This document shows, piece by piece, positions 1-64,000 of a DNA stretch of 64,000 nucleotides. The stretch is taken from positions 1-64,000 of the IMG/VR virus record IMGVR_UViG_3300009082_000018, one strand, 5' to 3'. Under the pieces are notes generated by a model, which worked only from the letters and a program-made list of their open reading frames with translations, was not told where the DNA came from and searched no databases. The position numbers and the translations under genes are program-made. This DNA comes from a virus. Numbering within the stretch: the stretch's first letter is position 1; each line of letters starts with the position of its first letter.

Positions 1-792
1 AACTGGTGCGACCGGACAAGCTGGTACCCCAGCTCTGTCTACGTCGAAGAGGAAGTCGCCACCGACAGTGGCGACCACACGACCTACAACCTCGCCCACC
101 AAGAGGTGATTGATACCTTCCACGGCAAGATCACGTTCGAGGATTTCCTGAAGGACGGCTCGAACCGCAGCTACCGGGTGGCAGTTACGGTCGATGACGT
201 GGCGAAGGTCGAACAGGACCCACACACGGGGTCCGGTGGCGACTTCACCGTGAACTACGCTCTCGGCAAGATCACGTTCCTCGCCGCGCTTCAGGGAACG
301 GAAGTGGTGAAGGTCACCTATCACTACGCCAACGGCAGCTCCTTCACCGTGGCCCCGATTGCGGGCAAGACGCTCGTGATCGAGAAGGTGGAGGTTCAGT
401 GCTCGGATGACCTGGAGATGCTCGACACGTTCGTCTTCCAGGCGTACGGGCTCGTGGACGTGTTTGCGCCCTACCTCATGGAGCCGCCGTACAACCTGCC
501 CTCGGGCACCAAGATCGCTCTCGGTGACCCGCTGAAGTACAAGACGATCAACGACATCATCAATGACAGCAATCACAGCTACCCCTCGTATCCAGCCATT
601 GGTGGTAGTGGGTGGCGGGCGAACAAGAAGCCGCTCTGGATCTTCGCCTGGGACTACGACGTGGGCAGCACCCTGCTCCACTCCAGCTACGGGATGGAAG
701 TCCGGATCAGCCTGGAGCACGAAACGAAGAGCGGGGGAACCAGTGCTACGGCGACGCTCTACTGCACGAGCGAGGACGAAGTTCTACCGTGA
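1..792 (+). CDS. Putative virion structural protein, 5'-truncated by the window edge
   Basis: Frame stays open upstream of the listed start at 106; beta-rich T/V/S composition; virion context. Confidence 0.5.
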   Translation, partial: NWCDRTSWYPSSVYVEEEVATDSGDHTTYNLAHQEVIDTFHGKITFEDFLKDGSNRSYRVAVTVDDVAKVEQDPHTGSGGDFTVNYALGKITFLAALQGTEVVKVTYHYANGSSFTVAPIAGKTLVIEKVEVQCSDDLEMLDTFVFQAYGLVDVFAPYLMEPPYNLPSGTKIALGDPLKYKTINDIINDSNHSYPSYPAIGGSGWRANKKPLWIFAWDYDVGSTLLHSSYGMEVRISLEHETKSGGTSATATLYCTSEDEVLP

Positions 793-798
793 GCTACG

Positions 799-1008
799 AT
801 GCCTGCTGCTTCGCTGTTCGTTGGGGGGAGATTGTGGCTAGTGGAAGATCTCCATTGTGGCTACATGGCGACGTGCCCTGTGACTCGCCTAGTGATCGTC
901 AGTGAGACGTTTCAAGGACTGGTCTACGATATTTGCGACGAGATGGGCATTGAAAGAGTGGAATTGACATCTTGCACTGGGACGGACAAGACGCCTGTGA
1001 AGGGCTAG
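799..1008 (+). CDS. Hypothetical protein
   Basis: Fits the gap between co-oriented genes. Confidence 0.4.
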   Translation: MPAASLFVGGRLWLVEDLHCGYMATCPVTRLVIVSETFQGLVYDICDEMGIERVELTSCTGTDKTPVKG

Positions 1009-1012
1009 ACCT

Positions 1013-1348
1013 ATGACAGGGCAGCTTCCGAAGATCACCATCGCTCCGATATTCGACTTGTGGAGTTTGATCCACTTCGGCTTCTGGGCCTTCATCTCGA
1101 GCACAGTCGGTGCCTGTTGGGAGCCGCCGCTCTGGGTGCATCTGCTCTACACGCTGGTTGGGAGCTACATCTGGGAAGGGATCGAGTATCCCTTGCAGAG
1201 GAAGTACCCTGCCAGGTGGAGCTACCGTCTGGAGGGCAAGCTCAACGCCTTCGTCGGTGATCCGATCTCGAATCTTCTCGGAGCCGCCTTTGGGTGGTTC
1301 GTGGTGGCCTATTACCGGAAGCATTTCTGGGTTTGGAGGAAGAAGTGA
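1013..1348 (+). CDS. Small membrane protein
   Basis: Hydrophobic segments; DLWSLIHF...WEGIE...D pattern. Confidence 0.6.
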   Translation: MTGQLPKITIAPIFDLWSLIHFGFWAFISSTVGACWEPPLWVHLLYTLVGSYIWEGIEYPLQRKYPARWSYRLEGKLNAFVGDPISNLLGAAFGWFVVAYYRKHFWVWRKK

Positions 1349-1995
1349 GCCGTGACCCAAAAACGACTCATTGTACGGATCCTCTGGGAGTGCCCATGGT
1401 GCGGGAAGCTCTGGACTCAGAAGCCGACACCCCGGTCGACATGCCCCACATGTCATGCCGTTGTGGGGGAAAGGGGCTGGGCATCACGGTCGGGTTCTCC
1501 ACCACCAACAAGTGGATCTCCAGAATCATCCGATGGATCACTGGTGGTAAAATGAGCCATGCCTGGATCGCCTACGACGACTTCACGCTCGGCCTGCGGA
1601 TGGTGATGCAGGCTGAGGCGTGGGCGTTTGAGGTCCGACCGTGGCAGCGGTGGATCAAAGAGAACAAGTGGGTGGCTGAGTTCCGGATGATTGGTGGTCG
1701 TCAGCATGTGGCTTTGCGGAAGAGAGCCCGTGACCTGGGGGCGAAGTACGACTGGGCTTCCGGATTGTGCGTGGGTATCTCTGCGTGGTTCAAGCGCTGG
1801 ATCAAGTCCGGGTTCAGCTTTCGACCTAGTCGCACCCCAAAGAGATTGATGTGCTCCGAGGCCGTCGTGCGCTTCCTGAAGGACGCCGGGTGTCATAGTG
1901 TCTCCGATCTAGACGAAGAGCTGACATCCCCTGCAGAGCTGTACGACGTTGTGAGAAGCTCAAACGACTTCATGCCGGTGAGACGTCATGGCTGA
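1345..1995 (+). CDS. Permuted papain-like (YiiX/YebB, NlpC/P60-type) amidase
   Basis: His-before-Cys order SHAWI...KYDW...MCSEAV; start inferred at the GTG overlapping the previous stop (GTGA). Confidence 0.65.
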   Translation: MSRDPKTTHCTDPLGVPMVREALDSEADTPVDMPHMSCRCGGKGLGITVGFSTTNKWISRIIRWITGGKMSHAWIAYDDFTLGLRMVMQAEAWAFEVRPWQRWIKENKWVAEFRMIGGRQHVALRKRARDLGAKYDWASGLCVGISAWFKRWIKSGFSFRPSRTPKRLMCSEAVVRFLKDAGCHSVSDLDEELTSPAELYDVVRSSNDFMPVRRHG

Positions 1996-2266
1996 TACTC
2001 CTAAGAAACGAAAGACGGCTCCTACACAAGAGTTGTTCGCAAAGGTGATGGCTAAGTTGGAACGGCAAGACAAGCGCCTCAAGGTAATTGAGACACAACA
2101 GACCTTGATGCTCTCCTCCCTTCAGCGGCAGGGGCAGTTAACGGAGGACGTTAACCGTCGCTGCATGGAGAAACTTGGCCTGAAGTGCCCACTAGTGGAA
2201 GATGACGAAGATAACGGTACTGGCGCAGAAGATAATGGCAAGAATCTGTCAATAGTGGAGCAGTAA
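1988..2266 (+). CDS. Hypothetical coiled-coil protein
   Basis: Overlaps previous stop; heptad-like helix. Confidence 0.55.
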   Translation: MADTPKKRKTAPTQELFAKVMAKLERQDKRLKVIETQQTLMLSSLQRQGQLTEDVNRRCMEKLGLKCPLVEDDEDNGTGAEDNGKNLSIVEQ

Positions 2267-2268
2267 AC

Positions 2269-2502
2269 ATGGATGCGGCACTTGGACCAGTAATCTCTGC
2301 GCTTCTCAAGATGGGGGCACCTTGGGTGATCACTGCTGTGTTCGTTATGCTTTTTTGGGCAGAGAGGACTCAGAAGGATGCTTTGGCCAATAGGCTATAT
2401 GATCTAGGTATGGCCATGGTCAAGACCAACACCGAGATGGGTCTAACTCTGAGAAAAGTAGAACACGATATTGAGGAGATTCGGAGGAATGACCATGAGT
2501 GA
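2269..2502 (+). CDS. Holin-like small membrane protein
   Basis: N-terminal TM helix plus charged coiled-coil tail, as in BhlA-type holins. Confidence 0.5.
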   Translation: MDAALGPVISALLKMGAPWVITAVFVMLFWAERTQKDALANRLYDLGMAMVKTNTEMGLTLRKVEHDIEEIRRNDHE

Positions 2503-2878
2503 TCCGAAAGACGACGAAACTTCTATTGGATCAATACTGATGGCCATGGGGGCGGTCACAGTGGAGCAGCTTAAGGTTGCCGTAGAAGAACAGAAGATCG
2601 CTTCGGAAGATGTTCTTCTGGGCAAAATCATGGTAGCTTCTGGTTGCATATCGCCTGAGCAGCTTGAGGTGGCTCTCAGTGCTCAGGCTGGTCTTCGTAG
2701 CAAGAAGAATGTGAAACGGGCTTACGCCCAAGCATCCATTGCAGAGAGTAGCGGAGCTGTAGTGGTAGGAATCGCATCGTTGGTTAGGAAGCAGTCTGAG
2801 ATAACTCGTAAGAGCAGAACGGGTCAGGACTACCCGGCTGTCACTGACGATATGATCTGCAAAATGAGAAAGCCATAG
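2495..2878 (+). CDS. Stand-alone MshEN-like domain protein
   Basis: Two tandem 24-aa motifs, SIGSILMAMGAVTVEQLKVAVEEQ and LLGKIMVASGCISPEQLEVALSAQ; GGAGG at 2483-2487. Confidence 0.65.
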   Translation: MSDPKDDETSIGSILMAMGAVTVEQLKVAVEEQKIASEDVLLGKIMVASGCISPEQLEVALSAQAGLRSKKNVKRAYAQASIAESSGAVVVGIASLVRKQSEITRKSRTGQDYPAVTDDMICKMRKP

Positions 2879-3307
2879 ATGTCATTCGGACCTACAGTAC
2901 AAATTCAGTCCGGCGCCAAGGAGCCGATTGTTGTCATGGTCGTTGACAACAACGGTGATCCTATTGCTGGCTTGATTGACATCAAGCTAAAGGTGCGGCG
3001 CAACAGCGACGGATTCTACTTGGATTGGTCCGACAACATCTTCAAGGCCACCGTGACCCAGTTGCTGCAGGCCCTAGACGAGATCTCGGCGACCTTCAGC
3101 CCAGGGGAATATCACCTTAGTACTGTCACCCACATCGATGGATTCGACACGTCCACGTTTGCTGGAGCGCTGCCGGAAGAGGTGTACTTTTTCACAGCGG
3201 TTCAGGACGGTGGCAGTACTGCTGCCAACGTCCCTCAAATTGGCGAGATCAAGGTCGGCGGGTACGTCGACAATGTTGTTGAAGATCGGCTGCCCGTGAT
3301 CTTTTAG
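2879..3307 (+). CDS. Putative virion structural protein (Ig/transthyretin-like)
   Basis: VVDNNGDPIAGL...GEY pattern; operon context. Confidence 0.5.
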   Translation: MSFGPTVQIQSGAKEPIVVMVVDNNGDPIAGLIDIKLKVRRNSDGFYLDWSDNIFKATVTQLLQALDEISATFSPGEYHLSTVTHIDGFDTSTFAGALPEEVYFFTAVQDGGSTAANVPQIGEIKVGGYVDNVVEDRLPVIF

Positions 3308-3316
3308 GAGAGGACC

Positions 3317-3952
3317 ATGTCCTATATCGCAGTGCTTCAAGGGGTTCCAACGTGGCTGCCGTTCGTTGCCGCCGATGTCAACACCGGAGCGCCTCGAGTT
3401 GGGATCACTTTCAGCCAGGTGGACGTAGCCTATAAGAAGGCCACTGATCCAAGTTTCATTCTCAAGCTTCTCTCGGGTCCTGATTTTCGAGAGAACGGCA
3501 ACGGTGTCTACGAGATTTTGTTCTCATCGGGTGAGCTGGCAGTAGTTGGCTCATTCATTTTCGTGGTGAATGGAAACGGATCGCTGCCGTCGCCGCCTAT
3601 TCGGCAGGCTCTCACCCAAGCGGTTGTCCAGTCGTCCAGTACCTACACACCTGGCACAATCAGTCTCAACACCAACATCCTCACGGGAAACCTGGTTGAT
3701 CTGAAAGGTGTGGCCATGGTGGGTGAGGCAGTCAGCGCCCGATTGCTACAGGCGCCTGGCATCTTGGGGACGAACCCCAATCGTGGTGGTGTCGGAACCC
3801 AGATTGTGGCTGCGAAAACAGATCAGGCTGGGTTCTTCGCCCTCGAGGTGATTCAGGGTTCAGTGATTGATGTGGTGATCCCAAGCATCAACTACAGGCG
3901 AACGCTGACTGTCCCTAGCAACGCGACAGACAAGCTGTTCGACATTCCATAG
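3317..3952 (+). CDS. Putative virion structural protein
   Basis: AGGAG RBS; TDQAGFF beta-sandwich motif; operon context. Confidence 0.55.
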   Translation: MSYIAVLQGVPTWLPFVAADVNTGAPRVGITFSQVDVAYKKATDPSFILKLLSGPDFRENGNGVYEILFSSGELAVVGSFIFVVNGNGSLPSPPIRQALTQAVVQSSSTYTPGTISLNTNILTGNLVDLKGVAMVGEAVSARLLQAPGILGTNPNRGGVGTQIVAAKTDQAGFFALEVIQGSVIDVVIPSINYRRTLTVPSNATDKLFDIP

Positions 3953-3961
3953 GACGGAACC

Positions 3962-5368
3962 ATGGCGGCCCCGACAAGCATCACTGTCAAGTTGGATCTC
4001 GACGAGTACAGCAAGTTCGAGAAAGACCGCCGCACGATGACGGTGACCTGGACTGCTGCGGGCGGCGGCGACATGAGTGGGCACGTTCTGAATCTGGAGC
4101 TTCGCAAAGCTCGTCGAGATCGTACGAGCGTGGCCTACACCAAGACCTTCGCGATTGTTGGCACTACTGACCCCGTATCTGGGACCTGGCTGATCAATTT
4201 GAAAGAGGATTGTGTCGATTCGGAGTTCATCAACACAATCCGTCGTGGGTACTACTTTGTTCGCGTCTCTCTGTCCACCAACGTGGCTGTCTATGGAGAT
4301 TCGCCCGATGTTCCGATCTCCATTATGACTCCTGCGTTCCTACAGCAACAGTTCCTTTTTGGACTGCCGCTGGAGGCACGCGAACAGAAGATGGTCAAAT
4401 TTCAACCCACTAACATCTCAGGTGTGGAAATCATCGAGGCCAGCCAGAGCCATCCCGTTGGGTTCTGCGCACTGACTTACGTGTACAACGATCCTCCAAC
4501 GCAGCGTCAGTTGTCTTGGGGCGCCGGCCCGCTGGTCTCGATCACAGCACCAGGAAGGTACTTGCTGAAGTACGATTGCAACGGATCGGACTACATCGTG
4601 GTCCAGATTCGAAGTCTCTCAGCGTTGCCAACAGCGGGAGCCACCGACGATCTCTATATGTCGCATGCAAAGATCACTGACGCCATGATGCGCAGGTGGA
4701 TTGAACAGGCGTGTGACTGGTTGGAGAACGACAAGATCGCTGGAGTGTTCCTTGAACCAACCAGGCTGGTCACTGATGTGGTTCTTCCTGGCAACGTGAT
4801 CCCAGATTGGGATTTGATCATTCCGCCCATCACCTATTACCAGATGACGGCGGCCAAGTGGATCGACATCCTCTTTCCGTACATGAGCCTTCTGAGGCTG
4901 AATCGGCTCTTCGGAAAGATCGCCAACACTGAAGTGATCAATATTTCCCTGGACTGGATTGAAATCTCGGAGAAGAACGGTTTGGTGCAGCTGATTCCGT
5001 TCAACTCTTCCACGTCCAATCAGTTCCTGGGCATGGTGTGGGTGTCTGCCTTGAGCGGACCCATCGAGCTTCCTAACTTCTGGCACTTCGATGCCATTGC
5101 CGGCTTGCGAGATGTCGATCCGATCCTAATCGAGATCATAGGCAAGAAGGCTGCAATGGATGCTCTCACGCAGGCGGGGCACGCCTACCGAGGAGGCTTC
5201 TCGAGCCAGTCCATTTCACGCGATGGTGTGTCGGAGAGCGTATCCTACACAGCCAGTGCCATCTACGGGATCTACGCAGCAACTATTGAGGATTACAACA
5301 AATTCCTCAACCGGGAGATCAAACAGATCAAGGGTAGGTACCGAGGCTTGAACGTGGTGGTGCTGTAA
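3962..5368 (+). CDS. Head-tail adaptor/neck protein
   Basis: C-terminal SQSISRDGVSESVSY motif typical of adaptor proteins; first gene of the neck-sheath block. Confidence 0.65.
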   Translation: MAAPTSITVKLDLDEYSKFEKDRRTMTVTWTAAGGGDMSGHVLNLELRKARRDRTSVAYTKTFAIVGTTDPVSGTWLINLKEDCVDSEFINTIRRGYYFVRVSLSTNVAVYGDSPDVPISIMTPAFLQQQFLFGLPLEAREQKMVKFQPTNISGVEIIEASQSHPVGFCALTYVYNDPPTQRQLSWGAGPLVSITAPGRYLLKYDCNGSDYIVVQIRSLSALPTAGATDDLYMSHAKITDAMMRRWIEQACDWLENDKIAGVFLEPTRLVTDVVLPGNVIPDWDLIIPPITYYQMTAAKWIDILFPYMSLLRLNRLFGKIANTEVINISLDWIEISEKNGLVQLIPFNSSTSNQFLGMVWVSALSGPIELPNFWHFDAIAGLRDVDPILIEIIGKKAAMDALTQAGHAYRGGFSSQSISRDGVSESVSYTASAIYGIYAATIEDYNKFLNREIKQIKGRYRGLNVVVL

Positions 5369-5408
5369 TTGTTGCCTGGGATTTCAACTACTTTATAATG
5401 GCGGACCA

Positions 5409-6194
5409 ATGGCACCTCGTGGATCAGGATTAGGGATCGACTGGAACTTTCCAGTTCATCACGGGCTCATCGATGAACGCGGGGAAACCGTGATCCACGA
5501 GATCGGTCTGCGCTGCACGTGTCTCAACGAAGACACCATGGCCGGCGAGATTGAGCAGACTCATGTTCCCAGGAAACGAGTGACATTCCGCTGCGATATC
5601 TGTGGCGGAATGGGACTCATCTACAGGGATCCTAAGAAGATCGTCGCTCTCGTCACAGGGATCTCGGAGGACTACTCGAGAGACGAACAGGGTTGGCTCA
5701 GCCCTGGTGACTGTCTGATGTCTCCGCATCCCGAGTACATAGTCAGCGCCGGAGATAGGATTACCTTCACCTGGACGCAGCCGATTCCAGATGGACAAGT
5801 GATCGTGCGGGGAGCTGGAACCTTCAGCGACAACAGCACCAGGAAGACCGAGATCGATGAGTCAGAAGATCGACTTTGGTACCATGCTGCAAAGAGCCTG
5901 TGGTGCGAAGATCGAAATGGAAAGATCTACCAGCCCAACGGTGACTTTGTCCTGGATGGCAGCAAGGTGATCCGGTGGGTCGGGAACCGACCCAACCTGA
6001 ATACGCCTTACACCATCAAGTACGAGGCCTACATCGAGTGGAAGGTCTTCACTCCATCTGGGGCCAGAAGAGATCGTGACAGGGACCTGGGAGATCGCGT
6101 CTATCTCCGCAAGAGTCACCTCGTCAACCCAAACGACAACCCGCAGGTGCGAACAGAGGACCGCATTCGCTTCTGCGCCAGGCTGGGATGCTGA
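5409..6194 (+). CDS. Neck/head-closure protein
   Basis: CxC...CxxCxGxG motif; synteny with large-myovirus neck genes. Confidence 0.55.
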   Translation: MAPRGSGLGIDWNFPVHHGLIDERGETVIHEIGLRCTCLNEDTMAGEIEQTHVPRKRVTFRCDICGGMGLIYRDPKKIVALVTGISEDYSRDEQGWLSPGDCLMSPHPEYIVSAGDRITFTWTQPIPDGQVIVRGAGTFSDNSTRKTEIDESEDRLWYHAAKSLWCEDRNGKIYQPNGDFVLDGSKVIRWVGNRPNLNTPYTIKYEAYIEWKVFTPSGARRDRDRDLGDRVYLRKSHLVNPNDNPQVRTEDRIRFCARLGC

Positions 6195-6826
6195 TGGTCG
6201 AAACCCACATCAATATCAAGATCGAAGTAGATCTTGGTGAGATCGGGAAGACGATCGAGAAAGCTGCCAGCGATGCTTTGAAGCAGCTGGCGACCCAGGC
6301 CTATGAGGAGTGGCAGTCTGAGGCAGGCCGCCGGCTGAAGACTACACGTCGCCGCTATCAGGATGCCCTCCACTGGACGATGAAGAGCGATACCGAAGCT
6401 GAGATCACTCTCTTCGCCAGAGACAAGAAAACGAACTGGATCGTTACAGCTTTGGAACGTGGTGTTGGGCCGTACTCGATCCGTGATGCTGCATTGAAGA
6501 AGGCCAAGCTCCAAACCAGTCGGACGATGAGCGACAAGCAGCGACGTGCCATGTTTGCCTACCTGGCCAGCGTAGGTCGATTGGGTCTTCCGCCGACTCC
6601 GTTTGCAGACATCCCGTTTCGCTCGCAAGGATCACTTGAGCAAGGTGATCCAAATTCTTGGAGGCGTATCTCCAAGAACACGAAACCTGGAAGTTGGAAA
6701 CATCCAGGCTTCAAGCCTGGTGGATCGGGTGGTCCTGGACCTCTGCGGCCAGCGATCGTGGAGTACATCCAGAAAACAGCAGGCGACATCTTCACGCAGG
6801 TGTTCGCTTCAAGGATGAAGGCATGA
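6188..6826 (+). CDS. Neck/tail-completion protein
   Basis: WRRIS...SWKHPG motif; synteny. Confidence 0.55.
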   Translation: MLMVETHINIKIEVDLGEIGKTIEKAASDALKQLATQAYEEWQSEAGRRLKTTRRRYQDALHWTMKSDTEAEITLFARDKKTNWIVTALERGVGPYSIRDAALKKAKLQTSRTMSDKQRRAMFAYLASVGRLGLPPTPFADIPFRSQGSLEQGDPNSWRRISKNTKPGSWKHPGFKPGGSGGPGPLRPAIVEYIQKTAGDIFTQVFASRMKA

Positions 6827-7875
6827 GCATCCTTCCAGAGTATGTCCTGCAGCAGGCTCTCGTGCGCGGTGTGCGGGCATTCCGTGAAGACCAGACCCTT
6901 GTGCAGATGCTGTTCCGGAATCTCCATCAAGAAGACGTGATGGGATTGATCAAATTCCTTCGCGATAACACGATTGACATCGCGTTGAATTATCCTGAAG
7001 CACCGATCTCTGTTCCGGCTATTGTGATCACTCTCAAGAACGAGACAGAGAGCCAAGGCTTTCTTGGTGACGTACTGCAGCCTCCCAAGAGCATCAGAGC
7101 GACGGGGCACCCATTCCCGATGGAGGATGTAGAGGACCCAGCGGACGTACTGGGAGGTGGATCGGTCACAGACGTCGGTTTGAGCGATCAGCTTTTGGAG
7201 AGTCCGATTCAGGCTCTCGGTGGTACCTCTACTTCGCTCACGTTCTCTCTGCAGTCACCCTTCAAGATTTCTGATCCGTTTGAGGTGGACAACCTCCAGA
7301 TCAGGGTTCTTCAGGGTACAGGTGCCGGTCAAGTTCGACAGGTTTCTAGCATCACGCCGAATCAAGTGTCCGGTACGGTGGCAGTAGAAGTGGATGCAGC
7401 TTGGGGAACTCCTCCTGACAGCACGTCGATCTTCTCTTTCTTCACAAGAGACCCGTTTGGTGTCCAGGGTGAGCCATCCAAGCTCTACGACAAGTCATCT
7501 GTGATTGAACGTATTGGGGCCCACTACCGAGTTTCCTATCAGCTGCTCATTGGCGGCCCTAATGCCGAGATCACGTTGTTCCTGTACGCTATCGTGAAAG
7601 CGATCATGTTTGTCAACTACACCTATCTTCAGAAGAGCGGGTTCATCAACCTGAAGATGAGTGGAACTGACTTTGTGACGAAGCCTGAGTACTTTCCAAG
7701 TAGATCTTATGCTCGCGCTTTGATCATGGAGTTCGAGCATTCGTTCGATGTGTACCTGGAGGTTGCGGCTGTCAACAAGCTCAGACTGGACATTGGAGTC
7801 TACGATCCGAATGTTGGTGATGGTTCAGGCACGGAACGGGTCGTTTCGTCAGTTGAGTTTGATCTGAATCAATAA
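6823..7875 (+). CDS. Tail terminator-like protein with inserted beta-domain
   Basis: ATG 6823 overlaps previous stop (ATGA); lies before the sheath; internal GTGAGQxR domain. Confidence 0.55.
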   Translation: MSILPEYVLQQALVRGVRAFREDQTLVQMLFRNLHQEDVMGLIKFLRDNTIDIALNYPEAPISVPAIVITLKNETESQGFLGDVLQPPKSIRATGHPFPMEDVEDPADVLGGGSVTDVGLSDQLLESPIQALGGTSTSLTFSLQSPFKISDPFEVDNLQIRVLQGTGAGQVRQVSSITPNQVSGTVAVEVDAAWGTPPDSTSIFSFFTRDPFGVQGEPSKLYDKSSVIERIGAHYRVSYQLLIGGPNAEITLFLYAIVKAIMFVNYTYLQKSGFINLKMSGTDFVTKPEYFPSRSYARALIMEFEHSFDVYLEVAAVNKLRLDIGVYDPNVGDGSGTERVVSSVEFDLNQ

Positions 7876-7887
7876 AGGAGACCGGTC

Positions 7888-8139
7888 ATGGCGACGAAAG
7901 TAGTTCGCAGTGAAAGCACGACGACCGAAGCTCCGGCTCCTTCTGCCTCGAACAGGTCGGAGGAAGTCGTTGCCCAGAAGTCGTCACAGCCCGTTGATCC
8001 CCCGATGCTTGTGACTTTCGATCGGTGGTTTGCGGCCAAGAAGTACAAGCCCCACTGGAAGGATGGGATGTTGGCCTTCACCAACACCGATGGTCGAAAG
8101 ACCATGGAAGAGTGGGACTCCATCTTCAAGAAGTACTAA
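7888..8139 (+). CDS. Small tail-associated protein preceding the sheath
   Basis: AGGAG RBS; TFDRW...EEWDSIFKKY; synteny. Confidence 0.55.
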   Translation: MATKVVRSESTTTEAPAPSASNRSEEVVAQKSSQPVDPPMLVTFDRWFAAKKYKPHWKDGMLAFTNTDGRKTMEEWDSIFKKY

Positions 8140-8157
8140 CCAGGGTAGGAGCGAACA

Positions 8158-10746
8158 ATGGCAAGATCAGTAACTTGGAACGGTATGACCCAGTACCGTC
8201 CGGGCGGGTTGACAAGGATCAACGCAAGCGCTCTCGCCCAGATCGGACTGGCTACCAACGGCATCATCGGCCTTGTCGGTGAGGCCGATGGTGGGCAACC
8301 ACAATCGATCGTCACGATTGACGATCCCGCTCTCGCGAAGGATACCTTCCGAAGCGGCCCACTCGCTGATGCGATCAAGATCGCCTTTGATCCATCGAAC
8401 GACCCCAGAATCCCTGGAGGGGCTTTCAGGTGCCTATGCATCAGGACCAATGATGGCACCAGGGCAACCCTGACATTGTACAACCGCTACTTCTCGGGGA
8501 CTGCGGCAGCCGGTAGTTCGACAACCGTGATCAATGTGACGGGAGGGGCTTTCACACCTGATGCCCTCATCGGCAGTCAGCTGACGATCGGAAACGAGAC
8601 CCGGGCGATCACGGACAACGATGCCACCTCGATCACGGTTGGAGTGGCGTTCTCTGCAGCACCGAGTGCAGGAACGGCGATCGAGGTTCTCGCTCCGGTC
8701 ATGGTGCTGACCAGCGTCGACTACGGTGCCCACGCCAACATGGTCACCTTCGAGTTCGAGCCTGGTGTCAGCAAGGGCGAGGTCTGGACTGCAGCCTTCG
8801 AGAGCAAGCAGCAGGTCAGCCAAGACCTGGGTGGAAAGGCATTCCTTCAGGTCGAGTACGTCGGTCAGTTCACAACGACGGTCCTGGCCTCGGGAGTGAC
8901 GACGGCAGGTGCTGCTAGCAGCATCACCGACTCCCTGGCTACCTTCGGTACGCTGACCAACCTGTTCGTCTACGTGTCGGGCGGTGGTCTGATTCAGCCG
9001 AACCTGCGCAAGATCGCATCCAACACTGGAACTCAGATCGACACGACGAATCCGTTCAGCGGCGTGCCCGCTGCCGGTGCTACCTATGAGGTTCGCAAGG
9101 ATCAGATCCTAACTGGCACGGCTACCGGTGGAGGTGCCAGCAGCATCACCCTGGCCGCTGATCGCCACCTCGGTGTCGACGAGTTGGTTGGCATGCAGAT
9201 CGTGATCACGAGCGGAACAGGTGCAGGTCAGCGCCGGATCATCACCGCCAATACGGCTGGGGTCAGCTCTGTGGTCACGGTGTCGCAGCCGTGGATCACG
9301 GTTCCGTATCTCTTGGCCACTCCGGGTGTGTACTCGATCCGTTATGCCACAGAGGCAACCGGATCGTTTGTAGGGTCCGCAGGCAAGGCCACCGGGTTCA
9401 GCACTTCGGTGGCGGTCAATGGGGCGGTAGCTGCGACGCAGCTAAACATCACCTTCGCTCCTGGTGACACGCTGGAGACGTTGGTTGGGACCATCAACGC
9501 CAACACCAACTACGTCGCCACGATTCCTTCGGGAGTCAACAAGCAGACCACGCTCTCGGAGTCGTTCGATTTCGATCTCGGCAATATTGGGGTCGAGCTT
9601 CGCAACGATCGGGGCGCGGTCCTCACGCAGCCGAACCCAACCTACAGTTACACGGTCCCGTGGCCGAACAACTTCAAGCGGGACTTGCAAGTGGCGATCG
9701 ACGACATCAATGCCACCTGCGAGCTGCTGACGGCGGCCAGGGCTGCGACCACTCCGATTGCCGGCATGGGTCGTCCAGCTTGGACCGGGACGGGAAGTTC
9801 CGGCACTGTAGGCGACAGCATCAAGTACCTAGCTGGCGGTACGAGAGGCACCAGCTCGAACTCGGCTTTCCAAGCTGCTCTCGATCTGCTTCTTGGGGTC
9901 AGGGCCAACTTCGTCGTTCCTCTGATCTCTTATGATCTGACGGCTGACGGCTTCGGCTCCGATGCCATGTTCGCTTCGGTGGCGGCTCAGCTCAGCGCTC
10001 ACTGCAAGGCAGCCAATGGCGTCGTCAAGTCGGAGCGCGGTGGCCTCCTGGGCATGGAGGGAACAAAGACGGAGATCCTCGACGAGGGTGCCCAGCTCAA
10101 CAGCACCGATATTCAGCTCTCTGGCCAGAAGCTGAAGGTGCTGAACGTGGACGGCACTCTCACGATCATGCCTGAGTGGTCTCTGGCGGTGGCGGCAGCA
10201 GGCATGCGAGCGGGTGCGCCGGAGGTTGGCGAGCCGCTGACTCACAAGTACATCAAGACCTACGATCTGCTTCAGGATGCCAGCTGGGATCCTCTCGATC
10301 GCACGGACGCCAACCAGATGATCGGCGGTGGTTTCCTCTTCGCCGAGTACATCAAGGGCAAGGGCACCAGGTTCGTCCGTGACCTCACCACCCACGTCCA
10401 AGACGACAACCTGGCCTACATGGAAGGTTCCGTTCGAGACTGCGTTCGCTACATTGCTTACGGTCTGCGGACGCTGCTGGAAGATCGATTCACAGGTGTC
10501 AAGGGCACGCCAGCCAATGCATCTGGGATCAAGCAGGCCGCTGCCACGTGGCTGGACGCAGCCAACGCCGAGAACATCTGTGTGACCTCACTCAATGAGA
10601 AGGGAGTGCTGGTGCCGGGTTACGAGAATCTGCGTGTCACGATCTCTGGTGACATTGCAACGGTCAAGGTTCAGGTCTATCCGGCAGTCGGGATCAACTT
10701 CCAGCTCAACGACATCTACCTCCAGCTGCCTAGGCAGGCTGCTTAA
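8158..10746 (+). CDS. Contractile tail sheath protein (862 aa, with inserted domains)
   Basis: N-term RPGG...IIGLVGEADGG; YLAGG; C-term VYPAVGINFQLNDIYL; AGGAG RBS. Confidence 0.9.
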   Translation: MARSVTWNGMTQYRPGGLTRINASALAQIGLATNGIIGLVGEADGGQPQSIVTIDDPALAKDTFRSGPLADAIKIAFDPSNDPRIPGGAFRCLCIRTNDGTRATLTLYNRYFSGTAAAGSSTTVINVTGGAFTPDALIGSQLTIGNETRAITDNDATSITVGVAFSAAPSAGTAIEVLAPVMVLTSVDYGAHANMVTFEFEPGVSKGEVWTAAFESKQQVSQDLGGKAFLQVEYVGQFTTTVLASGVTTAGAASSITDSLATFGTLTNLFVYVSGGGLIQPNLRKIASNTGTQIDTTNPFSGVPAAGATYEVRKDQILTGTATGGGASSITLAADRHLGVDELVGMQIVITSGTGAGQRRIITANTAGVSSVVTVSQPWITVPYLLATPGVYSIRYATEATGSFVGSAGKATGFSTSVAVNGAVAATQLNITFAPGDTLETLVGTINANTNYVATIPSGVNKQTTLSESFDFDLGNIGVELRNDRGAVLTQPNPTYSYTVPWPNNFKRDLQVAIDDINATCELLTAARAATTPIAGMGRPAWTGTGSSGTVGDSIKYLAGGTRGTSSNSAFQAALDLLLGVRANFVVPLISYDLTADGFGSDAMFASVAAQLSAHCKAANGVVKSERGGLLGMEGTKTEILDEGAQLNSTDIQLSGQKLKVLNVDGTLTIMPEWSLAVAAAGMRAGAPEVGEPLTHKYIKTYDLLQDASWDPLDRTDANQMIGGGFLFAEYIKGKGTRFVRDLTTHVQDDNLAYMEGSVRDCVRYIAYGLRTLLEDRFTGVKGTPANASGIKQAAATWLDAANAENICVTSLNEKGVLVPGYENLRVTISGDIATVKVQVYPAVGINFQLNDIYLQLPRQAA

Positions 10747-10776
10747 AGGGTTTGAAAAGGAAAAAGGAGAAACACC

Positions 10777-11463
10777 ATGTCGATCAGCATTCCAGCAATC
10801 GTGGACGCGCAGCTTGCCAGCCTGAAGGCCACTCTTCTGCCTGTCAATGATGCGGTCACCAAGACCTCCAGCTCTCCGGTTCCGCCCTATGTGCAGGGCA
10901 ACCGGGTAGCCGATCTGTTTCGGCTGCTCACGGGCCTCATCGACGCCGGCCCGCTGACGGCCACAGGCGGTACGGCGACTTCGGTTCAGGACACTGGGGC
11001 CTTCACCGGGGTCAACAGCTTGGTGGGGGCCAAGGTGACCTTCGTGGGAGATGTGACCGCAGCTCTGGCTGGGAAGTCGGCCTACGTGCTGACCAACACC
11101 ACGGGTGCCCTGTTTTTTGCCCCTGGGGCGCTCCCAGCGACTCCACAGGCAGGTGATACCTACTCGGTCGAGTTCACCTCGGTGGATACCGATCTGGCCG
11201 TCCTGGACGGTGGGAAGGGCACTGGCAACAGCCAGTCGAATCCCTACAGCTCAGGCCCGAGTCTCATCAACGCCATGATGAAGCTCATTGCCCAGTTGGG
11301 TGGTGCGCTTCCGTCCTGGCTGGATTTTCACGCTGCCGAAGCATTCCATGTGGGATCCCCGCATGGTGGAGCAGGGTCTCTCGGCCATGGTGGAGCCCAG
11401 CTCCTGGCGTCCGGGATCCAGCTCGTCCGGGACACGGTAGCGGCGTACACAAAGCCTGCGTAA
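10777..11463 (+). CDS. Putative tail decoration protein between sheath and tube
   Basis: Strong RBS; shares the TATGGxxTS...PxAGDTY domain with the sheath insertions. Confidence 0.6.
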   Translation: MSISIPAIVDAQLASLKATLLPVNDAVTKTSSSPVPPYVQGNRVADLFRLLTGLIDAGPLTATGGTATSVQDTGAFTGVNSLVGAKVTFVGDVTAALAGKSAYVLTNTTGALFFAPGALPATPQAGDTYSVEFTSVDTDLAVLDGGKGTGNSQSNPYSSGPSLINAMMKLIAQLGGALPSWLDFHAAEAFHVGSPHGGAGSLGHGGAQLLASGIQLVRDTVAAYTKPA

Positions 11464-11494
11464 TCTCAACAGGTTAACGCAGGATCTGCATTTC

Positions 11495-11524
11495 TTGACA
11501 CCCTCGAGCGGACCAGCGTACGCT
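11495..11524 (+). promoter_or_regulatory. Sigma70-like promoter upstream of tail tube gene
   Basis: TTGACA (11495-11500), 18-nt spacer, TACGCT (11519-11524). Confidence 0.5.
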
Positions 11525-11709
11525 CGTCTACAAGATCCTGTTGTCCGCCAGGCCACAGGAACAGGACATCCCGGGGGGCTTTGGCCCCCCGGGCTCTGTC
11601 TTACTCGCCAGCGGCGCACCCTGGTCCGGATCGCTTCCCACGATCCGCCTTCAGTGCGCCCACTTCAAAGTGTTGATCTGAATAACAACAAGGATCGGAG
11701 GATTCTGTC

Positions 11710-12153
11710 ATGGGTCTTGCAGCCCCGAACTACAGTGGTTCCCCGCAAGTGTTCTCGGGAGCGAGAGCACGATTCTACTACGATTCCACGCCAGTTGGCT
11801 ATGCGGCCGGAGTCAGCGGGGAGGAGACGATCGACTATGAGCCGATCGAGGTACTTGATCTTCTGGAGGTCCGGGAGCACGTACCGGTGGCCTACCGGGT
11901 AACGCTGTCAGCGCAGATCTTCCGGGTGATCGGGGATTCGCTCAAGCAGCAGAACATCTTCCCGAAGCCCGAGGACATCATCACCTCGAACGCGATGTCG
12001 GCTCACATCGAGGACAAGGTGTCCAAGAACAACCCGGCGGCCTTCACTGGCGTCAGGTGTGCAGGGCACTCATTCGACGTGACCGCTCGAGGCATCGTGA
12101 GTGAGAACGTCAACTTTGTCGCGATCCGAGTCAAGGACGAGAGCGGCAACTAA
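11710..12153 (+). CDS. Tail tube protein
   Basis: 147 aa after the sheath; VFSGARA...VGYA...YEPIEVL...EHVP pattern; GGAGG RBS. Confidence 0.85.
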   Translation: MGLAAPNYSGSPQVFSGARARFYYDSTPVGYAAGVSGEETIDYEPIEVLDLLEVREHVPVAYRVTLSAQIFRVIGDSLKQQNIFPKPEDIITSNAMSAHIEDKVSKNNPAAFTGVRCAGHSFDVTARGIVSENVNFVAIRVKDESGN

Positions 12154-12186
12154 CCGCGAGCCTGGCCAGACAACAGGAGAAGAAAG

Positions 12187-12789
12187 ATGATCGATCCAGC
12201 AACCCTTGGTGGTCCCGGTGGGCCACAATTTCGTGCTCCTGCTCAAGGTTCTGTACCTACACCGCCACCCACAGCTCCTCAGTTTGTGAACCACCCTGCA
12301 CAACAGGGTCTCATGAACACTCCGATCGACAAGACGCGGACGTTCAACTTCCGTTACGAGTCCATGGTCGATGGACAGGTCTATGAGGGCACCTTCACGT
12401 GTCGAAAGCTGTCGGTAAGAGACCTGGCCCAGATGGGTGTCCGGAAGGTGCAGCTCAACGGCGGCTACCACTATGATGAAAAGAATCCCGGATGCGGGAT
12501 CGAAGAGCACATCGATGGGATGAACGCAGTGATCGCCCATCTAGAGGTGGCGCTGGTTCAGGCTCCCTTCTGGTTCAAGCTCGATGATGTGTATGATCCA
12601 CAACTACTCCACGAGGTGTACCAGAAAGTGGTGGAGTTCGAGAACTCGTTTTTTCGACGACCGGGGGGTCAGGTACAGCCTGGACAAAGCGGCCAGAATG
12701 CTAGCGGTCCAGCGGGTCAAAACACCAGCTCTGCTGGATCTGTTACGGCAGTGGGCGGTGGACAAGTACCACCTTCCATGGAGCCATGA
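12187..12789 (+). CDS. Tail assembly chaperone (G-like)
   Basis: Between tube and tape measure; slippery TTT TTT CGA at 12649-12657. Confidence 0.75.
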   Translation: MIDPATLGGPGGPQFRAPAQGSVPTPPPTAPQFVNHPAQQGLMNTPIDKTRTFNFRYESMVDGQVYEGTFTCRKLSVRDLAQMGVRKVQLNGGYHYDEKNPGCGIEEHIDGMNAVIAHLEVALVQAPFWFKLDDVYDPQLLHEVYQKVVEFENSFFRRPGGQVQPGQSGQNASGPAGQNTSSAGSVTAVGGGQVPPSMEP

Positions 12790-13114
12790 TGCGTTTCAGC
12801 AGCTCACGGTTCTTGAGCTGCTGACAGATTTCTGGGAAGACTACTATCGGCGCAATCCGGTAGAGACGAGGCGTACAGAGAGTGGTGATGTAGTTTACGC
12901 CAACACAGGTGATCCTCTTATCGATAAGTGGGAGCAGGAAATCGCAAGAGGACTTGTACCTGATCTGTACGAGGGCATCCCTCAGAAAAAGAAAGATCGT
13001 AAGCGTCAAGAGGATTCACTGAAAGAGCAGCAACGAGCCATGTTACTAGCTCGTGAAATATCGGCGGAAGGTTTCTCTGACGACTACGGCGACCGACGTA
13101 AGGCCAATCGGTAG
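12649..13114 (+). CDS. Frameshifted extension of tail chaperone (GT-like)
   Basis: Overlapping +1-frame ORF without a clear RBS; continues FFDDRGV...TGDPLIDKWE. Confidence 0.65.
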
Positions 13115-13128
13115 AAGGGCGGTCCTTC

Positions 13129-15408
13129 ATGGCAGCAGCCGGTGGTAGTGGCGATGGAAACAAGATCGTCATCGAACTTGAAGTCAGGGTCAAAGAGCTT
13201 CAGCAACAGCTGAACGATGCTCAGAAGAAGATCGACGGCTTTGAGGGCAAACAGAAGGGACACCGGACTCGACGCAAGAAGGATCACAAGGAACAGCTCA
13301 AAGAGACTGCTGCCGTTCACAAGGCACAAAAAGATCTAGTTAAGACCTACGACACGGCGGCGAAGTCATCCACTCGCATGCAGCGAGCCTGGTCCTTTAT
13401 CAGAAAGGACACTCAGCAGACAGCCAAAGACATCAAGGCCATCTCCAAGCATGACGTTGGGAAGGGATTCTTTGGAGGTCTGGCCAGAGGTTCCGGTGCC
13501 GCCGGAATCTATCAATCGATCCGAGGACAGCCCGGCGGCCCAGGGCTTCGTCAGCGTTTGGGTGGCGCCATTGGTAGAGGAGTTACTGGGGCAGCTTCCA
13601 TGGCTGGCGGCTTCATCATGGGAGGCATGCAGTCGGCCTACGAGAAGTACATGCAGTTTGGGGCGGCACAGTGGGGTATGGCGGGTCTTGGTTCTGGAAA
13701 AGCAGATCGTGGAAGAGGAAGGAAGGCCTTTGGAGCTGGAGTGAAATACGGCTTCACGCCGACTGAAACTGCTCAGATGGCTCCAGGAGTCGCTGCAGCC
13801 ACAGGACAGCTTGGATCTACGACGTTGGCCCAGCAGTTTGCCATGGGCGGCGGCTACGGCCCTGGTCGAGTTGGCGAGGCCGTCCAGTACATGGGGACCA
13901 TGCGCCAGGCTGGAACTGACTTCGGCGGTGGTGGAAAGGGAGCTTCCAAAGAGCTGTCCAAGACGATCGCCGCAGGCATGTACTCTGGTCTCGAGAAGGC
14001 CAGGCTGCCGGAGTTCTATGAAGGTGTGCGAGGATTGGTGCAGAGCCAGTTCAGCACTGCTGCCGGCAAGGTGGACTCTATCAACATCGCCAAGCAGCTT
14101 GCCATGATCGGTAAGGGTGGTGGTGTTGGATTCCAAGGAGCCAGAGGCTCCCAAGTTCTTGGCCAGCTCGATCAAATGATCAAGTCTCCCGGTGGAGGAG
14201 AAGCTGGTCAGGCCATGATCTTGCAGGCGATGGGCTTTGGGAAGCCTGGCGGAACGGTGAATTACTACGATGCCCTCAAGGGACAGCAAGAGGGCATTCG
14301 TGATCCAGACAACATCAAAAAGGTGATGAAGGAGGTCTACTCGCAGCGCGGTAACATCGAAGCTGGAGGCTCTGATCCGATAAACAGGGAGGCCAACCTT
14401 CAATTTTCGATGATGTCCGGATTGTCGATCAAACAAACGGAGCAGCTCAAGGACATCTACTCCAGTAGCAAGTCCCAGGAGGAGAAGGACAAGGAGATTA
14501 ACGAGGTTCTGCAGGAGGCCAAACCAATCCAAGAGAGGGCACTTGACGCAGCCAAGGATGGATTTGCTGCCATCAAGAAACACATCGCTGGTGTTGAGGC
14601 TCAGCAGATCAGAATCGGATCAAAGATCGCCAAGCCAATGATGGAGCTTCAAGATCTGCAACTCAAGATTTTGGGGGTCATCGCTGGTTACTTTCCTCAG
14701 ATGATCGACTTTCTAAAAAAGTTGTGGGGTACTCTGAAGGAGATCGGGATCTTCATCAAAGACATGGCGATGGCGGCTGTTGGCAAGTCTGAGGCAGAGT
14801 ATGAGAAGGACATCGAGAATCGATACAAGGGCAGAATCGATTTGATCAAAAAATTCGCTCCCAAGACCTCGGCGGATTTTCTGAATCAACAATCGGGACT
14901 ACAACAAGCCGCTTATCAGAAGGCAACTGAAGCTACCAAGACGACAGGTCCCACAGCCCTGTTGACGTACGCTGGTCTTGCTGGCGAGAGGAAAAATCAA
15001 TTCGGTGGTGCGCTTACCCGCCGGACCTACAGTGCAAAGCTGGATGCTGAAGCAGCTCAGTCTCGCTCCTTGGCGGGTATCTATGTCAATGAAGCTTTGA
15101 AGGCGCAGGGGCTGGTGCAGCATGCTACGGGTCCGGAAGCTCAATCGATCTACAAAAAGATGGGCAACGTGGCTCCAGGGCAGGCTGGCATGATGGCAGA
15201 GCATTGGCTGCCACAACTTGTCGAAATCGCCAAGAAGAACAAAGAGGCTGCAGAGGCCTCGGTAGCCTTGGCAAAAAGCAAAGAGAACTTGGATAAGGAC
15301 GCTGCTGCGTGGCGAACACGTCAGGAGGAGCGGGAGAGGAACCAAAAGGCAGGTGGGAATCCAAAGCATGGTGGAGTTGGTACCAGAAAAGCCACTCCTA
15401 GGGACTAA
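13129..15408 (+). CDS. Tape measure protein
   Basis: Long helical A/G/K/Q-rich ORF after the chaperone. Confidence 0.8.
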   Translation: MAAAGGSGDGNKIVIELEVRVKELQQQLNDAQKKIDGFEGKQKGHRTRRKKDHKEQLKETAAVHKAQKDLVKTYDTAAKSSTRMQRAWSFIRKDTQQTAKDIKAISKHDVGKGFFGGLARGSGAAGIYQSIRGQPGGPGLRQRLGGAIGRGVTGAASMAGGFIMGGMQSAYEKYMQFGAAQWGMAGLGSGKADRGRGRKAFGAGVKYGFTPTETAQMAPGVAAATGQLGSTTLAQQFAMGGGYGPGRVGEAVQYMGTMRQAGTDFGGGGKGASKELSKTIAAGMYSGLEKARLPEFYEGVRGLVQSQFSTAAGKVDSINIAKQLAMIGKGGGVGFQGARGSQVLGQLDQMIKSPGGGEAGQAMILQAMGFGKPGGTVNYYDALKGQQEGIRDPDNIKKVMKEVYSQRGNIEAGGSDPINREANLQFSMMSGLSIKQTEQLKDIYSSSKSQEEKDKEINEVLQEAKPIQERALDAAKDGFAAIKKHIAGVEAQQIRIGSKIAKPMMELQDLQLKILGVIAGYFPQMIDFLKKLWGTLKEIGIFIKDMAMAAVGKSEAEYEKDIENRYKGRIDLIKKFAPKTSADFLNQQSGLQQAAYQKATEATKTTGPTALLTYAGLAGERKNQFGGALTRRTYSAKLDAEAAQSRSLAGIYVNEALKAQGLVQHATGPEAQSIYKKMGNVAPGQAGMMAEHWLPQLVEIAKKNKEAAEASVALAKSKENLDKDAAAWRTRQEERERNQKAGGNPKHGGVGTRKATPRD

Positions 15409-15414
15409 GATCAA

Positions 15415-17808
15415 ATGCCAGACATCTTTGGATCAGAGATCTATGATGTGCCGAGGCAGTCGTCTCGCTGCCAGATCTTGGTTTACTCCCACATCTCCAA
15501 AGGAACAGAAGACAAAACCTACTCCGGTGCTGTCAACTGTTCTCGGGATGTTATCGAATGCAACACAGCCAAGTCGATCAAGGCCGGTGGGGGAGCTGGG
15601 TTCACTCTTGTTCCTAGGCGAAACTATCTCAACTTCATCTTCCCCAATGACTACGTCTACATCTATTTCGATCCAGGTGATGGACGTGGCTTCATTTTGA
15701 CCTTCTTTGGATTTGTGGATCGAATTGAAAGGTCCATAGCAGTGTCAGGCAATGGTGAGTCTGTGACACGTTACAATGTCACGTGTTCTGATATCACCAA
15801 AGCTTTTGACAAGACTAACGTCTACTTCAATCCGCACATTGTAGATCGCGGAGATTTCGCCTCTCAATTTTTTGCGGGTACGAAGAACATGGGCGGATCG
15901 GCTCTGCGCACCAAAGGGCTCTCATGCTACGGTACTCCGGCCGACGTGGTCATGAGCCTAGCCCAGCGTCTCATGGGCTTCGGTGCTCAATTTGCTGTTC
16001 CCAAATCACATCCTACGGTGGGTGCCCTTGTTGATGCGAGCCGCAAGGTTCGATGGAAGAACCTGCTCAAGGTTCTGGCTTCCGACTTCCAAGATCTAGA
16101 ATCACCTGAGGTGCTTGCCGACCTCAAGGCCACAGTGAACTCTGAAATGGCCCAAGTGATAGAAAGATCAATATCGGAACAAACGAGCCCATTGGCTCCT
16201 CAAGTTTCGTTCATCAAAGGCCTAGTTAGCGGTGCGATCAGTCTGTCAACAGATGTCTCCCTGGGCCAGCAGCCGCCACTTTCGTCAGCAGCATTCCAAG
16301 CAGTTCGATCTGGTTTAGCTGCCAAATATGACAGGGTAAATGATCCGCTCACTAGCTCGGCCATTGAGGAAGGAAACACCATCTTTCTTGGTGCCAAGCA
16401 GATCAGTCTTCTGGACTTGATCAATTTTGGATTTATGGAGACCGAAGCCATCAGCGGGGCCATTCTGGCAGCACAGATCTGGCAATCTCAGGGTTCTCTC
16501 TGGTCGATCATGAATTCGTGGTCCAATGACTTGGTCAACGAGCTGTTTCTTGATCTGCGCCCTGTTGGAGCTAACGACAGTTTCGATCTTCGAGAAGGAG
16601 CCTACAGTCGGAATCCGGACTATCTGCAGGGAAACACAGGCGGTGGTGTGCAGTTCGTCAATGCCATCGTGATGAGGGAGTACCCATTCTCGACTGTTGA
16701 AGCCGTTGTCCCAGCAATGTCTGTCAAGGTTCTAGGCAGTGCCCTTGGCGTGGTTCCGCTTGGTGGATTTGGAGACAGCGGTATCTGGTCTAAGGATCGA
16801 AACAAAGCAGGACGTAAGGTATCCAACATACAGTCGTTGAATCCGTTCACGCGTGTTGAGAAGCCTAGTGTCAAAGGCGTAAAGCACCTCGACGTAGTTA
16901 AGATCAGTGTCAATGACATCATCCAAGAAAAAGTTGGACGTACCGACGCCGACACTGTGAATCTGATCGAGGTCTACGCAGACATGGGGATTGGAGAGAT
17001 GGGCAAGTACATGGACAATGATGTCCAGCCTGTCAGCAATCCGATCTCAATCATGCGCGATGGTCTTCGAGTACGCACGTATACGTCGAAGTTCGCTCGT
17101 TGGCCTGCCGAGAAAATGGGTGACGCCGGGCTGGACAACCCCGGAGCACGCTATCAGACCATTCGTTGGGCCCTCCTCCTTGACCACTGGTACCAACACA
17201 ACAAGGAGTACTTGAACGGGACCATCACCACGAGGGCCTTTCCAGAGATCAGGGTTGGATACCGACTAGACATCGTGGAACGAGCTGAATCCTACTACGT
17301 CGAGGGAGTTAGCCATCAGTGGTCCTACAGTGATAAGGGATCGATGCTGGTTAGCAACTTCACAGTTAGTCGTGGACAACGCAACGACCCATTCCCTGTG
17401 TACGTGCTACCGGCGTTGACGGGTTTCGGTGGGTTGAATAACAGAAATGATGAGAGCCGATTGGCTCAATGCTTCCGACAACGAAATCCAGCGGCAGTGG
17501 CCAGCGCGTCTCTGCTATTCGGAGACACAGACGTGCTGTCGGATCAGTTCTTGGAAAACTTTACTGACATGAAGATCTCTGCTAACAAGTGGTCCTCGAA
17601 CAAGAAGGGATACCTGGCCGCAGGGGCAATTCCGTATTCGTCCAAGGAGTACCTAGACGAAGCATGGGAACAGGTTGGTGCCACCGTCGAGGAACTGAAG
17701 AAGCTCGCCAAGGAAAAAGTGATCGATCCTGGAATGAAGGCACTGAAGTCTCTGTTTGGGTCAGGCGGCCCTACAGGTCCAACCGGATCAGGTACCAGCA
17801 ATGGATGA
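15415..17808 (+). CDS. Baseplate hub/tail tip protein
   Basis: C-term GTITTRAFPEIRVGYRL...YYVEGVSHQW, typical of gp27/gpD-like hubs. Confidence 0.7.
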   Translation: MPDIFGSEIYDVPRQSSRCQILVYSHISKGTEDKTYSGAVNCSRDVIECNTAKSIKAGGGAGFTLVPRRNYLNFIFPNDYVYIYFDPGDGRGFILTFFGFVDRIERSIAVSGNGESVTRYNVTCSDITKAFDKTNVYFNPHIVDRGDFASQFFAGTKNMGGSALRTKGLSCYGTPADVVMSLAQRLMGFGAQFAVPKSHPTVGALVDASRKVRWKNLLKVLASDFQDLESPEVLADLKATVNSEMAQVIERSISEQTSPLAPQVSFIKGLVSGAISLSTDVSLGQQPPLSSAAFQAVRSGLAAKYDRVNDPLTSSAIEEGNTIFLGAKQISLLDLINFGFMETEAISGAILAAQIWQSQGSLWSIMNSWSNDLVNELFLDLRPVGANDSFDLREGAYSRNPDYLQGNTGGGVQFVNAIVMREYPFSTVEAVVPAMSVKVLGSALGVVPLGGFGDSGIWSKDRNKAGRKVSNIQSLNPFTRVEKPSVKGVKHLDVVKISVNDIIQEKVGRTDADTVNLIEVYADMGIGEMGKYMDNDVQPVSNPISIMRDGLRVRTYTSKFARWPAEKMGDAGLDNPGARYQTIRWALLLDHWYQHNKEYLNGTITTRAFPEIRVGYRLDIVERAESYYVEGVSHQWSYSDKGSMLVSNFTVSRGQRNDPFPVYVLPALTGFGGLNNRNDESRLAQCFRQRNPAAVASASLLFGDTDVLSDQFLENFTDMKISANKWSSNKKGYLAAGAIPYSSKEYLDEAWEQVGATVEELKKLAKEKVIDPGMKALKSLFGSGGPTGPTGSGTSNG

Positions 17809-19270
17809 TGTCAAAGAACTGGACGGTTCCGTAGTCGCGTCGTCTCAGCACATCATAGACGACTGGATAACGGATCGAAGAATGATGCCTTTGCTTGGTA
17901 TCATTCTGGACGTACATACTGCTGATCACAAAAACAACTTCTCAGCGCAACAGACGGCTGATCTTCGCGGTGTTCGTCACGAATGCACTATCCTGGCCAC
18001 CGACTACCTGGGCAAGCAGCCAGACATTCTCATCCCACACGTGATCATCACCCCTGCTAGACATTCAGGGATCGACAACTTCGACGAAGACCTGCCTCGT
18101 GGTTGTTCCAAGATGGTCGACGGATCAGTCTACGACACAGGCCTCAAGAACATCGACTACGCCAAACTCGATGGTGAGTGGTGCATGGTCGGTTTCGTTG
18201 GAGGAGCCTTCGAGTGCCCGTTCATCTTGTGCTGGTGGCCACACCCAGCCAATCGCTACGACCTTGCGACCAGTGGCTCTGGGTACAAGGGCAAAGCACT
18301 GGTACAGTACGATCCAAAGAAGGACAGATCCAGATTCCTGCGTCGGATCAATGGTACCTACTTTGCAATCAACAAACTTGGTAGCGTCTACTTGGACACG
18401 ACCGAGTCCAACTCCCAAGTCACTATCAAAGACGCGAAGGTCAAGAGAGAGCTGGTATCCAAGGGCGGTCACCTCCAGTTGGATATCGAGAAGAGTGCCC
18501 AGCTGGAGATCAATTTCAACGAAAAGGAGCACAAGGGTCCTAGGCTTGGCGCCGGCAGTACGAAGTCCGCTCCTGTCACTGATGTTGACCTTCCACACCC
18601 AGATCAACCCGTCACGGGTAGTCCGAAAGCCCGGTCTACCAAGCGTGGGTACCGACGGCAAAAGCAGTGGGAGACCTTTGAGAAGACTTCTAGATACGAT
18701 CTCTTTTGCGAAAACACAGAGGCTGAGGGTGACTCAGACAAGGGCAAGAAGGGGGAGGCCCTGCTCAAGGCTGAGGATACCATCTCAATCACGGTAGCCA
18801 AGGGAACTGACACAGGCACCATGATCAACATCGCAAAGGGCAAGATTCAGCTCTGGAGCGATGATGGAACTCAGATCAATGTACTTAATGACGAGGTGCA
18901 GCTCGTTACCAAAGGGGGTGGGTCTGTAGTTGTTAAAGGACAGGTCGTCACAGTAAATGGCCTGGTGAATGTTACCGGACCATTGTCTGTTGGTGGTGTT
19001 GGGGTTCCGACAATCTTGGGCACTCCGTTCCTGGCAGATCTTGGAGCGGACTACCTGGCAAAAGAGCTGGCATGCGCCACCACGACGCTGGCCCAGTGGA
19101 AAGCCCTGGCTGTAGCCAGCACAGGCCCGCTCGTGCCTCTCAAGGTGGCCTTTGAAGCAATGGCCACGGCCTGGGAGCTGTACAAAAACTCCATCCAGGC
19201 CTACATGACCAAGGCAATTCTACCACCGGCAGCCAACACATACCTGGCGAAGAACACGACTACCACATGA
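17801..19270 (+). CDS. Baseplate spike (gp5/gpV-like) protein
   Basis: GEWCMVGFVGG...PFI OB-fold motif and C-terminal beta-repeats; start placed at ATG 17801. Confidence 0.6.
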   Translation: MDDVKELDGSVVASSQHIIDDWITDRRMMPLLGIILDVHTADHKNNFSAQQTADLRGVRHECTILATDYLGKQPDILIPHVIITPARHSGIDNFDEDLPRGCSKMVDGSVYDTGLKNIDYAKLDGEWCMVGFVGGAFECPFILCWWPHPANRYDLATSGSGYKGKALVQYDPKKDRSRFLRRINGTYFAINKLGSVYLDTTESNSQVTIKDAKVKRELVSKGGHLQLDIEKSAQLEINFNEKEHKGPRLGAGSTKSAPVTDVDLPHPDQPVTGSPKARSTKRGYRRQKQWETFEKTSRYDLFCENTEAEGDSDKGKKGEALLKAEDTISITVAKGTDTGTMINIAKGKIQLWSDDGTQINVLNDEVQLVTKGGGSVVVKGQVVTVNGLVNVTGPLSVGGVGVPTILGTPFLADLGADYLAKELACATTTLAQWKALAVASTGPLVPLKVAFEAMATAWELYKNSIQAYMTKAILPPAANTYLAKNTTTT

Positions 19271-19662
19271 TCTGCCCGCTTTTCCCACCGCTTCCTATTC
19301 TCTCGCTGAACATCCCAGCGATACCGTCGATCCCTTCGTTGCCTACTCTTCCTATGATCCCTATTCCAACGTTGCCGTCGATCAACCTAGAGATCCCACC
19401 GATCCCGTTGCCTCCGATTCCTGTTCTCTCGCTGAACATTCCAGTGATCCCATCGATCCCTGCGTTGCCCACGCTTCCAACAATTCCGATCCCGACACTC
19501 CCGTCGATCAATCTAGAGATACCACCGATCCCACTGCCGCCGATCCCAATATTGGCAATCAACATTCCAGTGATCCCATCGATCCCTGCGTTGCCCACGT
19601 TACCCACGCTGCCGGACTTGTCATTGACGTTCCCGTGTCCGACCGTGGAGGAGAAGCTGTAG
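19267..19662 (+). CDS. Pro/Ile/Leu-rich repeat protein
   Basis: ATGA overlap with the spike gene; abuts the next gene. Confidence 0.6.
   Translation: MICPLFPPLPILSLNIPAIPSIPSLPTLPMIPIPTLPSINLEIPPIPLPPIPVLSLNIPVIPSIPALPTLPTIPIPTLPSINLEIPPIPLPPIPILAINIPVIPSIPALPTLPTLPDLSLTFPCPTVEEKL
19294..19612 (+). repeat. 126-bp (42-aa) tandem repeat, about 2.5 copies
   Basis: TCTCTCGCTGAACAT recurs at 19299 and 19425. Confidence 0.85.
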
Positions 19663-21639
19663 ATGGCTGACACCAAGGCTCTTGTCCTAAGAACATCTAC
19701 TCCAGCGGCCACTGTAGAGCGCCGGTTCTGGGCTACAGCAACCAGTGGCAAGATCCTTGGTTTGAGCTATTCCGGAAGCTCTGGTGTAGTCCTGTCCAGT
19801 GCCTACTCGATCTACCTTCTTGATCTGGCCACGAACTCGATCATGAATGTCCCTGGGTTGGACCCAGCTGGTAGGACGAATGAGGCGTTGTATCAGTTTC
19901 CTATGGCTCCTCAGCAGTACGAATGCACAGAGCCAGCCTCTACGGTGATCACTCCTACTCAGGAGGGAGGGAAGTTCGTCGAGAGTCAAGGAAGTCTATT
20001 CAAGGACATTAGGATCGGAGGTACGGTAGGGTTTCGTCCCAATCCAGCGTCTACAGAATTGATCCCGGGTCTTGGTAAGGCTACGGGAGTGCAGTTGACA
20101 ATGCCGGGTGCCCTGCAGCAGTTGTTCAATGATGAGAGAGGGTTGTCCCCGGATGAGGCCACCGGCTTCGACGACATCATCTTCTTGCGCAACATATTCA
20201 GGGCCTATTGGGATTTCAAACAGAATCCAGACACGGCCCGAAGGGTTGCCCTGGTGTGGATCTACGCCAAGGAGTCCGAGTCGTGGGTCGTGGAACCGAT
20301 GTCGTTTGTCACAAGTAGGGAGTCCAGCAAGCCATTGAGCTGGACCTACCAGATTCAACTGAGGACTCTCTATCCTTTGGGCTACACGTTTGTAGTAGTT
20401 GACGATGCTCTCGGATTCTTTGGAGGTCTTTCCAAGTTCCTCGGAGCCGTTCAGACACTGACAAAGGCGATCAAGGATATCGGTAAGTTCTTCAACCAGC
20501 TGTCCAGCCTAGTCAACTACATCGTTCGTCTTCCGTTCAAGCTTGTCAACGACATCATCGGAGGTGCCCTTTCTGTGATGTCGTCATTGTCTGATCTGAA
20601 AAACAGCTTGGATTTCTCGAATCTGCCAAAGCAGACCTGGGAGAAATGGGGATCAGACCTCAGAGAGGCCTACTATATCATGACCGGCGTGTCGAACACG
20701 TCGACGCCAACGGCCCCTCCGACAAGCAGCATCAACCCAGCTCCGAAAGACGCACCCGCGAATAATCGTGGTGCGACTGGGCAAGAAGGTAGAGACGGGG
20801 AAGCAGCTAAGGTGATCCGTGATGGTCTTCGTACTTTCAACTCCCTGATCACCAGCAGTTTGCTATGGGCGCAGAGCAAACAGGTACAGGTCAAGGACTA
20901 CTCATCGGCCTATCTGGATGAATTTGGTGAGCCTCCTCTCACCGCCGGTTCTCCTCTCAATGTTTCTAACATCACGGTACCGGAATCGGCCAAGCAAGTG
21001 ATCATTGAGGGAGGCGAAGACCTGCGAGCGATTGCAAAGAGGCTTCTCGGAAACGAAGCCTTGTGGAAGCTTCTGGCGATCCTAAATAATCTCAAGTCTC
21101 CCTACATTGCTGCTGTGAGGTCTCCTGGCGTGTTGACGTATGGAGATCCTATTCTGATCCCGAAATCTGCTGATGGAATTGAGGCACAGAGTGGAGTTGC
21201 ATCCACGACCAATACTGATGCAGCTTTAGAGGCTCTAGATCCGGTCATGAAGCGATACGGGCGAGACATTCGTCTGATATCCGTGAGCGATGATGGGGAA
21301 GCAGATCTAGGTGTCAACCAGCGCGGTGATTTCGATACGGTAGACGGAGTGGACAATGTCCACCAAGCAGTGATGATCAAGTTTTCAACAGAGCAGGGTG
21401 AACTGGCGACCCATCCCACGTTTGGGGCAAAGTACGCCATCGGTACGAAGTTCCCTTCGTTGGCCAAGTTGCAAGAATTCTCTCTCAATGCACAGAGGAC
21501 GCTGCGCCAGGATCCGCGTGTTGAAGAGATCACTGAATTTGGGATCAAAATCTACGCAGACCAGGTCCAACTCAAGGCGAAAGCTAGGCTACGTGGGGCG
21601 GATGTGCAGCTCCCCGTGTCTTTTCTGGTGAGGAGATAG
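19663..21639 (+). CDS. Baseplate protein: tube-initiator/LysM-like region fused to gp25/W-like domain
   Basis: GEDLRAIAKRLLG...W..LAILNNL (LysM-like); GDFDTVDGVDN...GELATHPTFG...DPRV (gp25-like). Confidence 0.7.
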   Translation: MADTKALVLRTSTPAATVERRFWATATSGKILGLSYSGSSGVVLSSAYSIYLLDLATNSIMNVPGLDPAGRTNEALYQFPMAPQQYECTEPASTVITPTQEGGKFVESQGSLFKDIRIGGTVGFRPNPASTELIPGLGKATGVQLTMPGALQQLFNDERGLSPDEATGFDDIIFLRNIFRAYWDFKQNPDTARRVALVWIYAKESESWVVEPMSFVTSRESSKPLSWTYQIQLRTLYPLGYTFVVVDDALGFFGGLSKFLGAVQTLTKAIKDIGKFFNQLSSLVNYIVRLPFKLVNDIIGGALSVMSSLSDLKNSLDFSNLPKQTWEKWGSDLREAYYIMTGVSNTSTPTAPPTSSINPAPKDAPANNRGATGQEGRDGEAAKVIRDGLRTFNSLITSSLLWAQSKQVQVKDYSSAYLDEFGEPPLTAGSPLNVSNITVPESAKQVIIEGGEDLRAIAKRLLGNEALWKLLAILNNLKSPYIAAVRSPGVLTYGDPILIPKSADGIEAQSGVASTTNTDAALEALDPVMKRYGRDIRLISVSDDGEADLGVNQRGDFDTVDGVDNVHQAVMIKFSTEQGELATHPTFGAKYAIGTKFPSLAKLQEFSLNAQRTLRQDPRVEEITEFGIKIYADQVQLKAKARLRGADVQLPVSFLVRR

Positions 21640-21641
21640 TT

Positions 21642-23465
21642 ATGGCATTCCAGCCTCGCAACTTCGAGCAGATCCTCACGGACATGATTGCCCACATGAG
21701 GGCAAACACCACGGTGACGGATTACACTGTTGGTTCTGTGGCCAGGACTCTTCTCGAGGCGTGTGCCCTGGAAGACGATGAGCAGTACTACCAGATGGTC
21801 ATGCTGCTCGACGCTTTCAGGATTGCCACCTCGTCTGGAACCGATCTAGACGAGCGGGCGGCCGACTACAACCTCACTCGATTGGCTGCGTCATCATCCA
21901 GTGGTGAGGTAACAGTCCAAGATGGATCGTTGGTCACTAGCACATTGAAGTTTGATGTGACTTCTGGATCACCAAAGACCGTCTCCCTTGTAGACTCCAG
22001 CGACTTCCCGACAACGCCTCCCAACTTCACTGTTCGTATTGGGGAAGGAACCCCTCAAGTAGAGGATTGCACAGTCACGCTGCACAACCCTACTCTTGGA
22101 ACCTTCTCAGTATCTACTCTGCTAAACAACCATGAGGCAGGCGAGAGAATATCCAAACTAGGAGCTGGAGTCAGGACGATCAATTCTGGTCTTCAGGTGC
22201 AGGTACCAGCAAAGGGTAACAGCCCCGCTGTCACTTTTATCTCTACACTCAAGGTGACCCTGGCTGATGGAAACTACGAATCGTCTCCAATATCGATCCG
22301 AAGCAACAGCACTGGCAAGACCACGAATGTTTCTCCTACGCAGATCTCCCAGTTCCAGGGGTCAGCCCCATTCACTGGAGCTACTGTTACCAATAAGAAG
22401 TCGACATCAGGTGGCCGAGACATCGAAACAGACGATGAGTTCAGGGCTCGCCTGTTGCGCCGAATCAGAGAGTTATCTCGAGGCACTGTCAATGCTATCG
22501 AATCGGCCGTCATCGGAACCACGGACGCCACCACAGGTCGCAGCATTGTTACTTCCAAGATGCGGGAGGACTTCTCTGATCCGTTCAACAATGTCATCTA
22601 CGTCGACGATGGGACTGGGTTCACCCCGACAAAGACCAACATGGCCCAAACGTCCCTCAGTGCCCTCCATCTAGCTGGCGTTACGACGTTGAATGTCAGC
22701 TCAGTCAGCAATTTCCCAGACAGTGGATACGTGCTGATCGACGCCAATGGGGCCTCGGCTGAATACGTCAAGTACACCAGTCTCGGTCCTGGAAACGTGA
22801 TCAATCTGGCGTCATCAACGGCGAATGGCCATGCCAGCGGGCAGACGGTTCGACTGGTTGATGTGGTTGGCGTAGCCGAGGACGCTCAGAACTTCTTCCA
22901 GCTTCCAAATTGGCCCGTGCTTGAGAACACATTGGAGCTGTACGACAACGATTCAGGATCATTTGTTCGAAGAACAGAGAAGACTGAGTTCTACGTCAAT
23001 CGGACCAACGGGGAGATCCAGTACCTGGGGACAGGCCTGAACGCCGGCACGGTGGTTCTGTCCCATTGCTCCTTCTACACTGGTCTTATGGCACAGGTCC
23101 AGAAGGTGATCACGGGTGATCCAAACAACCGATCCAACTACCCCGGCGTGGTAGCCGGCGGTATTATGGTCCACGTTGGAACACCGATCATTCGTCGGAT
23201 TTCGGTTACTGTCACGATCACGGCCAAGAACGGGTACGACGAGATTCAGCTGCGGGGAGAGGTTCAGCGAGACGTCGAATCCTACATCGATGGTCTACTG
23301 ATCGGGGAGAATGTGTATCGTTCCAAGATCATCGAGAAAGCAGTGAGAATCACAGGTGTGGAGAACGCCGTAGTGACGTACCCTACGGAAGACCTTGTGA
23401 TCTTGGAAAATGAATTGCCTACTCCCTACGACATCAACGGCAACAGCCTGGTGACGGTGATCTAA
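21642..23465 (+). CDS. Baseplate J-like wedge protein
   Basis: FEQILTDM...GSVARTLLEA, GTDLD, GGRDIETDDEFRAR. Confidence 0.9.
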   Translation: MAFQPRNFEQILTDMIAHMRANTTVTDYTVGSVARTLLEACALEDDEQYYQMVMLLDAFRIATSSGTDLDERAADYNLTRLAASSSSGEVTVQDGSLVTSTLKFDVTSGSPKTVSLVDSSDFPTTPPNFTVRIGEGTPQVEDCTVTLHNPTLGTFSVSTLLNNHEAGERISKLGAGVRTINSGLQVQVPAKGNSPAVTFISTLKVTLADGNYESSPISIRSNSTGKTTNVSPTQISQFQGSAPFTGATVTNKKSTSGGRDIETDDEFRARLLRRIRELSRGTVNAIESAVIGTTDATTGRSIVTSKMREDFSDPFNNVIYVDDGTGFTPTKTNMAQTSLSALHLAGVTTLNVSSVSNFPDSGYVLIDANGASAEYVKYTSLGPGNVINLASSTANGHASGQTVRLVDVVGVAEDAQNFFQLPNWPVLENTLELYDNDSGSFVRRTEKTEFYVNRTNGEIQYLGTGLNAGTVVLSHCSFYTGLMAQVQKVITGDPNNRSNYPGVVAGGIMVHVGTPIIRRISVTVTITAKNGYDEIQLRGEVQRDVESYIDGLLIGENVYRSKIIEKAVRITGVENAVVTYPTEDLVILENELPTPYDINGNSLVTVI

Positions 23466-23466
23466 A

Positions 23467-26400
23467 ATGACATCCACCAAGTCCGCCATTCGAGAGTGCC
23501 GAGACCAGCTCTTCCTGGACAGATCTGTTGGCAACTATCTGTCCAGGGTTGGGTCGAACTTGAGCATGGACCGACCTCAGCTTGGCTACCACAACGATAG
23601 CTTGTGGCGGGCCGTGGTGCGTCGTGGAGCCGTCGACTACTTGCAGATTGCCAACCTGTTCCGGGATTGGCTTGATGTTGTGTTTGGACCTCGAGTCACG
23701 GTGACGTCGGTTCTTTCTCAGACGACAGCGGCCTATGACGAATTTCTGATGATCGCTGATCCAAAACGACTTCCGCAGCGTGGGACAGTCGTTGTCAACG
23801 AGGGTTTGGTGACAGAGCAGACTTGGCTCTACACCTTCATCGATCCGCTCACCGGAAAGATGGACCTTTCGGGAGTGTTGAGCGACGTCATCGATCCGGA
23901 CAGCAACAATGCCTTTGGGACATTGCTGTCTGATGCCTTGATCGGAGCCACCTCACTACAGTTGTTGCTATCTCAGGCTGCTGCCTTTCCCACGTCTGGC
24001 TTCCCAAAGACTTTGCTTCTGGATGCTGGAACAGCTAGCGAAGAGGTGGTTACCCTAACCGGCCATGCCACGCCAGACAGTGCGCTGACGGTTTCCGCTC
24101 TGACCAAAGACCATTTCGGCCCCACTTCGTCGCCCGTGACCACTAGGTTCAAGCGATCTGAGGAGGGTGGCCAGGTCATTTTCGTTGTCGACTCTTCTTC
24201 CTTCCCCAAGGAAGGGTTGATCAAGATCATTGACAACGGATTTGGATCCACAGAGACCGTCGAGTTCTACAACAACGATCCGGAAAACGGCATCCTCTAT
24301 CTTCGAACAGCGATCACCAATTCCTACACCACTCTCACCACTCCGGTGACATTGATGAGAACTGGCTGCACAGTGCAGCTTGCACAGCTTCAGGTCAAGG
24401 GAGTCGGCTGGGAGGTGTTCCAGACAGAGCCACGCAAGATTCAGATCTACATCCCCAAAAGCATCGTGGAAGATCGATTGATCGATGCATCTTTTCTGCA
24501 TGGGGATTTTTCATCGATTCCAGCTAGCAGCTTGGCCGCCAATGCCAGCATTGGCGATTCACTGGTCATGGTCAACAACGGTCAGGACTTTCCGGTTGCC
24601 GGAAGTGTAATCATCGGTATTGGCTTTGGATCAGAAGAGAAGAGGAGTTACTGGCGTATCGGTGACTTTGATACAAGAATTTCAGCACGACCGGTCAGGG
24701 CAACAGGCACTCTCACAGTCGTTGCTCCTGGGTTGATCTCTGATGGAGAGACCTTCACCCTCAATGATGGGTTGAATCCTCCTCGTGTCTTCGAGTACGA
24801 CAAGACGGGTGCCTGGACCCCGGCCAACGTCAGAGTGAACATAGCTACAGCTGTGACGGTACAGGATGTCCGCGACGCGACACTTCTTGCGATCAACACG
24901 GCATCATCGCTTGACATGTCTTCCACAGTTCTGACCGTCAGCCAGTTGTCGTTGCGCAACTATCATTACGGAACAACAGGAAATCAGACCCAGTCAGACA
25001 CGGTAGCTGATCTAGGATTCATTCTGACCAACATGACGGGTGGTGTAGACGGAATACCTGTTGGAACGTCTACTCTCTACGTCGATAGTGCCATGACAAT
25101 CTGGGAAGCCAGGTACATGACCAAACAGCTTCTCATTGGTCGCGGTACTGGCACACCTGAGGTTGTGATCTGGAGTTCCATTGATCTGCAGCACAACACG
25201 ATTCAATTAGCCAGCCCAACAACGCTGCTGCACAACGACCTGGACTTCTGCGAGGTCTATCCCAAGAACCAGTTCAACCTCAACGTACCGTTGTCGAATG
25301 CTCACTTGGCCCTTGATGGTGTGCAGCTAGTTCACGATCAATACCCAGCAACCGATCTGGAGCTTGGTGATCCTACTGTTGCACCGACTAGTGACGACAC
25401 TAGGTACCGAGGTCACTACGTCTACTACCCAGGCAACTCGGCTCGCCGCAACAACATCGCGTCGGCCAACTTGTCAGAGCACCTTGCTGGGCCCGTGGGT
25501 TTGATTGTGGATGCTGTGTCGGGGTACACGTCTCTTGAGGTGCCAGATGCGGCTCTATTCGAGAGCACTGGAGCCTTCAGTGTCACCATTGGAAGAAAAC
25601 GAGGATCTACTGAATCTGTAGAGACATCAGGTGCCGCTGTTTTGGGAACCACTATGGTCACGCTGCCGGCGGTAGCGGTTCCGATTGGTTCCACGTCTGT
25701 TGCTTTGAGCCTTGGAGACGGGTTGCTGTTCCCCAAGCCATCCGGAGGGGCCCCCTACGGCTACCGTCTTGAGCTTGACGTCAACAACGTCACCGGGAGG
25801 TCTCTGATCGGTGTCCGCGAGGTGATTGGAGACACGATTTACTTCGAGACACCCACCACGGTTGGCTACGTGGGCGGCGAGACAATCCGTCTGAAGTCTG
25901 ACGTGATCTTGCTGTCAGCACCGTTGGCCAACAAGCATCTTGGCAAAATCCCGTACACCAACAGATTGAGCCTGACCCCAGGTAGCCTGTTGTCACCGGA
26001 CAAGGTTCACCTGGTGGAAGAGCTACGGACCTATATCACGGTCACGTCGATCACCGATATGCCAACTGTGCTTGGCACAGTGATCTTCAATTTCGGTACA
26101 GGCTCAACTCCTGTTGAGGGGCGCACCAAAGTTACCCTTACAGCAGGGGGCGTCAACGCCGATCTTGACGACACGTCCCGGTTCCCAACTGGCGACTTCA
26201 TGATCGTAATAGGATCAGGATCGAAGCGAGAACGCCGGCACGTGAGCAGCAACAACGTGGGTCTGAACAGGCTGATCTTGAGCAGTGGTGCTGACTACAC
26301 CCACGAAAAGTGGACACAAGTACAGTTTGATCCGGGAGACCAGACCGAGGTAAGCTACGATGCCACGGTGACCTTGGTTGGTCCTATCAATCGACTTGTG

Positions 26401-26598
26401 TTCAACGAGGGAGTCTACCTGCCGGCGCACTTCCAGAAGAATCTGCCGGTAGTAGCAAAAGCCAAAGAAAGCGAACCTTCTGACTACGGGACCGACTACC
26501 CGCTCATCCTCTGGGGAGGATGGGACACCCAGCTGCGATTTCTGCTAGACTGGGGCCGGGCTGCTGGCGTTCAGGTAGTCGTCATCACGGACAAGTAG
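23467..26598 (+). CDS. Large baseplate wedge (gpI-like) protein with repeated beta-domains
   Basis: Follows J; ends RAAGVQV; recurring DSSSFP-type modules. Confidence 0.65.
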   Translation: MTSTKSAIRECRDQLFLDRSVGNYLSRVGSNLSMDRPQLGYHNDSLWRAVVRRGAVDYLQIANLFRDWLDVVFGPRVTVTSVLSQTTAAYDEFLMIADPKRLPQRGTVVVNEGLVTEQTWLYTFIDPLTGKMDLSGVLSDVIDPDSNNAFGTLLSDALIGATSLQLLLSQAAAFPTSGFPKTLLLDAGTASEEVVTLTGHATPDSALTVSALTKDHFGPTSSPVTTRFKRSEEGGQVIFVVDSSSFPKEGLIKIIDNGFGSTETVEFYNNDPENGILYLRTAITNSYTTLTTPVTLMRTGCTVQLAQLQVKGVGWEVFQTEPRKIQIYIPKSIVEDRLIDASFLHGDFSSIPASSLAANASIGDSLVMVNNGQDFPVAGSVIIGIGFGSEEKRSYWRIGDFDTRISARPVRATGTLTVVAPGLISDGETFTLNDGLNPPRVFEYDKTGAWTPANVRVNIATAVTVQDVRDATLLAINTASSLDMSSTVLTVSQLSLRNYHYGTTGNQTQSDTVADLGFILTNMTGGVDGIPVGTSTLYVDSAMTIWEARYMTKQLLIGRGTGTPEVVIWSSIDLQHNTIQLASPTTLLHNDLDFCEVYPKNQFNLNVPLSNAHLALDGVQLVHDQYPATDLELGDPTVAPTSDDTRYRGHYVYYPGNSARRNNIASANLSEHLAGPVGLIVDAVSGYTSLEVPDAALFESTGAFSVTIGRKRGSTESVETSGAAVLGTTMVTLPAVAVPIGSTSVALSLGDGLLFPKPSGGAPYGYRLELDVNNVTGRSLIGVREVIGDTIYFETPTTVGYVGGETIRLKSDVILLSAPLANKHLGKIPYTNRLSLTPGSLLSPDKVHLVEELRTYITVTSITDMPTVLGTVIFNFGTGSTPVEGRTKVTLTAGGVNADLDDTSRFPTGDFMIVIGSGSKRERRHVSSNNVGLNRLILSSGADYTHEKWTQVQFDPGDQTEVSYDATVTLVGPINRLVFNEGVYLPAHFQKNLPVVAKAKESEPSDYGTDYPLILWGGWDTQLRFLLDWGRAAGVQVVVITDK

Positions 26599-26607
26599 GA
26601 GAGGACC

Positions 26608-29600
26608 ATGCCGAAGGCACTCTTGACCCACGCAAATGAGCGGATTGACAAGGTCGATCTGGACTTCGCAGCGCTATTTGGTCGGAATACCACCAACATG
26701 GCGATGAGGAAACTGATCCTAGATCAACAAGACCGACTCGTCAGTGGGTTCCGTGTGGAGCTTCCCGATCAGACAAGCAACCCGGGTCGAGTGGTCATTC
26801 ACGGAGGCTATGGTCTGGACCGAGATGGTAATCTGATCTTCAATGAAGCCCAGATTGACATCACCAGGGACATCATCCTGGAAGGATCCAACACGACCTT
26901 CTATCTCGAGGTTGAATTCTTCGAGCCCATCTCTGACGTTGATGCCAGGGCCTTCTGGGATCCAACGGTTGACCAGGGCACAGATCCATCCGGCGACCCA
27001 AAGCCTTACGGCCAGGAGTTCTTCGCCAACGTGGCAGCACGGAAGACGCCAGACTGGCGCATCGTGCAGCCCGTTAGCACGACCGGATTCCAGAGAGACG
27101 CTGGCGGCACAGTGTCCTCTACCAGGATTCCTCTGCTCAAGGTAGCAACAGACGCGCTCAATGAGATCACCTTGGCTGTCAACGTTGGCCTGGCTGTTGG
27201 CCCCGCCAGCACCATTCTTCTTGAACGGATTTCGTCTACTGTGCTGAGAGTGCAAGAGGCGTCGTTTTTCTTCGCTGGCCATCTTCTGACCGTTGACTAC
27301 GGTGGGGCGGGAGCTGAGACGGCCACCATCGCTACCGTTGATCCAGAAACCGGTGTTGTCACTTTGACAGGTGCTCTGATCGGAACTCCGGCGCCTGGAG
27401 CGATCATCCGAGGTGACACTGGGGCTACCCAGTTCATCGAAGAGTCCAAGGTTGGCCGCTACCGCCGGCCTTCTGAGACCAATGTCATCGACTATCGAGA
27501 TCGGATGTTTCAGGGCGACGAGGTCCACGGCGACATTCTCAATCGTGGTCATGACTCGATCACGGACAAAACAGACCTGAATCTTCGATCTTTGAAAGAT
27601 TATGTCGACTATCTGTCGGCGCAGATCGAGGACATGAAGTGGGGTTCCCACAATCCATGGGATGCTGGGCTTGCCGCAACACGCGTTCCTCCTGGTCTCC
27701 AGACTGCTTTGCCTACAGTTCCAAGGCACTACCACAAGTCTGGTGGGATCATGGGTGCCCGCACAGCAGCAATCACTGTGGGCGATGGAGTGAACTCGTG
27801 GGGTGACTTCAATGGAAACTTGGAGACCGCTCTCCAGGCTGCTCACGATGCTCTTCCAGCATCCGGTGGGCGGATCTTCCTGAAGCGTGGGGTCTACGGT
27901 CTTGCGAATGACTTCGACTGGACTAGCACTGGATCAGTAGTGCTAGAGGGAGAAGAGGGAACCCAGATCGTCCTTGGTGGTGGAAAGATCCATATCGCAA
28001 CCACAGGTTCTGTGACTCTCAAGAATCTGGCTATCTACGGATTCACAACCTACATTGGAATTTTGGTGGATACTGCGAATCCTTCTGGGTTCGTGATGCA
28101 AGATGTGTTTTGCCAGGATGCCGCATTCAATTTGAATGCTGTGCTGCCTGGGACCTCGACGTTTCGTAGGGTGTGGTTTTGGGGCACTATCGGTGCTATG
28201 GCCTCGATCCCGTTGTTCAAGATCACGGGAGCGAATGGTACGATCAGTGGTACCTTCACGGAATGTGATTTCAACCACCTTACGATGATCTCGTTGTCCT
28301 GTAGTCTCATCGACTGCATCAATGGTGCTCCAACAGCAGGTTTGTCAGCGGTCAACTTTCAGGACTGTAGCTTCGCATCTGCGTTGCTGAACGCTGAGAG
28401 CATCCACCTCGGTAACTCTGGAAACATCATCCACTTCGATCGATGTTTGTTCTGGTCGTGGTTGACAGTGGTCCACGTCCGCATGACAGGTGGAACGAAC
28501 GTTAAGTTCACCAACTGTGTAGGTATGGACAACTTTGCTGGCTTCCTGGCAGCAGAGAATGTCGATCATCTCGAAGTGAGTGGCTACCTGAACAACAACG
28601 CTGTGGCCTTCCCAGTGATCGATCTGTATGACTGCAGTGGAGTCAAGATCGTCGACGGTGATTTTGCTGTATCGTCTGGCTCGTCATTGGGAAATGCTTG
28701 CATCAAGATCACCAGTCAGAATGAGAGCCTTGAAGACATCTTGATCGAGAGCAACTCCATGACAGGGCCTAGTGGAGCCAACCAGGCCCTAGGCATTCTG
28801 TTCGTGCTCAATTCAGCTGCAGCACGAACAATCGGCAATGTGAAGATCATCGACAACGACTTCACCAATGTCGAGGCAGGGGTGTACTTCGCCAATCCTC
28901 TCTCCGCTGCAGTTGGTATCTACCGGAACGTCATAATCACTGGAAACGAGTTTCGTGGTAGCACAACAGGCGTAGCAGCAGACAGCCTGAAGGTTGGTCT
29001 TCTCTTTGGAGATCGATCTCAACGGCAGACGGTGACCATCAGTGACAACATCTTTGACGGCGTCAATCCGGATACCACGACGCTTGCTGGAGGCATAGCC
29101 AATAGATCAGCAATCTGCATCTTGGGGACCAGCAATTACCAGTTCCGGATCAGTGGAAACCAGATCTACAAGGTGGGTGCCACTGGGTTCGAGATTGCGG
29201 ACACATGCGGAATCTACGCTACTCAGCTTGGTCTGAGCACCATTGTCGACAATGTCATCCAGACAGTGATTGGAGTCGCAGGCTTCGGAATCCGCATTGT
29301 TACAGACATCTCGAATTCCAAGATCAGTGACAACGTCATCTTTGGATGCACCTCCTCGGGTGGCTCCGGCCTCCAGAGCTACGGGTGGGGAATCCAAGCA
29401 GAGTCCGCTCTCAATGTCACTATTACTGGAAATGAGATCGGAGCCTGCTACGGGTCTGGTATATTTGGAATTGCGATCGGAGGCTCTTCGTCCACAGGAA
29501 GCTGGGTCAACGTTTCCATTACAGGAAACACAGCAACAGGAACGTTCGCTGCCCAGCTACGAATGGTGAACCTAAGTGCTCAGACCGTTTCTGGCATCAC

Positions 29601-30180
29601 AATCAGTTCCAATACTGGGTACCTTACAGAGATCGGAATTGCGATCATTTCTCTTCCTGGATCGTTGTCTTACAACAACATTCAGATCACCGAGAATTCA
29701 ATCATCGGTGATGCTGGCGTTTGGGTGAATTTGACCTTTGCCACTACCGACTACAGGAATGTTTCAGTCAATGGAAACTCACTCCAAACGTACACCTATG
29801 AGTCAATCGTAGTCACCAAGGTCAATGGGCTGGTGATTAGCAAGAACAACGCGCATTCGACAGCGGCCAAACACAATATCTACTGCCAAGACTGCACCAA
29901 GTCCACGATCACTGGAAACTACCTGCACACCATTGATGGTGCCACCATCTACAATGTCCATCTTGGATCTGCTGGCAATGTTGTCTACCTGGTTGGTAAC
30001 AATGTCTGTGACCGAAGTGGTGGCATTGTGGGCCAGTCGATCTTCACATCAGGTTCTGGTAACAGCCTAGTTCCTACTGGTGCGAATGGGCAGGGTCTGA
30101 TCTGTGATAACCTAATCAAAACTGCGTGTGTAGCAAACCCTGGGGACATGATACACGATACGAATACTTTGTTCCCATAG
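26608..30180 (+). CDS. Tail fibre/tailspike with right-handed beta-helix (putative depolymerase)
   Basis: ALQAAHDALPASGGRIFLKRGVY cap followed by many I(S/T)GN repeats. Confidence 0.8.
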   Translation: MPKALLTHANERIDKVDLDFAALFGRNTTNMAMRKLILDQQDRLVSGFRVELPDQTSNPGRVVIHGGYGLDRDGNLIFNEAQIDITRDIILEGSNTTFYLEVEFFEPISDVDARAFWDPTVDQGTDPSGDPKPYGQEFFANVAARKTPDWRIVQPVSTTGFQRDAGGTVSSTRIPLLKVATDALNEITLAVNVGLAVGPASTILLERISSTVLRVQEASFFFAGHLLTVDYGGAGAETATIATVDPETGVVTLTGALIGTPAPGAIIRGDTGATQFIEESKVGRYRRPSETNVIDYRDRMFQGDEVHGDILNRGHDSITDKTDLNLRSLKDYVDYLSAQIEDMKWGSHNPWDAGLAATRVPPGLQTALPTVPRHYHKSGGIMGARTAAITVGDGVNSWGDFNGNLETALQAAHDALPASGGRIFLKRGVYGLANDFDWTSTGSVVLEGEEGTQIVLGGGKIHIATTGSVTLKNLAIYGFTTYIGILVDTANPSGFVMQDVFCQDAAFNLNAVLPGTSTFRRVWFWGTIGAMASIPLFKITGANGTISGTFTECDFNHLTMISLSCSLIDCINGAPTAGLSAVNFQDCSFASALLNAESIHLGNSGNIIHFDRCLFWSWLTVVHVRMTGGTNVKFTNCVGMDNFAGFLAAENVDHLEVSGYLNNNAVAFPVIDLYDCSGVKIVDGDFAVSSGSSLGNACIKITSQNESLEDILIESNSMTGPSGANQALGILFVLNSAAARTIGNVKIIDNDFTNVEAGVYFANPLSAAVGIYRNVIITGNEFRGSTTGVAADSLKVGLLFGDRSQRQTVTISDNIFDGVNPDTTTLAGGIANRSAICILGTSNYQFRISGNQIYKVGATGFEIADTCGIYATQLGLSTIVDNVIQTVIGVAGFGIRIVTDISNSKISDNVIFGCTSSGGSGLQSYGWGIQAESALNVTITGNEIGACYGSGIFGIAIGGSSSTGSWVNVSITGNTATGTFAAQLRMVNLSAQTVSGITISSNTGYLTEIGIAIISLPGSLSYNNIQITENSIIGDAGVWVNLTFATTDYRNVSVNGNSLQTYTYESIVVTKVNGLVISKNNAHSTAAKHNIYCQDCTKSTITGNYLHTIDGATIYNVHLGSAGNVVYLVGNNVCDRSGGIVGQSIFTSGSGNSLVPTGANGQGLICDNLIKTACVANPGDMIHDTNTLFP

Positions 30181-30196
30181 CTATCGAGGAGTGACA

Positions 30197-30379
30197 ATGG
30201 TAACCGTATGGCCGCCAGTTGTACCAGAGAAGTGGGGTAGCAAAATTGAGGTTGAGGTAGTGGATGAGACACACGTCAAACTCAAGGATAAAGCAACGGG
30301 CCACGTGCTGATGACCTTGGACAAGGCTCAGTACGAATCTCAGGTGCATCCAGTGTTCGAAAACCACAACGGGAAATAG
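30197..30379 (+). CDS. Hypothetical protein
   Basis: GAGGAG RBS. Confidence 0.5.
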   Translation: MVTVWPPVVPEKWGSKIEVEVVDETHVKLKDKATGHVLMTLDKAQYESQVHPVFENHNGK

Positions 30380-30390
30380 AGGAGATCATC

Positions 30391-30987
30391 ATGAGAAATC
30401 TCATTGCAACGCTGATCTTGACCACGGCCCTGTCTCTCACACTGCCGGCGATGGCCCAGGCTCCTACGACACAACCTGCTGCAGCGGTCATCAAAACCTC
30501 TGTCTCTGCTCCGGCAGTCAAGACAGAGGTGCCTGCAGTCAAGACAGAAGCTCCTGCAGTCAAGACAGAAGCTCCTGCAACACAACCTGCTGTGTCGGCC
30601 ACCAAAACCGCAGAACCGACTCCGGAGCCAACCGTATCCGAGTGGTGGAAGGTTCTGCTCAAGCGCCTCATGGAGCTGGTTTTCACTATTCTTGGTATCA
30701 TGGCGACCGTCCTCGTCACCGTGCTAATGAAGAAGTACGGCTTCGAGAACTACTCCTCCAAGGTCAACGACATTCTCCTGAGAGGTACCGCCTACGCTGA
30801 ACAGATGAGTGTCAAGGCTGCCAAACTCAGTGGCAAGCCTTTGGCTGGAGCGGAGAAGATGGAACTGGCCCTCGGCTTCGTTACAGACATGGCCAAGCAG
30901 TACAAGCTGCCGGACAAGGGCAAGGAATTCTGGACCAAGAAGGTCGAGGGTTGGTTGGGTGTGCAGAATCAATCAAACGGAACCTAG
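30391..30987 (+). CDS. Holin-like (LL-H type) membrane protein with signal peptide and Pro/Thr linker
   Basis: Signal peptide ending AMA; TM helix; AYAEQ...GAEKMELA motif. Confidence 0.55.
   Translation: MRNLIATLILTTALSLTLPAMAQAPTTQPAAAVIKTSVSAPAVKTEVPAVKTEAPAVKTEAPATQPAVSATKTAEPTPEPTVSEWWKVLLKRLMELVFTILGIMATVLVTVLMKKYGFENYSSKVNDILLRGTAYAEQMSVKAAKLSGKPLAGAEKMELALGFVTDMAKQYKLPDKGKEFWTKKVEGWLGVQNQSNGT
30508..30579 (+). repeat. 21-bp (PAVKTE(A/V)) tandem repeat x3
   Basis: GCAGTCAAGACAGA repeated three times. Confidence 0.85.
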
Positions 30988-31054
30988 CGAAAAGGTACGG
31001 AGTAGCGGACAAAGAAGGTTGAAGGCTGGCTTGGAGTGAAATAGGACAGGTCTC

Positions 31055-32260
31055 ATGGCAGATCGATTCGCCAATGGTCTAAAGCTCACGGCAGCAACTG
31101 CGAGTCAGTGTGGGCGTACATTTTCACGCTGGCTCGTGGAGTGGCTTACCCAGGTCTGTGGTTGGGAAGTTTTTGACGTAGTATCTGGCACCGGCTGGAC
31201 CAACATTCTTTCATCTGGATCAGATGGTGCTACCAGCTCAACTTCCAACCAGTTCGTTTCGGCAACAGCTACGTTTGCTGCCGCTGATCTGGGTGGGTAC
31301 TTGACCATCACAGGGTTCACAGGTCGTTTTGTCTCTCGGAACGGAATCTATCGTATCCGCAAGATCATCAATGCGACAACTGTGGAGCTGGAAGTCGAAC
31401 GGTCAGTTCATGAAGACGGTTTTCCGGATGGACTCACTGGGCTGATCTGGAGGCTTTGGAGACCGGTTGCGACCTACGTTCCGACAGGAACTGACGTGAT
31501 CGTGCTCAAAGGTCGCGGCACCACTGGTAGTGGCTACGATTTCCATCTCCACGTTGCCAGCCGTTCGACAAACAGCTACTTTCCAGAGCTTCGCATGAGC
31601 CCGTTCGCCTCATGGAACAGCGGATCTCATAGCTGGAATGACAGTCGCTACACCAGTGCCATCGGGATCGACAATGCGAGCAACAGTCTGATCAATGTGG
31701 ATAATTGCCGAGTTTGGGGTGCTGCGGATGCCGATCGTTCTGTGATCATGTTCCGCACTGAGGATGACTACTTCGCCTGGCACTTTCTCTACTTGGGAGA
31801 GATCGATACGTTCTTCCCCAGCAGTGATCCTTGTCCGTGTGTTGCATGGGCTGGTAGTAACCCTGGCAATGCCACACCAGCCGGTGATGCTGTAACGTTG
31901 CTTGGATATGGGGCCGCAAGCAATATCAACGGTCGTGGGAACTGGCTCTCTTACGATGAGCTGACAACAATTGGTGCCTACCTAACCTTCTCGCACAGTC
32001 CGTATTCGTCGGAAGCGCACTGGTTGGCAGAGGGTCGTCGTAGATTCTCGACACCAACTCGAAGGAACTACTTGTTGGATCTCGTGTGCGAAAGTCGCAC
32101 GAGTGGGCATATGGAATTTCGTGGCAAACTTCGTCGTGTTTGGATATCTGGTCGCGATCACCAACGAGAGACTCCCTTCGGTGCGAATAGCGAGTATCTG
32201 CACATTATAGGTGGCATCACAATTCCTTGGTTCAATACCAAGGTTTGGTATCAGGTGTAG
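31055..32260 (+). CDS. Accessory tail protein, paralog 1
   Basis: Shares NGIYxI domain and ESRTSGHMExRG...HIxGG C-terminus with paralog 2. Confidence 0.65.
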   Translation: MADRFANGLKLTAATASQCGRTFSRWLVEWLTQVCGWEVFDVVSGTGWTNILSSGSDGATSSTSNQFVSATATFAAADLGGYLTITGFTGRFVSRNGIYRIRKIINATTVELEVERSVHEDGFPDGLTGLIWRLWRPVATYVPTGTDVIVLKGRGTTGSGYDFHLHVASRSTNSYFPELRMSPFASWNSGSHSWNDSRYTSAIGIDNASNSLINVDNCRVWGAADADRSVIMFRTEDDYFAWHFLYLGEIDTFFPSSDPCPCVAWAGSNPGNATPAGDAVTLLGYGAASNINGRGNWLSYDELTTIGAYLTFSHSPYSSEAHWLAEGRRRFSTPTRRNYLLDLVCESRTSGHMEFRGKLRRVWISGRDHQRETPFGANSEYLHIIGGITIPWFNTKVWYQV

Positions 32261-32261
32261 C

Positions 32262-32510
32262 ATGGACGAGAACGAGCGTAGAACGTTGATCACTGACTCC
32301 ATCTGGTGGTGGTTGCCTGCACGGTGGGAGAATGCAGGTTCCTGGTACGAGGTTCTGCGCTATGAGTTGGTGGAGGAAGGGGTTGACGTGTACGTCACCA
32401 AGGATTCTGGTTCGGAGGTAGCAGTCAGGTTTGTTAACGACGAGTGTTTGGGTGAATTGAAGATTCTTCCCGAATCCGCTCGTGGGCGCATCTACGATGA
32501 GGTGGTTTGA
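32262..32510 (+). CDS. Hypothetical protein
   Basis: ATG right after previous stop; overlaps next start. Confidence 0.5.
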   Translation: MDENERRTLITDSIWWWLPARWENAGSWYEVLRYELVEEGVDVYVTKDSGSEVAVRFVNDECLGELKILPESARGRIYDEVV

Positions 32511-34027
32511 TGGCAAGCGAACGTAGGTGGCAAACAGGACTGTACTTGGCTGATCCTAGTGGTTACACATTCAATGGAATGCCAAGTAATGCTCTGTATC
32601 GATGGTTGTTTGAGTTCTTGGTGAAAGTGGTTGGTTGGACCGACGTTGATTCAGATGATGCCAAGTGGGACAACGTTGCGGCCTCTGGAGTGGATGGGGC
32701 CACCGACGCAGTTCTCACAGATCGATTCATTTCTGCATCAGCATCCTTCACCCAAGCTGATGTTGGAGCTTACCTAACTATTACGGGTATTGCTTCTCCA
32801 AATGAAGAACGAAATGGGATCTATCTGATAAGTGCTTTTGTCAACTCCACTACTGTTGTGTTGAATACAAACCTTGGAGTCCATTCCGATGGACTGCCAG
32901 TTGGGTTGTCTGGTTTGAGTTGGAGAAAGTGGCTACTTAACAGCACTACTGCTTATGTTCCTGCTTACAATGCGGTCAGTGTTGTAGCCGGAAGGGGAAA
33001 GACCGGAGCAGGGTTGAAGGACGCAGTGGGTCCGATTGGAACAGCTAGTTTTAGCATCTCAGGATCAACTGTGACTTTGGCTGACACTGGGGCTACCTTC
33101 CAGGCGTCAGATGTTGGCAAGGATGTTGTTATCGAGAATGCCACCACGCCAGGCAATAACGGTACCTACACGATCACTGCTTGGCTGTCCGCTACCCAGA
33201 TTCAGTACACTAATGCGTCTGGCGCAACTGAAGCATTTGGTGGATCTACCACCTGGAAGATCAGGTACACCTTTCATTTGCACATCCAGGTAGCCACAGG
33301 ATCGGCCAGCGACCCAACTCCCATGGGTGGGTTTACCATCTCCCCATGGCCTACTTGGAATGCAGGCACGAATTCTTGGAGTGATAGTAGGCACACAGCT
33401 CAGTATATACAGTCATTCCCTCAGCTTCTGGACAGACTTCAAACTACTCAGGTGTGGGCTGTTGCAGACATGGATTGCGTGACAATCTATGCAAGAACAG
33501 TAGAGACCTATTACGGGTGGTCACAATCCCACATCTTGTACCAATTCGGGGAACTTGATACGTTCTATCCTGCTCAAGACCCTCGACCTGTCATGATGAT
33601 GGTGTCTCGTTCCCAGGCAGATTATAAAGACGCAATTGGAACGAGTGCTACTTGGTCAGCCTCTCCGTCTGGAAACATTAGGATGATGAGCTGGGATGAT
33701 GTAACCAGTCTAACTGCGTATTTGATGTTCCCCCATTGTCCCTATTCGTCTGATTACAACTGGACTGCCGGACATCGAAGGCATAAGTCTCAGTTCAGCC
33801 ATAAGTTGTATCGACTGCCACTAATTGTCGAGAGCAGAACAAGTGGGCACATGGAGCTTAGGGGTACGCTTAGGCACATACAGCGTACAAACACGAATCA
33901 ACCGTTCTCACTGATGCCCATCGGAGCTACACATTCCTTGATACACATTGTTGGGGGTTTGTTACTTCCCTGGCATGGTGGGAAGCAATGGTATGAGTTT
34001 GGTGGTAGATCAAATGGCTCAAGCTAG
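32507..34027 (+). CDS. Accessory tail protein, paralog 2
   Basis: Two DVG...NG-Y-I domains; C-terminus like paralog 1. Confidence 0.65.
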   Translation: MMASERRWQTGLYLADPSGYTFNGMPSNALYRWLFEFLVKVVGWTDVDSDDAKWDNVAASGVDGATDAVLTDRFISASASFTQADVGAYLTITGIASPNEERNGIYLISAFVNSTTVVLNTNLGVHSDGLPVGLSGLSWRKWLLNSTTAYVPAYNAVSVVAGRGKTGAGLKDAVGPIGTASFSISGSTVTLADTGATFQASDVGKDVVIENATTPGNNGTYTITAWLSATQIQYTNASGATEAFGGSTTWKIRYTFHLHIQVATGSASDPTPMGGFTISPWPTWNAGTNSWSDSRHTAQYIQSFPQLLDRLQTTQVWAVADMDCVTIYARTVETYYGWSQSHILYQFGELDTFYPAQDPRPVMMMVSRSQADYKDAIGTSATWSASPSGNIRMMSWDDVTSLTAYLMFPHCPYSSDYNWTAGHRRHKSQFSHKLYRLPLIVESRTSGHMELRGTLRHIQRTNTNQPFSLMPIGATHSLIHIVGGLLLPWHGGKQWYEFGGRSNGSS

Positions 34028-34036
34028 AGGTGACCT

Positions 34037-35275
34037 ATGACTAGCCGTTGGCTCAGAGAAGTTGATTGCCTTCAAGGTCCTACCCTCAGCCAGAGTTGGG
34101 GCATGAAGGCCACCGCCATCTTCCTTCAGAACGTGATGGGGTACACTTTCCAATCAACCAACTGTGGAGCTGGAAGAAGTTGGGTATCCACTGAAAAGAA
34201 CGGAACCAATGGTTCTTTTGGTGGTAGTGATTGGATTTTCACAGAGTCCTCTTCAGAGCCTTTCAGCACGTCTGATGCCGATAAGTATCTCGTGGTCAGG
34301 GATGATACCAACCCGCGTAATGGAGGCATCTACAGAATCAGACGCTACATATCATCCACACAGGTCGAGATAGATTTCAAATCGGATTTCTATTATGAGT
34401 GGCCGACAGCTAGCACAGGGATATCCTGGTGGGTCGTAGCACGAACCTATGAGCTTCCCAGTGCACATGGAGATCAGGTACGACTCCAATCCCGGCATTC
34501 AACCGGTTGGGCTGTAGAGCTGAACTACCACTCCACCTACAATGCTGTGTGGGTGAGGGTCGCAGTTACCGGAGATTGGGGCGGAAAGGTCATAACCAGC
34601 GGATCGCCTTCCTTGGGGTACGGTTTTACGACCACAAGCAGTAGTTGTGGTGCCATTTGGAATGCCGAGGGCGATTATGACGGAGAGTGGCTACATCTGT
34701 GGCTTAAACAAGTAGACTACAACACGAGTTTCGATGAAAGTGTGGGCGGTGTTTGTGGCGGCATCATGATATCCAGAATTGATCCAATCGAGTCGGGTCA
34801 TTCTTCAGATGAACTACTTGTAGTCTGCGGAAACACAAACGCTGGGTTCCTTACTGCGTGGCTTCAAAATGGATTCAACCGAAGCACGGATGATCGATCC
34901 AGTGGTCACGTAGCTGCTTGGAGCGATAATCTTAACAGTGTCCTCGATGGTTACATGCTCGAGTCCACTGCTGCGGGTTGGGGTAACGGTTTCTCCCATA
35001 ACTACTACAGACAACCAAATCGACGTATCGGCAACAAAATTGAGTTGGTACAAGGCACAATAGTGATCCTTGATCCAAATAATGTCAAAGCAAGTTATCA
35101 AATTTTGGGCAGGATCAAAGGTCACTACACTTCAAGAGCCTTTTGTTCTGGGTTGGGCCGATATGGAACTATTGGCTATAGACACCTACCGTTGACCAAG
35201 GATTCAAGCAAAGACCTGTTGATGATCCAGGATGGCTGGATTATTGCTTGGCCTGGCGTGACACCACAAGTCTGA
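34037..35275 (+). CDS. Accessory tail protein, paralog 3
   Basis: WLRE N-term; GWAVE...RVAVTGDW; ends WPGVTPQ. Confidence 0.65.
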   Translation: MTSRWLREVDCLQGPTLSQSWGMKATAIFLQNVMGYTFQSTNCGAGRSWVSTEKNGTNGSFGGSDWIFTESSSEPFSTSDADKYLVVRDDTNPRNGGIYRIRRYISSTQVEIDFKSDFYYEWPTASTGISWWVVARTYELPSAHGDQVRLQSRHSTGWAVELNYHSTYNAVWVRVAVTGDWGGKVITSGSPSLGYGFTTTSSSCGAIWNAEGDYDGEWLHLWLKQVDYNTSFDESVGGVCGGIMISRIDPIESGHSSDELLVVCGNTNAGFLTAWLQNGFNRSTDDRSSGHVAAWSDNLNSVLDGYMLESTAAGWGNGFSHNYYRQPNRRIGNKIELVQGTIVILDPNNVKASYQILGRIKGHYTSRAFCSGLGRYGTIGYRHLPLTKDSSKDLLMIQDGWIIAWPGVTPQV

Positions 35276-35287
35276 GAGGGTAATTGC

Positions 35288-36916
35288 GTGGCCACCAAGT
35301 GGATCAGAGAGCTTACCTCTGCGACAACCGGTACCAACACCGGCATCCCATTCGCTTTGAGGGCCATAGTAGGGTTCTTGGTTAATGCCCTCGGGTTCTC
35401 CCTTGATAGTTCTTCAGATCCCCCCACAACAGGAAGTGGCTCTTGGGCCAGTGCTGGCGGTGGAAACTGGACTCTCACTGCCACAGGTGGTGATTTCACT
35501 TCTTACGATGTTGGAGGACTCGTAACCATAGCTGGGTCTACTGCCCAAAACAACGGTTCATGGACTATAGTCTCAGTCGCCAGCAGAACAAGCTTGGTGT
35601 ACTACAATCCAACTGTTGGAGCTACCAACGGTTCCGGTACATGGACCAGCACAGGGACAGGCACTTGGACAAGCTACAATCCAGGTGCTGGTTCGAATGG
35701 GGCGTTCTCTGGGACTGACAAGAACTTTGTGGATTCAACAGCCGGTGCCTTTCTGGCTGGTCATGTTGGGTACTGGATTCTCATAGATGGTGCCAACGCC
35801 GGATGGTACAAGATCACAGGCTATGTTGATGCCAACACTGTGACCATCGATTACAGATCTGGCGCTACGGAATACCCACCAAGTGATTCTGGGATAACTT
35901 GGCATTTGCTTCAAGATGGCTACTTCATCCCGACACGTTCCGGGGCATATGCTCAGCTTACTACTCCCCATGCAAATGGATGGGCTATTGAGTTCAAGTA
36001 CACCAACTTTGCTTTCCATCAGGTCAGTATTCGTGTGGCCACAGATGGCAATTGGGCTGGTAGCAAGATTCTCGGTCCTGTGTACTTCGGCTGTGCTGAT
36101 AGCAAAACCAATTGGTTCTATCTAGCAGCCGAAGACGATGGGTCTGCTCTACATGTTATGACTCATCAAGCAACTGACAATCGATATAATGGAGCTTTTG
36201 TCTGCAACATTACCCCCTACGACACTGGTCACACGAGTGACGAGAAAGTTAGTTTGTGGGGAAATAGCGGATCATCAATAACTGATGCCGACAACGGGAA
36301 TCTCAACCACAACTACGACAGCAAGCGAGTAGGAAATGGTTACTGGTGGAAGGAGTGGGCGCAAGCTGTCAGATCTGTCTACATGGTTGCCTCCACCTAC
36401 GCTGGGTACGCCAATGGGCTGGAGAAGTGGTCCTCTCGCGAGAAGAATCGGCGACTGAGTGGTAGCGGATCTGGTACGGGAGACAGTTTCTCGAAGACTG
36501 GATCAACAATCACTTTGACAGACGCTGGGGCTGCCTGGGTTGTCAGCGATGTCGGGAAGACAATCAAGATCAGCGGGGCAACTACGTCTGGGAATAACGG
36601 GCTCTTTGTGATCACGTCTAGAATCAGCGGCACACAGATCACCTACGAGAATGCTAGTGGGGCTACAGAGGCGTTTGCTGGTACGTGGGCCATTGCTGAT
36701 TTCCAAGATGTGTTGGTTGGAACCACGGTTGTTCGCGATGAGAACAACACGACGGCTGAGTATGAGCTGGTTGGGCGTCTGCAAGGACATTACGGAGTGA
36801 GGGCATCGATCGGTAACAAGACAGCCTTCAGCGATTCAGCCCCTCATGCCTTGGACAAGTTCCACATGGCTGACGGTTTCGCCTTTGATTGGCCTGGCGT
36901 AACCCCACAACACTAA
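35288..36916 (+). CDS. Accessory tail protein, paralog 4
   Basis: WIRE N-term; GWAIE...RVATDGNW; ends WPGVTPQ. Confidence 0.65.
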   Translation: MATKWIRELTSATTGTNTGIPFALRAIVGFLVNALGFSLDSSSDPPTTGSGSWASAGGGNWTLTATGGDFTSYDVGGLVTIAGSTAQNNGSWTIVSVASRTSLVYYNPTVGATNGSGTWTSTGTGTWTSYNPGAGSNGAFSGTDKNFVDSTAGAFLAGHVGYWILIDGANAGWYKITGYVDANTVTIDYRSGATEYPPSDSGITWHLLQDGYFIPTRSGAYAQLTTPHANGWAIEFKYTNFAFHQVSIRVATDGNWAGSKILGPVYFGCADSKTNWFYLAAEDDGSALHVMTHQATDNRYNGAFVCNITPYDTGHTSDEKVSLWGNSGSSITDADNGNLNHNYDSKRVGNGYWWKEWAQAVRSVYMVASTYAGYANGLEKWSSREKNRRLSGSGSGTGDSFSKTGSTITLTDAGAAWVVSDVGKTIKISGATTSGNNGLFVITSRISGTQITYENASGATEAFAGTWAIADFQDVLVGTTVVRDENNTTAEYELVGRLQGHYGVRASIGNKTAFSDSAPHALDKFHMADGFAFDWPGVTPQH

Positions 36917-36921
36917 ACACA

Positions 36922-38064
36922 ATGGCTATCACTATTGACATTCAACTTGAGGTCCGTAACCAACCTGTCCATGAGGCATTCAACAACACGTGGGTGGTTG
37001 TAGATCAGCATCCCATTGATGTCGATCTGGTCCGTAACCAACCTGTTCACGAAGCCTACAACAACCCGTGGGTGGTTGTAGATCAGCATCCCATTGATGT
37101 CGATCTGGTTCGTAATCAACCTGTCCATGCGTGGGCTGTAGCAGCAGAGATAGAGCCCGAAATAGGCTCTGAGCCTGAGCCTTCGTCGGATCCGTATGTT
37201 GTTGAAAATCTGCTCAATCCAGCTCCGGGGGCTGTGGATGTTGGTGTCGCCGGCCCCTATTTGTTAGTGGTCGGTGATGCGATCTCCACAATGGAAGTTC
37301 CTACAATCGAAATTGGGAGGGTACCAACTACAGCTCCAGATCCTATCATCGGCATTGATCCTGACAAGACTGCAATCTCAGTGAGCATCAATGGAGGATC
37401 ACCAGTTGATATATTCTCTGGAGGTATCCCACACGCCGGTTGGTCAGTAGTTTCTGCTGTCAATGACTATGCTGGAGTGAATCGCGGCATACAGGGTGTA
37501 GGAAGGAACTACACCCTAACTCCAGGAGTCTCTCTTCCGGGTAATGCTCTGGTTGAGATGCTTGTTGAGCTTGTCGATTACGGAAACAACTACTCATACT
37601 ATGTTTGGACGTTCCGCACTGAGGCCCCGAGTATAGCAAAGATCAAAGAGATCTTTGTTATTTCGGAAGATCTTCTGCAAATCGAATTCACCCAAGATCT
37701 GGCTGTCATCGATAGCTACTTTGATCTCACCAGCTTCAGCATCACACCTTTGGGCGGGGCAGCAGATGTTTTCATCGAAGGAGTTCTGACTCCCATCGGG
37801 GCAAAGACGCCCTACCTATTCTTGAAGATCAAAGGTCTTCGATTCGGAAGCCAGTATCAATTCAATGTCTCCTTCCAAAAGCTTCACTCTTCAGATGGTA
37901 GCTGGGTCGCCCCTCAAAGTGGTGCATGGCTCATGCGACGGACCAAGGTCGATTCAATGAGAGCCAGCTTGGCCAGGTTCTACGATACGAGGTCTCGCGG
38001 CCTCATCCGAGGTCTCATTGAGGCCATCATGATCTCTGATGAGAAAATTGGTGGTGACTTCTAA
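36922..38064 (+). CDS. Ig-like domain virion protein
   Basis: PAPGAVDV...WTFRT Big-like motifs; C-terminus shared with 41170-41715. Confidence 0.55.
   Translation: MAITIDIQLEVRNQPVHEAFNNTWVVVDQHPIDVDLVRNQPVHEAYNNPWVVVDQHPIDVDLVRNQPVHAWAVAAEIEPEIGSEPEPSSDPYVVENLLNPAPGAVDVGVAGPYLLVVGDAISTMEVPTIEIGRVPTTAPDPIIGIDPDKTAISVSINGGSPVDIFSGGIPHAGWSVVSAVNDYAGVNRGIQGVGRNYTLTPGVSLPGNALVEMLVELVDYGNNYSYYVWTFRTEAPSIAKIKEIFVISEDLLQIEFTQDLAVIDSYFDLTSFSITPLGGAADVFIEGVLTPIGAKTPYLFLKIKGLRFGSQYQFNVSFQKLHSSDGSWVAPQSGAWLMRRTKVDSMRASLARFYDTRSRGLIRGLIEAIMISDEKIGGDF
36951..37128 (+). repeat. 78-bp (26-aa) tandem repeat, about 2.3 copies
   Basis: VRNQPVHEAxNNxWVVVDQHPIDVDL at 36952, 37030 and partially at 37108. Confidence 0.9.
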
Positions 38065-38104
38065 TGATCCTCACAGGAATCACTGAAGCATAGGAGTGTA
38101 GATC

Positions 38105-38791
38105 ATGGCTGTTCCTGCCGTAACCTGTGCAGCGAAGATTACCAAGCCTTGGAACGATGGCGATGGACTGACCAGTGCGTCTCTATCCGCGACCGCTACT
38201 GGTTCACCCACGAGCTGGACCTGGACGATTCTCTGGGTGCCGGTGGGGCTCGAGACGTTGTTGTCTGGCGCCCATGGTGATTTCACCGATGGAGTTGCCA
38301 CGACCGGACCGGGTGGGTCTTCGGCTGTGCTGCTGGCCGACATCCCGTCCGACATCGTCGGCGGCACGATCGTGATCCAGGCCGTGGCGACCAACGGCGA
38401 GGGTCCGAGCGTCCCGACCACCGACAAGAAGAACGGGCAACAGTGCGTGGTGATCGAGACCGAGCTTCTCGCGCTCCCGCTTCCCGGCGACAAGCAGTAC
38501 TCATGGGGCGAGGCGCAGCTTCGCGAGGTGCTGACCAAGCTCGAGACGGCGGCCAGTGAGGGCGGAGGAGGAGGAACCGACGAGCACGCGATCCACGACA
38601 ACGTGGACGATGAGATCGTTGCGATCACAGAGGAAGAATCGCCCGGGATGACCGATCTGCTCCTGCTTGAGAAGGCGACGGGAGAAAAGCGGCGGCTACA
38701 GATCATCAATCTGCCGATCCTGAAGCCGGTCAGCGTGACGGGCGGGTACACGGCGGACTACTGGGACTGTGCCTCGGTCAGCGTGGCATAG
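38105..38791 (+). CDS. PKD/Ig-like virion protein
   Basis: TGSPTSWTW...VATNGEG motif. Confidence 0.55.
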   Translation: MAVPAVTCAAKITKPWNDGDGLTSASLSATATGSPTSWTWTILWVPVGLETLLSGAHGDFTDGVATTGPGGSSAVLLADIPSDIVGGTIVIQAVATNGEGPSVPTTDKKNGQQCVVIETELLALPLPGDKQYSWGEAQLREVLTKLETAASEGGGGGTDEHAIHDNVDDEIVAITEEESPGMTDLLLLEKATGEKRRLQIINLPILKPVSVTGGYTADYWDCASVSVA

Positions 38792-38801
38792 GAGCTTCGC
38801 C

Positions 38802-39809
38802 ATGTGGAAGATGATTGAGCAGGACACTATCACCTCCGACTGTTCTGGAGGAGTGCCGCCCAACGATCAGGGAGCACAGATCATGGCCAACCTGTTCTGG
38901 TGGCCAGCGATCCTGAAGATGTGCGTGGTGGTGAAGAACGCCACCGGCGGTGCGGACGACGGCAAGCTAGAGCTGTGGGCACGCAATCTGACCTCGTGGA
39001 CGAAGCTAGCGACCTCGCCCGACATCTTCGCCGGGCAACACCGAATCATGGCAGCCGTCGACGGCACGGACGGCGCGGTCGTTCTCGCAATTCATGACCT
39101 CGATGCCTCTGGGTATCGGTTCTCGAAGCTCGCCTGGAGTGACCCAAACTTCGTGTGGACCGAGCCCTATCCGGGTCTCGATGGCAGCTACTTCGGGACC
39201 GCCGGCGGGGAGGGGGGGCCTCCCATGATGTGCTCAGGCACCGACGGAGGCCGCCCGCGACTCTTCGGAAACTTCGACGACGGCCTCGGCGGTTACGCGT
39301 TCTCCTCGGCGGGGTTCGACCCCTCCGGGGGCACTGACGGGCTCGTGCTCCACCAACCTGCGCCAGCGTACATCCTGACTTACGGAATCGCTTACTTCGC
39401 TTTCGAACTCGATCCGGTGCGCGACGTGGTCGTGATCTTTGGCGGCGGGGGTGGTGATGGCCTCTACGCCAAGGTTTGGGAGAGCGCATCTCCCGCCGCG
39501 CCATTCGCAGAGGTCGAGTGGTCTGGCGCGGGCCCTTACGCGAGAAGTGGCGCTGCCATGTGCTATCACGCCGCACTCGGGAAGATGTTAATCTACGGAG
39601 GTTATGCGGGTGCGCAGAGCTACCGAGGTCGCGGTGCTTGGAGCTGGAATGGCACCCTGTGGACGAGGGAAGCAGGACTCGAGACCCAGTACAACGACCC
39701 AGTGCGCGGTGGCATTGCCAACAACCACTTCTTCCGAGACCGGACGCGCATGGCCTATGACCCGGTTCGCGGTGTTCCTGTGGTCTTCCGCGGCGTGCAG
39801 CTCGATTAG
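38802..39809 (+). CDS. Kelch-like beta-propeller protein, paralog A
   Basis: DPVRDVVVIFGG, IYGG, WNGTLW; start moved to ATG 38802 after GGAG. Confidence 0.65.
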   Translation: MWKMIEQDTITSDCSGGVPPNDQGAQIMANLFWWPAILKMCVVVKNATGGADDGKLELWARNLTSWTKLATSPDIFAGQHRIMAAVDGTDGAVVLAIHDLDASGYRFSKLAWSDPNFVWTEPYPGLDGSYFGTAGGEGGPPMMCSGTDGGRPRLFGNFDDGLGGYAFSSAGFDPSGGTDGLVLHQPAPAYILTYGIAYFAFELDPVRDVVVIFGGGGGDGLYAKVWESASPAAPFAEVEWSGAGPYARSGAAMCYHAALGKMLIYGGYAGAQSYRGRGAWSWNGTLWTREAGLETQYNDPVRGGIANNHFFRDRTRMAYDPVRGVPVVFRGVQLD

Positions 39810-39817
39810 GAGACATC

Positions 39818-40831
39818 GTGGGCTACAAGTTAGTAGAACAGGACACCATCACCTCTGACTGTGTGGATGGTCTTCCTCCGCCAGGTGAGGGTCCGGGACA
39901 CATGGTCCACCTCAACATCTTCTACTGGCCAGGCCCCAACAAGGTGTGCTTCGTCACACGCAACATCACTACCGGATACCTCGAACTCTGGACACGGACG
40001 CCCGGCAGCCCTGCGTGGACGAAGGTGTCGGACTCGGGCGCGGAATGGAACACGACCTATGAGGTGCTGGCCTGCTACGACCCTACCGATGGCGGGGTGG
40101 TGCTGGCCTACCGCGTGAATGACATCGACAGCGACTGGCGCTGGGGCAAAATCGCCTACTCGGCTCCGAACTACACCTGGAGTGCTCGGTACCCGGGAAC
40201 GACTACCGATTGGCAGTTGCAGCCAGGACTGGACCTCGTACTGTGCCGAGGCACGACGACCAATCCACGACCGCTGGTGATCGGGTGGATTCGCACACCG
40301 CCCGCAGCGTTCGCGTGGCAGTCGGCCTCCTTCGACCCCACAGTCGCCGATGGTCTCGATTACCAGTGCGCCGCTAGTGCCTTGCCATGGACGGGCACAG
40401 ATGCGATCTATGGCAGAGCTGCACTGGACGAATCGCGGGACGTGATCGTATGGGTCACGAACCAGGATGGCACACCGGAGAATCAGGGCGTGTGGGAGGG
40501 CAGCGGACTATCAGGCGACGGCTTCACCAAGGTGTCTGACGGCGCCAATGGTTTCTCGCACCGCTTCGGACACAGCGTGTGTTATCACCCCGGGTTGCAG
40601 GGAGTGATTGCGTACGGCGGATTCGATGCCATGGGCACCGGAGAGCCCATGGGGCGTGGTGCCCATCTCTGGAATGGAACTCTGTGGGTTCCCAAGCTGG
40701 GAACCGAGGTGACGTACAGCGACCCCCTCGGTGGCGAGGCCAACAATCACTTCTTCCGCTTCTTCTCGAGTATGGTTTACGACCCGGTTCGCGAGGTGCT
40801 GGTGCTCTTTCGTGGCACGCAGAAGCCGTAG
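39818..40831 (+). CDS. Kelch-like beta-propeller protein, paralog B
   Basis: Shares EQDTITSDC start and ANNHFFR...YDPVR end with paralog A. Confidence 0.65.
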   Translation: MGYKLVEQDTITSDCVDGLPPPGEGPGHMVHLNIFYWPGPNKVCFVTRNITTGYLELWTRTPGSPAWTKVSDSGAEWNTTYEVLACYDPTDGGVVLAYRVNDIDSDWRWGKIAYSAPNYTWSARYPGTTTDWQLQPGLDLVLCRGTTTNPRPLVIGWIRTPPAAFAWQSASFDPTVADGLDYQCAASALPWTGTDAIYGRAALDESRDVIVWVTNQDGTPENQGVWEGSGLSGDGFTKVSDGANGFSHRFGHSVCYHPGLQGVIAYGGFDAMGTGEPMGRGAHLWNGTLWVPKLGTEVTYSDPLGGEANNHFFRFFSSMVYDPVREVLVLFRGTQKP

Positions 40832-40840
40832 GAGATAGGT

Positions 40841-41137
40841 ATGGCATGGATCCCGAATTCGACCCTGGAGTTTCTCGAGCTGCGGCTGCAACTGCCAGCG
40901 GCGGACGCCGACCATATCGGCTGCCAGGTGGCCGCCCGTCTTCCTCCTGATGTGGAGGAGGGCTTCTCTCTGGTCGTCTACCCAGATGGGAGCGACACGA
41001 TCAACGGGGAGACCACCTACGAGATTGAGCTGCCCGGAACCTCGATCACCGTGATCGTGGGCGAGGTTGGAAACTGGTGGGGCATCGCCAAGTTCGACAT
41101 GCCAGACCCGCCGTACGAGCCAGCACCCGAGTGGTGA
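40841..41137 (+). CDS. Hypothetical acidic protein
   Basis: GGAG RBS; operon fit. Confidence 0.55.
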   Translation: MAWIPNSTLEFLELRLQLPAADADHIGCQVAARLPPDVEEGFSLVVYPDGSDTINGETTYEIELPGTSITVIVGEVGNWWGIAKFDMPDPPYEPAPEW

Positions 41138-41169
41138 GTGATATCCCCCAGGGTGAATGGGAGTAGCAA

Positions 41170-41715
41170 ATGGATGAACCGATCTGCACCTACGGCGGCG
41201 GACAGTACGGAGAGCCTGATCCTACCTATGGGGAGTGTCTGGATGAGAGTGGACCCACACCTCCTTCTCCTACTATTCTAAGGATCCTCACGGTACAACT
41301 AATCGCTGACGATGAAGTAAGGATCAAATTCTCCATCCCGATGTCTCTTGACGGACTAACCAATGTGGCCAACTACGTTTTTGCGCCGGTAGTGCAGGTC
41401 AACGAGGTTTTAGTACCAACTGCTCTTGGCAGCATCAATTATGTTGATCTACATGTCACTGGGCTGGCAAGTGGTGTGCAGTACACTTTGTCGCTCAACA
41501 ATATCGTTGACGTCAACGAAAGTGGTGTGACAGCCGAGTTGGTCTTTACACCTGGCGACACTAAGTCGACAAAGCTGATGGGTGGTCTGCCACGTATGTA
41601 CACCTCCGATATCAAGTCTCTGATGCGGCATCTTTTGGTTGCTGTTGGCATCGAGGATGAAATCATAGGTGGTGGAGACCAGGTTTCCAGGACTATATTT
41701 TCCAGGACTAGGTGA
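41170..41715 (+). CDS. Ig-like domain virion protein
   Basis: FSIPM...NY...YTLSLNNIVD; C-terminus paralogous to 36922-38064. Confidence 0.55.
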   Translation: MDEPICTYGGGQYGEPDPTYGECLDESGPTPPSPTILRILTVQLIADDEVRIKFSIPMSLDGLTNVANYVFAPVVQVNEVLVPTALGSINYVDLHVTGLASGVQYTLSLNNIVDVNESGVTAELVFTPGDTKSTKLMGGLPRMYTSDIKSLMRHLLVAVGIEDEIIGGGDQVSRTIFSRTR

Positions 41716-41718
41716 CTG

Positions 41719-42162
41719 ATGGCCAATCAAGAAAAGAATGATCTCACTGAGGTCAAGCAAAAACTCAACAGTCTCCTGGAAGCGGTACAGAGCAAGAAAG
41801 AAGAAAGTCAAAAGAGCGGCACGTCGTGGGGTTGGGTCACAGCAGCCATCGCAGCTATCCTAGCCTTCGTTGGACTAGCCTTCGCGGCCTACGATGCCTG
41901 GAAGAAGGGCCGAGAGATCGCCAAGCTAAAACACGAAATGGACAAACAAGAGGAGTTGAAGATTCAAGCTGAGATCAATGCCAAGATCACAGCTGAGAGC
42001 GACGTGCAGAAGTCACAACGGATGGTCGCAGAGCAGCTAGCCAAGCAGATTGAGAAGACTAAGAAAGAGATCATAGCGCTCGAGAAGGAACGTCTATCTG
42101 TTCATAACAAGATCGACAAGGTCACCAGCTGGGCCGACATCGATAAGCTGATGGGTAAATGA
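41719..42162 (+). CDS. Membrane-anchored coiled-coil protein (spanin-like)
   Basis: Single TM helix plus long coiled coil. Confidence 0.5.
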   Translation: MANQEKNDLTEVKQKLNSLLEAVQSKKEESQKSGTSWGWVTAAIAAILAFVGLAFAAYDAWKKGREIAKLKHEMDKQEELKIQAEINAKITAESDVQKSQRMVAEQLAKQIEKTKKEIIALEKERLSVHNKIDKVTSWADIDKLMGK

Positions 42163-42163
42163 C

Positions 42164-42625
42164 ATGCGCTACCTGATCGCAGTTCTGATCTCCATGTTGG
42201 TTGTTCCACCAACACTCAGCCTGGCCCATCCCCCGCTCTTCCGGCTGCCGGAGGGAAAGCGAGTCGAAGTCTCGGGAGAGACTCTGCAGGGCTACACGCT
42301 AGAGGAGATGAAGGTGCTCCTCAAGATGGACGCGGACCTGGAGAGCTTTTCGGAGCAGCTACCGAAGATCAAGTCCGCACTCGATGCAGCTGAGAAAGCT
42401 CTGAAGGCCAAGGACACCATGCTCGAGTCCAAGGACAAAGCGATCAGCCTGCTCACGCAAGACCGTAACCGAATCACGGAAAAGTGGACTCAGGAGAACA
42501 AATTACGGCATGAGTGTGAGAACAAACCCAAATTCGGAAGTTGGATTGCCTGGGGGCTGACGGCAGTCCTGGGTGCGACAACCGTAGCCTTGGGGATCAC
42601 TCTTGTGGTAAAAGAGACTCGTTGA
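42164..42625 (+). CDS. Exported coiled-coil protein with C-terminal TM (spanin-like)
   Basis: Signal-like N-terminus, coiled coil, C-terminal TM helix. Confidence 0.5.
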   Translation: MRYLIAVLISMLVVPPTLSLAHPPLFRLPEGKRVEVSGETLQGYTLEEMKVLLKMDADLESFSEQLPKIKSALDAAEKALKAKDTMLESKDKAISLLTQDRNRITEKWTQENKLRHECENKPKFGSWIAWGLTAVLGATTVALGITLVVKETR

Positions 42626-42672
42626 CGCTGAGAAGATCAAGCGTCATAGGCCTTGGTCTGAAGGAAACACAC

Positions 42673-42882
42673 ATGAGAAGGTTCCACCTACTTAGGCTCG
42701 AAGATGAAACTGGCACTAGTGGCAAGGGGGTGGTCGCTGAGGGCGTCAAATTCACGGATGGTGTCGTAGCGGTGCGCTGGTTGTCACCAACTCCAACGAC
42801 CGTGATCCACGACAACATAGATTCGGTGACCAAGATCCACGGTCACAACGGAAAAACTCAGATCGTCTGGAGAGACGAGTAG
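42673..42882 (+). CDS. Small conserved phage protein
   Basis: AAGGA RBS; DETGTSGKGVVAEGVKFTDG...RW...IHGHNG pattern familiar from phages. Confidence 0.65.
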   Translation: MRRFHLLRLEDETGTSGKGVVAEGVKFTDGVVAVRWLSPTPTTVIHDNIDSVTKIHGHNGKTQIVWRDE

Positions 42883-42885
42883 CCC

Positions 42886-43518
42886 ATGTGGGAATTCGTG
42901 AAAAGTGCGCCTTGGACCTGGGCAGTTGGTGCCTTGATCTTTGTTTCTGCAATCGTGGGTGTTGTCTGGGGTGTGGTGAGACACCACGATCGGGGCTTCA
43001 TGAAGCGTGGCACCAACACGCTTCAGTGGGGCAAATCTGACATCCCCTTAAAGATCAAATACACCCGACAGGTTCATAGCACCTATGTGGAGCTAGCAAA
43101 GCTCTGCACTGCTCAGCTCAACAATCGATTGGGCAAGCTTATCTTTGATCCTGTGCTTGACCGGTACGAAGACAGCGGAAACCTGACCAAGATCGACGTG
43201 CTTCTGGACAAGTTGGACATACCCTTCAGTGCAGTTGAGGCACCAGATGGATCGGTGAGGGTCGAGGACAACGTAGGTGGCCGCACCGACGTGTACGACA
43301 ACGCCGGCCGAATCGTGTTGGCCAAAGTCCTCATGCCTGATCCAGCCAAGGGCTGGGCCAACGGTACAATGCTTACACATCTGAGGCACGAGCTAGGCCA
43401 TGCACTTGGATTGGACCACGATGACAAGAAGGATTCTGTGATGCACCAGGTCTCAGAACAGCGGACCAAGGATTTCACAGCTTCTGATCTTGATAGGCTG
43501 AAAAAAACGTACTTGTAG
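42886..43518 (+). CDS. Membrane-anchored matrixin-like (metzincin) zinc protease
   Basis: HELGHALGLDH plus Met-turn SVM; N-terminal TM. Confidence 0.85.
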   Translation: MWEFVKSAPWTWAVGALIFVSAIVGVVWGVVRHHDRGFMKRGTNTLQWGKSDIPLKIKYTRQVHSTYVELAKLCTAQLNNRLGKLIFDPVLDRYEDSGNLTKIDVLLDKLDIPFSAVEAPDGSVRVEDNVGGRTDVYDNAGRIVLAKVLMPDPAKGWANGTMLTHLRHELGHALGLDHDDKKDSVMHQVSEQRTKDFTASDLDRLKKTYL

Positions 43519-43537
43519 CTTCTTCTACGCGGAGTTG

Positions 43538-43993
43538 ATGATGGACCAACGGCCTGGCGGCTCGATCCTTTTTCTAATCTTCTGCGAGCACACAGTCTTC
43601 TTCAAACTGGACTCGATCTTCCCTGAGTGCTACCTACATCGGGATCAGATGCCACGTACTGATCCTTTGATGTGTTTGTACTCGAACTGCCCAGGGAACA
43701 AGAACTGCATGGAGACTCTAGCCAAGCGGATCTTCGTTCTATTCCATGAGGTCATTACCCAGGCTGATCTGATTGTCCTCTACTACCGCAAGCAGACCTC
43801 AGATAGCCTTGGCGCCGGACTCTTTTGGAAGGACATGCGGGAGCCCAGGTACATCACCATGAATCCGTCTGCTTGGGACCTCATCAAAACCCGTGGTCTG
43901 GTCTTCCAATTCACACCGGGACCCTACTTTTTCCTTACTGGTTCTGCACCGCCCCCGAAAGAGGAGACCGAGAGCGAAAAAAGTGCTCTCTAG
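43538..43993 (+). CDS. Hypothetical protein
   Basis: Long ORF in operon. Confidence 0.5.
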   Translation: MMDQRPGGSILFLIFCEHTVFFKLDSIFPECYLHRDQMPRTDPLMCLYSNCPGNKNCMETLAKRIFVLFHEVITQADLIVLYYRKQTSDSLGAGLFWKDMREPRYITMNPSAWDLIKTRGLVFQFTPGPYFFLTGSAPPPKEETESEKSAL

Positions 43994-44037
43994 GACCCTC
44001 GAGAACTGTATAAAGGTATGTGACAACACCAATCACA

Positions 44038-44619
44038 CCAAAGAAGCCGGTCGTCGGCCGCAACGAGGCAGACCAGCATCCTGAGCTGAATGGGGCCCAC
44101 CTCCTAGTCTCCGTGGGGCTCAAGAAGCGCTGGTCCAAGAAACCAACCTACTGGATCGAGATCTACGGCAAGCACGAAGCTCGGCCTAGTGGTCACCCGC
44201 CCCCTTCAGCGACGAAGATCATCCGCTTCTACGTCTTCCGCCAGTGGTCCTTCATCAAAGGATCCATGTTCGATGAAAACCGTGAGTTGGTGGCGGGAGG
44301 ATTCTTGATCCCGACGTGTTTCACCCAGGTCCGGGCGGCGTTGGAGGTGAGCACTGAGATTGTGCGCAAACAGGTTGCTGACAAGGGCTATGATGTGTGC
44401 GATGTCAACATCCCCGATGAGGTGCAAAAGGCTACGTGGGGGATGCTACTTCTGAGCGAGCTAAACACGCACAAGGACATCTTTTTCAAGATCAGCAACG
44501 ACAAGGGCCAGCAGCGTGCAGAGGAAGCTACAGAGATCAAGATGATGGCCAAGCCACCCGCCAAAAAGGTAGACTTCTGGGACACAGCTCGACAACGTGA
44601 GAAGAAAGCCAAATGGTAG
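44038..44619 (+). CDS. Hypothetical protein (start uncertain; track gives 44020)
   Basis: Long ORF overlapping the helicase start. Confidence 0.5.
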   Translation, partial: PKKPVVGRNEADQHPELNGAHLLVSVGLKKRWSKKPTYWIEIYGKHEARPSGHPPPSATKIIRFYVFRQWSFIKGSMFDENRELVAGGFLIPTCFTQVRAALEVSTEIVRKQVADKGYDVCDVNIPDEVQKATWGMLLLSELNTHKDIFFKISNDKGQQRAEEATEIKMMAKPPAKKVDFWDTARQREKKAKW

Positions 44620-46061
44620 CTTATGACAAATCCTGCACCATTGTGATCAACGGTGCAGATGCCTGCATCGAAGGGATCGTCCCCTGGAACACGGTGATCG
44701 ACGCGACCAGCTACTTCTCGCCCGGCTACCAGTTCAGTCCTCGCTTCCGCATGCATCAGTGGGATGGTAGGATCAAGCTCTTCAAGCTGCGGACTCGATC
44801 TTTCCCAGCTGGCCTGACAAAGGATGTCCAGACCGCCCTCTCAGAGATCGGCGTCAAGACACACGTTGACGAGCGGCGAAAGATGCCGGCGCTTCCGCCC
44901 CTCGATGTCAATTGGACGCGAGGACTTGAGCTGGAGGGGGTCAATTTCGCGTACCCGTACGACTACCAGACAGACGTGGCTGAGAAGATGCTCGAGGCCC
45001 AGCGAGGCATCGTGGCCATCGCCACCAACGGGGGCAAGACCGAGATTGCTTGCCTCGTGACCGCTGCCCTGCGCCTTCCCACGCTGTTCCTGGTGCCGGG
45101 CAAGGAATTGCTCCATCAGACGGCCAAACGCTTCACCAAGCGGCTCAGGCTGCCCGAGAGCGACCCCTGTGGGGTAGTTGGGGACGGCATCTGGAAGGAG
45201 GGCTCCTGGGTCACGGTAGCTTCGGTCCCCACCCTCTTCCAGAGCCTGGCCAAGGAACGTGGCAGGAAGCTCCTGGAGCGCTCCCAGCTCGTCTTCGCGG
45301 ATGAATGCCATCATACCGGGGCGGACAGCTGGTATCTCGTCCTGAGGGCCTGCAACGCGTTCTTCCGGTACGGGATGAGCGGCACTCCCCTGAAGCGTAC
45401 AGACGGGGCAGATCTGCGGCTCGTGGGTGTCACAGGTCCACTCATCGCGGAAATTCGCAACAAGGAGCTGATCCAACGGGGCATCTCGAACAAGGTGAAA
45501 ATCGAGATAATCCGCATAGATCAGCCCGACGACATCGACCCAGCAACGCCCTACCAGGACGTGTACCAGATCGGCATCGTCGAAAATCCCTATCGAAACA
45601 GGGCGTTGTGCAAGAAGATCGAGGAGAAGGTCGCCGCCAAGAAGAGCGTCATCGTGCTCGTCAAGGAGATCTTCCACGGTGACAGGTTGGATGAGAACCT
45701 GTGGAAGTACTGTAAATTTGTACCCCACAAGTTCATCAACGGCCAGGAGACCTCCGAGGTCAGACAGCGTGCTCTGGCTGAGTTCGAGAGCGGCGCTCTG
45801 AAGGTGCTGATCGCCACGTCGATCTTGGATGAGGGAGTGGACATCCCCAACATCGACGTGATGGTGCTGGCAGGTGGAGGCAAGTCGTCAATCAAGACGC
45901 TGCAGCGGATCGGTCGAGGTCTCCGCAGAGGAGGATCATCGGACACCCTTGAGGTGGTGGACACAGCCGACTTCACCCACGAGTACCTCCTGAAGCACAG
46001 TCTGCAGCGCCTCGAGGACTATAAGGCCGAAGACTGCTTCGAGATCATCGTTGCGAGGTAA
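44613..46061 (+). CDS. Superfamily II (UvsW-like) helicase
   Basis: ATNGGKT, DECHH, SGTP, EGVDIP, QRIGRGLR. Confidence 0.9.
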   Translation: MVAYDKSCTIVINGADACIEGIVPWNTVIDATSYFSPGYQFSPRFRMHQWDGRIKLFKLRTRSFPAGLTKDVQTALSEIGVKTHVDERRKMPALPPLDVNWTRGLELEGVNFAYPYDYQTDVAEKMLEAQRGIVAIATNGGKTEIACLVTAALRLPTLFLVPGKELLHQTAKRFTKRLRLPESDPCGVVGDGIWKEGSWVTVASVPTLFQSLAKERGRKLLERSQLVFADECHHTGADSWYLVLRACNAFFRYGMSGTPLKRTDGADLRLVGVTGPLIAEIRNKELIQRGISNKVKIEIIRIDQPDDIDPATPYQDVYQIGIVENPYRNRALCKKIEEKVAAKKSVIVLVKEIFHGDRLDENLWKYCKFVPHKFINGQETSEVRQRALAEFESGALKVLIATSILDEGVDIPNIDVMVLAGGGKSSIKTLQRIGRGLRRGGSSDTLEVVDTADFTHEYLLKHSLQRLEDYKAEDCFEIIVAR

Positions 46062-46068
46062 GTCTTTC

Positions 46069-46353
46069 ATGGCTACTACGTGGAAGGGGAGTCGTCCACA
46101 AGACTTCACAATCACCATGAGTGGGCCACACCAGTTTCAACCTGGGATGCTCATCAATATCGACACTGGTGACGGCAAAAAGAAGCAATGTATGATCACA
46201 GAGATCGTCGATAGGCACACGTTGCAGCTCGCAGAGCTAACAGCGCAAGAGCAGTCCTTTGGATCACCTGTGGTGTATGGGATGATCAGGCCAGAGAAGG
46301 AACGTACGGACATCGTCAGGCGTGAGGATGCGCCCTACAAGGACATCGAGTGA
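46069..46353 (+). CDS. Hypothetical protein
   Basis: ATG after helicase stop. Confidence 0.45.
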   Translation: MATTWKGSRPQDFTITMSGPHQFQPGMLINIDTGDGKKKQCMITEIVDRHTLQLAELTAQEQSFGSPVVYGMIRPEKERTDIVRREDAPYKDIE

Positions 46354-46623
46354 TCAAGCAGCCTTCGGATAGGCCTCGTCGATCAAGTCCGCCACAGGGG
46401 CGTCCCGGTCGTGGTCTCCGAAGAACCGCTGATCTGGCGCACGCTCTACCAGCTGGGCTGAGTGTACCGCTCCCGTTGGTACTACAGGTACTGGGACGGA
46501 AGCGCATACGACAGCGTTGGAACACACCAGACATAGTCTGGCGTGTGCTAGGCCGTACAGGCCTGGCAGGGCTGGGTGAGCTGGGGCCCCGCATCTGTCG
46601 CAACGAAGGTACATGGTCTCCAC
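46354..46623 (-). CDS. Small putative Zn-finger protein
   Basis: CDRC...CLVC; stop abuts the stop of the + strand neighbour. Confidence 0.45.
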   Translation of the reverse strand: METMYLRCDRCGAPAHPALPGLYGLAHARLCLVCSNAVVCASVPVPVVPTGAVHSAQLVERAPDQRFFGDHDRDAPVADLIDEAYPKAA

Positions 46624-46681
46624 TCAGTAAGCATCGATCCAAGTTGTGGTCGATTGAGATCAAAAGTCAAGAGGTTTTTTC

Positions 46682-46918
46682 ATGGATACCGTGATCCACA
46701 TCAGCCCTGTTGGTTGGTGGGTCTCCTATAAGAAGGACCAATGGACCGGTCCCTTCAAGGATGAGAACGAGGCCCACGAAGCGGCCAAGGTGATTGTGCC
46801 GATGATCTATCCGGAGTACCAGCTACTACGGGTCATGCCGTGGGAACGGAAGACCTGTCCCAACGTCTACAACGAATTGTTGACGAAGAAGAATAGGAGA
46901 TCGAAATGCCAGGACTGA
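46682..46918 (+). CDS. Hypothetical protein
   Basis: GAGG RBS; GPFKxExEA pattern. Confidence 0.5.
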   Translation: MDTVIHISPVGWWVSYKKDQWTGPFKDENEAHEAAKVIVPMIYPEYQLLRVMPWERKTCPNVYNELLTKKNRRSKCQD

Positions 46919-47691
46919 TCATCAATGGCAAAGAAGAACTGGTTGATGGACTCACCATCATCAACTACAAGGACGAGCCCAAGCTCAAGCTCAAGGCGGG
47001 CGAAGACATGCGGGCGCGCAAGACCCGCTGGATTCGTTCGATCGTCCTGCACAACACCAAGAACATCCAAACCAAGGTCAAGGCTGGCTTTGGTCCCTCC
47101 ACCAATCTCGGCAAGCGCATCGCCGATCTTTGGGCCACGAGCAGCAAAAACGCTGGTGCTCACCTGTCCGTGGACTGGGACGGGACGGTCTACTGCCACG
47201 CAGATCTACTTCAGGATGCGACCTACCACGCAAGTTCGATGAATGAGGTCTCGATCGGAATCGAGATCTACGAGGATGGGAAGGGCGTGGTGTACGAGGG
47301 CCAGCTCGACGTCGTGGTCAAACTCGTGGTCTGGCTCTGCCGGCGCTTTGGTATCCAGATGCAGATGCCGATCGCCATGGACAACTCCGAGATCTCTCGG
47401 ATCAAGCGTGGCGGCGAAGACTGTGTAGGGGTGTTCGGTCACTGCCACCAGAACCACAAGGACAAGGCCCACGACCCTGGCATCGACATCTTCAAGCGCC
47501 TGAAAGCCGATGCTGGGTTCAAGGAGTTCGACTTCGCTCATCAGGGCATGCCTGATGACATCAAGTACTGGATGATCACCCAGAAGGCACTCGATCTCGT
47601 AATCGACGGTGTGCCTGGCCCCAAGACCTGCGACGCACTCCAGGCTCGTGGGTTTGCCAACGGTCTCTACGACTGGAAGACGACACTGTGA
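46906..47691 (+). CDS. Endolysin: N-acetylmuramoyl-L-alanine amidase (Amidase_2) plus PG-binding domain
   Basis: IVLHNT, AHLSV, YHA..MNEVSIGIE, GH, DPG; DGVPGPKT. Confidence 0.85.
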   Translation: MPGLIINGKEELVDGLTIINYKDEPKLKLKAGEDMRARKTRWIRSIVLHNTKNIQTKVKAGFGPSTNLGKRIADLWATSSKNAGAHLSVDWDGTVYCHADLLQDATYHASSMNEVSIGIEIYEDGKGVVYEGQLDVVVKLVVWLCRRFGIQMQMPIAMDNSEISRIKRGGEDCVGVFGHCHQNHKDKAHDPGIDIFKRLKADAGFKEFDFAHQGMPDDIKYWMITQKALDLVIDGVPGPKTCDALQARGFANGLYDWKTTL

Positions 47692-47948
47692 TCTTGAAAT
47701 TCAACAATAGCCAACAAGCCAGGTTGTTGGCAGAGCTGACAGGTGATCTGGTTCAAATCGAAGAGGCCGAGATCAAACACCCAACACTTGACCACATGTG
47801 CATGTTGGTTGGCAGTGTGAGAGATGGTGGTCGTACCAAGCTCTGGTTGCGGTTGGAGGAGGTTTCTGAACTGACTTCTGCTGTTGATCCTATTCGTAGA
47901 CCGCCGATTAGAATGAAAAAGAAACCACCACCCATGAGGCAAAAATGA
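47688..47948 (+). CDS. Hypothetical protein
   Basis: GTGA overlap with the endolysin stop. Confidence 0.5.
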   Translation: MILKFNNSQQARLLAELTGDLVQIEEAEIKHPTLDHMCMLVGSVRDGGRTKLWLRLEEVSELTSAVDPIRRPPIRMKKKPPPMRQK

Positions 47949-47979
47949 GAACCGTGATCATTTTGAAGGCACCAAAGCC

Positions 47980-48132
47980 GTGAAGTGTAGCAGAAGAGAA
48001 GATCGTCGTCGTCTTCGAGGTGGCTCGCAACTGACGCGTAAGAAGCGTCGACGAAATCGTATGCTGCGTCTGGTTCTCACTAGACGAAATCGCAGGGTAC
48101 AGCGACAACAACTGGCCCAAGAGGAATTATGA
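47980..48132 (+). CDS. Small Arg-rich protein (not in ORF track)
   Basis: 50 codons from GTG; stop overlaps the methylase ATG (ATGA). Confidence 0.4.
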   Translation: MKCSRREDRRRLRGGSQLTRKKRRRNRMLRLVLTRRNRRVQRQQLAQEEL

Positions 48133-48896
48133 TCAAGCAACCTCCCCCTGTTCGACCTCCGGTGAAAGGCTGGAAACAGGCGCCTGGCGGCAAGATTTTC
48201 ACCGGGGACTGCATCGACATGCTCAAAGAGCTGAGTTCAGAGTCTGTTGATCTGTCAATCTTCGATCCCGCCTACGAAAGCCTGGAGAAGCATCGAGCTG
48301 TCGGATCGAAGACCAGGCTCAAGCACTCCAAGGCCTCCAGCAACGATTGGTTCACGACCTTCCCCAACGCCCGATACGGGGAGCTGTTCCAGCAGCTCTT
48401 CCGAGTGATGAAGCCAGGGACTCACATCTACATGTTCTGCGACGAGGAGACTCGCGACGTGGTGACCTGTGGCTGGTCTCCTCAATCTCCGAATGTCAAC
48501 CTCGGTTTCTCACCCATCCTGGCCGCCGGCTTCAAGTACTGGAAGGCTCTCATCTGGGACAAGATGATCGCCGGCATGGGCTATCATTATCGAGCCCAGC
48601 ACGAATTCATCGTTATGGCTGAGAAGATCGTGAGAGTGAACAAGCACCGGCAGCTAAACGATCTAGGACCAGGTGACGTCCTCCAGCATCGTCGCCTCAA
48701 GGGACCGGATTACTACCCGACGGAGAAGCCTCGAGAGTTGATCGAGCTGTTGGTGAAGCAGTCGTCGAATACAGGTGACACGGTGCTTGATATGTTCGCT
48801 GGTTCTGGTGTGGTGGGTCAGGTCTGCCAGGACATCGATCGTCGTTTCATCCTGGGTGACATCGACACCAAAGAGATTCGCCTGAGACTCGTATGA
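48129..48896 (+). CDS. DNA N4-C/N6-A methyltransferase (beta class), orphan
   Basis: DPAY catalytic motif, PTEKP, VLDMFAGSG. Confidence 0.85.
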   Translation: MIKQPPPVRPPVKGWKQAPGGKIFTGDCIDMLKELSSESVDLSIFDPAYESLEKHRAVGSKTRLKHSKASSNDWFTTFPNARYGELFQQLFRVMKPGTHIYMFCDEETRDVVTCGWSPQSPNVNLGFSPILAAGFKYWKALIWDKMIAGMGYHYRAQHEFIVMAEKIVRVNKHRQLNDLGPGDVLQHRRLKGPDYYPTEKPRELIELLVKQSSNTGDTVLDMFAGSGVVGQVCQDIDRRFILGDIDTKEIRLRLV

Positions 48897-49366
48897 CCAC
48901 GCTCAAGATCACCTTTGATCCCGATACCAAGTTCTGCCAGCTTCGCTTCGGCTACAATAAGCGATTTGCTGAATTCATGAAAAGTGGGATCACTCCTCTT
49001 TCTTATCGGCGCTGGGTGGCAGACAAGAAGTACTGGGAGGTCCACGTCTCGAAGCTGGCTCGTGTGGTCGTGGTGGCCCGTCGCTACTTCGGTCATGTCG
49101 ATTACTCAGAGCTGCCAGGTGGCCTACAGATCGAGCTGGCCATCAGGATGAGTGCCTTCGATGACGTGGAGGCACCGCCCAAGAGGACGGCTTCTACACC
49201 GCACGATGTGCTCTACCTGCTACCCACTGCGCCAATCGAGGTGGTCAAGGCAGCCTATCGAGCCCTGGCTCTTATTCATCACCCAGATCGGGGCGGTGAC
49301 GAGGAAATCCTGAAGGAGATCAACTCTGCTTACGAAACCATCACTGAGGCGAAAAAAGAGGGTTGA
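48893..49366 (+). CDS. DnaJ/J-domain protein
   Basis: VKAAYRALALIHHPDRGG...EINSAYE. Confidence 0.85.
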   Translation: MTTLKITFDPDTKFCQLRFGYNKRFAEFMKSGITPLSYRRWVADKKYWEVHVSKLARVVVVARRYFGHVDYSELPGGLQIELAIRMSAFDDVEAPPKRTASTPHDVLYLLPTAPIEVVKAAYRALALIHHPDRGGDEEILKEINSAYETITEAKKEG

Positions 49367-49392
49367 CAAACGACCCGACCTAGTTCAAGGAT
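49363..49392 (+). promoter_or_regulatory. Putative promoter of the leader/tRNA operon
   Basis: Perfect TTGACA 49363-49368; weak -10 AAGGAT after 18 nt; implies a start near the leader ATG. Confidence 0.45.
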
Positions 49393-49397
49393 GAAGA

Positions 49398-49553
49398 ATG
49401 ATGTTCCAAGCCGCAAAACGAACAAAGTCGAGCGCCCGGAGTTGGCGCGGGACGTGTTCGTTTAGCGTGCGCCCAGATCATAGCTCGAGGGAATTGGGTA
49501 CCCTGCAGTCTTACCCGAATACCCTCGAGCCCATTGGAGCGCCAGGCGGCTAG
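49398..49553 (+). CDS. Putative attenuator leader peptide (51 aa) MMFQAAKRTKSSARSWRGTCSFSVRPDHSSRELGTLQSYPNTLEPIGAPGG
   Basis: All 20 amino acids and 41 distinct codons; last codons complementary to the terminator arm. Confidence 0.7.
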   Translation: MMFQAAKRTKSSARSWRGTCSFSVRPDHSSRELGTLQSYPNTLEPIGAPGG

Positions 49554-49589
49554 GACTCGAGGAAACATAGGACTCGAGAGGCCGCCTGG
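49542..49589 (+). promoter_or_regulatory. Antiterminator pairing
   Basis: CCAGGCGGC (49542-49550) is the exact reverse complement of GCCGCCTGG (49581-49589). Confidence 0.7.
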
Positions 49590-49611
49590 GAAACCAAGCG
49601 GCCTTTTTTTT
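49579..49611 (+). terminator. Intrinsic terminator immediately upstream of the tRNA array
   Basis: AGGCCGCCTGG-GAAA-CCAAGCGGCCT followed by a T8 run. Confidence 0.9.
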
Positions 49612-49616
49612 GTTCT

Positions 49617-49688
49617 GGGTGGTTCGTCCAACTGGAAGGGCCCCGGGCCGTAACCCCGGCTATCTAGGTTCGACTCCTAGACCACCCA
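49617..49688 (+). tRNA. tRNA-Tyr(GTA), atypical (C33, short variable loop)
   Basis: GGGTGGT/ACCACCC; CCGGG-CCGTAAC-CCCGG; TTCGACT. Confidence 0.7.
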
Positions 49689-49755
49689 TTGGAGATCGAC
49701 TATGTGCTTGCAGGAATTCATGCACCGCTTGAAACAGAGGCTTGAGTCAGATCAA

Positions 49756-49828
49756 GCCTCCGTGGTGCAGCGGCTAGCACACATGGCTTTTACCCATCGA
49801 GACGCAGGTTCGAGTCCTGCCGGGGGCA
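49756..49828 (+). tRNA. tRNA-Lys(TTT)
   Basis: Hand-folded cloverleaf; loop CTTTTAC. Confidence 0.85.
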
Positions 49829-49840
49829 CTGAAGGAAGTC

Positions 49841-49912
49841 GGGCTCGAAGTGTTATGGTTGCACAGCGGACTCTTAATCCGACAAGTGAGGGTTCAACTC
49901 CCTCCGGGCCCA
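49841..49912 (+). tRNA. tRNA-Lys(CTT)
   Basis: Cloverleaf; loop CTCTTAA. Confidence 0.85.
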
Positions 49913-49923
49913 TTGAGAATTGA

Positions 49924-49995
49924 TCCGGGTTAGCCTAGCGGCAAAGGCAGCGCGCTCTGACCGCGCCATCGAAGGTTCGAGTCCTTCACCCGGAA
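49924..49995 (+). tRNA. tRNA-Gln(CTG)
   Basis: Cloverleaf; U1-A72; loop CTCTGAC. Confidence 0.9.
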
Positions 49996-50041
49996 CTGCG
50001 CAACTGGCCCTTGACAATTGAATAGCTGGTCGTGGTCGTTT

Positions 50042-50116
50042 GGTGAGGTCGTCCAATCGGTAGGACACCAGACTGAAAATCTGGGAACGACGGTTCGACT
50101 CCGTCCCTTGCCACCA
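50042..50116 (+). tRNA. tRNA-Phe(GAA), CCA encoded
   Basis: Cloverleaf; loop CTGAAAA. Confidence 0.9.
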
Positions 50117-50119
50117 CTT

Positions 50120-50190
50120 GGGCCTGTAGCTTGAAGGTCGAGCCACCGGCTCATAACCGGTTGGTGAGTGTTCGATTCACTCCGGGCCTA
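50120..50190 (+). tRNA. tRNA(CAT), probably Ile2
   Basis: Cloverleaf; loop CTCATAA; GGGCCT acceptor. Confidence 0.75.
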
Positions 50191-50194
50191 TTGA

Positions 50195-50265
50195 TCGGGT
50201 GTCGTCTAACGGTAGGGCCGTGGACTTTGGATCCATGAATAGAGGTTCGACTCCTCTCACCCGAA
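50195..50265 (+). tRNA. tRNA-Gln(TTG)
   Basis: Cloverleaf; loop CTTTGGA. Confidence 0.85.
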
Positions 50266-50267
50266 AA

Positions 50268-50340
50268 CGGGGAGTAGGGCATTGGATGACCCGCTTGCTT
50301 TGGGAGCAAGAATAAGCTGGTTCGATTCCAGTCTCCCCGA
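50268..50340 (+). tRNA. tRNA-Pro(TGG)
   Basis: Cloverleaf; C1-G72; loop TTTGGGA. Confidence 0.85.
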
Positions 50341-50351
50341 CTGATCTTCAT

Positions 50352-50426
50352 TCCAGAGTAGCTCAAAGGTGGAGCGGCGCCCTGTTAAGGCGATGGCTGG
50401 GGGTTCGAGTCCCTCCTCTGGAGCCA
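50352..50426 (+). tRNA. tRNA-Asn(GTT), CCA encoded
   Basis: Cloverleaf; loop CTGTTAA; G73. Confidence 0.9.
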
Positions 50427-50438
50427 GTAAAGTTGATC

Positions 50439-50510
50439 CGCCTCGTGGCTCAGTGGTCCGAGCAGTCGGCCGATAACCGACAGGCGAGAGTTCGATTCTC
50501 TCCGAGGCGA
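50439..50510 (+). tRNA. tRNA-Ile(GAT), C33
   Basis: Cloverleaf; loop CCGATAA. Confidence 0.85.
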
Positions 50511-50522
50511 AAAGAAGATCAT

Positions 50523-50595
50523 GGCGGACGAAGCCAAACGGTGCGGCGCCTGACTGTGGATCAGGTTCTAGGGGGTTCGACTCCCCTCGTTCGCC
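50523..50595 (+). tRNA. tRNA-His(GTG)
   Basis: G-1:C73; loop CTGTGGA. Confidence 0.9.
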
Positions 50596-50696
50596 CTCGC
50601 ACATGTTATGCTCCTGCGCAGGTCTACCAGAGCGGGCCAGATCGCCCTTGAATGGGCGTGGAGGGCGGCGCAGGCGGGCCAGGGCGGGGAGCGCTT

Positions 50697-50768
50697 GGGG
50701 ACGTAGTGATAGCGGGAGCACACGGCGTTCGCAACGCTGAAGTGAGGGTTCGACTCCCTCCGTCTCCA
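50697..50768 (+). tRNA. tRNA-Ala(CGC)
   Basis: G3:U70; loop TTCGCAA. Confidence 0.9.
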
Positions 50769-50774
50769 CTCTCT

Positions 50775-50845
50775 GGGCTCATAGTGAAATGGGATCACGC
50801 AGCCTCGGCAAGGCTGAATCCCGGGTTCAACTCCCGGTGGGTCCA
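50775..50845 (+). tRNA. tRNA-Ala(GGC), C33
   Basis: G3:U70; loop TCGGCAA. Confidence 0.85.
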
Positions 50846-50850
50846 CTCTT

Positions 50851-50933
50851 GGAGGGTACTGAGGAATGGTCCTCAACATGGTCCGAACCCATGGGCGGCC
50901 GAAAGACCGGGCGTTCGATTCGTCTACCCTCCG
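50851..50933 (+). tRNA. tRNA-Ser(CGA), C33
   Basis: Long variable arm; G73; loop TCCGAAC. Confidence 0.8.
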
Positions 50934-50961
50934 CTGATTGTTGATCTGAAAATTGTACCAT

Positions 50962-51032
50962 GGACGCGGAAGCTGTCGGATGGCTGACCGGCTGTCTACC
51001 GGTTGAAGAGGGTTCAACTCCCTTCGCGTCCG
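50962..51032 (+). tRNA. tRNA-Asp(GTC)
   Basis: Cloverleaf; loop CTGTCTA; G73. Confidence 0.8.
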
Positions 51033-51033
51033 C

Positions 51034-51107
51034 CGCAGGGTTGAGGAGAGGTCTACCTCGCCTGGCTCATAACCAGGAGCACGTTGGTTCAAATCCAACC
51101 CCTGCTA
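51034..51107 (+). tRNA. tRNA-fMet-like (CAT)
   Basis: C1xU72 mismatch; loop CTCATAA; TTCAAAT. Confidence 0.8.
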
Positions 51108-51181
51108 GCGCGGTTGAGGTGTTTGTGGTTGCACGCGGCGTTGCCAACGCTGAAGACAGGGTTCGACTCCCTGCAGCCGCA
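51108..51181 (+). tRNA. tRNA-Gly(GCC)
   Basis: GCG acceptor; loop TTGCCAA. Confidence 0.85.
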
Positions 51182-51183
51182 AC

Positions 51184-51256
51184 GCCGGAGGTCGAGGGTT
51201 CAAATCCCTCCAGGCTCCCGCAAGGGACCTGTAGCTCAGTCAGGTAGAGCACCGGC
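51184..51256 (+). ncRNA. Circularly permuted tRNA-like RNA, open at the anticodon
   Basis: GCCGG-AGGTC-T arm-CAGGCTCCC-GCAA-GGGACCTG-TA-D arm-A-CCGGC. Confidence 0.8.
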
Positions 51257-51260
51257 TTCT

Positions 51261-51345
51261 GGAAGGTGACCCGTAATGGTACGGGAGCTGGTTGCTAACC
51301 AGTCAGGGGGTAACGCCCCAGCAGGTTCGATTCCTGCACCTTCCG
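51261..51345 (+). tRNA. tRNA-Ser(GCT)
   Basis: Long variable arm; loop TTGCTAA. Confidence 0.9.
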
Positions 51346-51352
51346 CCGGATT

Positions 51353-51436
51353 GGAGAGCGAGAAGCAGGGTGCGCAACTGCGTTGGAAGCGCAGGAGGGT
51401 TGAAAGGCCCGCTGGGTTCGATTCCCAGGCTCTCCG
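51353..51436 (+). tRNA. tRNA-Ser(GGA)
   Basis: Long variable arm; loop TTGGAAG; weak D stem. Confidence 0.8.
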
Positions 51437-51529
51437 CTAGATGAGTCGACTGACACGGAGACGGCAGCTGATCCCGGTCCCCAAGGGCGTCTTACGGCTG
51501 ACGGGCTGTCAGAGCACGACTCATCGCAT

Positions 51530-51601
51530 GCGGGTGAGATGTTAACGGTTGCATGTCAGTCTTCCAAACTGAATGACGGAGTTCAACTCTCCGCACCCGC
51601 A
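51530..51601 (+). tRNA. tRNA-Gly(TCC)
   Basis: Cloverleaf; loop CTTCCAA. Confidence 0.9.
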
Positions 51602-51615
51602 CCGTATAGTTGATC

Positions 51616-51694
51616 CGGGATGTAGCTCAGCCAGGGAGAGCGCTCGCTTCGGGAGCGAGAGGTTTCGTGGGTTCGAACCCCACCATCCCGACCA
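51616..51694 (+). tRNA. tRNA-Pro(CGG), CCA encoded
   Basis: Cloverleaf; loop TTCGGGA. Confidence 0.9.
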
Positions 51695-51696
51695 AT

Positions 51697-51770
51697 GCCA
51701 AGGTAGCCCAACAGGAAGTGGCACACGCCTCAGGCGCGTGACAGTGAGGGTTCGAATCCCTTCCTTGGCA
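51697..51770 (+). tRNA. tRNA-Leu(CAG), short variable loop
   Basis: Cloverleaf; loop CTCAGGC; A73. Confidence 0.85.
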
Positions 51771-51775
51771 TCTTC

Positions 51776-51847
51776 GCCGCCAAAGCGTAAAGGGTGACGC
51801 GCCGGCTTCGTACACCGGAGAACCCAGTTCAACTCTGGGTGGCGGCT
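51776..51847 (+). tRNA. tRNA-Thr(CGT)
   Basis: GCC acceptor; loop TTCGTAC. Confidence 0.8.
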
Positions 51848-51849
51848 CT

Positions 51850-51982
51850 GGGTGGACCGACAGAGGTTGGATTATCCATGCTAAGGACGAGGTCGCGGGT
51901 TCGAATCCCGTCGGGCTCCTTCGGGGGCCCGTGGCTCAGCGGTAGAGCGCGTAAAACTCCAGCTTCAACCCCTTGTTCACCC
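51850..51982 (+). ncRNA. yrlA: Y RNA (YrlA type) inside the tRNA array
   Basis: GGGTGGAC(C)GA/TTGTTCACCC bulged-C stem; permuted tRNA module (T arm, UUCG-capped acceptor, D arm). Confidence 0.85.
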
Positions 51983-51986
51983 TACT

Positions 51987-52057
51987 GCCGGATGATGACT
52001 CCTGGGGAGTCAGCGCACTTGTAAGGCGCCAGGGCGGTTCGACTCCGACATCCGGCT
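51987..52057 (+). tRNA. tRNA-Thr(TGT)
   Basis: GCC acceptor; loop CTTGTAA; atypical D arm. Confidence 0.75.
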
Positions 52058-52069
52058 CTGATCTGAAAT

Positions 52070-52141
52070 GGCCTTGTCTGCTAACGGTAGGCAACCTGGT
52101 TCTCACCCAGGAAACGATGGGTTCAACTCCCTCCAAGGTCA
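52070..52141 (+). tRNA. tRNA-Glu(CTC)
   Basis: Loop TTCTCAC; bulged T stem. Confidence 0.8.
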
Positions 52142-52146
52142 CTGAC

Positions 52147-52218
52147 GGCCCCATCTGCTAACGGTAGGCACCGTGGTTTTCACCCACGCAACGGCGGGTT
52201 CAACTCCCCCTGGGGTCA
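52147..52218 (+). tRNA. tRNA-Glu(TTC)
   Basis: Loop TTTTCAC; bulged T stem. Confidence 0.8.
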
Positions 52219-52222
52219 CTGA

Positions 52223-52295
52223 GGGCGCTTCGTCTAGCGGCAAGGACCCCTGCTCGACACGCAGGTGATCGCCGGTTCGAGTCCGGCAGTGCCCA
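52223..52295 (+). tRNA. tRNA-Val(GAC), C33
   Basis: Cloverleaf; loop TCGACAC. Confidence 0.85.
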
Positions 52296-52299
52296 CTTC

Positions 52300-52371
52300 G
52301 GGGAGTTGGTGAAACTGGGATCACACGGCCCTTGCACGGCTGGATCAGGGGTTCAAATCCCCTACTCTCCA
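52300..52371 (+). tRNA. tRNA-Ala(TGC)
   Basis: G3:U70; loop CTTGCAC. Confidence 0.9.
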
Positions 52372-52437
52372 CTACCTGCACAGGTCATTGCCGATATGAC
52401 TAGTCTGTCAGAAGGGATGGTCTGTGCGGGGTCGATT

Positions 52438-52510
52438 GCCGCCAAAGTCCACGTGGTCGGGACGCCTGCTTGGTACGCAGGAGGGCAGAGTTCGATTCTC
52501 TGTGGCGGCT
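52438..52510 (+). tRNA. tRNA-Thr(GGT)
   Basis: Cloverleaf; loop TTGGTAC. Confidence 0.85.
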
Positions 52511-52568
52511 CCGCTGATTATCAGCATTTCACTTATGAAGATCACTGATAATCACTGATGAGACTGAT

Positions 52569-52639
52569 GGGGTTGAGGCTGAGGTAGCCGGACGGTCTCC
52601 AAAACCGTCGTCGAGGGGGTTCGATTCCCTCCAACCCTG
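52569..52639 (+). tRNA. tRNA-Trp(CCA)
   Basis: Loop CTCCAAA; G73; short D arm. Confidence 0.8.
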
Positions 52640-52644
52640 CTGAT

Positions 52645-52715
52645 GAGTCCGTGTCCGAGAGGCGAGGTACCTGGCTGCAACCCAGGTCACGGGGGTTCAA
52701 ATCCCTCCGGACTCT
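52645..52715 (+). tRNA. tRNA-Cys(GCA)
   Basis: Loop CTGCAAC; U73. Confidence 0.9.
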
Positions 52716-52720
52716 CTGAT

Positions 52721-52796
52721 GCACCCGTGGTCCAAAGGATGGGCACCGGTCCTCTAAACCGGATCCATGCTGGTTCGAGTCCAGCCGGGTGTGCCA
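52721..52796 (+). tRNA. tRNA-Arg(TCT), C33, CCA encoded
   Basis: CCGGT-CCTCTAA-ACCGG; A20. Confidence 0.85.
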
Positions 52797-52797
52797 A

Positions 52798-52870
52798 GGT
52801 CCCGTGGTCTAAAGGATGGGCACCTGTTTCCTAAACAGGATCAATGCAGGTTCGAGTCCTGCCGGGATCA
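52798..52870 (+). tRNA. tRNA-Arg(CCT)
   Basis: Loop TTCCTAA. Confidence 0.9.
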
Positions 52871-52874
52871 CTGA

Positions 52875-52948
52875 GCTGCGATAGTGTAGGGGACTCTGCA
52901 CGGTGCTCTCCGAAAGCACAGGTCTGGGCTCGACTCCCAGTCGCAGCA
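52875..52948 (+). tRNA. tRNA-Arg(CCG)
   Basis: Loop CTCCGAA; T loop CTCGACT (C54). Confidence 0.8.
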
Positions 52949-52950
52949 TT

Positions 52951-53023
52951 GGGCGGTTCTCCTAGCGGAATGGAACCTGACCTACACTCAGGAATAATGG
53001 GGGTTCAACTCCCTCACCGCCCA
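52951..53023 (+). tRNA. tRNA-Val(TAC), C33
   Basis: Loop CCTACAC. Confidence 0.8.
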
Positions 53024-53027
53024 TCAT

Positions 53028-53099
53028 CTGCCCATGGTCTAAAGGAAGGGCCCCTGACTACGGATCAGGTGCATGCAGGTTCGAGTCCTGCTGGGCAGG
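53028..53099 (+). tRNA. tRNA-Arg(ACG)
   Basis: Loop CTACGGA. Confidence 0.9.
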
Positions 53100-53105
53100 C
53101 TACAC

Positions 53106-53180
53106 GCCGGGGTGGCGCAAATGGAAGATCGCTCCAGACTTAGGATCTGGCTGTTGAGGGTTCGAATCCCTTCCCCGGTA
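53106..53180 (+). tRNA. tRNA-Leu(TAG), short variable loop
   Basis: Loop CTTAGGA. Confidence 0.85.
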
Positions 53181-53183
53181 CTT

Positions 53184-53257
53184 GGCAGCAGGGAGGAGAG
53201 GGACTCCTCACCGCTCTCATAAAACGGGAATTGCTGGTTCGATCCCAGCTGCTGCCA
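53184..53257 (+). tRNA. tRNA-Met(CAT), probably elongator
   Basis: GGC acceptor; loop CTCATAA. Confidence 0.75.
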
Positions 53258-53260
53258 CGA

Positions 53261-53333
53261 GCCCTCGTAGCCCAAGAGGAAGCGGCATCGCCTTAAAAGC
53301 GATCAAGTGGGGGTTCGAGTCCCTCCGGGGGCA
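53261..53333 (+). tRNA. tRNA-Leu(TAA), short variable loop
   Basis: Loop CTTAAAA. Confidence 0.8.
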
Positions 53334-53336
53334 CAC

Positions 53337-53409
53337 CGAGGAGTAGGGCATTGGATGACCCGCTCGGATGGGGTCCGAGAGCAAGCTGGTTCGATTCCAG
53401 TCTCCTCGA
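53337..53409 (+). tRNA. tRNA-Pro(GGG)
   Basis: Loop ATGGGGT; paralog of Pro(TGG). Confidence 0.85.
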
Positions 53410-53418
53410 TCTTGATAT

Positions 53419-53492
53419 GCCAGGGTAGCCCAATCGGTAGTGGCACCAGCCCGAGGCGCTGGACAGTGTGGGTTCGAATCCCATCCCTGGTA
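53419..53492 (+). tRNA. tRNA-Leu(GAG), C33, short variable loop
   Basis: Loop CCGAGGC. Confidence 0.85.
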
Positions 53493-53496
53493 CTAT

Positions 53497-53571
53497 GGCG
53501 CGGTAGCCCAACTGGTAGGAGGCACCGGCCTCAAGCTCCGGACAGTGAGGGTTCGAATCCCTCTCGCGCTA
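53497..53571 (+). tRNA. tRNA-Leu(CAA), short variable loop
   Basis: Loop CTCAAGC. Confidence 0.85.
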
Positions 53572-53611
53572 CGACTTGTGAAAACGACCACGATCTGCTA
53601 TTGGTGCAATC

Positions 53612-54121
53612 ATGCAAACGCTCGTACTCGACCAAGGCTACCAGCCGATCAACACCGTCCCTTGGACCAAGGCGATGGGATACATCGCCCGTGGCAAGGT
53701 CGACGTGCTGGAGGAGTACGAGCAGGAGGTCCACTTCAACATGGGCATGCCGGCGGTGGTGAGGCTCAACCATCGCATCAGTGCCAGCAAGAAGAGGATC
53801 AAGTTCTCTCGTCAGAATGTGCTGGCGAGGGACAAGTTCAGTTGCCAGTACTGCGGCGCCCACGGACGTGACGTGGTTCTAACCTTCGATCACATCATCC
53901 CCAGGTCTCGGGGTGGTCGAACAGAGTGGGAGAACATCGTCATGGCCTGCCAGGAGTGCAATGCACGAAAGGCTGACCTGACGCTGAGAGAATCGGGAAT
54001 GCGTCTGCGGACGCAGCCTGTTCGACCGACGTGGGTGCCCACTTTCAACGTCGCTCTGCGGGATGCTGGCAACATCCCACCAGAGTGGCGGAACTACTGG
54101 ACAACAGAGCTGCAGCCGTAG
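53612..54121 (+). CDS. HNH endonuclease (McrA/HNH_5 type)
   Basis: LVLDQGYQP...NVLARDKFSCQYCG...TFDHIIPRSRGG...WENIV.AC..CN..K. Confidence 0.9.
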   Translation: MQTLVLDQGYQPINTVPWTKAMGYIARGKVDVLEEYEQEVHFNMGMPAVVRLNHRISASKKRIKFSRQNVLARDKFSCQYCGAHGRDVVLTFDHIIPRSRGGRTEWENIVMACQECNARKADLTLRESGMRLRTQPVRPTWVPTFNVALRDAGNIPPEWRNYWTTELQP

Positions 54122-54184
54122 AACCTTGTCCGGAATACTTCCTTGTCCTCTACGTAGCGGACAGGGAGGAAAACCGGACAACTT

Positions 54185-54267
54185 GGAGGGTGCCGCCGGT
54201 TGGTTGGCAACACGGTTTGAACCCGTGGGTGGTCGCAAGGCTAGGGGTTCGACTCCTCCACCCTCCG
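54185..54267 (+). tRNA. tRNA-Ser(TGA)
   Basis: Long variable arm; loop TTTGAAC; G73. Confidence 0.85.
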
Positions 54268-54298
54268 CTCTTCCCGCCAAATCCTTCATGATTATTTT

Positions 54299-54338
54299 TG
54301 ATTCTTTTGCTTGACAAAGAATCATTCATAGGGATAAT
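54299..54338 (+). promoter_or_regulatory. Sigma70-like promoter of the Y RNA-Ro operon with overlapping inverted repeat
   Basis: TTGACA 54311-54316, 16 nt, GATAAT; IR TGATTCTTT/AAAGAATCA. Confidence 0.7.
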
Positions 54339-54343
54339 AGGAT

Positions 54344-54432
54344 CATGAGGGACCGACTGAGTTAGGTTATCAAACTCTCACTTTGATTGGGGCCTCTGGC
54401 CCCGCTCCTAGCTCAACAACTTGTTCCTCATG
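54344..54432 (+). ncRNA. Y RNA-like gene 2 (no tRNA module)
   Basis: CATGAGGGAC(C)GA/TTGTTCCTCATG; second stem; two small hairpins; followed by T6. Confidence 0.75.
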
Positions 54433-54453
54433 TTTTTTGATCTGAAAAGGAGA

Positions 54454-54586
54454 ATTGAGGGACCGACGATTTGGGTTACCTTGGACCTGTTGGGGCTGGT
54501 TCAATTCCAGCTCGGTCACTTAGGTGATCGATAGTGTAGAGGCAGCACAGCAGGAGTGTTCCCAGATCAACAACTTGTTCCTCAAT
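54454..54586 (+). ncRNA. yrlA: Y RNA-like gene 3 (YrlA type)
   Basis: ATTGAGGGAC(C)GA/TTGTTCCTCAAT; T arm GCTGG-TTCAATT-CCAGC, capped acceptor, D arm. Confidence 0.8.
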
Positions 54587-54599
54587 CTTTATTGGCTGT

Positions 54600-54670
54600 G
54601 AGAGTGGACCGCTGATCTTGGGTTACCTTCTTTGGTGAACAACCCCAGGGTCGATCTTTTGTTCGCTCTC
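54600..54670 (+). ncRNA. Y RNA-like gene 4 (minimal)
   Basis: GAGAGTGGAC(C)G/TGTTCGCTCTC; GATCTTGGG/CCCAGGGTC; GGTTACC motif. Confidence 0.7.
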
Positions 54671-54696
54671 CTTTTGTTCGCCCATGGAGGTGGACC

Positions 54697-56298
54697 GTGC
54701 AGAACTTCGGTGGCTCGTTCTCGACTGTTAGCACTCCGCAGACCCAGCCGACCCCGGGCAAGAACGAAATCAAGATGCGCTCCGGTGGCTACGGCTTCGC
54801 CGTGGATGACTGGGTGCGCCTCAACCGGTTTTTGATCATGGGCTCGGAGGGCGGAACCTACTACGCCTCGGAACGCGAGATGACCAAGGTCGCCAGCGAT
54901 GCGGCCATGAGGCTGGTCAGACAGAATGGTGTGGCGGTGGTCAACCACGTCGTCGAGATCAGCCAGTCCGGTCGTGCGTTCAAGAACGATCCGGCGCTGT
55001 GGGTTCTGGCCATGGCATCGCAGCTCGGTGATCAGGCTACCAAAGAGCTGGCGTACAAGTCGCTGCCGTTGGTGGCACGCATCTCGACCCACCTGTTCCA
55101 CTGGCTGCAGTACACCAAGGCCTTCGGGCACCAGGGAGGCAACGGCTTCAAGCGGGCAGTGGCACGATGGTACCTGGAGCAGACACCGGCTCATCTGGCT
55201 CACCAGGTCGTGAAGTATCAGGCTCGTGATGGGTGGTCGCACCTGGACGCTCTTCGGATCGGTCACCCGACTCCGTCGGATGAGCTGTTCCAGGCAATCT
55301 TCCACTACGTCAAGCACGGCAGGACCAAAGATCTGTCGGCGGTTGCGGCGGTTCCGGAAGAGCTGACGCTCATCTGGGCGTGGGAGAAGATCAAAGAGGC
55401 AAAGAACGCCGATGAGGTCGCCAATCTGATCAGTGCTTTCAAGTTGCCGCACGAGTGCGTGCCGAACGAGTGGAAAGACCAGCAGGGGGTCTGGGGTGCG
55501 TTGTTGAACTCGATGGCACCGCACGCCATGCTGCGGAACCTGGGCAAGATGACCTCGGTGGGTCTGCTAGAGGGCAAGTCGGCGGCGGTGCAGAAGGTCG
55601 TGGACACGCTGACGGACATGGAGCGTCTGAAGAAGGCCAGGATGCACCCGATGTCGGTGCTGACTGCGTTGGCGGTCTACCGGACGGGCCGTGGCATCAA
55701 GGGCTCGCTGAGCTGGAACCCGAACCGTCGGGTGATCGACGCGCTCGATGAGGCCTTCTACCTGTCCTTCGGGACAGTGACGCCGACGGGCAAGCGGCTG
55801 CTTCTGGCCCTGGACGTATCAGGGTCGATGGGATCGCCGTGCGCTGGTTCTCCGCTGACCTGCAGGGAGGCGACGGCAGCCATGGCGATGGTCACGGCAC
55901 GGACGGAAGAGGACTACGAGATCGTCGGCTTCTGCGACAGCCTGAAGACGCTGAGCATCTCGCCGAAGCAGCGTCTGGATGACGTCGTGGAGTCGATCTC
56001 CCATCTGTCCTTCGGAGGCACGGACTGCAGCTTGCCGTTCCGTTGGGCGCAGTCCAAGCAGCAGAAGTTCGACGGTGTTATCACCTACACCGACAATGAG
56101 AGTTGGGGAGGTCCAGTGAAGGTTCACCAGGCAATGCAGCAGTATCGCCAGAAGATGGGCACCACAACCAAGGGAGCCTTCGTGGCCTTTGCGGCCAATG
56201 AGTACTCGGTGGCAGACCCGGACGACGCGGGTCAGATGAACTTCGTGGGCCTGGACGCCAACCTGCCACAGGCGCTCTCCAGCTTCATTGGAGAGTAG
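54697..56298 (+). CDS. rsr: Ro60-related TROVE + vWA domain RNA-binding protein
   Basis: RLNRFLIMGSEGGTYY, KYQARDGWSH.D, MLRNL, HPM, LDVSGSM, GGTD, TDNE; GGAGG RBS. Confidence 0.95.
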   Translation: MQNFGGSFSTVSTPQTQPTPGKNEIKMRSGGYGFAVDDWVRLNRFLIMGSEGGTYYASEREMTKVASDAAMRLVRQNGVAVVNHVVEISQSGRAFKNDPALWVLAMASQLGDQATKELAYKSLPLVARISTHLFHWLQYTKAFGHQGGNGFKRAVARWYLEQTPAHLAHQVVKYQARDGWSHLDALRIGHPTPSDELFQAIFHYVKHGRTKDLSAVAAVPEELTLIWAWEKIKEAKNADEVANLISAFKLPHECVPNEWKDQQGVWGALLNSMAPHAMLRNLGKMTSVGLLEGKSAAVQKVVDTLTDMERLKKARMHPMSVLTALAVYRTGRGIKGSLSWNPNRRVIDALDEAFYLSFGTVTPTGKRLLLALDVSGSMGSPCAGSPLTCREATAAMAMVTARTEEDYEIVGFCDSLKTLSISPKQRLDDVVESISHLSFGGTDCSLPFRWAQSKQQKFDGVITYTDNESWGGPVKVHQAMQQYRQKMGTTTKGAFVAFAANEYSVADPDDAGQMNFVGLDANLPQALSSFIGE

Positions 56299-56301
56299 CT
56301 C

Positions 56302-56511
56302 ATGCCCCGCCGCCCAGAAGACCAACCGCAAACCCCACCTGAGGTCTTCACCGTCCGCCTGCAAGGTCAGGATGCGGCGGACTTCCGTCGTCTGCAATCA
56401 GCAGCTGCAGCTGAGGTCCCTCCAGGAGCCCGGCAGACTCGTCACAGCTTTGCTGTCTGGTTGCTGAAATTGGGGATGAAAGCGATCGAGACGGTCAAGC
56501 GGAAGCGCTAG
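56302..56511 (+). CDS. Small putative DNA-binding (RHH-like) protein
   Basis: VFTVRL strand followed by two helices; GGAG RBS. Confidence 0.45.
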   Translation: MPRRPEDQPQTPPEVFTVRLQGQDAADFRRLQSAAAAEVPPGARQTRHSFAVWLLKLGMKAIETVKRKR

Positions 56512-56634
56512 CTGTTGCTGCTGCCTAGGTCTCCAGCAGGTCCCACACCATCCCTAGAGATGACGTTTCCGTGCTCGTCCACGTCCACGTTCAGTGCTGG
56601 CAGCTCACCACTGCTGATGTAGTTTCCAATTCTC

Positions 56635-56904
56635 CTATGGTTTCTTTTCTGGCTCTCCCGATGGTGGTTCTGGCTCCTTTGGAGTCGGCACAGGCTTGGA
56701 TACCTGAAAGACCTTGCACCGGACGGCTAGGAACAGCTCTCCTTCCTGCACACCAGTGATCCGCATTTTGGAATCGTTGTCAAGCTCGATCCTATAGCTC
56801 TCCTGGTGCAGCATCTGATGGAAGATCGCCAGCAGCTGCTCAGACATCTGCTTCGGAGATAGGTTTCGTTTACCTGAACGAGGACGTTTTTGTTGTGCAG
56901 ACAT
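56635..56904 (-). CDS. Hypothetical protein
   Basis: Last gene of the minus-strand operon. Confidence 0.5.
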   Translation of the reverse strand: MSAQQKRPRSGKRNLSPKQMSEQLLAIFHQMLHQESYRIELDNDSKMRITGVQEGELFLAVRCKVFQVSKPVPTPKEPEPPSGEPEKKP

Positions 56905-57532
56905 CTTTGATAGTCGCCGAAATCGCGTCCCAGTCCGGAACGGCAGTGGTTGGATCCCAGATCAGTCTGGAAACCTTTACAGCGTGTCCCCAAGGCATCA
57001 AGCCAGACTCAGCTTCTTGCAGGAGCTTCTGGTAGCCTTCGTTGAGTCGCTCGAGGTAGTCGATAGCCACAGCTGCCTCAGCCCCACGGTTCCGCTGTCG
57101 CATACGTTCGTATGCCGTCTTCGGCTGAACGTCAAGGAAGATCAGTTTGGTGGGTGGAAGAAGCTCGTGGCACATGACGTTGTAGCAGTACTCGTAGGTA
57201 TCCCAGTCGAGCTGGTTGATGTTACCCATTGCAGTGTGCAGGCTGGCGAAGACTCGGTCACCGCTGAGAGAGCGATCGAGAATCGCGCCGGCAAAGGGCC
57301 CAACTCCCAGAGAGATGAGGGCAGCCATTTTCTGCATTGCGTACCTTCGATGCAAAAGGTAGATCTGCATTCCAAAGGCATAGGTCTTTGGGTCCTGGTA
57401 GAACTTCTCCAGGTATGGGTTGGTGTCGACTGGCTCTTCGATGACGGAGAAGTTGAGCCGCTTTCCGACTTCGCGGGAGAACGTGGTTTTTCCACAGCCA
57501 ATGATTCCTTCTACCCAGAGTAGAGGCTTCAT
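56870..57532 (-). CDS. Deoxynucleoside kinase (dNK family)
   Basis: VEGIIGCGKTT, EEPV, DRS, R.R.R..E; start overlaps the thyX stop. Confidence 0.9.
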   Translation of the reverse strand: MKPLLWVEGIIGCGKTTFSREVGKRLNFSVIEEPVDTNPYLEKFYQDPKTYAFGMQIYLLHRRYAMQKMAALISLGVGPFAGAILDRSLSGDRVFASLHTAMGNINQLDWDTYEYCYNVMCHELLPPTKLIFLDVQPKTAYERMRQRNRGAEAAVAIDYLERLNEGYQKLLQEAESGLMPWGHAVKVSRLIWDPTTAVPDWDAISATIKDVCTTKTSSFR

Positions 57533-58149
57533 GCCAATACCTCGCGGTAGTCTGCAAATACCTCGGGGCAGTTCTCGAGAAGGATGCGGCCGATCATGAT
57601 AGCAACCTCTCGCATCTGTGGGTGAGCCTTGGTCGACGTCCTCATCTTGAGGAAGTGGCGCCACTCACGCAGGTTTGCTGTCGCCACCAGCTCGGTCTTG
57701 AGGCAGGTGGGTAGGACAGAACGGGCGATCTCAGGCGGCACTCCCATGGTGATCATTCCGAGGTAGCTGTGTTCTGCCATGCGAATGGAGGCTATCCACA
57801 GATCTCTAGTCTCCCCTGTGAGTCCTGGAGGCTCGATGACAGTGATCTCTCCCCCGAATTTGTCCTTGCCATAGTTGCAGTAGCGCGTCGACTCCTGCGA
57901 GTAGCTCATGAGCCTGTGTCGAACGAACTCGTGGCTCACGCCTCGGTCGCAGACCACCCTGAAACTGGCCCAGCCGTGTTCGATCACGGACTCGTGACCG
58001 CGCTCGAGAAGCATCTTCACGAACTTGGCTGCGCTCTCAGCTGTGATCTTGTCCTCGGACTTGTAGCAAGTCCGCCCGCACACCTCGATGAGCTTCTGGG
58101 CGTTGGGGATGATGAACTCCCGCTTGACTGACTGCCACACAATCTTCAT
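57529..58149 (-). CDS. thyX: Flavin-dependent thymidylate synthase
   Basis: GHESVIEH, HEFVRHR..SYSQESTRY, ARSVLP, NLREWRHF. Confidence 0.95.
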   Translation of the reverse strand: MKIVWQSVKREFIIPNAQKLIEVCGRTCYKSEDKITAESAAKFVKMLLERGHESVIEHGWASFRVVCDRGVSHEFVRHRLMSYSQESTRYCNYGKDKFGGEITVIEPPGLTGETRDLWIASIRMAEHSYLGMITMGVPPEIARSVLPTCLKTELVATANLREWRHFLKMRTSTKAHPQMREVAIMIGRILLENCPEVFADYREVLA

Positions 58150-58358
58150 TGTGCTCCTCCTTGCAGGCACAGCAAGATGATTCCGAGGTTGGTCTTGTCG
58201 AACTGGTACGTATCACCAGATTCTTCTCGTACCTTTCTCAGATGTGCTATCAAGTCCTTGCTCTGCACTGCGTTCATCATCAAGATCGTTCTGATCTTGT
58301 TGGTTTTAGCTGGCGGTGGTGTCGTCTTTGGCTTGATCTTGGGTGGCGTTTTCTGCAT
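58146..58358 (-). CDS. Hypothetical protein
   Basis: Stop overlaps the thyX start. Confidence 0.45.
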   Translation of the reverse strand: MQKTPPKIKPKTTPPPAKTNKIRTILMMNAVQSKDLIAHLRKVREESGDTYQFDKTNLGIILLCLQGGAQ

Positions 58359-58926
58359 TCAGCTCTCCCAGTAGCATGTGGTCGATCATCTTGTCGACTT
58401 GGTCTCGAAGAGCATCGAGAGACCCATTGTTGTCCAGCTCATAGTCCCAGTGCGGGTATCCATCCAAGGCGATCTCCGAATCATGTGTGTCCATACTCGG
58501 ATCGAATGGAACATCTCTTTTGCAACGAACCATGAAGCCGCCAAGATGCTTGATCGCCGCAGCCTCGTTGGAGAAGCGCAGATCGGTGACCAGAATCGAG
58601 GTGTGCTGGTCCTGCTGGACTCGCCGGACGAAGGTCTTCACCCAGATCTGGTCGTCGATCACTTTCCGCATGGCTTCAGTGCCGGCGTACTGCAGGGCCC
58701 AGCGCGGTGTGAATCCCCAATATGGATCAGGAATGCCTTTGAGGTCACCGTAGAGTTGCTCATCGTTGAAGCCGAAGACAACCCTGCACATTTCCTTCAG
58801 GGAGTAGGCGAAGGCGTCGTGGCGCACTTTCATGCCCCTTGTTTGCAGGTTCTCAAAGGCCATGGCTGCTGCTGTGTCTTTGCCTCTGCACCTTTTATGG
58901 CCGAAGCCGATGATCAATCGTCTCAC
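58306..58926 (-). CDS. Deoxynucleoside monophosphate kinase
   Basis: IIGFGH...GKDT, FA..LK, TPRWALQ..GTE, TDLRF.NE, H.SE; GTG start after AGGAG. Confidence 0.9.
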   Translation of the reverse strand: MRRLIIGFGHKRCRGKDTAAAMAFENLQTRGMKVRHDAFAYSLKEMCRVVFGFNDEQLYGDLKGIPDPYWGFTPRWALQYAGTEAMRKVIDDQIWVKTFVRRVQQDQHTSILVTDLRFSNEAAAIKHLGGFMVRCKRDVPFDPSMDTHDSEIALDGYPHWDYELDNNGSLDALRDQVDKMIDHMLLGELNAENATQDQAKDDTTAS

Positions 58927-58936
58927 AATGATCTCC

Positions 58937-59422
58937 TCAGAATGTGATATCGTCGCCTTCGAACAGGATATCGATCTGATTATCCTTGAAGTGCTTGACT
59001 TCGTCTTCGTCGTACACAGTTCTCGACAACGCATCCGCTTCGGTGTTCTTTTCTCTGGGAATCCACTGGAAGGTGACACCCCGACCGTAACGAGCCTTGG
59101 CTTTGATCACCATTTCGTGAAGAGGAACCAATTTCTCGTCACGGCATTCCCAGGTACCGCTACACTGGTTCACGATGAGCTGTGAATCTGACTTGATAAT
59201 GACGGGTTGTCTTTTCCCCACAGGAAGCTTGATCAACCACAGCATGGCCGCAATCACGGCATGGTATTCTCCGATATTGTTGGTTGCCAGAGCACCTCCT
59301 TTGACCGAGATACCGGCCTCTTGGTGTACTAGGTTCTGTCCGTTTTTGACGATGAAGGCCCAAGACACAATGCCGCCTGGGTTGAACGGCTCAATTGAGC
59401 TGTCAGTGTTGATGAACAACAT
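58937..59422 (-). CDS. rnhA: Ribonuclease HI
   Basis: TD, TNNIGEY, DSQLIVNQ, WIPREKN..AD. Confidence 0.9.
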   Translation of the reverse strand: MLFINTDSSIEPFNPGGIVSWAFIVKNGQNLVHQEAGISVKGGALATNNIGEYHAVIAAMLWLIKLPVGKRQPVIIKSDSQLIVNQCSGTWECRDEKLVPLHEMVIKAKARYGRGVTFQWIPREKNTEADALSRTVYDEDEVKHFKDNQIDILFEGDDITF

Positions 59423-59643
59423 CTAATCCTCTTCTCCCTCGTCGAAGCTATCCGGGTCTTTCTCCTTGAATGGCTTCTGCAGGCACCAGTAGAAGTCGAC
59501 ACACGGAGGTCTCGTCCCACCACCAGAGCAGATGCTCATCAGCAGGAGGCGCCACGGTCTCTTCAAGTAGAATCGGCAGTAGGACTTGACATTCGCCAGG
59601 CCACCTTCCTTGTGCGACAGCTTTGGGATGTCGCCCAGATCTT

Positions 59644-59892
59644 CTACTGGGCTTCCGGCCAGCTTCCCTTTTCCAGCCTTTCGTAGCTCTGGTGTCGGAT
59701 GTTCTGGTGGAAGTACTTCCCCGATGACTCCGCATTCAGGATCTCTTCCATCTCGTGTGCTAGATCCGGATAGCGGTACATCTCCCCGTTCCTGAACTGG
59801 ACGATCAGGAAGTCGTCCTTTGTCCCCACGGCGGATAAATTGGAAGACCTTACCTCGACCCATTGATCAACCTCAAAGTCTGGATGGCTCAT
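59644..59892 (-). CDS. KTSC domain protein
   Basis: V.SSNL..VG...L.VQF.NG..Y.Y...AES.GKYF..NIR. Confidence 0.85.
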   Translation of the reverse strand: MSHPDFEVDQWVEVRSSNLSAVGTKDDFLIVQFRNGEMYRYPDLAHEMEEILNAESSGKYFHQNIRHQSYERLEKGSWPEAQ

Positions 59893-59901
59893 AGTTTGAT
59901 C

Positions 59902-61764
59902 CTAACCAAATGTCATGAGTGGCACGCGCCGCAATCGTTCCAAGGCGATGTTGCAGAAGTTCCACGCATGCACGCTGTGCGGATCCAGACCGAGGTTAAC
60001 CCACTCCATTCTGAACGTGCCAGTTTCCTCGTTGACGACAGCCTTTTGCCGAACGATTTTCGTGGCATGCAAGTAGAAGTAGTTGCGGAAAATCGCCTGG
60101 GGTTCGTAGCGGCCGGTCTCAAGGCCACGGGCCATTTGGATCAGCGTGCTTGGGGCAGGCCACTCGCAATTGCGGTGGGCAATCTCAGCAAGTGCGAAAT
60201 CGATCGACATGTAACGGTTGAGAACGCAAGTGTACTTGAACTTGAGTCCTGGTCCACCCTTGCGGACGTTCATCTTGTCCTTGGGACGGTCTCCCCACTG
60301 CACAATGTCTCTCTGAGTGCCATGGCTATCGAGGTACCAGGCCACAAAGACACGTCGTGGGAAAGTACGAGCGAAGTCGATCGCCTCATTGGAGTTAGGC
60401 ATGGCGTCGATGATGCACAGATCGACGTCGTACTCCTTCATCAATTGGTAGAGGCGCTTGAACGGAGTGATCCGCTGCCCACCTTCGTAGTACATCGGAT
60501 TCATGCTGTCGATGATCTCGTAATGGATTATTCTCTTCTTTCCAGGTTGGCGCTCCGCGATGACCACGTAGTTGTTGCCTGACATCTGGTCCACGCCCAT
60601 GGCGACCTGGCTCTTGCGGCCCTTGACAGGGCCCCACAGGATGTCTGTGTTCTCGCATGCGATCAGATCATCTGTGCTGACCGGGACGTTTTCAGCATCG
60701 ACGTATGGCTTGCCCAGCTTGGCGTTGTGGAACTCTTTCAGGTTTTGGGTCGTGGTAAAGGCACGCCAGATCTCTGCCGGCGATATGAACTTCGACATCA
60801 TCTGGTGGATGTGGTAGCTGGAGACGTCCACGCCAGGATTGTGCGGTATGAATCGGCCATTCTGGGGATCGTTGATCCTCATCTTGCAACGGGGGCATCG
60901 GTAGTAGATCTCCTTGTCAGTGATGGCCATGCAATCTGGCCACACCTCAGACAAGATCACTCCGTCAGGGCAGTTACACTTAGAGTGCCAGTAATTCTGA
61001 GTACCCTGAATGAACTGCCGGTGAATGTCCGCGTGTGGATAGCCGGCGGTGGAAACTTGCATGATCCATTTGAAGATGCTGTGGCTTACGCGTTCCCTCG
61101 CTTGGTCGATGTCCGCTGCATTCATCAGTCGGACTTCGTCGAAGGCTAGCATGTCAAATGGGGTAGAGTCCTTGGAGGCGACGCCGCCGAGGTGGCGCAT
61201 GTAGAGGGAAGACTTGGCTCCTACCTTTTTGAATCCGATGGTGTCAGTGTCTTGAACGGCATCAGCTAACTCTGGGTTGCTCATCACCAGGGGATAGAGC
61301 CGATCTTTGGACAGCAGGGCTACATCATCCTGGGTGGGGAAGAAGAAGCAAGCCTTGACCGAACGGTATAGGCAGAACCAGAAGAGCTTGAGCAGAACGA
61401 AGATCGTGGCACCCATCTGGGCGCTCTTCATTAGCACAAATTCCTTGTTTCGATCCAGATACATCGGAATAAGGTACTTGTGCGAGTCTATGTCAAACGG
61501 TTTGTGATCAACCTCGATACCTGTTGTGCAAGCCCATAGCAGGAAGTTCTCTTGCTTGAGGGCATTCAACTGGTCTGGGCTAACACTAGCCGGAGAGATT
61601 GAGCTGATACCTGAGAAGTCATGGGCCTGCTGCGATGGCATCAGGTTACCAAGGACATCTTGGATTGGCTGCTCGTCTTTCTTGATTTTTACGGCCTGCC
61701 GTGTCGGTTTGATCTTGACCGCTGTCCTTTTGGGAGGCGGGTTCTTCTTGATCTCTTCGTTCAT
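59902..61764 (-). CDS. Terminase large subunit (GpA-like)
   Basis: KSAQMGAT Walker A, FDEV Walker B, STA, C..C, GVD nuclease motif. Confidence 0.85.
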   Translation of the reverse strand: MNEEIKKNPPPKRTAVKIKPTRQAVKIKKDEQPIQDVLGNLMPSQQAHDFSGISSISPASVSPDQLNALKQENFLLWACTTGIEVDHKPFDIDSHKYLIPMYLDRNKEFVLMKSAQMGATIFVLLKLFWFCLYRSVKACFFFPTQDDVALLSKDRLYPLVMSNPELADAVQDTDTIGFKKVGAKSSLYMRHLGGVASKDSTPFDMLAFDEVRLMNAADIDQARERVSHSIFKWIMQVSTAGYPHADIHRQFIQGTQNYWHSKCNCPDGVILSEVWPDCMAITDKEIYYRCPRCKMRINDPQNGRFIPHNPGVDVSSYHIHQMMSKFISPAEIWRAFTTTQNLKEFHNAKLGKPYVDAENVPVSTDDLIACENTDILWGPVKGRKSQVAMGVDQMSGNNYVVIAERQPGKKRIIHYEIIDSMNPMYYEGGQRITPFKRLYQLMKEYDVDLCIIDAMPNSNEAIDFARTFPRRVFVAWYLDSHGTQRDIVQWGDRPKDKMNVRKGGPGLKFKYTCVLNRYMSIDFALAEIAHRNCEWPAPSTLIQMARGLETGRYEPQAIFRNYFYLHATKIVRQKAVVNEETGTFRMEWVNLGLDPHSVHAWNFCNIALERLRRVPLMTFG

Positions 61765-62303
61765 GACCGTCTTCCCGGGTCTTGGAACACTTCTCTATCC
61801 GTCAAGAATATGATCTCGTCAGCGGCGTTGTGCAGCAGACTCGAGGCGACATTCTGAAAAGTGATCACTTCAACTCGCTTGTTCAACCTCTTCAACCTCT
61901 CAAGCAACAGAGCGTAGTCACCGTCACCAGAAACCAGCACGAAGGTGTCGAAGGTATCGATGTCGCTGATAGCGTCAACGGCAATTCCAACATCCCAATC
62001 CGTGGCATACGGCTTGAGAAGACCTTTTTCGATCCTCATATCTCTGGTCTTCACTGTGAAACCAAGGTTGCGGAGTGATCGCAGGAAGCGAGCATTCTGA
62101 GCGGGCTGCTTGTCGCTGCCTTGGACGGTCACAGCATAGGCAACGATCTTCGCTTGTCGCGGCATGTTCGCGAACTGTCTGGAACAGATCAGCTGCTTCA
62201 GAGATGAGTAGCTGACCCTCGCGTCCCTGCCATGGATCTCCCGGCAGGAATGCCAGAGGTTGTTCACGTCGATGGCGACGTATGCACGCTCAGCCTGGCT
62301 CAT
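61761..62303 (-). CDS. NYN/LabA-like PIN-fold protein
   Basis: IDVNN, DWDV.IAVD, LVSGDGDY. Confidence 0.9.
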   Translation of the reverse strand: MSQAERAYVAIDVNNLWHSCREIHGRDARVSYSSLKQLICSRQFANMPRQAKIVAYAVTVQGSDKQPAQNARFLRSLRNLGFTVKTRDMRIEKGLLKPYATDWDVGIAVDAISDIDTFDTFVLVSGDGDYALLLERLKRLNKRVEVITFQNVASSLLHNAADEIIFLTDREVFQDPGRRS

Positions 62304-62392
62304 TCTATTTCTTCAGCTCATTGTCCTTGCATGTGCAACGCAGCACGGGTTGTCTGCACTTGGAGCATCGTGGGACCTCGGGTGTCTTAGGC

Positions 62393-62971
62393 TTAGGCTC
62401 TTCTTGGGGGCGGCCTTTTTTCGACTTGTCTGACATTGATCTCTCCTGGGTCTTGACCCTTCATCTGCAGCATGCCGTAGGTGGCGATCAAAGATGCGTC
62501 GGATCGACCGTCCAGGGATAGAACTTTGCCTCGTGGCTTGGTCAGCGGCAGTGTGGGGTACAGCCGCTGGCACTTCGTCATCGACCTGGCTTTGGGGTCT
62601 CCTGCCGGCACATCTCTCAACACCACCTTGGTCCACGTAGCGGGGTGGACTATATCATATTTGATCCCCAATCCGATACAGATTCCTTCCCACAAACCGA
62701 ACCCTCGTCCCGTCTTGAACGTGGAGCTGAGCCCTTGCTTGGGCATTGCCTGGGCCTGTTCCAACCAGACCATGACGTTGTCGCTCAAAGCCATGAATTC
62801 TCTGAGTATGTTGCCCATCTCAGCGGTGGCGAAGTCGTGCTTGACCTTGCCCTTCTTGCCGAGGTTGACGGTTGGGGTGTCCCTGTAGTCCACCAGGCGG
62901 AAGTTCACGTCGACGACGACGATCGCTCCCAAGAGTCCGTTGTCGATCCCAATTACTAACGGCTTTCCCAC
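62393..62971 (-). CDS. RuvC-like Holliday junction resolvase
   Basis: IGIDNG..GA, LE, P.QG.SS.F..G..FG, P..W, DGRSDA.LIA. Confidence 0.85.
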   Translation of the reverse strand: MGKPLVIGIDNGLLGAIVVVDVNFRLVDYRDTPTVNLGKKGKVKHDFATAEMGNILREFMALSDNVMVWLEQAQAMPKQGLSSTFKTGRGFGLWEGICIGLGIKYDIVHPATWTKVVLRDVPAGDPKARSMTKCQRLYPTLPLTKPRGKVLSLDGRSDASLIATYGMLQMKGQDPGEINVRQVEKRPPPRRA

Positions 62972-62992
62972 AGGGACACCCCTTCCATCGGA

Positions 62993-63325
62993 CTACGCGA
63001 GATGATCTTTGAGCTTGTCGACATAGCCATTGGCAATGCCGACATCCACCCAGTCCAGGAATGCTCTCTGGTCGGCGACCTTGGACGAGAGAGAGCCATT
63101 CACCGGGGGGATTCCTGCCGCCTTTCTCGGAGCCCTCTTGACCTTGGCACCGCTGGCCAAAGCCAGCTCACCTTTTTTCTTGAGCTGGCTCTTCATCGTT
63201 GCGAAGTACGATGACGAAAGCACACCCGGAGTCGCTTTGTCGAAGTCCTTGAACGTGCCTTGTGGGTCAGTCAGAAGGAACTTCCTGACCAGATCGATTT
63301 TGGAACCACTCTTCTTTGACATCAT
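62993..63325 (-). CDS. Hypothetical basic protein
   Basis: ATG after GGAGG. Confidence 0.55.
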   Translation of the reverse strand: MMSKKSGSKIDLVRKFLLTDPQGTFKDFDKATPGVLSSSYFATMKSQLKKKGELALASGAKVKRAPRKAAGIPPVNGSLSSKVADQRAFLDWVDVGIANGYVDKLKDHLA

Positions 63326-63362
63326 AGCCTCCTGTTGAGCCACTGATTGGCTCGGCAACGGA

Positions 63363-63830
63363 CTACTCTTTCTTCGTAGGGGGTGTCAGATCTTTCGGGA
63401 TCGAAGTGGCGAGCTGAATCACCGGAGCCCGCACGTTGGCGTCGAATAGCACGCCGCAGCCAGGGCAGCGAATCAGATTCTGGTCTGGCGGCGCATCGTC
63501 AGGGATGTCATGGGCGTGGATCTCTTGGGTCTCGTCCTTGTAGACGACGAAGGTGTCGATCGTCTTCTCCTGGTGATTCACCTGATCGTGAATTTCGATG
63601 TGCTTCTTCATCCAGGCCAGGAATGGCTTGATCTTCATCAGCTGAGCAAAGACCTCTAGGTAGCGGAGCGCCTGATTGAGGTGCTTGACCGTAGGCCACT
63701 CCTTGAGAGCCCGTGCTCGGATGTACTCCTCCTGGATGTCTTTTTCCTCCTGCTCGGCGGCCTTCTCCTTCTTCTCGGCTATCTTCTTCTCGAATGGAGA
63801 CCTCTGATCGTTTTTCTTCTGGCTACTCAT
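63363..63830 (-). CDS. Hypothetical protein with CPGC motif
   Basis: ATG after a purine-rich RBS; operon fit. Confidence 0.55.
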   Translation of the reverse strand: MSSQKKNDQRSPFEKKIAEKKEKAAEQEEKDIQEEYIRARALKEWPTVKHLNQALRYLEVFAQLMKIKPFLAWMKKHIEIHDQVNHQEKTIDTFVVYKDETQEIHAHDIPDDAPPDQNLIRCPGCGVLFDANVRAPVIQLATSIPKDLTPPTKKE

Positions 63831-64000
63831 GGTGACCCTTCCTCTTGGCCTTTTCCAGCTGCAGCCAGTTGTGAACTTCCTGCTGGCTTGGTAGTACCAG
63901 CTTGGCCCAGTCCTGCACCAGATCAAGCTGATCTTCAGTGAAGATTGGGATGCTCAACTCGATAGCTTCTGTGTGCTCTCCAACGGCTCCGGTGGATTGT

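Follow-up and report, generated by a model that had tools for sequence, protein, structure and literature searches.

We describe here a leader element that lies directly ahead of a complete set of phage tRNA genes, and which we read, with confidence somewhat on the favourable side of even, as a ribosome-mediated leader-peptide attenuator that senses the tRNA pool. The reading rests on a 51-codon open reading frame (ORF) that calls on nearly every tRNA of the array behind it, on a terminator placed immediately before the first tRNA gene, and on modelled RNA helices that would couple the two. If it is right, the phage probably makes its tRNAs only when ribosomes struggle to decode. The window, by which we mean the whole stretch of 64,000 nucleotides analysed, covers the opening 64 kb of a 109.6-kb record from an uncultivated phage, estimated to be 65% complete, and positions refer to the window unless another contig is named. 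The anatomy of the element is collected in Table 1.

Table 1. Features of the leader element, its tRNA array and its homologues
Feature	Position	Strand	Description
A-tract (49352-49357) and TTGACA (49363-49368)	49352-49368	+	candidate UP element and -35 box
AAGGAT	49387-49392	+	weak -10 box or Shine-Dalgarno-like AGGA
Leader ORF	49398-49553	+	51 codons and TAG; 41 distinct codons; 20 amino acids; no Pfam family
Region 1 (AGCCGC, codons 4-6)	49409-49414	+	pairs with region 2 and closes a three-way junction (P1, the anti-antiterminator)
Hairpin A, within the ORF	49416-49463	+	-24 kcal/mol
Hairpin B, within the ORF	49471-49540	+	-29 kcal/mol; conserved 11-nt loop
Region 2 (last three sense codons and first base of the stop)	49542-49551	+	perfect complement of the terminator 5' arm
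Hairpin C	49556-49578	+	CTCGAG hexamers at 49556-49561 and 49573-49578; stacks inside the antiterminator
Intrinsic terminator	49580-49611	+	10-bp stem with one C-A mismatch, GAAA loop, eight T; -19.8 kcal/mol
tRNA array	49616-54268	+	43 co-directional tRNA genes, all 20 amino acids (ARAGORN and Rfam)
HNH endonuclease gene interrupting the tRNA array	53612-54121
Leader homologue in L002	4309-4473 of L002
Leader homologue in L011	2019-2183 of L011	-

The tRNA array and its genomic setting

We propose that the tRNA array, which opens with tRNA-Tyr at 49616, is the regulated cargo of the leader element. Two of its genes, Ser(CGA) at 50851-50934 and an Arg(CCG)-type tRNA at 52875-52948, were overlooked by ARAGORN and were added through Rfam, and an ARAGORN 'tmRNA' call was taken as false since it overlaps ordinary tRNAs. 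A consensus scan found no sigma-70-like promoter on the plus strand between 49612 and 54310; at 54310 itself there is a near-consensus promoter, ahead of Y-RNA-like genes and a homologue of Ro60. The leader's terminator is the sole strong canonical terminator on the plus strand of the 64-kb window and, with no promoter 3' of it, the array has to be transcribed through it, so that regulated or partial read-through is a logical need.

Read-through of some kind is also part of a simpler interpretation, in which the ORF is an ordinary small protein gene, the terminator closes the upstream operon, and the array is reached by leaky read-through, an unrecognised promoter or a phage antitermination factor. 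We regard this as quite improbable. No promoter was found behind the terminator, and the 4-10 nt that separate terminator and first tRNA leave no room for one; further evidence on both sides is given with the features to which it belongs.

A blastn search with 48800-50100 gave no match among cultured phages, and the closest cultured large terminases are about 30% identical to the phage's own. Rfam searches of 48800-54600 and, more permissively, of 49340-49620 returned no family for the leader stretch. In the latter interval, with E values up to 10, the only matches were chance ones below 15 bits to unrelated sRNA families, with none to the T-box, and a T-box riboswitch was accordingly rejected. 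A Y RNA or YrlA assignment was set aside as well, as the YrlA-like matches (51186-51254 and 51864-51974) lie elsewhere and none falls within the leader stretch.

A leader ORF of unusual codon diversity

The initial annotation described an ORF of 51 codons that uses 41 distinct codons, includes all 20 amino acids and calls on 37 of the 43 array tRNAs, and a recount gives the same figures. Its estimate that uniform random codon use would yield about 35 distinct codons is close to the 34.7 +/- 2.3 that we compute, with a probability of 0.006 for 41 or more; under a model that uses the position-specific composition of the ORF the corresponding probability is 0.0007. It had also proposed a comparison with 51-codon windows of the phage's own DNA, and among the 12,526 stop-free windows of that length in the 64 kb only 0.03% reach at least 41. 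In the other two frames of the leader stretch the distinct-codon counts are 35 and 36, which ties the excess to the leader frame and not to the sequence in general. Codon diversity is thus above chance and frame-specific.

Amino acid completeness and synonymous choice both contribute. The presence of all 20 amino acids within 51 residues has a probability of about 0.025, and synonymous diversity is still high when the window peptide is taken as given (P = 0.016-0.04). The 37 array tRNAs called by the ORF compare with 29.2 +/- 2.1 under the uniform null (P = 0.0004), and those with no cognate codon are Ile2, Val(GAC), Arg(TCT), Leu(TAG), Leu(TAA) and Ser(TGA). There are no runs of a single codon, each codon being used once or twice. 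A hypergeometric codon-relocation test (P = 5e-5) was set aside because shared amino acids inflate its P value, and the peptide-conditional tests were used in its place. An 83-codon ORF on the minus strand (49380-49631) was also considered and was rejected because it is broken in the related contig L002 described below.

Gene callers predicted the leader ORF in four metagenome sources, as would be expected of an ordinary small protein gene, although the peptide belongs to no known family and has no hydrophobic core, and a protein-coding role would leave the presence of all 20 amino acids unexplained.

Candidate signals for transcription and translation initiation

The initial annotation placed a TTGACA promoter just upstream of the ORF, with transcription starting at about the ATG at 49398 and a possibly leaderless mRNA. 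The hexamer is present as described and is a perfect -35 box by sequence, with the stop codon of the upstream J-domain gene (49364-49366) falling inside it, and the A-tract occupies the position upstream of a -35 box that is typical of a proximal UP element. The A-tract and TTGACA block is moreover kept in two related contigs, L002 and L011, despite a different upstream gene. The remainder of the promoter is less convincing: the only -10 candidate is AAGGAT, with an 18-nt spacer and three of six matches, from which transcription would begin roughly at the ATG, and the consensus scan passed over the promoter. The same bases include AGGA, 6 nt 5' of the ATG, as an alternative Shine-Dalgarno site, and AGGAT is retained in L002 and L011, 7-8 nt ahead of their ATG. 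A -10 box with leaderless mRNA and a ribosome-binding site are readings that the sequence alone cannot separate. If transcripts come from the upstream genes, AGGA would be well placed for ribosome binding, a placement that also suits an ordinary small protein gene. The ATG is unpaired in all of the folds computed.

Competing RNA helices

The leader stretch folds far below its shuffles (z = -6.7), and the predicted structures are built around two segments of the ORF, region 1 near its start and region 2 at its end. Their pairing, P1 (49409-49414 with 49546-49551), has only 6-7 bp but is present in the minimum-energy folds of the window and L002 copies and in the consensus fold, and when the RNA is ended at the stop codon region 1 pairs with region 2 in both copies, forming a junction that holds hairpins A and B. 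Region 1 is invariant, so P1 is without covariation. The apical stem of hairpin A differs in sequence in L002 and is nonetheless still paired, with two pairs changed on both sides, and this hairpin may act in pausing or timing. Hairpin B keeps every pair, the changes being one-sided (G-C/G-U or U-G/U-A).

Region 2 is identical in L002 and L011. As the initial annotation noted, the last three sense codons, CCA GGC GGC, pair perfectly with the 5' arm of the terminator: 49542-49550 (codons 49-51) and 49581-49589 are exact reverse complements, and shuffles of the upstream sequence yield a 9-nt complement of the arm with a probability of 0.004. The resulting antiterminator (49542-49589), which can form once the 40 nt after the stop codon have been added, has a predicted energy of -29.6 kcal/mol in the window and L002 alike, and in both it is about 10 kcal/mol more stable than the terminator. 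The only direct repeat noticed near the leader, at 49551-49579 after the stop codon, forms hairpin C.

The terminator with a C-A mismatch that the initial annotation saw just before the first tRNA is located at 49580-49611, with arms at 49580-49589 and 49594-49603 and a T-run at 49604-49611, and it ends 4-5 nt before tRNA-Tyr. In L002 (-19.4 kcal/mol) the outer pair is changed from G-C to A-U and the single mismatch is shifted by one position, while region 2 stays perfectly complementary to the 5' arm in both copies. A boxA-like reading of 49456-49468 was judged too weak, as it matches the E. coli rrn boxA at 9 of 13 positions and is poorer in L002.

Conservation of the element in related arrays

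Two contigs carry the element in DNA form. L002 comes from a related phage, with a J-domain protein 74% identical and a large terminase 88% identical to those of the window, and L011 is a metagenome contig recovered by a scan with a 21-nt pattern. L011 was the one true match of that scan; five others (L006-L010) were false, representing an unrelated tandem repeat that shares the 21-mer. In both contigs the element is directly 5' of a tRNA array that starts with tRNA-Tyr, with a gap of 4-10 nt between terminator and first tRNA in the window and L002 and a like arrangement in L011. L002 has an extra gene between the J-domain gene and the leader, so it is the array, not the upstream gene, that the element accompanies. 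In L011 the same leader precedes an array of only nine tRNAs, which counts against the attenuator reading.

The window and L002 leaders align at about 80% identity, and their differences follow the reading frame. Indels inside the ORF are of 9, 3 and 3 nt, with a 2-nt indel just after the stop; the stop is at the same position, TAG in the window and TGA in L002; and neither the minus-strand frame nor the remaining two stay open in L002. The L002 ORF has 54 codons, of which 44 are distinct (P = 0.0006 under the uniform null), and all 20 amino acids, whereas the other frames of the two copies have 35-39 distinct codons. Synonymous diversity given the L002 peptide is again high (P = 0.003-0.015), and 36 of 43 array tRNAs are called against 29-30 under the uniform null. 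Blocks of 26-30 nt show no change at all between the window and L002, third codon positions included. The initial annotation suggested looking ahead of related arrays for diverse-codon ORFs with covarying antiterminator and terminator helices; the ORFs and the helices do recur in L002 and L011, but the switch helices are invariant rather than covarying, there being only two distinct DNA versions, about 80% identical.

A peptide profile search over 1.84 billion representative proteins added two members known as peptides alone, P0003 (52 residues) and P0006 (49 residues, about 50% identical), both with all 20 amino acids; two further candidates, P0004 and P0005, proved to be long repeat proteins and were dropped as spurious. 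Because only intact ORFs enter protein databases, the homologues that can be found there are a biased set. All five family members contain all 20 amino acids, even though residues present once have been relocated, Cys in P0003 and Asp and Asn in P0006, and the positions of His and Ile in the window differ from those in the other copies. When the shared positions are fixed and the rest redrawn, the probability of keeping all 20 is 0.03-0.06 for P0006, 0.03-0.08 for P0003 and 0.06-0.16 for the window. The property had been predicted from the window alone, so P0003 and P0006 represent an out-of-sample test that it passed. Several leader residues are invariant, as they might be in an ordinary small protein gene, but they fall where the RNA helices lie. 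That coincidence argues against such an interpretation, as do the conservation of P1 and the overlap of the antiterminator with the last codons.

Other routes to relatives were less productive. None was found through the Ro60 protein, and the large terminase led to two fragments, one (G001) that ends inside its tRNA array short of the leader position and one (G002, 20,862 bases) in which the 20,000 bases scanned contain no tRNA genes. Genome-contig scans with the leader DNA and with the peptide profile gave no match, nor did viral-contig scans with P0003 and P0006 as queries.

The strength of the folding raises a different possibility, that the element is a structured non-coding RNA. It might be a small, stable RNA with its 3' end at the terminator, or work in cis as a leader to which a protein, ligand or tRNA binds, and neither the open frame nor its composition would then have a function. 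The fold z-score, the retention of hairpin A with a different sequence, and the presence of 26-30-nt unchanged blocks although the neighbouring J-domain protein is only 74% identical are all consistent with this, and the nearby Y-RNA-like genes and Ro60 indicate that the phage invests in structured RNAs. We nevertheless consider it unlikely, for the frame, the stop position and indels in multiples of three are conserved, the codon-diversity excess is confined to the leader frame, relocated residues have not cost any of the five members its complete set of 20 amino acids, the folds leave the start region unpaired, and Rfam offers no matching family, whether T-box, Y RNA or other. A constraint at the RNA level that the attenuator model does not require is shown by the blocks without synonymous change and by both large conserved hairpins.

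Modelling of ribosome stalling

The initial annotation proposed that a ribosome at the stop codon masks the antiterminator and that stalling at any starved codon frees it. We modelled the ribosome as an unpaired footprint at each A-site codon, giving equilibrium estimates in which kinetics and the bulk of the ribosome are ignored. The first half of the proposal is reproduced: in the window and L002 alike, a footprint over the stop or any of the last 5-8 codons gives the terminator a modelled probability of 0.96 or more. The second half holds less generally. The last 5-8 codons are blind, and while nearly every earlier stall codon in L002 is predicted by the equilibrium model to give the antiterminator, the window copy is uneven, with antitermination at only some stall positions, becoming the predominant outcome only if region 1 is unable to re-pair behind the ribosome. 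As naked RNA at equilibrium L002 favours the antiterminator and the window copy the terminator. The window has one Ile codon and the other copies one His codon, and these fall at the edge of the blind zone, where sensing would depend on the footprint assumed. Since equilibrium estimates ignore kinetics and ribosome bulk, we count the footprint modelling as compatible with an attenuator and not as proof of one.

A leader ORF of this anatomy could also report overall translation rate or ribosome availability, not the state of single tRNAs, with the broad codon set of secondary importance. Host shut-off, ribosome-targeting toxins or antibiotics, or lost transcription-translation coupling could be the triggers. 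Such a device would be anatomically identical to a tRNA-pool attenuator and hard to tell apart from it, and codons present once would register the state of a particular tRNA poorly; leader ORFs of about 50 codons that sense stalling are also known ahead of antibiotic-resistance genes. We give this version a low probability, on account of the amino-acid completeness and synonymous diversity, which are apparently under selection and which a pure rate sensor would not need, and of the cultured phage phiCbK, in which the repertoire of a leader tracks the tRNA block behind it.

Leader ORFs before the tRNA blocks of phiCbK

The phiCbK genome (JX100813) has annotated terminators 11-128 nt before three tRNA blocks. 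The 45-residue gp083 precedes a Pro-Pro-Lys-Lys-Leu-Leu-Leu-Ser-Ser block, and P, K, L and S account for 23 of its 44 post-start residues (P = 5e-5), whereas F, V, I, Q and G together account for one. A 32-codon ORF (L020 3942-4040) precedes a Phe-Val-Ile-Ile-Val-Gln-Gln-Gly block and shows the reverse bias, with F, V, I and Q at 10 of 31 post-start residues (P = 0.012) and P, K, L and S at three; it also includes a near-copy of the 3' arm of its own terminator. A 20-codon ORF before the Glu-Asp block has no significant amino-acid match to that block.

The phiCbK arrangement resembles that of the window in that a small ORF enriched in the amino acids of its own block is followed by a terminator and then by the tRNAs. 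The leaders in phiCbK precede partial blocks, while the window leader has all 20 amino acids, precedes a complete array and has a far more elaborate conserved fold, and there is no sequence similarity between them. A pattern in which the leader mirrors its block predicts an all-20 leader before a complete array.

A model for decoding-dependent read-through

The attenuator model that we prefer can be stated as follows. Transcripts would come from the TTGACA promoter, from the upstream operon, or from both, and reading the 51-codon ORF to its end would need 20 amino acids and about 37 different tRNAs. Three rival helices, P1, the antiterminator (-29.6 kcal/mol) and the mismatched terminator (-19.8 kcal/mol), would then determine the outcome. 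Without translation P1 would fold first and the terminator would form; with a ribosome at the last codons or the stop, region 2 would be covered, the terminator would again form, and the array would be off. An earlier stall caused by a shortage of a tRNA or aminoacyl-tRNA would break P1 and free region 2 for the antiterminator, whereupon RNA polymerase would proceed into the 43 tRNA genes. Because the array's products are the very molecules sensed, the whole would behave as a homeostat of decoding capacity. We infer from the features described above that the ORF is translated, that termination and switching occur, and which shortages are sensed.

The regulatory codons appear to match the array's products in a modified form, covering nearly all of the tRNAs without runs of any codon. 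This has a cost, as a leader that uses each codon once or twice is expected to be a weak sensor relative to the his and trp codon runs, and the six tRNAs not directly sampled by cognate codons likewise count against the attenuator reading. A more general proposal is that phage tRNA genes are under decoding-feedback control, that a leader spells out the repertoire of its array, with the window as an extreme form, and that the loss of any tRNA through host anticodon nucleases, tRNA decay or codon mismatch calls up a full replacement set. We advance this more tentatively than the attenuator itself, at somewhat short of even.

Published accounts of phage tRNA sets appeal to codon bias, to the degradation of host tRNAs and to evasion of defences that cleave tRNAs, and a cis-encoded sensor would supply a logic for why and when large sets are expressed. 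If the model is correct it would widen the reach of leader-peptide attenuation from the supply of amino acids to the tRNA pool, would explain why cultured phages such as phiCbK have annotated terminators immediately ahead of tRNA blocks, and would provide a compact natural reporter of global decoding capacity.

Relationship to known systems

The best understood relatives in design are the attenuators of amino-acid operons, including trpL, hisL, leuL and pheL and the multivalent thrL and ilvGMEDA leaders. Like those of the trp/his type, the window leader has a short ORF, mutually exclusive 1:2, 2:3 and 3:4 helices and a terminator directly before the regulated genes, and the predicted logic is the same, with no translation or full translation giving termination and stalling giving read-through. 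It is unlike them in having no regulatory codon run but 20 amino acids and 41 codons used mostly once each, in its longer ORF of 51 codons and two large conserved hairpins, and in a cargo of 43 phage tRNA genes where theirs is biosynthetic enzymes; their sequences are not homologous to it.

Stall-sensing leader ORFs are also found before resistance genes, bmrB-bmrCD and vmlR of Bacillus being examples. Like the window leader these extend over tens of codons and let slowed translation block a terminator, and they report general elongation trouble rather than the shortage of one amino acid. The macrolide-sensing leader ORF of mef/mel likewise precedes antibiotic-resistance genes (PMC4335068). 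The resistance leaders respond to drug-bound ribosomes at particular peptide motifs, their cargo is efflux or ribosome protection, and no all-codon composition has been reported for them. T-box elements resemble the window leader in reading tRNA status and choosing between terminator and antiterminator, but they lack an ORF, recognise uncharged tRNA by direct binding, and act on synthetase and amino-acid genes.

We found no description in the full-text literature of a leader-peptide attenuator before tRNA genes, nor a published regulatory logic for phage tRNA arrays, in agreement with the initial annotation, which knew of no described phage system of this kind. The nearest published case is the repressor-controlled array of Anabaena PCC 7120, whose trn operon is a long and normally silent tRNA array that is induced when translation is impaired (PMC8421152, PMC10272220). 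It is supernumerary and horizontally spread, with RNA-repair genes nearby, and arrays of this type contain up to 43 tRNA genes; an RHH repressor, TrcR, binds direct repeats over its -10 box (PMC8421152, PMC10272220). On reading 49369-49400 of the window no repeats of that kind were noticed. The Anabaena array is bacterial and is controlled at its promoter, and the 2021 paper on it mentions no leader, attenuator or terminator. The anatomy of the proposed attenuator is familiar from other systems, and what is new is the combination of a leader that includes all amino acids and calls on nearly all tRNAs with a cargo of tRNA genes.

Genes and signals around the leader

The genes on either side of the leader, together with the other features located in and beside the tRNA array, are listed in the table. 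In L002, a related phage contig with the same leader ahead of a tRNA array, the leader is separated from the J-domain gene by an additional gene of about 110 codons (L002 3944-4276), whose 3' end is matched by the final few codons of the J-domain gene in the window (49340-49366). This match suggests that the end of the window gene arose by a deletion that fused the J-domain gene to an additional gene of the L002 type.

Features upstream of the leader and within or beside the tRNA array
Feature	Window coordinates	Position or remarks
Endolysin or amidase gene	46906-47691	Upstream of leader
DNA methyltransferase gene	48129-48896	Upstream of leader
Gene for 157-aa protein with C-terminal DnaJ (J) domain	48893-49366	Upstream of leader
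YrlA (Y RNA-like) match, sub-threshold	51186-51254	Within tRNA array
YrlA (Y RNA-like) match, sub-threshold	51864-51974	Within tRNA array
HNH endonuclease gene	53612-54121	Between tRNA-Leu(CAA) and tRNA-Ser(TGA)
Ro60 homologue gene, 533 aa	54697-56298	TROVE and Ro60 vWA domains

The TTGACA motif lies within a hairpin preceded by six A residues (L002 4266-4286; window 49352-49376), with a stem of 8 bp in L002 that is weaker in the window. Read on the minus strand, the hairpin and A residues resemble an intrinsic terminator, and the block could therefore also halt antisense transcription.

An exact 21-mer of the leader also occurs in a unit of about 37 nt repeated in tandem in five unrelated metagenome contigs (L006-L010, Ga0180007), which we take as coincidence.

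Composition of the tRNA array

ARAGORN calls a permuted tmRNA at window 50024-50644, but the call is probably false because it overlaps seven ordinary tRNA genes and Rfam returns no tmRNA match there. The HNH endonuclease gene interrupts the array in the same arrangement, between tRNA-Leu(CAA) and tRNA-Ser(TGA), in the window, the metagenome contig L011 and the fragment L018. L011 is a close relative of L002 whose leader is the same apart from one coding difference, and only nine tRNA genes follow it (185-1954, minus strand); the short array may belong to a deletion variant or result from collapse during assembly. The Ro60 homologue gene lies just beyond the array in the window, with a near-consensus promoter (TTGACA, 16 nt, GATAAT) between them at 54311.

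Comparison with phiCbK

In the cultured phage phiCbK (JX100813, 47400-56000), three tRNA blocks are each directly preceded by an annotated rho-independent terminator. Small ORFs precede two of these terminators and their blocks, and each is rich in the amino acids of its own block and poor in those of the other.

What the first reader, a model, noticed from the sequence alone, without database searches (positions are those of the whole stretch)
51182..51260. Free-standing circularly permuted tRNA with no anticodon loop
Seen: the 3' half (GCCGG, variable loop, near-consensus T arm, acceptor strand) precedes the 5' half (acceptor strand, near-consensus D arm, CCGGC). The halves are joined by a GCAA tetraloop, and the RNA ends fall where the anticodon loop would be. 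It has the YrlA module topology but no Ro-binding stem. Known: permuted tRNA genes occur in some algae and archaea. Inference: an uncleavable, unchargeable elbow mimic that decoys tRNA-targeting defence enzymes, or a ligase substrate. Joining the flanks could give a TTCT-(A)AC loop, which is speculative.
Basis: partly seen in the sequence, partly recalled or inferred. Interest (0 to 1): 0.75.

Follow-up and report, generated by a model that had tools for sequence, protein, structure and literature searches.

The report
Handle-less tRNA mimic in phage array
One slot of this phage's 43-gene tRNA row holds a conserved small RNA gene shaped like a tRNA with a sealed amino-acid end and no anticodon: the tRNA-like "head" of known Y RNAs, but without the stem that docks them to the Ro60 protein, which suggests the head can work alone.

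Summary
Bases 51182-51260 fill the whole gap between tRNA-Gly(GCC) and tRNA-Ser(GCT). They fold into a circularly permuted tRNA body: a 5-bp end stem, variable loop, T arm, a sealed 8-bp acceptor hairpin with a bulged C and a GCAA loop, and a D arm.

Rfam's YrlA model matches only its tRNA-like part (39 bits, positions 23-85 of 114). No Ro60-binding helix is present and there is no room for one. The same phage carries Ro60 and four true Y RNAs with that helix.

It is not a decayed remnant:
- A related phage (terminase 88% identical) keeps it in the same slot, with compensatory changes and a GCAA-to-UUCG loop swap.
- That relative has neither Ro60 nor any of the four Y RNAs at the matching positions.
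- Comparable handle-less modules sit 2-3 nt after a tRNA in an unrelated uncultured phage and in mycobacteriophages Rey, Aziz and GenevaB15. Rey's complete genome has no Ro60.

The idea that the ends are joined to make a decoding tRNA is not supported. The decoy idea is untested.

Earlier notes of this scan report similar elements in other phage genomes. I found no paper describing them. Verdict: a new variant of the YrlA kind.

The parts
51110..51181 (+). tRNA-Gly(GCC). Its 3' maturation would set the 5' end of the mimic, 2 nt downstream.
   Evidence: ARAGORN; Rfam tRNA 45.9 bits
51182..51260 (+). Whole handle-less permuted tRNA mimic (79 nt, here called m1), filling the inter-tRNA spacer
   Evidence: Sequence; fold; YrlA local match; segment table
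51184..51188 (+). End stem, 5' strand (GCCGG). Corresponds to anticodon-stem positions 39-43.
   Evidence: Pairs with 51252-51256 in the minimum-energy fold; segment table
51189..51193 (+). Variable loop AGGTC. C48 is the partner of G15 in the Levitt pair.
   Evidence: The same AGGTC is found in the L405, Rey and Aziz modules.
51194..51210 (+). T arm: GAGGG / TTCAAAT / CCCTC
   Evidence: covariation across five modules
51211..51231 (+). Sealed acceptor hairpin: CAGG-C-TCCC / GCAA / GGGA-CCTG. C 51215 is bulged; the GNRA tetraloop is 51220-51223.
   Evidence: The relative has UUCG in place of GCAA and an A.A mismatch in place of the bulge.
51232..51251 (+). U8-A9, D arm (GCTC / AGTCAGGTA / GAGC) and A26
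   Evidence: D-stem pairs change on both sides across modules
51252..51256 (+). End stem, 3' strand (CCGGC). Corresponds to anticodon-stem positions 27-31.
51261..51347 (+). tRNA-Ser(GCT). RNase P cleavage at its 5' end would set the 3' end of the mimic.
   Evidence: ARAGORN
51850..51982 (+). Context: full Y RNA, here called Y-a, with a Ro helix (GGGTGGACCGA...CTTGTTCACCC) and a tRNA-like module that is 78% identical to the mimic's core
   Evidence: Rfam YrlA positions 1-114, 37 bits; fold; identity matrix
54347..54670 (+). Context: three more Y RNAs with the same Ro helix, at 54347-54429, 54457-54583 (this one has a tRNA-like module) and 54600-54670, behind a promoter-like site at 54311-54338
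   Evidence: Sequence; motif scans; Rfam 20.5 bits; promoter scan
54697..56298 (+). Context: Ro60/TROVE gene (533 aa)
   Evidence: PF05731, 101.7 bits; homologues named 60 kDa SS-A/Ro by their sources

Best explanation
It is a real, conserved gene for a stand-alone tRNA mimic: the tRNA-like head of a YrlA-type Y RNA without the Ro60-docking handle.

Shown:
- It occupies a tRNA slot in the array.
- It has every element of a tRNA body, with a sealed acceptor end and an open 5-bp stem where the anticodon arm would be.
- Its structure is kept by compensatory change in a related phage that lacks the Ro60 island.

Inferred:
- It is transcribed with the array and cut free by the events that mature its neighbours: 3' processing of tRNA-Gly and RNase P cleavage at tRNA-Ser. 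The product would be about 73-79 nt.
- It folds into the tRNA L-shape.
- Because it can neither decode nor (while sealed) be charged, it acts by occupying or recruiting a protein that recognises the tRNA body or elbow, independently of Ro60.

Which protein it binds is unknown. A tRNA repair, processing or degradation factor is the most plausible class.
For: - Fold and statistics.
- YrlA local match limited to the tRNA-like domain.
- ARAGORN calls the re-ordered halves a tRNA.
- All tertiary-contact bases are present (U8, A14, G15:C48, G18G19, T54-T55-C56-R57-A58): read.
- No Ro helix motif nearby, and only 2 nt and 4 nt to the flanking tRNAs.
- Ortholog in the same Gly-Ser slot of a phage with terminase 88% identical.
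- The ortholog is 67% identical, within the 51-100% range of the neighbouring true tRNAs.
- Against the ortholog there are three double-compensatory and two wobble changes, plus a GNRA-to-UNCG loop swap.
- That relative has no Ro60 or Y RNAs at the syntenic sites.
- Five aligned modules give 95% paired cells, with 8 of 16 pairs changed on both sides and 0 of 500 shuffles as good.
- Independent handle-less modules sit 2-3 nt after a tRNA in L405 and in phages Rey and Aziz.
- Rey's complete genome has no TROVE gene.
Against: - There is no expression data.
- Only one ortholog of this particular element was found.
- The L299 ortholog does not reach E <= 1 with Rfam YrlA.
- The L299 record is only 24% complete, so Ro60 may lie elsewhere in that phage.
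- The binding partner and any phenotype are unknown.
- The module closest in sequence is the head of Y-a in the same genome (78%), so gene conversion could inflate apparent conservation.
Confidence: 0.6

Rival explanations
1. It works with the phage's Ro60/Y RNA system in trans. For example, it competes with the tRNA-like heads of the two full Y RNAs for their unknown effector, and so tunes the Ro60 particle.
For: It lies 3.4 kb upstream of Ro60 and 600 nt from Y-a, whose head is 78% identical to it. Four Y RNAs share the genome.
Against: The relative L299 keeps the element but lacks Ro60 and all four Y RNAs at the matching sites. Rey has the same kind of element and no Ro60 in a complete genome. 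L405's record also has no Ro60.
Confidence: 0.15
2. It is a neutral by-product. A tandem tRNA pair that lost its outer halves, or a Y RNA that lost its handle, persists only because it is a harmless, nuclease-resistant spacer that still lets the neighbours be processed.
For: Tandem tRNAs naturally score as YrlA-like (PMC4201824; example). No function is shown.
Against: At 67% identity to its ortholog nearly all helices are still intact through compensatory changes, and a stable tetraloop was replaced by another stable tetraloop. The Rey and Aziz hairpins differ at almost every base yet both pair. The element recurs in unrelated phages.
Confidence: 0.12
3. It is a cis-acting processing signal: a tRNA-shaped punctuation mark that guides RNase P, RNase Z or RNase E cuts or stabilises the array transcript, with no role as a free RNA.
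For: It always lies 2-4 nt after a tRNA. tRNA-like structures serve as cleavage signals elsewhere, for example mascRNA (mentioned in 10.1101/312249).
Against: The other ~40 junctions of the array need no such element. The full tertiary core and sealed tetraloop exceed what a cleavage signal needs.
Confidence: 0.08
4. It is a permuted tRNA gene. The ends are ligated, the acceptor loop is opened by RNase P, and a decoding tRNA results, possibly an amber suppressor with a TTCTAAC loop.
For: The re-ordered halves are called a tRNA by ARAGORN, and a TTCTAAC loop would read as anticodon CTA. Permuted tRNA genes exist in some algae and archaea (general knowledge).
Against: The natural join gives a 6-nt loop here and a 5-nt loop in the ortholog, and the tails are not conserved: AC/TTCT here against GAC/AT. 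The 7-nt version needs tRNA-Gly's discriminator base. Stable tetraloops seal the acceptor end in both phages. No RtcB or Rnl2-type ligase was found. RNase P/Z ends (5'-P, 3'-OH) are not RtcB substrates (established enzymology).
Confidence: 0.03

Closest known systems
YrlA (Y RNA-like A), Rfam RF02553; Chen et al. 2014 (PMC4201824); structure in Wang et al. 2018 (bioRxiv 10.1101/312249)
   Same: Circularly permuted tRNA body with T arm, closed acceptor-like hairpin, D arm and all tertiary-contact bases. Encoded within 4 kb of a Ro60 gene. Local match to the family model at 39 bits.
   Different: No Ro60-binding helix formed by the 5' and 3' ends. The 'anticodon stem' is just 5 bp and ends 2-4 nt from the flanking tRNAs. 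Scores below the 69-bit gathering threshold. Kept in a relative that lacks the Ro60 island.
M. smegmatis YrlA, cut by RNase P and given CCA (PMC4201824)
   Same: tRNA-like head with an acceptor helix of tRNA-like length. The Rey homologue, in a phage of the same host, has a perfect 7-bp stem with an 8-nt loop.
   Different: Here the helix has 8 positions with a bulged C and a GNRA cap, so cleavage is uncertain. The known RNA still carries the Ro handle.
Permuted tRNA genes of Cyanidioschyzon merolae and some archaea
   Same: The 3' half is encoded upstream of the 5' half, and the halves join at the acceptor end.
   Different: Those are matured through a circular intermediate into a normal tRNA with a 7-nt anticodon loop. 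Here the joined tails give 6 nt or 5 nt and are not conserved, and the acceptor linker is a stable tetraloop.
Other tRNA mimics: tmRNA tRNA-like domain, viral 3' tRNA-like structures, mascRNA
   Same: L-shaped tRNA mimicry used outside decoding; some are released by tRNA-processing enzymes.
   Different: Those keep a free CCA or acceptor end, or are 3'-terminal elements. None is a permuted, sealed body sitting in a tRNA array slot.

Membership tests
YrlA (RF02553) | tRNA-like domain in permuted order (T arm, closed acceptor hairpin, D arm) | tested here: met
   cmscan alignment to model positions 23-85; fold
YrlA (RF02553) | [quoted passage not shown] | tested here: not met
   Only 2 nt and 4 nt separate it from the flanking tRNAs. 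The GGACCG...TTGTTC motif of the phage's four Y RNAs is absent here. Model positions 1-22 and 86-114 are unmatched.
YrlA (RF02553) | Score at or above Rfam's gathering threshold (69 bits) | tested here: not met
   39 bits. The phage's full Y RNAs are also below threshold, at 37 and 20.5 bits.
YrlA (RF02553) | Encoded within 4 kb of a Ro60 ortholog (criterion of Chen et al. 2014) | tested here: met
   The Ro60 ORF starts 3.4 kb downstream. This is not met by the L299 ortholog or by Rey.
YrlA (RF02553) | Bound by Ro60/Rsr in vivo | not testable with these tools
   Needs immunoprecipitation
tRNA (RF00005) | Contiguous cloverleaf with free acceptor ends and a 7-nt anticodon loop | tested here: not met
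   No tRNA call at 51182-51260. Only the artificially re-ordered sequence is called a tRNA.
Permuted tRNA genes (C. merolae type) | 3' half upstream of 5' half | tested here: met
Permuted tRNA genes (C. merolae type) | Joining the transcript ends restores a canonical, conserved 7-nt anticodon loop | tested here: not met
   6-nt TTCTAC here and 5-nt ATGAC in the ortholog

The most novel reading that the evidence does not exclude
The tRNA-like head is an autonomous functional unit that phages carry in their tRNA arrays to engage a still unknown tRNA-body-binding factor in tRNA repair, turnover or defence. Y RNAs then arose, or still arise, by fusing this head to a Ro60-binding handle. This genome would show both states side by side: the free head, and Y-a with a 78%-identical head 600 nt away.
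Probability: 0.3. Interest if true: 0.8.

Novelty: new variant of a known kind. Interest (0 to 1): 0.62.

Why it matters
What the tRNA-like domain of bacterial Y RNAs does, and what it binds, is an open question (PMC4201824; 10.1101/312249). A natural, conserved version without the Ro60 handle shows three things. It coexists with Ro60 and four Y RNAs in one phage. It is kept in a relative that lacks that island. It is present in cultured mycobacteriophages that have no Ro60. Together these argue that the head has a Ro60-independent role.

It also gives a minimal ~75-nt bait for finding the partner protein. Rey and Aziz grow on M. smegmatis, so the question is directly testable. The element further offers a plausible intermediate between tandem tRNA genes and Y RNAs, and it marks a feature that tRNA finders and phage annotation miss or mislabel.

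Tried and rejected
- **Exact and degenerate DNA patterns for orthologs.** These found only the L299 record in viral contigs and nothing in genome contigs.
- **Ro60 as a probe for relatives.** The single protein found nothing. A Ro60 alignment gave 160 Ro60 loci at 42-52% identity in viral and metagenome contigs. These hold many YrlA-type modules, but none abuts tRNAs.
- **Module-only Rfam hits in other Ro60 phages.** They turned out to be full Y RNAs with basal stems or a tandem-tRNA false positive.
- **Two generic T-arm-to-D-arm pattern scans.** Most hits were tandem tRNAs or Y RNAs with stems. Only L405 was handle-less.
- **Distant pairing to supply a Ro handle.** No such motif lies near the element. 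The long hairpin at 51438-51529 lacks the Ro helix motif.
- **MAFFT alignments.** They shifted the end stem and part of the L299 D arm. The formal pair count therefore used only the T stem, D stem and acceptor columns, and the rest was parsed by segment lengths.
- **Megablast of 19 kb of the phage against cultured phages.** No match.

Full report
**Where it lies.** The window is the first 64 kb of a 109.6-kb uncultured virus record estimated at 65% complete. A co-oriented array of 41 ARAGORN tRNAs runs from 49616 to 54268. Rfam adds two more that ARAGORN misses. The finding, 51182-51260, is exactly the spacer between tRNA-Gly(GCC) 51110-51181 and tRNA-Ser(GCT) 51261-51347.

Read directly, the 79 nt contain, in order:
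- a 5-bp end stem (GCCGG/CCGGC)
- the variable loop AGGTC
- a T arm (GAGGG/TTCAAAT/CCCTC)
- a closed hairpin in the acceptor position (CAGG-C-TCCC, GCAA, GGGA-CCTG), 8 bp with one bulged C
- U8-A9
- a D arm (GCTC/AGTCAGGTA/GAGC)
- A26

The bases that make tRNA tertiary contacts are all present: U8, A14, G15 with C48, G18G19, and T54-T55-C56-R57-A58.

Three tests say this is more than chance:
- RNAfold returns this four-way junction as both the minimum-energy and centroid structure: -34.1 kcal/mol, 61% of the ensemble, z = -2.8.
- Rfam's YrlA model matches 51186-51254 at 39 bits, E 6e-7 locally and 1.9e-8 over the record, but only positions 23-85 of 114, which is the tRNA-like domain.
- When the halves are re-ordered around any 7-nt loop, ARAGORN calls a tRNA.

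**There is no Ro handle, although the phage has them elsewhere.** The same phage encodes a Ro60/TROVE protein at 54697-56298 (homologues). It also has four Y RNAs that share a bulged helix GGACCG.../...TTGTTC:
- 51850-51982, inside the array, with a tRNA-like head; Rfam YrlA positions 1-114, 37 bits
- 54347-54429
- 54457-54583, with a tRNA-like head
- 54600-54670

The last three follow a strong promoter-like site at 54311-54338. The finding has no such motif and no space for one, with 2 nt to tRNA-Gly and 4 nt to tRNA-Ser. It is therefore the YrlA head without the handle.

**It is not a decayed remnant.** A terminase search found a related phage, L299 (IMGVR_UViG_3300035701_000135), with terminase 88% identical. 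Its tRNA array has the same gene order. Its Gly(GCC)-Ser(GCT) gap is 76 nt and has the same architecture.

The two copies are 67% identical. That lies within the 51-100% range of the orthologous true tRNAs; for example Gly-GCC is 68% and Thr-CGT 65%. The differences preserve structure:
- T-stem pair 2 changes from A-T to C-G.
- D-stem pairs 2 and 3 change on both sides, and pairs 1 and 4 change to wobble pairs.
- The GCAA tetraloop becomes UUCG.
- The mid-helix irregularity stays, as an A.A mismatch instead of the bulged C.
- The single-stranded tails are not conserved: AC/TTCT here against GAC/AT.

L299 has no counterpart of window 54270-56889, which holds the three Y RNAs and Ro60. Its two Thr genes are adjacent, so the array-embedded Y RNA is absent too. 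No TROVE gene was found in its 36-kb record. That record is only 24% complete, so absence from the whole phage is not proven. Rfam YrlA does not detect the L299 copy at E <= 1. Its identification rests on synteny, the structural parse and ARAGORN on the re-ordered halves.

On an alignment of five modules (this one, L299, L405 and the two Y RNA heads), the T, D and acceptor helices are 95% paired. Eight of 16 pairs change on both sides. No shuffle of 500 reaches this, and slid controls are far lower.

**It recurs in other phages.** A descriptor scan over about 5 Mb of fetched loci found 129 YrlA-type modules. Only three places had a tRNA within 10 nt of the end stem: this element, its L299 ortholog, and L405.
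- L405 is an uncultured phage with no tblastx similarity to this one. Its module starts 2 nt after tRNA-Asp and ends 23 nt before tRNA-Pro. It scores 31.8 bits with YrlA. No TROVE gene was found in its 62.6-kb record.
- BLAST of the element against cultured phages led to Mycobacterium phage Rey. An unannotated module sits 2-3 nt after tRNA-Asn, with a 6-bp end stem, AGGTC, a T arm, a perfect 7-bp hairpin with an 8-nt loop, and a D arm. YrlA matches positions 23-85 at 43.6 bits.
- Rey's complete 83.7-kb genome has no TROVE gene, but it does have RtcB about 5 kb downstream.
- Aziz and GenevaB15 carry the homologue. Its hairpin has an almost entirely different sequence and its T stem has two compensated pairs, yet the fold is the same. 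In GenevaB15 the D-arm half is annotated as tRNA-Leu(aag).

**How it most likely works.**
- Shown: a conserved, structure-constrained tRNA body in a tRNA slot, without a handle.
- Inferred: it is made from the array transcript. No promoter-like or terminator-like site flanks it. It would be released by the cuts that mature its neighbours, leaving a 5'-phosphate and a 3'-OH, and it folds as an L.
- With no anticodon loop it cannot decode. With a tetraloop-sealed, irregular acceptor helix it probably cannot be charged.
- The retained elbow and core are what many tRNA enzymes read, so the best reading is a Ro60-independent mimic that occupies or recruits such a factor.
- The published link of yrlA with rtcB in Salmonella (PMC4201824; PMC7790460 abstract), the RtcB in Rey and Aziz and the Ro60 here all point loosely to tRNA damage and repair. 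That is inference only.
- 'Uncleavable' is not established. M. smegmatis YrlA with a 7-bp stem is cut by RNase P and gains CCA, and Rey's copy has such a stem.

**What is rejected.** Ligation into a decoding tRNA is unlikely:
- The joined tails give 6 nt here and 5 nt in L299.
- They share no U33 or anticodon.
- The TTCTAAC (anticodon CTA) version needs tRNA-Gly's discriminator base.
- No RtcB or Rnl2-type ligase was found in this record.

An assembly artefact is excluded by the ortholog, which comes from a separate metagenome.

**Comparison with what is known.** Published work describes YrlA as a permuted tRNA-like domain joined to a Ro-binding stem and encoded beside Ro60, including in mycobacteriophages that have Ro60. 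That work discarded hits overlapping tandem tRNAs. Full-text searches found no paper on handle-less forms in tRNA arrays. Earlier notes of this scan report similar handle-less mimics in other phage genomes. These are unpublished AI notes. They agree with the Rey, Aziz and L405 cases that I found independently.

**What this window adds.**
- The free head and full Y RNAs coexist with Ro60 in one genome.
- The free head is 78% identical in its core to the head of the array-embedded Y RNA.
- A close relative keeps the free head without that island.

**Limits.**
- No expression or binding data exist.
- Only one ortholog of this exact element was found.
- Several records are incomplete.
- The samples of loci were chosen by sequence patterns, so frequencies cannot be estimated.

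Noticed in passing
window 51850-51982, 54347-54429, 54457-54583, 54600-54670; Ro60 54697-56298; promoter-like site 54311-54338: Four Y RNAs share a bulged Ro helix (GGACCG.../...TTGTTC). Two have tRNA-like heads and two do not. One lies inside the tRNA array and three lie in tandem behind a TTGACA-16-GATAAT site just upstream of Ro60.
   Followed up: partly
window 51438-51529; L299 reverse strand, rc 2740-2807: A long hairpin (GATGAGTCG...CGACTCATC, -36.7 kcal/mol) lies between tRNA-Ser(GGA) and tRNA-Gly(TCC). The related phage keeps it with a 22-nt internal deletion. It has no Rfam match and no Ro motif, and its role is unknown.
   Followed up: partly
window 50850-50933 and 52875-52948: ARAGORN misses two tRNAs. 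One is a Ser(CGA)-like gene with C instead of U at position 33. The other is an Arg(CCG) gene that Rfam finds at 53.5 bits. Their L299 orthologs are called Ser(cga) and Arg(ccg).
   Followed up: partly
window 50024-50644: ARAGORN's permuted 'tmRNA*' call spans eight tRNA genes and is almost certainly spurious.
   Followed up: no
window 53612-54121: An HNH endonuclease ORF (169 aa) sits inside the tRNA array. The related phage has it in the same place.
   Followed up: partly
window 50941-50952 and 54437-54448: The 12-mer TTGATCTGAAAA occurs exactly twice, both in the RNA-gene block (0.26 expected by chance with up to one mismatch). One copy follows the Ser(CGA)-like tRNA and the other precedes the third Y RNA.
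   Followed up: no
window 61761-62303 (-): A NYN-domain (PF01936) putative RNase gene lies next to the large terminase gene.
   Followed up: no
L545 (Mycobacterium phage GenevaB15, MF319184.1 57662-57730): The annotated tRNA-Leu(aag) overlaps the D-arm half of the handle-less mimic and is probably a mis-annotation. Rey and Aziz leave the same stretch unannotated.
   Followed up: partly
L331 rc/+ 696-828, L363, L309, L411 (uncultured phages): Permuted tRNA-like modules lie between tRNA genes and carry long basal stems without an obvious Ro-helix motif. No TROVE gene was found in these records, which are 24-81% complete.
   Followed up: partly
L544 about 1455-1600 (Xylella phage Usme LR743523.1 and ten Xanthomonas phages): An unannotated full YrlA-type RNA with a basal stem occurs in ~43.7-kb phages, upstream of a 440-aa hypothetical protein.
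   Followed up: no
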